A stretch of DNA of 24,000 nucleotides from the NCBI RefSeq assembly GCF_035918295.1, contig NZ_CP142149.1, positions 4,717,591-4,741,590 on the forward strand. The letters are read 5' to 3'. Positions 1-24,000 of this stretch are shown here, piece after piece. The notes beneath the pieces were generated by a model. The model saw nothing but the letters and a program-made list of their open reading frames with translations, made no database searches and was not told where the DNA came from. Source of the DNA: Amycolatopsis rhabdoformis (GTDB lineage Bacteria; Actinomycetota; Actinomycetes; Mycobacteriales; Pseudonocardiaceae). The first letter of the stretch is position 1, and each line of letters begins with the position of its first letter. The position numbers and the translations under genes were made by a program.

Positions 1-165
1 GAAGCGCGGCTGAAAAATCGTGGCGCTGTAATAACCTTGCACCGCTTCGAGCACGAACGCGTTGAAATATCCCTGGCTTTTCAGCGAAATCCCGAGCGCA
101 CAACGGATACCCACGAACAAAAGATCTTCGTGGCCGGCAGAACCGTTACGTCGCCACCTCACCAC
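1..165 (-). CDS. Possible ORF starting at GTG 165 and running off the left edge of the window; unknown function
   Basis: Hand translation of the minus strand gives an open frame: VVRWRRNGSAGHEDLLFVGIRCALGISLKSQGYFNAFVLEAVQGYYSATIFQPRF. An in-frame TAA lies just upstream at 172-174. Third codon positions are unusually A/T-rich for this window (ggt, tct, gaa, gat, ctt, ttg, tat, att, ttt), so this may be foreign or non-coding. Confidence 0.2.
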   Translation of the reverse strand, partial: MVRWRRNGSAGHEDLLFVGIRCALGISLKSQGYFNAFVLEAVQGYYSATIFQPRF

Positions 166-236
166 AGGGCGTTAGCCCACCCCGGAAACCTCACCCGAAC
201 GCCAGCACGAGTGAAAAAGCCGTCGCAGCGGGAAAA

Positions 237-449
237 TCACGGGACCTGGTGCATGGAAACGACGTCGAGGCCCAGGACGCGGAAGAGGCTCAGCAGGCGG
301 TGCAGGCGTTCTTCGTCGGTGAGTGGGCAGTAGATGATCGTTTCCGGGGGCGCGGCGGCGACTTCCAGCTCGCCGAAGTCCCCGACGGCGTCTGCGGCCC
401 GGTCGGACAGGCGGCCGGAGACGCGGAAAACGTAGCTGGACTGCGACAC
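237..449 (-). CDS. Small hypothetical protein (70 aa)
   Basis: GTG start at 449 is preceded by GGAGG 5 nt upstream (reverse complement of 450-460). Codon usage is typical high-GC3. The gene is divergent from the first LuxR-family regulator. I recognise no domain. Confidence 0.6.
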   Translation of the reverse strand: MSQSSYVFRVSGRLSDRAADAVGDFGELEVAAAPPETIIYCPLTDEERLHRLLSLFRVLGLDVVSMHQVP

Positions 450-583
450 CTCAGCCTCCTTGAGCGACCCTCGCCGCCACGGTCGCGCGTGCGCGTGGGG
501 GCGTCCTCGCCCGTGCCGGATGAGCTCGTGTTCTCCCCGGTGGCGTGCGACAGTGGGTCACTGCGGGACGGAGGGAGAAGAGG

Positions 584-3271
584 GTGTCCCACAACGAAAA
601 TCGCGATGGCGGCAGCGCGAAGCACAACGGAGACCGGGAAAAGCCGTATGTGCCGAGGCGCAAGCGCACTGTGCCGGAGCTGCCGGACGGGTTCGTGTCG
701 CGGCCGCGGCTGCTGAACGCGCTGGACCGGGCCGGGCCGGAGGCTGCGACGATGGTGTGCGCGCCCGCGGGGTCGGGGAAGACGTTGGTGCTGGCGGAGT
801 GGGTGCGGGCCGGCGGGCTGGGCGGGGCGGCGTGGCTTTCGCTCGACGCGGCCGACAACGACGAGCGCCGCTTCCGGTCCGGGGTGCTCGACGCGCTCGT
901 GCCGGCCGTGCCCGAGCTGAAGCGCCTCGACGCGAGCAGCCCGGGTTTCTTCGCCGACCTCATCGACGCGCTCGACACCGAAGACGCCAGAAACGCCGAA
1001 GCCGCCGAAGCCGCCCGAGACGCCAGAGATCCGCGAGACCCCGGAAACCAAGGAATCCTCCCGGCCGAACCCGTCCGCCTCGTCCTCGACGACGTCCACG
1101 AGCTCGTCGCCACCGAGCCCCTCCGCGACGTCGAACAGCTCCTCCGCCTGCGCCCCCGCGGCCTGCGGCTCGTGCTGTCCACCCGCTGGGACCCCCCGCT
1201 GCCCCTGGCCCGCCTGCGCCTGTCCGGCCGCCTCGCCGACCTGCGGTCCGATCACCTGCGCTTCCGCCCCGACGAAGCCGCGGCCCTGCTCGCCGGCGAG
1301 CGCGTGCACATCGGGCCGGAGCAGGTCGACCGGCTCGTGACGCGCACGGAGGGCTGGGCGAGCGGGCTGCGGCTCGCGGCCGAGTCCCTCAAGGGCGGCG
1401 CGGAGTTCACCGGCACCGACCCGATCGTGAGCGCCTACCTGGTGGACGAGGTCCTCGCGCCACTGTCCGAAGAGGAGCGGGAGTTCCTGCGCGAAATCAG
1501 CGTCTGCGAAAGAGTTTCCGCCTCACTGGCCACGGCGTTGTCCGGCCGCGTCGACGCCGGCGAGCTGCTGGCGCGCCTGGAACACCGCACGGCGATGCTG
1601 TTCCGCACCGGCGCCGGCCGCCGCATCTACCGCCTGCACACGCTGCTGCGCGCCCACCTGCTCACCGACCTGATGCTGCGCACACCGCGCCGGGTGCCCG
1701 CGCTGCACCGCCGCGCGGCCGAGTGGCTGCGCGCCCGCCACCAGGCCGGCGACGCCGTGACCCACGCGCTCGAGGCCGGCGACTCCGCGCTCGTGGCGGA
1801 CCTGCTGCGCCGCCACGCGCTCGACCTGCTGCTGGCCGGCGAGCACGACGTGCTGCGCCGCGCGCGGGCCGCACTCAGCGACGACGTGGTCGGCGACGAC
1901 CCGTGGCTCGCGCTCACCGGCGCGCTCGAGCACCTCGACGCCGCCCGCCCCGGCGCCGCGCGCGCCCAGGTCACGCTGGCCGAACGCGCGTGGCCCCGCG
2001 AACCTTCGCGTGAGCTGCACGCGCTGCGCGGCCTCGTCGGCACCCGCTTCGCCCACGCCGCCGGGTACCTCGAAGAAGACGTGACCGAGGACGTCGCCGA
2101 GCAGGGGTCCGCGCTCAGCGCCATGACGCTGCTCGAGTCCGGCCAGGCGCTGCTCGCCGCCGGCCGCGCCGCCGAGGCGCGCCGGCCCGTGGAGTCGGCG
2201 CTGGCCTTCGCCCGCGCGCACGGCCACGCGCACCTGGAACAGCAGTGCCTCACCGTGCTCGCCGGCGTCGCCGCGGCCACCGGCGATTTCCGGGCCATGG
2301 CCGCTCTGGCCGAGGACGCCGACACGCTCGCCGAGACCCACGGCTGGCGCGACACCCCGGCCGGCGCGAAAACCTCGCTGATCCTGGCCTGCGGCGCGCT
2401 GATGCGAGCCGAAGCCCTCGCCTGCCTCGCGCAGGTCGACCGCGTGACCCGCGTGCTCGCCACCACCGACACCCTCGGCCACGCCGGCCTCACGCTGCTC
2501 ACCGCCACCCTCGACGGCACCGCGCGCTTCGACTGCGGGCAACGGTCGGTCGGCCTGCGCCGCATGACCGACGCGCGCCTCGCCGAAGGCCCCGCTCCCC
2601 TGCCCGACGGCGTCGTCGCCTTCGCGGCCGTGTGCGAGCACGACGCCGCCACGCGCCTGGGCCGCGGCGAAACCGCGCGGGACGTGCTGGCCTGGGCCCG
2701 CGAACGGATCCCCACGGCCGCCGAGATCCTGCTCATCCGCGCCGGCACGCAGGTCGTGCTCGGTCGCGACGGCCACGCCCGCAACCTGTTGCGCCCCTTG
2801 CTCGACGGCGCGATCGAACCGCTGCTGCCCTGGACGCCGATCACCGCCTGGCTGCTGGAAGCGGAAATCGCCGTGCGCGGCGGAGAAGCGGTTCGCGCGC
2901 GCCGCGCCGTCGCGAAGGCGCTCGGCCCGGCCGAACGCCTCGGTGTGCTGCGCCCGCTCGTCACGGCCGCGCCGGAGGTGCTCGATCTGGCGCTGCTCGA
3001 CGTGCCGGGCGGCCACCGTTTCACCACCGATCTGCGCCAGGCTCGGGCGTTGCGTGGCCGCCAGCCCGACGCGGTGGCGCTCACCGAACGGGAACGCACC
3101 GTATTGCGTCTGCTGCCCACGATCCGTTCGCTCGACGAGATCGCCGGCGACCTCATGGTTTCGCCCAACACCGTGAAGACCCACGTGCGTGCGCTGTACC
3201 GCAAGCTCGGCGTCGGTTCGCGGCGAGAAGCCGTGCGTTCGGCCGTCCGGCGTGGACTCGTGGACAACTAG
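584..3271 (+). CDS. LAL-type (large ATP-binding, MalT-like STAND) LuxR-family transcriptional regulator
   Basis: Walker A CAPAGSGKTLVLAEW and Walker B LVLDDVHEL are present. A long helical-repeat middle region follows. The C-terminal LuxR HTH reads LTERERTVLRLLPTIRSLDEIAGDLMVSPNTVKTHVRALYRKLGV. The start is uncertain: the ORF opens at GTG 545, GTG 584 follows GAGGGAG (571-577), and GTG 671 is also in frame. Confidence 0.9.
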   Translation: MSHNENRDGGSAKHNGDREKPYVPRRKRTVPELPDGFVSRPRLLNALDRAGPEAATMVCAPAGSGKTLVLAEWVRAGGLGGAAWLSLDAADNDERRFRSGVLDALVPAVPELKRLDASSPGFFADLIDALDTEDARNAEAAEAARDARDPRDPGNQGILPAEPVRLVLDDVHELVATEPLRDVEQLLRLRPRGLRLVLSTRWDPPLPLARLRLSGRLADLRSDHLRFRPDEAAALLAGERVHIGPEQVDRLVTRTEGWASGLRLAAESLKGGAEFTGTDPIVSAYLVDEVLAPLSEEEREFLREISVCERVSASLATALSGRVDAGELLARLEHRTAMLFRTGAGRRIYRLHTLLRAHLLTDLMLRTPRRVPALHRRAAEWLRARHQAGDAVTHALEAGDSALVADLLRRHALDLLLAGEHDVLRRARAALSDDVVGDDPWLALTGALEHLDAARPGAARAQVTLAERAWPREPSRELHALRGLVGTRFAHAAGYLEEDVTEDVAEQGSALSAMTLLESGQALLAAGRAAEARRPVESALAFARAHGHAHLEQQCLTVLAGVAAATGDFRAMAALAEDADTLAETHGWRDTPAGAKTSLILACGALMRAEALACLAQVDRVTRVLATTDTLGHAGLTLLTATLDGTARFDCGQRSVGLRRMTDARLAEGPAPLPDGVVAFAAVCEHDAATRLGRGETARDVLAWARERIPTAAEILLIRAGTQVVLGRDGHARNLLRPLLDGAIEPLLPWTPITAWLLEAEIAVRGGEAVRARRAVAKALGPAERLGVLRPLVTAAPEVLDLALLDVPGGHRFTTDLRQARALRGRQPDAVALTERERTVLRLLPTIRSLDEIAGDLMVSPNTVKTHVRALYRKLGVGSRREAVRSAVRRGLVDN

Positions 3272-3382
3272 TTGGGACATTCGGACCTTCCTTTGTCACA
3301 GTTACGACCTACGGTCAATAGCGTGGGTCGAGGTGGCCGGTCGAGCACCAACCGGTGGCGGGTGCCGGGCGCGAAGGTGACA

Positions 3383-5872
3383 ATGCCCTTGCTGCCACCG
3401 GATTTCGTCACGCGCCCACGATTGCTCGAAGCCCTCGACGCCGCCGCCGGCAGCCCGGTCACCGCCGTGTGCGCCCCGGCCGGGTTCGGCAAGACCACGC
3501 TGCTGGCCGAGTGGGCGGCGAACCGGCCCGTCGCCTGGGTTTCCCTCGACGCGGAAGACAACGACCCGCACCGCTTCTGGTCCGCGATCCTCTGCGCGCT
3601 GGAGAAAACCGTGCCCGCGGACAGCCGGGTGCACGCCGTCGCGGCGCCGGAAGGCAGCAGCCGCGCGGATTTCCTCGCCGAGCTCGTCGATGCGCTCGAC
3701 GCCCTGCCGGCTCCGGTGCGGCTGGTGCTCGACGACTTCCAGGAGATCGTGGCCGCCGCCCCGCTGCACGACGTGACCACCCTCATCCGCACCCCGCCCG
3801 CCGGGCTGCGCCTCACCCTCTCGGCGCGCTCGGACCCGCAGCTGCAGCTCGCGCGCCTGCAGGTGCAGGGCGACCTCGCCCGCGTCGGCGCCGACGACCT
3901 GCGGTTCACCACCGGCGAGACGGCGCAGCTGCTGCAGGCCACCGGCGTCCGCTGCAGCGAAGACGACGTGCGCCGCCTGGTCGAGCGCACGGCCGGCTGG
4001 ACCGCGGCCGTGCACTGGGCCGCGGTCTCGCTGCGGACCGTCGCCGACGTCGACGCCTTCCTCACCCAGCTCGACGGCGACGACCGCTCGATGGCCGGTT
4101 TCCTCGCCGACGAAGTGCTCGCGCGCCTGCCGGAAGGCGCGCCGGAGCTGCTGCGCCGCATCAGCGTGTGCGACGCCGTGCCCGCCGCGCTGGCCCGTGA
4201 GCTGGCCGCGCGCGAGGACGCCGGCGCGGTGCTCGCCGAGCTCGAACGGCACACCTTCCTGGTCGCCCGCGTCGACGATCCGAGCGGTTCCTACCGCGTG
4301 CAGCCGCTGCTGCGCTCGTACCTGCGGGCCGACCTCGACCTGCGTTACCCCGGCCTCGCGGGCGAGCTGCACGCCACGGCCGCGCGCTGGTTCGCCGGCG
4401 AGGAGCGCATCGGCGAGGCCCTGGAACACGCCGTGGCCGGCCTGGATCGCGAAGGCATCGTCGAGCTGCTGCGCGCCCACGCCGTCGGCTGCCTGCTGGC
4501 CGGCGACGACCAGGCCGTGCGCGAAACCCTGGCGCACCTGGGCGAGGACCTCGACCCCGGGCTCGCGGCCGCCCGGGCGCTCGCCGCGATCCAGAGCGGC
4601 GAGCCGGCCGAGCCGTCCGCCGAACCGCTGCTCGCGCGCCACCACGCGCTGGCCGAGGGCCGGCCGCCCGACAGCTCCGGGGCCGCCGCGCCGAGCGAGC
4701 CGGGCACCTGGGCCGAGCTGGACCGCGCGTGGTCCTCGCTCTACCGCGGCGCCTGGCGCGACGCCACCACCCGCGTGCGCGACGCCGTGGACACCGCGCG
4801 CCGCGACGGCCAGGACTACCTCGTGCTCCACGGCCTCGCCGCCCTCGCCGTGGCCGCCGGCTTCGGCGACTCGCAGGACGAGGCGCGCGCGGCGTGCCAG
4901 GAAGCCGTGGAGCTGGCCACGCGGCACGGCTGGCCGCGCTCGCCGTGGCTGGCGGTGTGCCGGCTCGTGCTCGCGTGCGACCACCTGCTGCGGCTCGACC
5001 CGGCGGCCGCCGGTCGGGAAGCCCGCGACGCGGCGACACCGCTGGGCGCGTTCATCGGCGGCGCCGCGCTGTTCGACGGCGCCGCCCAGTTCAGATCCAC
5101 CGTGCAGGTGAAGAACTCGGCCCAGGTCAAGAACCCGCCTCAGTTCGGCGGCGAGGACCGCCGCGACGGCCTCGAAACCATGCGCCACGCCCGCCACGAA
5201 CTCGGCGAGCTGCCCGCCGCCCCCGCCGCGCTCGTCGCCGTGCTGGAACACCACGCCGCCGTGTTCCTCGGCGAAGCGTTGCACGCCAACGAAGTGCTGC
5301 AGTGGGCCCGCGACCACCTCCCCCACACGCGCGAGCTGGACCTGATGCAGGCGTGGACGCACCTCGCGGCCGACCGGCCCGACGACGCCGCGGCCGCCCT
5401 GCGCAGCCGCCGCGCGGCGCTGCTGCCGACCACCCCCGTGGACGCCGAGCTCACCGGAGCCGCGCTCGCCCTGCGCGCCGGGCGCCGCACGGAAGCGTTG
5501 CGGACGCTGGAACACGCGCTGGGGCTGGCCGCCGGCGGTGACCTCGTGCGGCCGTTCGCGCTGGCCGACCCGGCGGTGCGCCACCTGCTGGTGGACCACT
5601 CGGGCGGCTTCGGCCGGCTCGACGGCTTCGCGGCTTCCGTCCGGGACCGGTTGCGCCGCTTCGACCCCGCGCCCGTGGACGACCGGCTCACCGAGCGTGA
5701 GCAGGTGGTGCTGCAGCGGTTGCCGTCGCAACGCTCGCTCGACGAGATCGCGGCCGACCTCACCGTGTCGGTGAACACGGTGAAAACCCACGTGCGCGCG
5801 ATCTACGTGAAGCTCGGCGTGACCAACCGCCGTGACGCGGTGCTCGTCGCCCGCGAGCACGGTCTCGCGTGA
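3383..5872 (+). CDS. Second LAL-type LuxR-family transcriptional regulator (paralogue of the upstream gene)
   Basis: ATG 3383 follows GAAGGTG. The N-terminus MPLLPPDFVTRPRLLEALD is collinear with PELPDGFVSRPRLLNALD of the first regulator. Walker A is CAPAGFGKTTLLAEW and Walker B is LVLDDFQEI. The C-terminal HTH reads LTEREQVVLQRLPSQRSLDEIAADLTVSVNTVKTHVRAIYVKLGV. The ORF track opens earlier at 3272. Confidence 0.9.
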   Translation: MPLLPPDFVTRPRLLEALDAAAGSPVTAVCAPAGFGKTTLLAEWAANRPVAWVSLDAEDNDPHRFWSAILCALEKTVPADSRVHAVAAPEGSSRADFLAELVDALDALPAPVRLVLDDFQEIVAAAPLHDVTTLIRTPPAGLRLTLSARSDPQLQLARLQVQGDLARVGADDLRFTTGETAQLLQATGVRCSEDDVRRLVERTAGWTAAVHWAAVSLRTVADVDAFLTQLDGDDRSMAGFLADEVLARLPEGAPELLRRISVCDAVPAALARELAAREDAGAVLAELERHTFLVARVDDPSGSYRVQPLLRSYLRADLDLRYPGLAGELHATAARWFAGEERIGEALEHAVAGLDREGIVELLRAHAVGCLLAGDDQAVRETLAHLGEDLDPGLAAARALAAIQSGEPAEPSAEPLLARHHALAEGRPPDSSGAAAPSEPGTWAELDRAWSSLYRGAWRDATTRVRDAVDTARRDGQDYLVLHGLAALAVAAGFGDSQDEARAACQEAVELATRHGWPRSPWLAVCRLVLACDHLLRLDPAAAGREARDAATPLGAFIGGAALFDGAAQFRSTVQVKNSAQVKNPPQFGGEDRRDGLETMRHARHELGELPAAPAALVAVLEHHAAVFLGEALHANEVLQWARDHLPHTRELDLMQAWTHLAADRPDDAAAALRSRRAALLPTTPVDAELTGAALALRAGRRTEALRTLEHALGLAAGGDLVRPFALADPAVRHLLVDHSGGFGRLDGFAASVRDRLRRFDPAPVDDRLTEREQVVLQRLPSQRSLDEIAADLTVSVNTVKTHVRAIYVKLGVTNRRDAVLVAREHGLA

Positions 5873-5897
5873 GGCTTCATCCGCGGCAGATGAGGCC
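5873..5897 (+). terminator. Hairpin immediately after the LAL2 stop codon
   Basis: GGCTTCATC-CGCGGCA-GATGAGGCC forms a 9-bp stem with one G.U pair. It starts 1 nt after TGA 5870-5872. There is no T-tract. Confidence 0.4.
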
Positions 5898-5974
5898 GGA
5901 CCCGCGCCGGAGTCCGACGCTTCCAGCAAGCCCGCCACGGGCACGGATCCCGCGGACACGAGAGGACTCTCACC

Positions 5975-6436
5975 ATGACCGACACGGGAGCACGAGCGCC
6001 GCACACCGAGGCCGGCGGAACCACCGGCCGCCACCCTGACTCCCAGTCACTGCCGAGCGGCTGGACCGGCTGGGTCGCGTTCGCCGCGACCATGATGATG
6101 CTGCTGGGTGCCTTCCAGGTGATCGAGGGGCTCGTCGCGCTGCTCAACACCCGCTACTTCGTGGTGGACGAGACGGGACTCGTCGTCTCGGTCAACTACA
6201 CCACGTGGGGCTGGGTGCACCTCGCACTCGGCGCGCTGCTGATCCTGGTCGGCATCGGCGTGTTCACCGGCAACCGCGTCGCACAGATCACCGGCATCGT
6301 CCTCGCCGGCCTGAGCGCGCTGGTCAACCTGGCCTTCCTGCCGGCGTACCCGCTGTGGTCGATCATCATCATCGGCGTCGACGTGCTCGTGATCTACGCG
6401 CTCGCCGTCCACGGCAAGGAGATGCAGAAGATCTGA
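5975..6436 (+). CDS. Small integral membrane protein (about 4 TM helices; resembles the actinobacterial DUF7144-type family, assigned from memory)
   Basis: ATG is preceded by GAGAGGA. Hydrophobic segments include WVAFAATMMMLLGAFQVIEGLVALL, WGWVHLALGALLILVGIGVF, ITGIVLAGLSALVNLAFL and LWSIIIIGVDVLVIYALAV. Confidence 0.8.
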   Translation: MTDTGARAPHTEAGGTTGRHPDSQSLPSGWTGWVAFAATMMMLLGAFQVIEGLVALLNTRYFVVDETGLVVSVNYTTWGWVHLALGALLILVGIGVFTGNRVAQITGIVLAGLSALVNLAFLPAYPLWSIIIIGVDVLVIYALAVHGKEMQKI

Positions 6437-6444
6437 CACGGCGG

Positions 6445-7719
6445 TCAGGCCGGTGCGGGCCCCGGTTGTCCGGGGTCCGCACCGGTGTCCGCGCGCGTTT
6501 GCACCTCGGCCGCGGCGTTGTCTTCGGTCACGGGTTCGGCCGCGGGTTCGGTGGCGGGTTCCGCGGCCGGCTCGGCGCTCGGCTCGGTCTCGGCCGCCCC
6601 CGGCTGCGGTCGGTTGCGTTTGCCGGTCATGCCGATGAGCGCGTCGGCCCAGCCGGCCGTGGGGTCGATGTCCACGAACAACGCCTTGATCAGCAACGTC
6701 AACGGCACCGCGAGGATCGCGCCCACCGGCCCGAGCAGCCACGACCAGAACACCAGCGCCAGCACGGTCACCAGCGTCGACAGGCCCACCGAGCCGGCCA
6801 CGAACCGCGGCTGGATCAGCGACTGCACCACGAAGTTGAGCGCGCAGTAGACCACCACGACGATCACCAGCTTCTGCCAGCCGCCGTCGAGCAGGCCCAG
6901 CAGGGCGGGCGGGATCACGCCGAGCACGAAGCCCACGTTCGGGATGTAGTTGGTCACGAACGCGAGCAGCCCCCACAGGATCGGCACCGGGATGCCGATG
7001 AGCGCCAGCGCGCCGGTGTCGAGCACCGCCACGATGAAGCCGAACACGGTCGTCACCAGCATGTAGCTGCGGGTGCCGGTGGCGAAGCGGTGGAACGCGG
7101 AGGTGAGCCACGGCCGTTCGGCGTCGATGGCGCCGAGGCGCTGATCGGCCCACGTGGCCTCGGTGCTCAGGAACAGCAGCAGCGCCAGCAGGAACACGAG
7201 ATTGGTCAGCACGCCGCCGATACCCGAGAGCAGCGAGCCCACGAAGCCCGCGAGCTTGCTGAAGTCCAGCGAGGACGCCACCTCCCGCAGCTGTTGCTGA
7301 CCCACTCCGAACTGCGCGAGCTGGTCCGTGACCGACTTCAGCAGGTCGGTGACGCGCGAGGCGTACTGCGGCAGCAGCGTGGCCAGGCGCGCCAGCGACA
7401 CGATCACCACGAAGACCAGGCCCACCATCACGAGGTAGACCACGATCACGAGCGCGACGGTGGTGAGCCAGCGCGGCCAGCCCTTGCGCAGCAGCCACAC
7501 CTGCACCGGGCTCGCGGTGACCACGATGACCAGCGCCAGGAACACCGGGCCCACGATGAACGCGATCGCCCGCACGCCGGCGAGCGTGATCACGACCGAC
7601 GCGGCGCCCACCATGATCACGAGCACCCGCGGGAGCATGCTGCCGGGCGGGAAAGTGGCGACGGGCGCCGGAGCGCCGCGGCGGCGTCTGCCGGCACCGG
7701 TTCTTCCGCGCAGCTTCAC
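6445..7719 (-). CDS. AI-2E family transporter (PerM/UPF0118-like permease)
   Basis: The protein is multi-TM with the characteristic FVTNYIPNVGFVLGVIPPALLGLL segment. GTG 7719 is preceded by GAGGTGG. The acidic C-terminal tail is EP/AEP-rich. The gene is convergent with the previous gene, 8 nt apart. Confidence 0.9.
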   Translation of the reverse strand: MKLRGRTGAGRRRRGAPAPVATFPPGSMLPRVLVIMVGAASVVITLAGVRAIAFIVGPVFLALVIVVTASPVQVWLLRKGWPRWLTTVALVIVVYLVMVGLVFVVIVSLARLATLLPQYASRVTDLLKSVTDQLAQFGVGQQQLREVASSLDFSKLAGFVGSLLSGIGGVLTNLVFLLALLLFLSTEATWADQRLGAIDAERPWLTSAFHRFATGTRSYMLVTTVFGFIVAVLDTGALALIGIPVPILWGLLAFVTNYIPNVGFVLGVIPPALLGLLDGGWQKLVIVVVVYCALNFVVQSLIQPRFVAGSVGLSTLVTVLALVFWSWLLGPVGAILAVPLTLLIKALFVDIDPTAGWADALIGMTGKRNRPQPGAAETEPSAEPAAEPATEPAAEPVTEDNAAAEVQTRADTGADPGQPGPAPA

Positions 7720-7966
7720 GAGACCACCTCACCCTCGTCCGGGCTGGGGTGCTGCGGTGGTGCCCCGCGACGGCGGGCGGCTCCCCGATGTCCCTCCGGT
7801 GCGGACGCGGCCCGTGCGTCCCGAGGACACGGTCACCGTCCGCACACGGGTCGCGCTTCACCCGCGCCAGGTGAGACCTTCGGTCCCGGCGCTCGCGCTC
7901 AGGGACGCGCAGGACGACTCGCGGTGCCGGCGAGGTCACCCACCGCGTCCGTCCACTGAGGACGGT

Positions 7967-8479
7967 TCAGCCCGCGAGCGCGCCCGATCCGCCGCCCCCG
8001 CCGGTGGTCCACTCGCCCGCGCGGCCGGGCCGCGGACAGCGGCCGAGGCACGGGATCTGCGCCCACACCGTCTTGCGCCGCGACTCCGGTTCCGGCAGCA
8101 CGCCCCACGTCACCGACAGGCGGTCGACGAGCAGGAGCCCGCGGCCGCGCGGACCGGGCAGGCGCGACAGGCCCATGGTCGGCTGCACGAGGTTGCGGTC
8201 GGCCACCTCGACCCGCACGGTGCAGGGGCGCAGACTGTGCCACAGCTGCAGGTGCCGGGGGCCGTCGCCGTGGTCGTGCGCGTTGGCGAGCAGTTCGGTG
8301 GCCACGAGCAGCACGTCGTCGCGGTGCTCGTCACCGAGGGTGTCGAGGTGCTGGGCCACCCATCTGCGCATCGTCCGTACCGTGGCGGCCGTGGTGCCGT
8401 GCAAGGGCAGCACCCACGTGCCCGGACGGCCGGCGTGTCGGATACCGGTCAACGCCACCACCTCCCGCTGCGCGGTCAC
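7967..8479 (-). CDS. ATP-binding protein, HATPase_c / anti-sigma-factor-kinase-like (RsbW/SpoIIAB-type fold)
   Basis: Motifs LVATELLANAHDHG ... VRVEVADRN ... GRGLLLVDRLSVTWGV are typical of actinomycete stand-alone ATP-binding proteins. GTG 8479 is preceded by GAGGAAG. Confidence 0.75.
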   Translation of the reverse strand: MTAQREVVALTGIRHAGRPGTWVLPLHGTTAATVRTMRRWVAQHLDTLGDEHRDDVLLVATELLANAHDHGDGPRHLQLWHSLRPCTVRVEVADRNLVQPTMGLSRLPGPRGRGLLLVDRLSVTWGVLPEPESRRKTVWAQIPCLGRCPRPGRAGEWTTGGGGGSGALAG

Positions 8480-8571
8480 ACTTCCTCACGACTTACCCGA
8501 TCGGGTCACGAATGAATCACCGGACCGGGTTCGGGTGCTCGTCCGAGTAGCGTGCGCGGCGCCCGCGAGGA

Positions 8572-9405
8572 TCAGCTCGCCGGTGCGGGTTCCCTGGTCA
8601 GCAGCCCTTCGACGGCTTCCGCGGTGCCGGTTCCGGGGCGCGGGACGAAGGTGAAAAGGTTCTGCCCGCCGGCCCCCTGCACGGCCAGGTGCTCGACGTA
8701 GAACGTGAGCTCGCCGGCCACGGGGTGGAACATCCGCTTCACCGAGCGCGGCGTCGCTTCCACGCGGTGGTCGGCCCACACGCGGCGGAACAGCGGGCTG
8801 GCCGCCGACAGCTCGGCCACCAGCCGCCGGGCCCGCAGGTCCTCCGGATCACGGCCGACCGCGAGGCGCAGCATGCCGATCATCTCCTCGACGATGCCCT
8901 CCCAGTCGTCGTGCAGCGGCCGCGCCTTCTCGTCGCACAGCAGCCACCGCACCACCACGCGGTCACGCGCGGGCATCACCGGGAAGTCGGCGAACACCAG
9001 GCGCGCGATCCGGTTGGCCGCGAGCACCTCGGTGTAGCGGCCGAGCAGGATCGCGGGCACGCGGCCCAGCTCGTCGAGCAGGATCCGCATGCCGGGGCCG
9101 ACGCCGCGCGCGAGCACGTCGGGCGGCTCGCTGCGGCGCGTGGACAGGCGGCGCAGGTGCGAGCGCTCGGCCTCGTCGAGGCGGAACACGCGGGCGAGCG
9201 CGTCGAGGACCTCCGGCGAGGCCGTGAGCTGGCGGCCCTGTTCGAGGCGGGCGTAGTAGTCGGCGCTCAGCCCGGCCAACGTGGCGACTTCCTCGCGCCG
9301 CAGCCCCGGCACGCGCCGGCGAGCCGTGGCCGGGAGGCCGACTTGTGCGACGTCGACGCGGGCGCGCCGCGTCCGCAGGAACTCGCCGAGCTCGGAGCCC
9401 GTCAT
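8572..9405 (-). CDS. MmyB-like XRE-family helix-turn-helix transcriptional regulator
   Basis: N-terminus reads LGEFLRTRRARVDVAQVGLPATARRRVPGLRREEVATLAGLSADYYARLEQGRQ, followed by an MmyB-type ligand-binding region. ATG 9405 follows GGAAAGGA; the ORF track opens at 9432. The gene is divergent from the GMC oxidoreductase. Confidence 0.85.
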   Translation of the reverse strand: MTGSELGEFLRTRRARVDVAQVGLPATARRRVPGLRREEVATLAGLSADYYARLEQGRQLTASPEVLDALARVFRLDEAERSHLRRLSTRRSEPPDVLARGVGPGMRILLDELGRVPAILLGRYTEVLAANRIARLVFADFPVMPARDRVVVRWLLCDEKARPLHDDWEGIVEEMIGMLRLAVGRDPEDLRARRLVAELSAASPLFRRVWADHRVEATPRSVKRMFHPVAGELTFYVEHLAVQGAGGQNLFTFVPRPGTGTAEAVEGLLTREPAPAS

Positions 9406-9627
9406 CGCCACCGGTCCTTTCCACCTGGTCACGAGGGTACGTCGGCCGGGGCGCCGAGCCGTCCCCTGTGGACCGGCCGTACCCGCCGGGCTGCCCGCGT
9501 GGGCCGCTCGTGTGACGCCGATCCTAGGAACGGCAAGTCCTGGCTGAGCCCTTCTTCACCCTCCTGGGTCTGGCTTCATGGGCGTGGGGACACCGGGAGG
9601 TGCCCCGACGAGGAGGGACACCCCGAA

Positions 9628-11142
9628 ATGAAGTACGACTACGTGGTCGTGGGCGGTGGCACCGCCGGTTCGGTGCTCGCCACGAGGCTGAGCGAAGACG
9701 CGGCGACGACCGTGCTGCTGCTGGAGGCCGGTCCCGCGACCGGGCCGGACGTGATGGCGGTGCCGCCCGCGTGGCCGGCGCTGCTGGGCAGCGCGGTCGA
9801 CTGGAACTTCCACACCACCCCGCAGCACGGCCTGCTCGGCACGCAGCTGCCGTACCCGCGCGGGCGCACGCTCGGCGGGTCGAGCTCGATCAACGCCATG
9901 GCGCACCTGCGCGGGCACCCGGCCGGCTACGACGCGTGGGGCGTCGACGGCTGGCGCTTCGACGACCTGCTGCCCTACTTCCGCCGCAGCGAGACCGCGG
10001 CGGCCGGGCGCGACCCGAAGTACCGCGGCACCGACGGCCCGATGCGCGTGGGCCCGCCGCCCGTCCGCCACCCGCTGGCCGGCGCCGCGCTGGCCGCGGT
10101 ACGCGAGCGCGGCTTCGCCGAGACGCCCGACCTCAACGGCGCCGAGCCCGAGGGCGCGACCTGGCTCGAGATGAACATCGCCGACGGCGCCCGCCAGTCG
10201 GCCGCCGACGCCTACCTGCGTCCCGTGCTGGGCCGGCCGAACCTCACCGTGGTCACCGGTGCGCTCGTGACCCGGCTCGTGCTCGCCGGCACCCACTGCA
10301 CCGGCGTCGAGTACCGCGTCGGCGACTCGCCGGATTCGGCCGAGGCCGAGCGGTCCGTGGTGCTCACGGCCGGTGCCGTCGGCTCGCCGCACCTGCTGAT
10401 GCTCTCGGGCATCGGCGACCCGGCCGAGCTGGAGAAGGCCGGGGTGACGCCGCGGGTCGCACTGCCCGGCGTCGGCCGGAACCTGCAGGACCACCCGCTG
10501 ACCGGCGTCGTGTACTCCGCCTCCCGCACGATGCCCGACGGCGCCAACAACCACAGCGACCTCGTCGCCGCCGTCCGCACCGCCGCGGGCCTCGAGGCGC
10601 CTGATCTGCAGCTGCTGTTCCTGGACATCCCGTACTTCCGGCCTCCCCTGGCCGGCCCGACGAGCGGGTTCACCATCGGCTTCAGCCACCTGTACCCGCA
10701 CAGCCGCGGCTCGGTGACCCTGGCCTCGGCCGACCCCACCGTCGCGCCCATCGTGGACCCGGCGCTGCTGCGCGACCCCCGCGACGTCGCCGCCATGCTG
10801 GCCGGCCTGCGCCTCGCCCGCCACATCGGCACCGCCGCGGCGCTCGACCCGTGGCGCGACCAGGAGGTGCTGCCCGGCCCGGCCGCCACGAGCCCCGCCC
10901 AGGAGGAGGAGTTCCTGCGCCGCAGCACGGGCCCGTACTTCCACGCCAGCGGCACCTGCGCCCTCGGTACCGGCTCGGCCGCCGTCGTCGACCCGACGCT
11001 GGCCGTGCACGGCGTCACGGGCCTGCGCATCGCCGACGCGTCCGTGCTCCCGACCCTCATCGGTGCGAACACCAACGCGACGGTGCTGGCGGTGGCGGAG
11101 AAGGCCGTGGACCTGCTGCTGGGGCGCGAAGCCGCGCGGTGA
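9628..11142 (+). CDS. GMC-family FAD-dependent oxidoreductase (choline/alcohol dehydrogenase-like)
   Basis: ATG 9628 follows GAGGAGGGA. The dinucleotide fold is YDYVVVGGGTAGSVLATRLSED. GGSSSINAM is present, and the C-terminal catalytic region reads YFHASGTCALG. The upstream part of the 817-aa track ORF is antisense to the MmyB-like gene and is not coding. Confidence 0.95.
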   Translation: MKYDYVVVGGGTAGSVLATRLSEDAATTVLLLEAGPATGPDVMAVPPAWPALLGSAVDWNFHTTPQHGLLGTQLPYPRGRTLGGSSSINAMAHLRGHPAGYDAWGVDGWRFDDLLPYFRRSETAAAGRDPKYRGTDGPMRVGPPPVRHPLAGAALAAVRERGFAETPDLNGAEPEGATWLEMNIADGARQSAADAYLRPVLGRPNLTVVTGALVTRLVLAGTHCTGVEYRVGDSPDSAEAERSVVLTAGAVGSPHLLMLSGIGDPAELEKAGVTPRVALPGVGRNLQDHPLTGVVYSASRTMPDGANNHSDLVAAVRTAAGLEAPDLQLLFLDIPYFRPPLAGPTSGFTIGFSHLYPHSRGSVTLASADPTVAPIVDPALLRDPRDVAAMLAGLRLARHIGTAAALDPWRDQEVLPGPAATSPAQEEEFLRRSTGPYFHASGTCALGTGSAAVVDPTLAVHGVTGLRIADASVLPTLIGANTNATVLAVAEKAVDLLLGREAAR

Positions 11143-11157
11143 CGACGTGGGCCGCTT

Positions 11158-11180
11158 CGCTCGGTGATGGTCACCGAGCG
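11158..11180. terminator. Hairpin between convergent GMC and MFS genes (possible bidirectional terminator)
   Basis: CGCTCGGTGA-TGG-TCACCGAGCG forms a perfect 10-bp stem 16 nt after the GMC stop codon. Confidence 0.45.
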
Positions 11181-11232
11181 GGGCGGCCCTGGTGCACCGC
11201 GACGGTGGTGCCGCCGGCCGAGCCGTGCCAGG

Positions 11233-12960
11233 TCAGTGCGGGTGGTCCGGGTGCGCGGCCAGGAAGTGCCGGTTCTCGGGCGGTTCCACGGAGAACTCCA
11301 GCGCCGCCCGGTACAGCCCGGCGTCCTCGCCGGTGATGCGCTCGTGGTGCTGGCGGAGGTGCTCGGCCCAGGTCGCGACCTCGAAGACCTCCACGTAGCG
11401 GTCGGGCACGGCCACGTCGCGGTAGGCCGTCCAGCGGCGGGCGCCGGTGCGTTGCCGCGAAACGCCGACACGGGCGAGCACGGCCAGGAACTCCGCGGAG
11501 CGCTCGGCCGGCACGTGGTAAGCGACCTCGACCAGCACCGGACCCGACGCCGGGTCGGGCGTGTCCTCGCCGGGCAGGACGGCGATCTCCGGTTCGGGCC
11601 ACGGGGTCACGATCGTGCGGTCCAGCTCGCCGGTGCGCGCGTGGATCGGCAGCACGAGCAGCGACGCGGCGCCCAGCAGGAGCAATACGCCGGAGATGGC
11701 GAGGGTCGTGGTGGCGCCCGCGGCGGCCGCGACCAGGCCCCACAGCAGCGCGCCGACGCCCTGGCCGCCGAGGAAGATCATCAGGTACACCGCGAGCGCC
11801 CGCGCGCGGACCCACGAGGGCAGCGCGAGCTGCAGCGTGGTGTTCAAAGTGGACAGACCCGCGAGCCAGCCGGCGCCGCCGAGCACGAGCAGCAGCGCGA
11901 CCGCCACCACGCTGGGCAGCAGGGCCGCGGAGAACACCCCGACGGCGTAAGCGACAGTGGCGGCGCCCAGCAGCGGATTGCGGCCGAGCCGGGCGCGCAT
12001 CGGCCGCATCAGCACGGCGCCGCCCACCGCACCGACGCCGAGGGCGCCGAGCAGCACGCCGTAGCCGCCGGAGCCGAGGCCGAGCCGCGCGGCCGCGACC
12101 ACCGGCAGCAGCCCCCACAACGCCGACGCGGGCAGCACGAACACCAAGGCCCGCACGAGAATCCGCCGGACTCCGGGCGCGTACCGCACATACCGGATCC
12201 CGGCTCGCAAAGCGGGCAGCAGCGGTTCCGCCGGGCCGGCCGATTCGGTGGCGGTGCGCCGCCACGTGAGGATCGCCGCGAGGATCAGCAGGTCGGACCC
12301 GGCGTTGATCGCGAACACCACCGCGGGCCCGGTGAGCGCCAGCACGAACCCGGCCAGCGCGGGCCCGATCGCGCGCGCGATGTTCACGTTGAGGCTGCCC
12401 AGGGCCGCGGCCGCCGGGAGCTCGTCGCGGGGCACCAGCTCGGGCTGGATCGCCTGCCACGCCGGGCTCATCAGCGCCTGGCACACGCCGAGCAGCAGCG
12501 TGATCGTGATCAGCGTCGCGGGTGTCACGAGATCCCGCCCGCTCAGCACGGCGAGGGTGCCCGTGATCACGACCATCACCGCCGTGAGCACCGCGATGAT
12601 CCGCCGCCGGTCGAGCACGTCGGCGAGCACACCAGCCGGCAGCGACACGAACAGCACCGGGATCAGGCTCGCGGCCTGCACGATCGACGTGAGCGTGGCG
12701 GCGTCGGGCTGGTGCACCACCGTCCACTGCGCACCCACGGACTGCATCCAGCTGCCGACGTTCGAGCCCAGCTGCGCGAACCACAACGCACGGAACACGT
12801 GCCGGCGCAGCGGCGCCCACGTGGACGACGCCGGGGCGGGTGAGGCCGGCAACGGCGGCTCCTCTGGGCCGGGGCGCGAAACCGGGCCGTCCGCGCGAGC
12901 CGCCGTATCGTACGTCGGCCGAGCCGCGAAGAAGACCACGGCGAAGCGGCACTGCCCCAT
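11233..12960 (-). CDS. MFS transporter (MFS_3 / EntS-like exporter type) with a soluble C-terminal extension of about 110 aa
   Basis: About 12 TM helices begin at FRALWFAQLGSNVGSWMQ. The C-terminal soluble part reads VLVEVAYHVPAERSAEFLAVLARVGVSRQRTGARRWTAYRDVAVPDRYVEVFEVATWAEHLRQHHERIT. The start is uncertain: ATG 12960, or TTG 12975 as in the track. Confidence 0.9.
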   Translation of the reverse strand: MGQCRFAVVFFAARPTYDTAARADGPVSRPGPEEPPLPASPAPASSTWAPLRRHVFRALWFAQLGSNVGSWMQSVGAQWTVVHQPDAATLTSIVQAASLIPVLFVSLPAGVLADVLDRRRIIAVLTAVMVVITGTLAVLSGRDLVTPATLITITLLLGVCQALMSPAWQAIQPELVPRDELPAAAALGSLNVNIARAIGPALAGFVLALTGPAVVFAINAGSDLLILAAILTWRRTATESAGPAEPLLPALRAGIRYVRYAPGVRRILVRALVFVLPASALWGLLPVVAAARLGLGSGGYGVLLGALGVGAVGGAVLMRPMRARLGRNPLLGAATVAYAVGVFSAALLPSVVAVALLLVLGGAGWLAGLSTLNTTLQLALPSWVRARALAVYLMIFLGGQGVGALLWGLVAAAAGATTTLAISGVLLLLGAASLLVLPIHARTGELDRTIVTPWPEPEIAVLPGEDTPDPASGPVLVEVAYHVPAERSAEFLAVLARVGVSRQRTGARRWTAYRDVAVPDRYVEVFEVATWAEHLRQHHERITGEDAGLYRAALEFSVEPPENRHFLAAHPDHPH

Positions 12961-13008
12961 CGAACACGCGCACAACCGGACGAACGACGCATCCGGCTCA
13001 GCGGGCCC

Positions 13009-13836
13009 TCAGGCCTGCGACACCCGGAACACCGGCCACCCGATCTCCGTGCGCCACGACCGCGGATCCGGGTCGTCGCGCGGACCGCGGACGTACGTCT
13101 CGTGCACCGGGCCGGCCACCGCCAGCGCGTGCTCCACGACCCAGCCACCCAGCCGCCCGTAGGTCACGTCGATGTCGTCGTGGTCCCCCGGGTGCACCGC
13201 CACGGCCAGCTCGACGGCCGGCAGCTGCTTCGGCGCCACGCGGCCGACCGTCGGTGCCCCGGGCACCGGCCGGTACACGAGCGCGCGGCCCCGCCCCAGC
13301 GTGAACAGCTCGTTGTCGTACAGCCCGCCCGGCGGGGTGAAGCCTTCCCGCCCGGCGACCGCGGTGTCCAATTCGGACATCGCCGCGTGGTACCAGCCGA
13401 GCACGTCGTCGAGGTCCACGGTGGCCTCGATCGCGGCCACGGTCCGCGCCGGCACCGAGCGCAGCTGCACCGCCAGCTCCTCGACGTCGGGCTTCAGCAG
13501 CTGCCGCAAGGAAACGACGGCCGCGCGCGTGCGGTCCAGCCGGTCTTCGAGCCGGCGCAGGTGCCCGGCGATGAGGTCGGCGCGGGCGCTCGGGTCGGCC
13601 GAGCCGAGGATGCGGTGCACCTCGGCCAGCGGCACGTCGAGCTCACGCAGCCGGTGGATCACCTGGGCGTCGGGGATCTGCTCGCGGGAGTAGTACCGGT
13701 AGCCCGTGGCGTCGTCGACCGAGGCGGGCGCCAGCAGGCCGGCCTCGTGGTAGCGGCGCAGCGTGCGCACGCTCAGCCGCGTGAGCCGGGCGAACTCGCC
13801 GATCGTGAGGCCGTTGCGCATGCCACCACTCTGCAT
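13009..13836 (-). CDS. MerR-family transcriptional regulator with a GyrI-like effector-binding C-terminal domain (BmrR-type architecture)
   Basis: N-terminal HTH reads LTIGEFARLTRLSVRTLRRYHEAGLLAPASVDDATGYRYYSREQIPDAQVIHRLRELDVPLAEV. A coiled linker and a GyrI-like domain of about 150 aa follow. Start is ATG 13836 or 13821. The longer track ORF runs through the operator region. Confidence 0.9.
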   Translation of the reverse strand: MQSGGMRNGLTIGEFARLTRLSVRTLRRYHEAGLLAPASVDDATGYRYYSREQIPDAQVIHRLRELDVPLAEVHRILGSADPSARADLIAGHLRRLEDRLDRTRAAVVSLRQLLKPDVEELAVQLRSVPARTVAAIEATVDLDDVLGWYHAAMSELDTAVAGREGFTPPGGLYDNELFTLGRGRALVYRPVPGAPTVGRVAPKQLPAVELAVAVHPGDHDDIDVTYGRLGGWVVEHALAVAGPVHETYVRGPRDDPDPRSWRTEIGWPVFRVSQA

Positions 13837-13852
13837 TCCCACACTGTGCACC

Positions 13853-13900
13853 CTCTCCCCGGGGGAGAGTCGAGCCGGGTTGACCCTCTCCCCGGGAGAG
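13853..13900. promoter_or_regulatory. Two copies of a CTCTCC(C)-N-GGAGAG palindrome in the merR/snoaL-like divergent region (putative MerR operators)
   Basis: CTCTCCCCGGGGGAGAG at 13853-13869 is a perfect 8+1+8 palindrome. CTCTCCCCGGGAGAG at 13886-13900 has 6-bp arms and a 3-nt centre. Each sits inside a 19-nt spacer between hexamers resembling -35 and -10 elements on opposite strands. Confidence 0.55.
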
Positions 13901-13948
13901 GCCCGACCGTGGTGGGGACCAGCCAGCCGACCACCGGGAGAGCCCCGC

Positions 13949-14281
13949 ATGAACACCGTCCTGCCCCAGCCGATCACCGAATACCTCGCCGCGCACCAGG
14001 TCCACGACGCCGGCCGCACGCTGCCGCTGTTCGCCCCGGACGCCGTCGTCGCCGACGACGGGCACACCTACCGCGGCCACGCCGAGATCCGCGGCTGGCT
14101 CGGCCGCGCGGCGAGCGAATTCACCTTCACCACCACCCTGCTGGACACCGAGCAGGTGGACGACGACCACTACGTGACCACCCACCACCTCGAAGGCGAT
14201 TTCCCCGGCGGCGCGGTCGATCTGCACTTCCGGTTCACCCTGCACGCCGGGCTGATCACGCACCTGGTCATCGAACCCTGA
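13949..14281 (+). CDS. SnoaL-like / NTF2-fold small protein (110 aa)
   Basis: ATG 13949 follows GGGAGAG. The sequence MNTVLPQPITEYLAAHQVHDAGRTLPLFAPDAVVADDGHTYRGHAEIRGWL ... resembles SnoaL-like polyketide-cyclase-fold proteins. The fold assignment is from memory and is moderate. Confidence 0.7.
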   Translation: MNTVLPQPITEYLAAHQVHDAGRTLPLFAPDAVVADDGHTYRGHAEIRGWLGRAASEFTFTTTLLDTEQVDDDHYVTTHHLEGDFPGGAVDLHFRFTLHAGLITHLVIEP

Positions 14282-14289
14282 CCCCGCGC

Positions 14290-14353
14290 GGAAAACCCCG
14301 CGACACCACCGGCGCCCGCCGGTTATGGTGGTTCTCGTGATCGCGGGGTTTCC
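14290..14353 (+). other. Long imperfect hairpin after the snoaL-like stop codon; it overlaps a hexamer pair resembling a sigma-70 promoter
   Basis: GGAAAACCCCGCGA (14290-14303) pairs with TCGCGGGGTTTCC (14341-14353). Inner pairing is ACCACC/GGTGGT, and GGC-GCCC-GCC forms the tip. GCGACA (14300-14305), an 18-nt spacer and TATGGT (14324-14329) lie inside it. Confidence 0.35.
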
Positions 14354-14367
14354 CCGGGACCACACCA

Positions 14368-14513
14368 GGTTCGGAGGTGTCCGGTGCGCAGGCAACGGTT
14401 ACTTCTTGGTGTCACAGGTTCGATTCCTGTCCGCCCCGGGCGACCGGGGCGCGGCTCTGCTCGCAGAGCTGTCGTGTCACCGTCGCCGATCTTTACTCGG
14501 GCGCGTCCGAACC
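14368..14513 (+). ncRNA. Y-RNA-like module 1 (YrlA-type, with a permuted tRNA-like domain)
   Basis: Outer stem 14368-14384 pairs with 14497-14513: GGTTCGGA/TCCGAACC, one G.G mismatch, then 8 more pairs including G.U. Internal loop TGCGCA (14385-14390) lies opposite GATCTTTAC (14488-14496). Next come helix GGC/GCC and ACGGT/ACCGT. The tRNA-like elements are T-arm ACAGG-TTCGATT-CCTGT (14414-14430), acceptor-like hairpin CGCCCCGG-GCGA-CCGGGGCG (14432-14451) and D-arm GCTC-TGCTCGCA-GAGC (14454-14469). Confidence 0.7.
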
Positions 14514-14526
14514 GCACTCGAACACT

Positions 14527-14563
14527 TCACGCGGACAACGGGTTTCTCCCGCTGTCCGCGTGA
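14527..14563 (+). other. Strong hairpin between Y-RNA-like modules 1 and 2
   Basis: TCACGCGGACA (14527-14537) pairs perfectly with TGTCCGCGTGA (14553-14563). The loop contains the CGGG-TTTCT-CCCG mini-hairpin. There is no T-tract. Confidence 0.4.
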
Positions 14564-14570
14564 CCCGGCA

Positions 14571-14638
14571 CTCCCGGTGCGCAGCCCCGCGGTTACTTCC
14601 TCGACCGAAATCACCACGGGGCGGACTTTTCTCGGGAG
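14571..14638 (+). ncRNA. Y-RNA-like module 2 (short, YrlB-like: same core but no tRNA-like domain)
   Basis: Outer stem is CTCCCG(G) 14571-14577 with (T)CGGGAG 14632-14638. Loop TGCGCA (14578-14583) lies opposite GGACTTTTC (14623-14631). Helix GCCCCG (14584-14589) pairs with CGGGGC (14617-14622). CGGT/ACCG (14590-14593 with 14604-14607) is capped by the 10-nt loop TACTTCCTCG. Confidence 0.55.
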
Positions 14639-14810
14639 CGACGATTTCAGGTGGGCCCGGTGCGCAGGCACCGGTTACTTCCACTGTTAATGGGCGGGTT
14701 GCGGGTTCGAATCCCGTCACCCCGGGAAACCGGGGTGTAGCTCAATTCGGCAGAGCAGCTAATGTACCGTGGCCGAATTTTTCTCGGGCCCACCTGAAAT
14801 CGTCGCTCCC
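14634..14810 (+). ncRNA. yrlA: Y-RNA-like module 3 (YrlA-type, with a near-canonical permuted tRNA-like domain)
   Basis: A perfect 26-bp outer stem pairs 14634-14659 (GGGAGCGACGATTTCAGGTGGGCCCG) with 14785-14810. Loop TGCGCA (14661-14666) lies opposite GAATTTTTC (14775-14783). Next come GGC/GCC and CGGT(T)AC/GTACCG with a bulged T. The tRNA-like elements are T-arm GCGGG-TTCGAAT-CCCGT (14701-14717), acceptor-like hairpin CACCCCGG-GAAA-CCGGGGTG (14718-14737), a TA dinucleotide, and D-arm GCTC-AATTCGGCA-GAGC (14740-14756). Confidence 0.85.
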
Positions 14811-14837
14811 TCCATTCCACTTCAGAGGGGGTCGACC

Positions 14838-16406
14838 ATGGCCAAGTTCAACCTGTTCCGCGCGCGCCCGGCGGCCCGCTCGCCGATCTCGAGCGAGGCC
14901 GTCGCGAGCGGGCGCACCCACGAAGGCGCGCCCGGCTACGCGCGCGACGTCTGGAGCGAGCTGTTCCTGCTCGCCGTGACCAACCTGGTCGGTGAGCACA
15001 CGTTCTACGAAAGCGCCACGCAGCGCGACACCCGCTACGCCGAGCTCGTGCGCGCCGCGACGCTCGCGGATCCCGAGTGGACCGCGCGGCTGCTCGCGTG
15101 GCTGCGCCGGGACGCGAACCTGCGCACCGCGGCGCTCGTCGGCGCGGCCGAGTTCGCCGCCGCCCGGCGCGAGGCGGGCCTCGAAGGCCTGTCGCGCCAG
15201 GTCGTGGCGAGCGTGCTGCAGCGGGCCGACGAGCCGGGTGAGCTGCTCGCCTACTGGACCGGCGTCCACGGCCGCACCGTGCCCAAGCCCGTGAAGCGCG
15301 GCATCGCCGACGCCGCCCAGCGGCTCTACACCGAGAGCTCCGCGCTCAAGTGGGACTCCGACGCGCGCGGGTTCCGGTTCGCCGACGTCCTCGGTCTCAC
15401 CCACCCCAACCCGCGCGAGCAGTGGCAGAGCGCGCTGTTCGAGCACCTGCTCGACGTCCGGTTCCACGCCGAGCGCGAGCTGCCTGCGGAACTGGGCACG
15501 CTGACGGCGCACCGTGCGCTGATGGCGTGGCCGGTGCAGCGGCGGCGCGAGCTGATGGCGTCGGGGACCGCGACCGCCGAGCTGCGCCGGGCCGGGATGA
15601 CGTGGGAGTCGCTCGCCGGGTGGCTGCAGGGGCCGCTGACCGCGGCCGCGTGGGAGGCGATGATCCCGTCGATGGGCTACATGGCGCTGCTGCGCAACCT
15701 GCGCAACTTCGACCAGGCCGGCGTTTCCGACGAGGTCGCGCAGGCCGTCGCGGCGCGACTGGCCGACCCGGAGCAGGTCGCGCGGTCGAAGCAGCTGCCG
15801 ATGCGGTTCCTCTCGGCCTACCGGGCGGCGCCGTCGCTGCGCTGGGCGTGGGCACTCGAGCAGGCGATCACACTCTCCCTCGCGAACGTGCCGCAGCTGC
15901 CGGGCCGCACGCTGGTCCTGGTGGACACCTCGTACTCGATGCACGCGCCCTTCTCGCGCGACGGCTCGCTGATGCGGTGGGACGCGGCCGCCGTGTTCGG
16001 GCTCGCGCTCGGCCTGCGGTGCGCGAAGGCCGACGTGGTGACCTTCGCGTTCGACTCGCAGGAGTTCCCGCTGCGACAGCGGGAATCGCTGCTGAAGGCA
16101 GTGGAGCGCTGGCGCGGCGGCGGGTACTTCCTCGGCGGTGGCACCGACACGGCCCGCGCGGTCCGGCGGCACCTGCGGGGTCACGACCGCGTGGTGATCC
16201 TCACCGACGAGCAGGCCACGGGCGGCAACGTCGGGCAGGCCGTGCCGGCGGACGTTCCGCTCTACACCTGGAACCTCGCCGGGTACGAGCGCGGCCACGC
16301 CCCCAGCGGCGGCCGCAACCGCCACACCTTCGGCGGCCTGACCGACCAGGCCTTCCGGATGATCCCGCTGCTGGAAGCGGGCCAGAACGCCGACTGGCCG
16401 TTCTGA
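14838..16406 (+). CDS. rsr: Ro60-related protein Rsr: TROVE domain plus C-terminal von Willebrand factor A domain
   Basis: ATG 14838 follows AGAGGGGG (14824-14831). The N-terminal TROVE-type sequence reads THEGAPGYARDVWSELFLLAVTNLVGEHTFYES. The C-terminal vWA domain has the MIDAS motif LVLVDTSYSM (DxSxS). The 522-aa length matches bacterial Rsr proteins. The gene lies next to Y-RNA-like elements. Confidence 0.93.
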   Translation: MAKFNLFRARPAARSPISSEAVASGRTHEGAPGYARDVWSELFLLAVTNLVGEHTFYESATQRDTRYAELVRAATLADPEWTARLLAWLRRDANLRTAALVGAAEFAAARREAGLEGLSRQVVASVLQRADEPGELLAYWTGVHGRTVPKPVKRGIADAAQRLYTESSALKWDSDARGFRFADVLGLTHPNPREQWQSALFEHLLDVRFHAERELPAELGTLTAHRALMAWPVQRRRELMASGTATAELRRAGMTWESLAGWLQGPLTAAAWEAMIPSMGYMALLRNLRNFDQAGVSDEVAQAVAARLADPEQVARSKQLPMRFLSAYRAAPSLRWAWALEQAITLSLANVPQLPGRTLVLVDTSYSMHAPFSRDGSLMRWDAAAVFGLALGLRCAKADVVTFAFDSQEFPLRQRESLLKAVERWRGGGYFLGGGTDTARAVRRHLRGHDRVVILTDEQATGGNVGQAVPADVPLYTWNLAGYERGHAPSGGRNRHTFGGLTDQAFRMIPLLEAGQNADWPF

Positions 16407-16415
16407 GCGCCTCGA

Positions 16416-16458
16416 GTGTCGTGATCGGACGGTGCGCACCACCGTCCGATCACGACAC
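16416..16458 (+). terminator. Perfect 19-bp hairpin 10 nt after the rsr stop codon (terminator or processed RNA element)
   Basis: GTGTCGTGATCGGACGGTG (16416-16434), loop CGCAC, then CACCGTCCGATCACGACAC (16440-16458). It is followed by CTTCCGGG and has no T-tract. Confidence 0.45.
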
Positions 16459-16547
16459 TTCCGGGTCACGACACTCCCGGATCACGACAGTGGCCGATCA
16501 GGCGAGCGCCCGATCGTCGCGAGTGCCCGGTCACGAGCGGTCTCAGG
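16448..16547 (+). repeat. Degenerate tandem array with a 16-17-nt period (about 6 units) sharing the core (A/G)TCACGACA
   Basis: Units are GATCACGACACTTCCGG (16448), GTCACGACACTCCCGG (16465), ATCACGACAGTGGCCG (16481), ATCAGGCGAGCGCCCG (16497), ATCGTCGCGAGTGCCCGG (16513) and TCACGAGCGGTCTCAGG (16531). An inverted copy GTGTCGTGAT lies at 16416-16425. Confidence 0.6.
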
Positions 16548-16618
16548 CCAACCGGTACAGCAAAACCGCGCGCGATTGGACCAGTCGCGCGCGCGAGGGC
16601 GGACCTAACCTCGGCCCT

Positions 16619-17032
16619 ATGATTCTTTCTCCCGATTCAGGCAGCACCTACGACAACCTGCTCACGCGCACCCCGCCGTTCATGCCGGACAACGCGCACT
16701 TCATGGTCGGCGTCGTCACGATCCCGGCCGGCGACCCGGGCAGCGGCCCGCACCGGCACTCCGGTCCCGTGTTCGGTTACGTGATCGAGGGCGAGATCCT
16801 CTTCGAGCTCGAAGGCGAGGAGCCCTACCCGATCAAGGCCGGCGAGGCGTTCTGGGAGCCCGGCGGTGAGGTCGTGCACTACCAGGCCGGCAACCTGCGC
16901 GACGACATCGCGAGCAAGTTCGTGGTGTGCATGGCCTGCGCACCCGACGTGCCGATGCTCACTTTCCTCACCGAAGACGAGATCCGCGAGCGCGACCACC
17001 TGCGCCACCCGAGCGCCCGCCGGAAGGCCTGA
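16619..17032 (+). CDS. Cupin domain-containing protein (137 aa)
   Basis: Cupin motifs are GSGPHRHSGPVFGYVIEGEILFELEGEEPYPIKAGEAFWEPGGEVVHY. ATG 16619 is in frame with the long track ORF 15350..17032; the upstream part of that ORF is an alternative frame of rsr. The RBS is weak. Confidence 0.8.
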   Translation: MILSPDSGSTYDNLLTRTPPFMPDNAHFMVGVVTIPAGDPGSGPHRHSGPVFGYVIEGEILFELEGEEPYPIKAGEAFWEPGGEVVHYQAGNLRDDIASKFVVCMACAPDVPMLTFLTEDEIRERDHLRHPSARRKA

Positions 17033-17043
17033 CTTTTTCACCG

Positions 17044-17073
17044 CCTGCTGTCTCCCGGTGCGGAGGCAGCAGG
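17044..17073. terminator. Hairpin between convergent cupin and Rrf2 genes
   Basis: CCTGCTGTCTCC-CGGTGC-GGAGGCAGCAGG forms a 12-bp stem with one G.U pair. On the plus strand it is preceded by TTTTTCA. Confidence 0.45.
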
Positions 17074-17079
17074 TTCGGG

Positions 17080-17556
17080 TCAGGCCCGGCCGTAGGCCTT
17101 GCGGGCCAGGCGCGCCGCCGAGGGCGCGTGGCTGTCGGCCTCGGCCCGGATGTCCGCGATCGTCTGCGCCGCCAGGGCTTTGCGCCACTGCAGCTCGGCG
17201 TGCTGCATCGCCGAATCGACCGCGCAGCGGCGGCGGAACGCGCTGCGCGGCGCCTCCTGGCCCATGCCCTGCTGCCGGATTTCGGTGCACTGGAACGCGA
17301 GATCGCGCCCCTCGATGGCGGCGACCACGTCCATGAGCGTGATGTCCTCGGGCCGGCGCGCGAGCACGAACCCGCCGCGCGCGCCCGGGAGCGACCGCAG
17401 CAGGCCCGCGCGGACGAGGGCCTGCAGCTGTTTGTTCAGGTACGCCACGGGAAGCTCGTAGCTGGCCGCCAGCGTCGCAGTGGATACCGGCTCGTCGTCG
17501 TCGAGCCACGCGAGCGACAGCAGGACATGGACGGACCACTCGACACCCTGGTTCAT
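17080..17556 (-). CDS. Rrf2-family transcriptional regulator
   Basis: The sequence MNQGVEWSVHVLLSLAWLDDDEPVSTATLAASYELPVAYLNKQLQALVRAGLLRSLPGARGGFVLARRPEDITLMDVVAAIEG is a typical Rrf2 winged helix. Only two Cys are visible (FQCTE, RRRCAV). The ATG 17556 start is preferred over the track start at 17580. Confidence 0.9.
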   Translation of the reverse strand: MNQGVEWSVHVLLSLAWLDDDEPVSTATLAASYELPVAYLNKQLQALVRAGLLRSLPGARGGFVLARRPEDITLMDVVAAIEGRDLAFQCTEIRQQGMGQEAPRSAFRRRCAVDSAMQHAELQWRKALAAQTIADIRAEADSHAPSAARLARKAYGRA

Positions 17557-17586
17557 CCGCACGGCCGCTATCCTAGACAATCTGGA

Positions 17587-17615
17587 CCTCGCAAGTCAAG
17601 GTTCGGCTTGCGAGG
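17587..17615. promoter_or_regulatory. Inverted repeat in the Rrf2 / ECF-sigma divergent region
   Basis: CCTCGCAAG (17587-17595) and CTTGCGAGG (17607-17615) form perfect 9-bp arms with an 11-nt centre. The repeat lies between the two divergent start codons. Confidence 0.4.
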
Positions 17616-17671
17616 CCCGGCGCACACCTGCGACCATCGGAATCCCCATGCAGTGCACGAGGAGCGGCGAA

Positions 17672-18559
17672 GTGACCGAAGTGGCCGGTGGCGGCTTGAC
17701 CGACGCGGTGACAGCGTTCGAAGGCGTGCGCCCGCGGTTGTTCGGCATCGCCTACCGCCTGCTGGGCACGGCGGCCGACGCCGAGGACGTGGTGCAGGAC
17801 ACGTGGATCCGCTGGCAGCGCACGGATCGCGCCGCGGTGCGCAACCCCGAGGCCTTCCTCGTGACCACCGCGAGCCGCCTGGCGCTCACCGCCGCGACCT
17901 CGGCCCGCGCGCGCCGCGAGCTCTACGTCGGCCCATGGCTGCCCGAACCGGTCCCGACCGCCGACGCCACCGGCGAAGGGGACCTCGAACGCGGTGAGGC
18001 GCTCGAGCTCGCCGTGCTCGTGCTGCTCGAACGGCTGACCCCGCAGGAGCGCGCGGTGTACGTGCTGAAGGAGGCCTTCGACTACCCGTACCGCGACATC
18101 GCCGGCTTCCTCGACATCACCGAGGACAACGCCCGCCAGCTCAACCACCGCGCCCGTGCCCACGTGACGCGCGAACGCGGCGCCCACGTAAGCCCGGCCG
18201 AGCGCGACCGCCTGCTACGGGCGTTCCTCGCCGCCGCGCGCGCCGGCGACCTCGAAGGCCTGCAGAGCCTGCTCGCCGAAAACGCCGTGGCCTACGCCGA
18301 CGGCGGCGGCGTGGTCACCGCCGCCCGCATCCCGGTGCAGGGGCGCGAGCGGGTGGCCCAGTACCTGGCGCGCACCGTGGCGATCTACGGGCAGAACACC
18401 ACGACCACGGTGGTGGCCGCCAACGGGCAGCACGTCGTGCTGGTCTCCCGCGACGGCGAGCCCCTGGCGGCGTGCTGGATCGAGGCGTCCCCCGAGGGCA
18501 TCGACGAGGTGTGTGTCCTGGTGAACCCGGCGAAACTCGCCCGGCTGGCCGCGGCGTGA
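17672..18559 (+). CDS. ECF RNA polymerase sigma factor with a C-terminal SnoaL-like extension (SigJ / ECF41-like)
   Basis: Region 2 reads RPRLFGIAYRLLGTAADAEDVVQDTWIRW. Region 4 reads LTPQERAVYVLKEAFDYPYRDIAGFLDITEDNARQLNHRAR. A C-terminal extension of about 100 aa follows. GTG 17672 follows GAGGAG; ATG 17648 is also in frame. Confidence 0.9.
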   Translation: MTEVAGGGLTDAVTAFEGVRPRLFGIAYRLLGTAADAEDVVQDTWIRWQRTDRAAVRNPEAFLVTTASRLALTAATSARARRELYVGPWLPEPVPTADATGEGDLERGEALELAVLVLLERLTPQERAVYVLKEAFDYPYRDIAGFLDITEDNARQLNHRARAHVTRERGAHVSPAERDRLLRAFLAAARAGDLEGLQSLLAENAVAYADGGGVVTAARIPVQGRERVAQYLARTVAIYGQNTTTTVVAANGQHVVLVSRDGEPLAACWIEASPEGIDEVCVLVNPAKLARLAAA

Positions 18560-18695
18560 CCTCGGCCGGGTCCGGCGGCCGCGGTGGCGACGCGCCACGG
18601 CCGACGGGCCGGATCACCACGGCAGCCACGAGCCGGTTCGGCACGGACCCCGGAGCGGGCTCGGCCCCCGCGCTGAACCTCGCCGAGCCGCCCGG

Positions 18696-20096
18696 ATGAC
18701 CGCGCTCGGCATCGATCTGCACCTCGACCTCGGCGCCGGCGGTGAGCCGCGGGCGCGGGCGATCGAGGCGGCGCTGCGGGAGGCGATCACGTCGGGCCGG
18801 CTGACGGCCGGCACGCGGCTACCGGGCACGCGCAGCCTGGCCGTGGACCTCGGGATCGCGCGCGGCACCGTCGTCGAGGTCTACGCGCAGCTGGTCGCCG
18901 AGGGGTGGCTGGTGAGCGCGACCGGCTCGGGCACCCGGGTCGCCGAGAACCGGGTACCGGTGGCGAAGAGCGCGCCGGCCGCAGGCCGAGCGCCCGCGGC
19001 GCCGAGGCTGCTCGACCTGTGGCCGGGGCGGCCGGACCTGAGCCTGTTCCCGCACGCCCTGTGGTCGGCGAGCGTGAAGCGCACGCTGCCCGAGTCCACT
19101 TTGGACTACGGAGACCCGGCGGGACGGCGGCAGCTGCGCGAGGCGGTCGCCGCCTACGTTTCGCGCACCCGCGGTGTGCTCGCCGAGCCCGAGGCCGTGG
19201 TGATCACCAGCGGCTTCACCCACGGCCTCGCGCTGCTGGCCCGCGCGTTGCAGACGTCGGGCGTCCGCGTGATCGGTACCGAGGACCCGGGACTCGTGCA
19301 CCACCGGCGGCTCATCCACGGCGCCGGCCTCGCGACCGCTCCCCTGCCCGTGGGCCCCGACGGCGCCGACCCGGCGGCTCTGCGGCCGGAGTGGGGCGCC
19401 GTGTTGCTCACCCCCGCGCACCAGCACCCGCGCGGCGTCGTCCTGAGCGCCGCTTCGCGCGTGGCCTTCGTCGACTGGGCCCGGGACCGCGACGCCTACC
19501 TCATCGAAGACGACTACGACGGCGAATTCCGCTACGACAAGCACCCCGTGGGCGCGCTGCAGGCGCTGGACCCGTCGCGGGTGGTCTTCGCGGGCAGCAC
19601 CAGCAAGTCGCTGGCGCCCGGCCTCCGCCTGGGCTGGCTCGTGCTCCCGCCGCGCCTGCGCCTGCCCGTGCTCGACGCCGTCGCCCTCACCGGCGCCATC
19701 CCCGGTGCTCCGGCGCAGCTCGCCCTCGCCGACCTGCTGCGGCGCGGCGACTACGACCGCCACGTGCGCCGCGCGCGCCAGGTCTACCGCAAACGACGGA
19801 CCGAGCTGGCCGCCCGGCTGGCCGCGCTCACCCCTGTGCCGCTCGACGGTGTCCCGGCCGGCCTCCACTCGCTGCTGCCCCTCGCGTCCCGCCGGGAGGA
19901 GAGCCGGCTGGTCAACGCCGGCCTCCTCGCGGGCGTGCGCCTGATGGGCCTGCAGGCGAGCGGCTACTGGCACTCGGCGGACGAGCCCCGGGCCGGGCTG
20001 ATCATCGGCTACGCGACCCCGCCGCAGCATTCATGGCGCCCGGCGCTCGACGCGTTGGCGGGGTTGCTGAACGGCGCCGGCATCGCGCCCTGGTGA
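18696..20096 (+). CDS. MocR/PdxR-type regulator: GntR-family HTH fused to a PLP-dependent aminotransferase-fold domain
   Basis: The N-terminal GntR HTH reads LREAITSGRLTAGTRLPGTRSLAVDLGIARGTVVEVYAQLVAEGWLVS. The fold-type I aminotransferase region has STSKSLAPGLRLGWLV, the PLP lysine context. Confidence 0.9.
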   Translation: MTALGIDLHLDLGAGGEPRARAIEAALREAITSGRLTAGTRLPGTRSLAVDLGIARGTVVEVYAQLVAEGWLVSATGSGTRVAENRVPVAKSAPAAGRAPAAPRLLDLWPGRPDLSLFPHALWSASVKRTLPESTLDYGDPAGRRQLREAVAAYVSRTRGVLAEPEAVVITSGFTHGLALLARALQTSGVRVIGTEDPGLVHHRRLIHGAGLATAPLPVGPDGADPAALRPEWGAVLLTPAHQHPRGVVLSAASRVAFVDWARDRDAYLIEDDYDGEFRYDKHPVGALQALDPSRVVFAGSTSKSLAPGLRLGWLVLPPRLRLPVLDAVALTGAIPGAPAQLALADLLRRGDYDRHVRRARQVYRKRRTELAARLAALTPVPLDGVPAGLHSLLPLASRREESRLVNAGLLAGVRLMGLQASGYWHSADEPRAGLIIGYATPPQHSWRPALDALAGLLNGAGIAPW

Positions 20097-20099
20097 CGG

Positions 20100-20951
20100 T
20101 CAGCCCAGGGTGAAGCCTTCCCGCCACGACGGCCGGCTCGGGGCCCAGCCCAGGTCCTTGCGGGCGTGGGTGTTGTCGGCGCCGCGGGCCCAGGGGGTGC
20201 GCTCGGCGTCGGAGTGGGCAGGTGCCGGCGCGCCGACGGCGGCGCAGAAGACCGGAGCCCACTCGTGGCCAGGCACGGGGTCGTCGTCGCAGACGTTCAC
20301 CGCACCGCTGGGCCAGGCCAGCGCGTCGACGGCAGCCGAAGCGGCGTCGGCGATGTGCAGGAAGCTGGCGACGTCGGCGGTGGCGGGCAATTGGCCGGCG
20401 CGGGCGAGCTGGTCCATGAGGCCGTCGGCGGCGTACCAGGTGTCGGCGCCGTAGAGGGTGCCGTAGCGCAGGATCACCCATTCCGGCAGTTCGGCGACGG
20501 CGTGCTCGAGGCTCGCGATGCCCGACACGGTGGCGAGGCGATCGGCGGCGCCGGCCAGGTCGAGCGGCGTTTCCTCCGTGGCCGGGGTGGTACCGGGCTC
20601 GTACGCCCAGGAGATGCTCTGCGCGATCATCCGCCGCACCCCGGCGGCCTTCGCGGCGTCGACGAGGTTGCGCGTGCCGACCGTGCGCACCCGGGCGTTC
20701 GCCACGCGGTCACCCGAGCCGAGGTCGGTGAGCTGGTGCATCACCACGTCCGGCGCGGCGGCCCCGACGAGCTCGGCCAGCGCCGGCGCGTCGTACACGT
20801 CGCCGAGCACGGCGGTCGCGCCCAGCGCGGTGATCCGGTCGGCCGAGTCCGCGCCGCGCGCCAGCCCGATCACCTCGTGGCCCCGCGCGAGCAGCGCCGG
20901 CACGGCGTGCCGCCCGACGACGCCGGACGCCCCGGCGAGAAAGACCCGCAT
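20100..20951 (-). CDS. NAD(P)-dependent epimerase/dehydratase-family oxidoreductase
   Basis: ATG 20951 follows GAAGGGA. The Rossmann motif is MRVFLAGASGVVGRHAVPALLARGHEVIGLAR. The stop codon lies 3 nt from the MocR stop codon, and the genes are convergent. Confidence 0.85.
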   Translation of the reverse strand: MRVFLAGASGVVGRHAVPALLARGHEVIGLARGADSADRITALGATAVLGDVYDAPALAELVGAAAPDVVMHQLTDLGSGDRVANARVRTVGTRNLVDAAKAAGVRRMIAQSISWAYEPGTTPATEETPLDLAGAADRLATVSGIASLEHAVAELPEWVILRYGTLYGADTWYAADGLMDQLARAGQLPATADVASFLHIADAASAAVDALAWPSGAVNVCDDDPVPGHEWAPVFCAAVGAPAPAHSDAERTPWARGADNTHARKDLGWAPSRPSWREGFTLG

Positions 20952-21230
20952 CACATTCCCTTCGACAGTCCGCAGTGGACGATCCGTCCGGCCTCCAGCC
21001 AACCAGCCGCGGCCACGGGCCGGTAGTCCACTTCGGGTCCGCCACGCTGGACCGGTTCACGCCGCGTCCGCGTGCGGAAACCGGCGGAAACTGCTCGAAT
21101 GCCCCCGGTTCGGGTGGCGCCGCGCGAGCCCGGCCGGACACGGAGTGCTGGATCACAATCGCGGCCTGTCACATCCGGGGCGCGCGTTCAGTCTGGGAGG
21201 TGATCCACATCCGAGACCGAGGGGGAACCG

Positions 21231-21980
21231 ATGCGAGTGGCAGTAGCCGGCGGCACGGGGCTGGTGGGCGCGCTGGTCGTGCACGAACTGGCGGCGCGCG
21301 GACACGACCCGGTCGTGCTCGCGCGTTCGTGCGGTGTCGACTTGACGACCGGCGCCGGTCTCGCGGGGCGGCTCGACGGCTGCGCCGAGGTGGTCGACGT
21401 GACCAACGTCGGGGCCGTGCGCAAGAAGCCCGCGGTCGGCTTCTTCGCCGCGGCCACGCGCAACCTGCTCGACGCCGCGGCCGAAGCCGGGGTACGGCAC
21501 GTGGTCGCGCTGTCGATCGTCGGCGTCGACGAGGTGGACCTCGGCTACTACTTCGGCAAGCGCAAGCAGGAGGAGCTCGTGCGCGAGGGCCCGGTGCCGT
21601 GGACGATCCTGCGGGCCACGCAGTTCCACGAGTTCCCGGAGCCCTTTGTGGACGGTGCGCGCGGGCCGTTCGTGGTGGTGCCGCAGGAACTTTCGCAGCC
21701 CGTGTCGGCCGGCGAGGTAGCGCGGGCGCTCGCCGACAGCGTCGGCCGGGAGCCCGGCGGGTACGCGCGGCCGCTGGCCGGGCCCGAGCGGCTGCAGATG
21801 GCCGACATGACGCGCCGCCTGGTCAAGGCGCGCGGCGCGCGCAAGATCGTGGTGCCGGTGCGGCTGCCCGGCGCCGTGGGCCGGGCGATGACCGGCGGCG
21901 CGCTGCTCCCGAAGGAAGACCACGCCCAGGGCGAGCGCACGTTCGCCGAGTACCTGCGCCGCGTCGCCGCGCGCGCGTGA
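21231..21980 (+). CDS. NAD(P)H-binding, NmrA-like / atypical SDR-family protein
   Basis: ATG follows GAGGGGGAA. The Rossmann motif is MRVAVAGGTGLVGALVVHELAARGHDPVVLARS. Confidence 0.85.
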   Translation: MRVAVAGGTGLVGALVVHELAARGHDPVVLARSCGVDLTTGAGLAGRLDGCAEVVDVTNVGAVRKKPAVGFFAAATRNLLDAAAEAGVRHVVALSIVGVDEVDLGYYFGKRKQEELVREGPVPWTILRATQFHEFPEPFVDGARGPFVVVPQELSQPVSAGEVARALADSVGREPGGYARPLAGPERLQMADMTRRLVKARGARKIVVPVRLPGAVGRAMTGGALLPKEDHAQGERTFAEYLRRVAARA

Positions 21981-22005
21981 CCCCCACCGTCCGGAAAGGA
22001 CTCTC

Positions 22006-22410
22006 GTGAACACCCTCGCCGTCCGGCTCGCGCTGGTGATCCCGTTCCTCGACACACTGGTCGTCGGCTTCTGGAACCAGCTGTTCCCCGAAAGCTTCTA
22101 CACCACGTTCCCCACCGTGGACCTGAACCCGCCGTTCAGCGAGCACTTCGCCCGCGACTTCGGCGGCACGTCGCTGGCCATCGCGGTGGTGCTCGGCATC
22201 GCGCTGGTGAAGCCGAAGACCCACTACGTGGTGCCCGCGGCCGTGGGGTTCTCGGTGTTCGCGGTACCGCACTTCTTCTTCCACCTGCTCGAGACGCATC
22301 CGGAGATGATGTGGCAGGAAGTGGTGCTCACCGCCGCGAACGCCCTGGTCGCGCTGCTCGGGCTCGCCGCGATCGCGCTGGCTCTGCTGCGCGACCGGCG
22401 CCGGGCCTGA
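22006..22410 (+). CDS. Small hydrophobic membrane protein (134 aa), unknown function
   Basis: GTG 22006 follows GGAAAGGA, 25 nt after the preceding stop codon, so it is probably in the same operon. Four hydrophobic segments are present. Confidence 0.65.
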   Translation: MNTLAVRLALVIPFLDTLVVGFWNQLFPESFYTTFPTVDLNPPFSEHFARDFGGTSLAIAVVLGIALVKPKTHYVVPAAVGFSVFAVPHFFFHLLETHPEMMWQEVVLTAANALVALLGLAAIALALLRDRRRA

Positions 22411-23409
22411 CTACTCGGGTTTCACCCGGTACGGATCGAGCGCGGCCGTGGGCTCCCGGCCGACGAACTCGCCGGCGGACCGCCACATCTCCCGTTCGCC
22501 GGCGAGCTGCCCGGGCAGCGTGAGCTTGAGGGCCTCGGCCAGCGGCGCGCGCCCGAGGTTCACCATCGCTCGCACGGCGCCGGCCCACTCGTCCGTGGCC
22601 ACCACGGCCACGCGGTACCAGACCGCGGCCAGCACCAGCAGCGCCACCAGAGCGCCGGCCGTGACCCACGGCAGCTCGGCCCACCCGCCGATGAGGGTGA
22701 CGGCGGCCGCCACCGCGACCAGCACGTGGCCGTAGAGCAGGCTGACGAAGAAGTCGACGTTCGTGCGCCCGTCCTCCACCTGCTTGCGCACGGGTTCGGG
22801 GACGACCGCGTTGAGCTCGTGCCAGAGCACCTGCGAATCGAGCAGGTAGCGGTCGTGGCCGTACTCCTCGAAGCGGCGGATCGCGTTGCCCAGCCGGGTC
22901 GCGGCGATCTGCGCGTCGCTCGGGAAACGGCGCAGGCGTTCGGTGAGCAGCGCGTGCCAGACCGCGCCCTTGCGCGCGTCGCGAGCGACGTACGGGCCGA
23001 GCACCGGGTGGCGCCGGAACGCCTCCAACACCGGCCGGTCCGCCTCGGCCAGCCGCCCGGCCTCGTCGCGGCGCGCCAGCGTGACCGCGTCGACCCGGTT
23101 GCGCAGCAGGTGCTTGCGCGCGAGCTGCCGCCGGCACCGCGCGCGGAACAGCCGGCCGGGCCAGCCGAGATAGCCTTCGAGCACGCGGTAGAGCGGCGTC
23201 TGCAGCGCCGCGAGCACCAGGCCCAGCATCGCCGTGGCCAGCACCGCGATGACCGCCGTCCACCCCGCGTCGATGTTCAGCGCCCCGACCCGCCGCGGCC
23301 CCGGCGCGACCACCACGCCGAACACCACCACGTTGATCAGGCTCGGCAGGATCCACCCGACCAGCAACGCCCGCGCGCCACCGAGGGCGCCTTGGAGGAT
23401 TCCGTTCAC
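22411..23409 (-). CDS. Uncharacterised membrane protein (332 aa): two N-terminal and two C-terminal TM helices flanking a soluble Arg-rich helical core
   Basis: GC3 is high throughout. GTG 23409 lies 6 nt after the upstream stop codon. TM segments include ALLVGWILPSLINVVVFGVVVA, WTAVIAVLATAMLGLVLAAL, FFVSLLYGHVLVAVAAAVTLI and WVTAGALVALLVLAAVWY. I recognise no domain. Confidence 0.7.
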   Translation of the reverse strand: MNGILQGALGGARALLVGWILPSLINVVVFGVVVAPGPRRVGALNIDAGWTAVIAVLATAMLGLVLAALQTPLYRVLEGYLGWPGRLFRARCRRQLARKHLLRNRVDAVTLARRDEAGRLAEADRPVLEAFRRHPVLGPYVARDARKGAVWHALLTERLRRFPSDAQIAATRLGNAIRRFEEYGHDRYLLDSQVLWHELNAVVPEPVRKQVEDGRTNVDFFVSLLYGHVLVAVAAAVTLIGGWAELPWVTAGALVALLVLAAVWYRVAVVATDEWAGAVRAMVNLGRAPLAEALKLTLPGQLAGEREMWRSAGEFVGREPTAALDPYRVKPE

Positions 23410-23415
23410 GGGGCG

Positions 23416-24000
23416 CTATCCCCGGCCTTTCAGGCGGCGCAGGAGCCGGCGCCAGGCCGGGTCGCGCAGGTCGTCGTAGGGTCCGGGCACGGTGGGGTGC
23501 CTCGCGCTGTCGGTCATCTCGTACCGTTCCGGCCCGACCTGCGGTCCTGGCGACGGGCGACCCCAGGGCTGCGGGATCACCGGCGGCCCGGGCGGTAACG
23601 CGGTGGCTTCTTGCCAGGGTGAGGTCGGTGGGGCCTGGCTCGTGACCTCGAACGCCGGCCCGGGCTGCTCGGCGCCTTCCGTCGTGGAGGACCCGAACGG
23701 CGGTCCGGGCGGCACCCCGCCCTGTTGCGGCTGCGAGTGCGGGTACGCCTGCCACGCCGCCGCGGAGCCGTAGTCGACCACTCTCGAAGCCTCCGCAGAA
23801 AACGGCGGCCCCGGAGGCAGGCTTCCGTAGCCACCTTGGCTCGAGGCCGCATTCGTGTCCGGGGGCGACGCCGTGGGTGGTCCGTACGGCCGAGTGCGGC
23901 GGCCGATGAAGGGCGGGGTTCCCGAGCTCGAGTCGTCGACGGAGAGCGGCGGGCCGGGGGGTCGGATGCCCGCTGGGCCGGCCGACTCGGGCGGCGTGGG
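23416..24000 (-). CDS. Proline-rich, probably disordered protein; the 5' end lies beyond the window
   Basis: Hand translation shows the frame of the 23416..23781 ORF stays open to position 24000: PTPPESAGPAGIRPPGPPLSVDDSSSGTPPFIGRRTRPYGPPTASPPDTNAASSQGGYGSLPPGPPFSAEASRVVDYG.... GC3 is high. A PPGPP motif occurs four times. The C-terminal tail is basic: RDPAWRRLLRRLKGRG. Confidence 0.55.
   Translation of the reverse strand, partial: PTPPESAGPAGIRPPGPPLSVDDSSSGTPPFIGRRTRPYGPPTASPPDTNAASSQGGYGSLPPGPPFSAEASRVVDYGSAAAWQAYPHSQPQQGGVPPGPPFGSSTTEGAEQPGPAFEVTSQAPPTSPWQEATALPPGPPVIPQPWGRPSPGPQVGPERYEMTDSARHPTVPGPYDDLRDPAWRRLLRRLKGRG

What the first reader, a model, noticed from the sequence alone, without database searches (positions are those of the whole stretch)
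14282..16406. Three tandem Y-RNA-like modules directly upstream of an rsr (Ro60/TROVE-vWA) gene, two with circularly permuted tRNA-like domains
No plausible ORF explains the 556-nt gap before rsr. It contains tRNA hallmarks in the wrong order for a tRNA gene. A canonical T-arm (GGGTTCGAATCCC at 14703-14715; GGTTCGATTCC at 14417-14427) comes first. An 8-bp acceptor-like stem closed by a GNRA tetraloop (GAAA or GCGA) follows. Then come two spacer nucleotides and a D-arm (GCTC...GAGC). The whole unit is enclosed by a long stem formed from distal 5' and 3' sequences. That is the topology published for bacterial YrlA-type Y RNAs that bind Rsr, described for Salmonella, Deinococcus and Mycobacterium smegmatis. 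The two large copies support the fold by compensatory change. In the T-stem, A-T becomes G-C (14416:14428 versus 14703:14715). In the acceptor-like stem, G-C becomes A-T (14433:14450 versus 14719:14736). The outer stems differ completely in sequence, yet both pair (17 positions with one mismatch versus 26 perfect bp). No rtcB, rtcA or rtcR is present in the window, unlike the Salmonella rsr-yrlBA-rtcBA context. Standard protein and tRNA annotation would miss these RNAs. A three-module array in one leader is unusual.
Basis: partly seen in the sequence, partly recalled or inferred. Interest (0 to 1): 0.85.

Follow-up and report, generated by a model that had tools for sequence, protein, structure and literature searches.

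The report
Three Y RNAs upstream of rsr
The 556-base gap before the Ro60-like gene (rsr) of Amycolatopsis rhabdoformis encodes three tandem Y RNAs, one a full tRNA mimic, one an eroded copy and one a plain hairpin; this is a correct but ordinary example of a system described in 2014.

Summary
Window 14368-14810 (+) holds three tandem modules. Each has the same docking helix: closing stem, invariant GGUGCGCAG, inner stem, and UUAC. They lie directly upstream of a TROVE/Ro60 gene that is 100% identical to the A. rhabdoformis protein.

I built a covariance model from 62 orthologous modules of other actinomycetes, leaving the window out. It finds all three:
- Module C: 129 bits.
- Module A: 76 bits.
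- Module B: 30 bits.
- Best background hit: 17 bits.

In relatives the helices covary strongly (98.8% paired; 0/500 shuffles reach the score).

Module C is a full YrlA-type tRNA mimic. Module A keeps the T arm and acceptor-like hairpin, but its "D arm" is a plain hairpin and it has no V arm. Module B is a minimal hairpin Y RNA.

The claim that a three-module array is unusual fails. Of 81 rsr loci, 24 have three modules and five have five or six. The same order (T-arm module, plain module, full module) recurs in Lentzea and Streptomyces.

YrlA plus YrlB upstream of rsr, cut from one precursor, was shown in M. smegmatis (Chen 2014). This is therefore a new member of a known kind. Rfam's YrlA threshold misses it, and missed every actinomycete locus I tested.

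The parts
14300..14329 (+). Candidate promoter of the Y RNA-rsr transcript: -35-like GCGACA (14300-14305), 18-nt spacer, -10-like TATGGT (14324-14329).
   Evidence: Inferred. This is the conserved block in the alignment of five Amycolatopsis loci, with GCGAC and T..GT invariant; three relatives read TACAGT. TANNNT hexamers lie 12-14 nt upstream of the first module in Nocardia and Streptomyces loci (sequences). The strict sigma-70 consensus scan found nothing, so this is weak.
14368..14513 (+). Module A (about 146 nt): a Y RNA with an eroded tRNA-like domain. Parts: outer/closing stem 14368-14384 with 14497-14513; Rsr motif GGUGCGCAG 14383-14391; inner stem 14391-14399 with 14479-14487; UUAC 14399-14402.
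   Evidence: Independent model R1 gives 76.3 bits, E=3.7e-15, at 14379-14502. Rfam YrlA gives 16.8 bits. MFE z = -4.77. Orthologous A modules occur in L002, Lentzea and other Amycolatopsis.
14414..14430 (+). Module A T arm: ACAGG-UUCGAUU-CCUGU.
   Evidence: It aligns to the T arm of R1.
14432..14451 (+). Module A acceptor-like stem-loop: 8 bp closed by a GCGA tetraloop.
   Evidence: Absent in L001, L003 and L028; present in L002.
14453..14470 (+). Module A D-position hairpin: GGCUCUG-CUCG-CAGAGCU, 7 bp with a 4-nt loop. It is not a D loop.
   Evidence: It lacks GG and A14, and is preceded by CG instead of UA (read directly from the sequence and from the R1 alignment). In L002 it is GCCCUG-GCGA-CAGGGC.
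14527..14563 (+). Spacer hairpin between modules A and B: 16-nt arms, 94% complementary, 5-nt loop, no U tract. Role unknown.
   Evidence: (I2). It is not conserved in L002.
14572..14637 (+). Module B (66 nt): a minimal Y RNA. Parts: closing stem 14572-14577 with 14632-14637; GGUGCGCAG 14576-14584; inner stem 14584-14589 with 14617-14622; GGU/ACC and UUC/GAA pairs with a 7-nt loop.
   Evidence: R1 gives 30.1 bits, E=4.2e-5, with the tRNA-like part skipped. MFE. The closing and inner stems of 32 B-type modules covary: score 0.264 versus 0.118 shuffled, 0/500 shuffles reach it.
14634..14810 (+). Module C (177 nt): a full YrlA-type Y RNA. Parts: outer plus closing stem 14634-14660 with 14784-14810; GGUGCGCAG 14659-14667; inner stem 14667-14678 with 14764-14774; V hairpin 14681-14693.
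   Evidence: R1 gives 129 bits, E=1.2e-26. Rfam YrlA gives 51.8 bits, E=1e-10, over the full model. 26-bp perfect inverted repeat. MFE z = -8.75. Three compensatory changes in the outer stem versus L003. The outer stem is conserved in structure but not in sequence across Pseudonocardiaceae.
14701..14717 (+). Module C T arm: GCGGG-UUCGAAU-CCCGU.
   Evidence: The T stem covaries in relatives (helix 3).
14718..14737 (+). Module C acceptor-like stem: 8 bp closed by a GAAA tetraloop.
   Evidence: Six of seven pairs covary in relatives (helix 4).
14738..14756 (+). Module C: UA spacer plus D arm GCUC-AAUUCGGCA-GAGC.
   Evidence: GUAGCUCA and AGAGC are invariant in 62 relatives.
14824..14831 (+). Shine-Dalgarno-like AGAGGGGG, 6 nt before the rsr ATG.
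   Evidence: Read from the sequence. Conserved in five loci.
14838..16406 (+). rsr: Ro60/TROVE protein, 522 aa.
   Evidence: Pfam TROVE 1.2e-16. 100% identical to the A. rhabdoformis TROVE protein, with more than 7000 homologues. PDB TROVE chains 9kop and 9l5y match at E=3e-31.

Best explanation
The rsr leader of Amycolatopsis rhabdoformis encodes three Y RNAs of the actinomycete YrlA/YrlB family.

Shown here:
- The three modules lie on the rsr strand with no terminator-like site between them and rsr.
- Each has the same helix: a closing stem (UCCCGG with UCGGGA), an asymmetric internal loop whose 5' side is the invariant GGUGCG(C/A)AG, and an inner stem ending in UUAC.
- That helix and its pairing are conserved with compensatory changes upstream of rsr in 80 other actinomycete genomes.

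Inferred from published Ro60-Y RNA work (X. laevis, D. radiodurans, S. Typhimurium, M. smegmatis):
- The helix is the Rsr docking site. GGUGCGC resembles the vertebrate GGUCCGA contacted by Ro60.
- The distal part of each module is the effector end.

The three effector ends differ.
- Module C carries a complete permuted tRNA mimic: V hairpin, T arm, acceptor-like stem, UA, and a D arm with GG.
- Module A carries a T arm plus two plain hairpins. It looks like an eroded paralogue of C.
- Module B carries only a short hairpin.

Inferred mechanism: one transcript, probably from a promoter near 14300-14329, runs through A, B and C into rsr. Endonucleolytic processing releases the RNAs. The 26-bp stem of C is a plausible RNase III site. 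This would match M. smegmatis, where YrlA and YrlB are cut from one precursor. Rsr then binds and stabilises the RNAs. They would gate its cavity or tether it to partners such as PNPase.
For: - Rfam YrlA matches 14671-14779 over the full model at E=1e-10.
- Model R1, built from 62 orthologous modules without the window, gives 129, 76.3 and 30.1 bits for C, A and B. The next hit in 24 kb is 17 bits.
- Covariation in relatives: 18 of 29 pairs change on both sides; 98.8% of cells are paired versus 80.3% shuffled; score 0.452 versus 0.127 (0/500); slid controls reach at most 0.073.
- The stems of B-type modules covary as well.
- All 178 R1 hits in the 80 loci are on the rsr strand. All but four (two of them weak partial matches inside tRNA arrays) lie within about 800 nt upstream of rsr; the other two lie about 1.6-1.7 kb upstream in L044. 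Five Nocardia loci also have a full module about 1.7 kb upstream.
- The 5' motif occurs 190 times in 162 kb upstream of rsr, against 2 times in 1.08 Mb elsewhere.
- The outer stem of C has three compensatory changes versus L003. It is structurally conserved with different sequences.
- The scan finds no terminator-like site in 14150-14900.
- Published precedent (PMC4201824): M. smegmatis YrlA (about 147 nt) and YrlB are both upstream of rsr, Rsr-bound and cut from one precursor. The complement of the M. smegmatis YrlA-5' probe (UUACCACUUCUAAUGGAAUGGUC) shares CACUUCUAAUGGA with the Nocardia modules in alignment A2.
Against: - No expression, processing or binding data exist for this organism.
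- Rfam's curated threshold is not reached.
- The 5' motif does not literally fit the published GNCGAAN0-1G.
- Module B scores only 30 bits.
- Module A's tRNA-like part lacks the nucleotides needed for the D-loop/T-loop elbow.
- The promoter assignment is weak (one search found none by strict consensus).
- The closing stem of B and the far end of C's outer stem compete for GGGA 14634-14637, so not all drawn pairs can exist at once.
Confidence: 0.85

Rival explanations
1. The modules act mainly in cis. They would be Rsr-binding sites in the rsr 5' UTR that let Rsr autoregulate the stability or translation of its own mRNA, in the manner of ribosomal-protein leaders, rather than being released as free Y RNAs.
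For: The modules sit in the leader, 28 nt from the ATG, with no terminator between them and rsr. The arrangement immediately upstream of rsr is conserved.
Against: In M. smegmatis the homologous RNAs accumulate as discrete Rsr-bound species cut from the precursor (PMC4201824). In Salmonella YrlA lies 3' of rsr, so leader position is not required. In Nocardia some full modules lie about 1.7 kb upstream. The two roles are not mutually exclusive.
Confidence: 0.1
2. Only module C is a functional Y RNA. Modules A and B would be decaying duplicates without function.
For: Module A's D-position hairpin and missing V arm show erosion. The acceptor-like and D-position hairpins of A are absent in L001, L003 and L028, and B is absent in L003 and L028. 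14 of 81 loci have one module only.
Against: The docking helices of A-type and B-type modules keep the invariant motif and covary over Amycolatopsis, Lentzea, Nocardia and Streptomyces. The order of T-arm module, plain module and full module recurs across families. M. smegmatis YrlB, which has a T arm only, is bound by Rsr (PMC4201824).
Confidence: 0.08
3. The T arm and D arm signals are remnants of tandem tRNA genes or tRNA pseudogenes, unrelated to rsr.
For: There are canonical T loops and a GCUC/GAGC D stem. Rfam tRNA weakly hits two homologous modules in other loci (29 bits).
Against: ARAGORN finds no tRNA. The order is T arm, tetraloop-closed stem, then D arm, within one enclosing helix. 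There is no anticodon arm. The whole unit, including the enclosing helix, is conserved and covaries next to rsr in 80 genomes.
Confidence: 0.01

Closest known systems
Mycobacterium smegmatis YrlA and YrlB (Chen et al. 2014, RNA 20:1715; PMC4201824)
   Same: Both are actinomycete loci without rtc genes. The RNAs are upstream of rsr on the same strand and come from one precursor. YrlA is about 147 nt with a permuted T arm, acceptor-like stem and D arm. A second, shorter Y RNA keeps only a T arm. The V-hairpin sequence is shared with the Nocardia homologues of module C (versus the published probe).
   Different: Here there are three modules, not two. The promoter-proximal one is an intermediate form (T arm plus two plain hairpins), and the middle one has no tRNA feature at all. 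The rsr-proximal YrlA is enclosed by an extra stem of about 21 bp. The acceptor-like stem is 8 bp closed by GAAA, against the 7-bp RNase P-cleaved stem of M. smegmatis. Cleavage and CCA addition are untested here.
Salmonella Typhimurium YrlA (Rfam RF02553; crystal structure 6CU1, bioRxiv 10.1101/312249)
   Same: Same topology and the same conserved nucleotides in the T arm, the UA-GCUC...GAGC D arm and YUAY. Module C aligns to the full Rfam model at E=1e-10.
   Different: The score is below Rfam's gathering cut-off (51.8 versus 69). The docking motif is GGUGCGCAG rather than GGCGAAUG. The RNA lies 5' of rsr, not in an rsr-yrlBA-rtcBA operon under RtcR. It has a much longer enclosing stem.
Deinococcus radiodurans Yrn1/Yrn2 and metazoan Y RNAs
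   Same: The 5' and 3' ends pair to form the Ro60-binding helix. GGUGCGC matches vertebrate GGUCCGA at 5 of 7 positions. Several Y RNAs are encoded next to rsr.
   Different: The effector domain has a different architecture. Yrn1 has a T arm but a differently oriented, incomplete tRNA likeness. Metazoan Y RNAs have none.

Membership tests
YrlA (Y RNA-like A; Chen 2014 / Rfam RF02553) | Encoded within 4 kb of the Ro60 orthologue, on the same strand | tested here: met
   Modules lie at 14368-14810 (+) and rsr at 14838-16406 (+).
YrlA (Y RNA-like A; Chen 2014 / Rfam RF02553) | Reaches the Rfam RF02553 gathering score (69 bits) | tested here: not met
   Module C scores 51.8 bits (E=1e-10, full-length), module A 16.8 bits, and module B gives no hit. 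None of 19 other actinomycete rsr loci reaches it either, so the cut-off looks too strict for this clade rather than informative.
YrlA (Y RNA-like A; Chen 2014 / Rfam RF02553) | T stem-loop with a tRNA-like GGUUCGAAUCC | tested here: met
   Module C 14701-14717 and module A 14414-14430. Module B has none.
YrlA (Y RNA-like A; Chen 2014 / Rfam RF02553) | D stem-loop: UA, then GCUC, a loop with A..GG..A, then GAGC | tested here: met
   Met for module C only (UA GCUC AAUUCGGCA GAGC, 14738-14756). Module A is CG GCUC UGCUCGCA GAGC, which folds as a 7-bp hairpin with a 4-nt loop and lacks GG, so A does not meet it.
YrlA (Y RNA-like A; Chen 2014 / Rfam RF02553) | [quoted passage not shown] | tested here: met
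   8-bp stems at 14718-14737 and 14432-14451. Six of seven pairs covary in relatives (helix 4).
YrlA (Y RNA-like A; Chen 2014 / Rfam RF02553) | GNCGAAN0-1G motif near the 5' end (putative Ro60 contact) | tested here: inconclusive
   All three modules have GGUGCGCAG. This does not literally match GNCGAA. GGUGCG..AG is invariant in 62 relatives, and some read GGUGCGAAG. It sits at the same distance from YUAY as the motif does in the Rfam consensus.
YrlA (Y RNA-like A; Chen 2014 / Rfam RF02553) | Conserved YUAY before the V region | tested here: met
   UUAC at 14399-14402, 14593-14596 and 14675-14678. UACUU is invariant in A2, and A3 keeps it apart from the A, which is nearly invariant.
Y RNA (functional definition) | Stable small RNA bound by Ro60/Rsr in vivo | not testable with these tools
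   Needs northern or RACE data and Rsr immunoprecipitation in A. rhabdoformis.
Y RNA (functional definition) | 5' and 3' ends pair into a conserved helix carrying the Ro-binding motif | tested here: met
   Closing and inner stems are 96.5-99.7% paired, with compensatory changes, in 62 full modules. In 32 short modules the closing stem is 95.3% and the inner stem 79.3% paired, again with compensatory changes.
tRNA gene | Cloverleaf with anticodon arm and 5'/3' acceptor ends | tested here: not met
   ARAGORN finds 0 genes in the window. Rfam tRNA gives no hit. The order of arms is permuted.

The most novel reading that the evidence does not exclude
Actinomycete rsr leaders may be polycistronic cassettes of 2 to 6 Y RNAs. 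All share one docking helix (UCCCGG-GUGCG(C/A)AG ... GAUCUCGGGA) but carry graded effector ends: full tRNA mimic, T arm only, or plain hairpin. That would let one Rsr ring be tethered to different partners. The conserved abutting and overlap of one module's closing strand with the next module's long stem (CUCGGGAGC) could act as a built-in processing or folding switch. This wider family, defined by the docking helix rather than by the tRNA mimic, is invisible to Rfam and only partly covered by the 2014 survey.
Probability: 0.3. Interest if true: 0.5.

Novelty: new member of a known kind. Interest (0 to 1): 0.3.

Why it matters
The result annotates three unrecorded small RNAs in A. rhabdoformis. 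It also shows that Rfam's YrlA threshold misses the actinomycete branch: 0 of 19 loci reached it. The comparison gives a usable definition of the actinomycete Rsr-docking helix. It shows that arrays of Y RNAs with different effector ends are the rule in this phylum. That could help the search for the still-unknown partner of the tRNA-like domain, for instance by comparing what binds C-type, A-type and B-type modules. It does not open a new class of system.

Tried and rejected
- Rfam at gathering thresholds gave no hit in the window and no YrlA hit in 19 related loci. Only the E-value mode was informative.
- The other sub-threshold Rfam matches (Dictyoglomi-1, sX12, Thr_leader, cyano_tmRNA, HgcF, P17; E of 0.15 or higher) are partial hairpin matches and were dismissed.
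- The strict sigma-70 promoter and intrinsic-terminator scan found nothing. The promoter proposal therefore rests on conservation only.
- The 14290-14354 hairpin (I4) was considered as a fourth module or as a terminator of the SnoaL gene. Its 3' arm is not conserved in L001, L003 or L028, and R1 gives only 5.9 bits there. I rejected it as a module. Its conserved 5' arm coincides with the -35-like box.
- Small ORFs in the gap are the usual high-GC artefacts, overlap the conserved helices, and were not pursued.
- The supplementary tables of Chen 2014 are not held. I could not check whether any Amycolatopsis was already listed.
- One literature search was badly posed and gave nothing useful.
Full report
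**1. What is in the sequence**

The window comes from Amycolatopsis rhabdoformis or a near-identical strain. The 522-aa product of 14838-16406 (+) is 100% identical to that species' TROVE-domain protein. It matches Pfam TROVE at 1.2e-16 and solved TROVE proteins at 3e-31.

Upstream lies a SnoaL_2 ORF ending at 14281. The gap 14282-14837 is 556 nt. Its G+C content drops to 0.63-0.67, against 0.72-0.77 in the flanking genes. ARAGORN finds no tRNA, and Rfam at gathering thresholds finds nothing in the whole window.

- both T arms;
- both 8-bp tetraloop-closed stems;
- the GCTC...GAGC elements;
- the 26-bp perfect outer stem;
- the 17-position outer stem with one mismatch;
- the two compensatory differences between the large copies.

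The composite motif GGTGCGCAG-N5-6-GGTTACTTC occurs three times in the window, all in the gap, against 0.00 expected.

**2. Identity**

In E-value mode, Rfam's YrlA model (RF02553) aligns end to end with 14671-14779 at 51.8 bits, E=1e-10. It aligns weakly with 14383-14495 (16.8 bits, E=1.4). Both are below the gathering score of 69.

For an independent test I fetched 80 actinomycete rsr loci. I extracted 62 distinct full modules from them, leaving the window out, and built covariance model R1. Run over the whole window with filters off, R1 gives:

| Region | Module | Bits | E-value |
|---|---|---|---|
| 14655-14789 | C | 129 | 1.2e-26 |
| 14379-14502 | A | 76.3 | 3.7e-15 |
| 14572-14637 | B | 30.1 | 4.2e-5 |
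| best background hit | none | 17 | 0.029 |

All three hits are on the rsr strand.

**3. Structure is supported by evolution**

In the 62 relatives, RNAalifold predicts 29 pairs, and 18 of them keep pairing through changes on both sides.
- 98.8% of cells are paired, against 80.3% after shuffling.
- The covariation score is 0.452 against 0.127, and 0 of 500 shuffles reach it.
- Sliding the partners by 1-3 columns drops the score to 0.073 or less.

The closing stem, inner stem, T stem and acceptor-like stem all covary. The D stem is invariant, as Chen et al. reported for YrlA.

For 32 short, B-type modules, the closing and inner stems also covary (0.264 against 0.118, 0 of 500).

The extra outer stem of the rsr-proximal module differs from L003 by three compensatory double changes. 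It is kept as a helix of about 21 bp with quite different sequences across Pseudonocardiaceae.

**4. Anatomy of the three modules** (coordinates)

All three share a closing stem (UCCCGG with UCGGGA, including a conserved G-U pair). This is followed by an internal loop whose 5' side is GGUGCGCAG, an inner stem, and UUAC.

- **Module C (14634-14810)** adds a V hairpin, a T arm, an 8-bp acceptor-like stem closed by GAAA, UA, and a D arm with AAUUCGGCA. This is the full permuted tRNA mimic of YrlA.
- **Module A (14368-14513)** has the T arm and an 8-bp stem closed by GCGA, but no V hairpin. Its third element, GGCUCUG-CUCG-CAGAGCU, is a plain hairpin preceded by CG. It lacks the A14 and G18G19 equivalents needed for the tRNA elbow. 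In L002 this hairpin is GCCCUG-GCGA-CAGGGC. In Lentzea it is GCUCAC-CCCG-GUGAGC. In L020 it is missing, and in L001, L003 and L028 both extra hairpins are missing. In Streptomyces the promoter-proximal module is a full YrlA of 118-129 bits. Module A therefore looks like an eroding paralogue of a full YrlA. Its docking helix and T arm are under selection, but its tRNA-like fold is not.
- **Module B (14572-14637)** is a minimal Y RNA with a short terminal hairpin.

**5. Surroundings**

The scan finds no terminator-like site between the modules and rsr. A conserved block at 14300-14329 (GCGACA, 18 nt, TATGGT; TACAGT in three relatives) is a plausible promoter. In Nocardia and Streptomyces a TANNNT hexamer sits 12-14 nt before the first module. 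The strict consensus scan did not call it, so this step is inferred.

Pfam scans of the rsr product and 24 further ORFs in the window show:
- LuxR-type regulators;
- a GMC oxidoreductase;
- a MerR/GyrI-like regulator;
- the SnoaL_2 protein upstream of the array, plus an ECF sigma factor with a SnoaL domain;
- a GntR-aminotransferase;
- an epimerase.

No RtcB, RtcA or RtcR domain appears.

**6. Comparison with what is known**

Chen et al. 2014 (PMC4201824) reported 355 YrlA candidates near rsr in 254 bacteria and 22 phages, including the actinomycetes Gordonia, Streptosporangium and M. smegmatis. In M. smegmatis they showed experimentally that YrlA (about 147 nt) and a shorter YrlB with a T arm lie upstream of rsr. 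Both are cut from one precursor and are bound by Rsr, and the locus is not under RtcR.

The complement of their YrlA-5' probe shares CACUUCUAAUGGA with the Nocardia modules of alignment A2. This ties the present family to the validated RNA.

The mechanism I propose is therefore borrowed from that work and from the Ro60-Y RNA structures. Rsr binds the 5' strand of the docking helix. The distal domain is the effector end. Nothing about expression or binding is shown for this organism.

**7. Is the three-module array unusual?**

No. A motif tally finds 190 docking motifs in 162 kb upstream of rsr, against 2 in 1.08 Mb elsewhere. The numbers of modules per locus are:

| Modules per locus | Loci |
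|---|---|
| 1 | 14 |
| 2 | 38 |
| 3 | 24 |
| 5 | 2 |
| 6 | 3 |

R1 confirms five or six modules in five Nocardia species and four in Thermomonospora echinospora. The same order as here (T-arm module, plain module, full YrlA) is found in L002, L012, L018, seven Lentzea loci and several Streptomyces loci. Two full modules per locus occur in Nocardia and Streptomyces.

**8. Verdict**

Only module C is a full tRNA mimic, and the array is typical for the phylum.

This is a new member of a known kind. Rfam's gathering score misses this locus and all 19 other actinomycete loci tested.

Interest is modest. The most novel defensible reading is that actinomycete rsr leaders are cassettes of Y RNAs with one docking helix and graded effector ends.

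Noticed in passing
L030 1-5222 and L031 1-5223 (Amycolatopsis saalfeldensis; A. ponsaeliensis, second rsr copy); also L080 4669-5210: A divergent rsr paralogue (63-64% identity) with a single YrlA is embedded in an array of 25-26 tRNA genes: 21-22 upstream and 4 downstream, all on the same strand. A. ponsaeliensis also has the ordinary rsr locus (L004). This recalls mycobacteriophage Ro60/YrlA/tRNA clusters and the tRNA array units of actinomycetes.
   Followed up: partly
window 14632-14639; the same junction in most Pseudonocardiaceae loci and some Streptomyces loci: The 3' closing strand of module B (UCGGGA) runs straight into, and shares GGGA with, the 5' strand of module C's outer stem (GGGAGC...GCUCCC). 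The junction CUCGGGAGC is conserved although the rest of the outer stem varies. The two helices either abut or compete for 4 bp. This could be a processing or folding signal.
   Followed up: partly
window 14527-14563: A near-perfect hairpin with 16-nt arms lies between modules A and B. It has no U tract and is not conserved in L002. Its role (spacer, processing site or attenuator) is unknown.
   Followed up: no
L032, L035, L036 (six modules); L033, L034 (five modules); positions about -1780 to -120 relative to rsr: Nocardia species carry five or six docking-helix modules upstream of rsr. These include a full YrlA about 1.7 kb upstream whose R1 match spans 176-178 nt, so it carries an insertion (131 nt in L034).
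   Followed up: partly
L074 2709-2863 and L058 2812-2879: Rfam's tRNA model just passes its gathering score (29.4 and 29.1 versus 29) on YrlA modules of two loci. Automatic pipelines could mis-annotate these Y RNAs as odd tRNAs.
   Followed up: no
window 13009-14067 (-) and 13763-14281 (+); 17480-18559 (+): rsr is flanked by a MerR/GyrI-like regulator, a SnoaL_2 protein directly upstream of the array (conserved in L001, L003 and L028), and an ECF-type sigma factor fused to a SnoaL domain downstream. There may be a stress-response neighbourhood here.
   Followed up: no
L001 2853-2931: In Amycolatopsis sp. NPDC023774, whose Rsr is 85% identical, only one short T-arm-only module is detected within 3 kb upstream of rsr, and no full YrlA. 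Either the full YrlA lies elsewhere or this species does without it.
   Followed up: no
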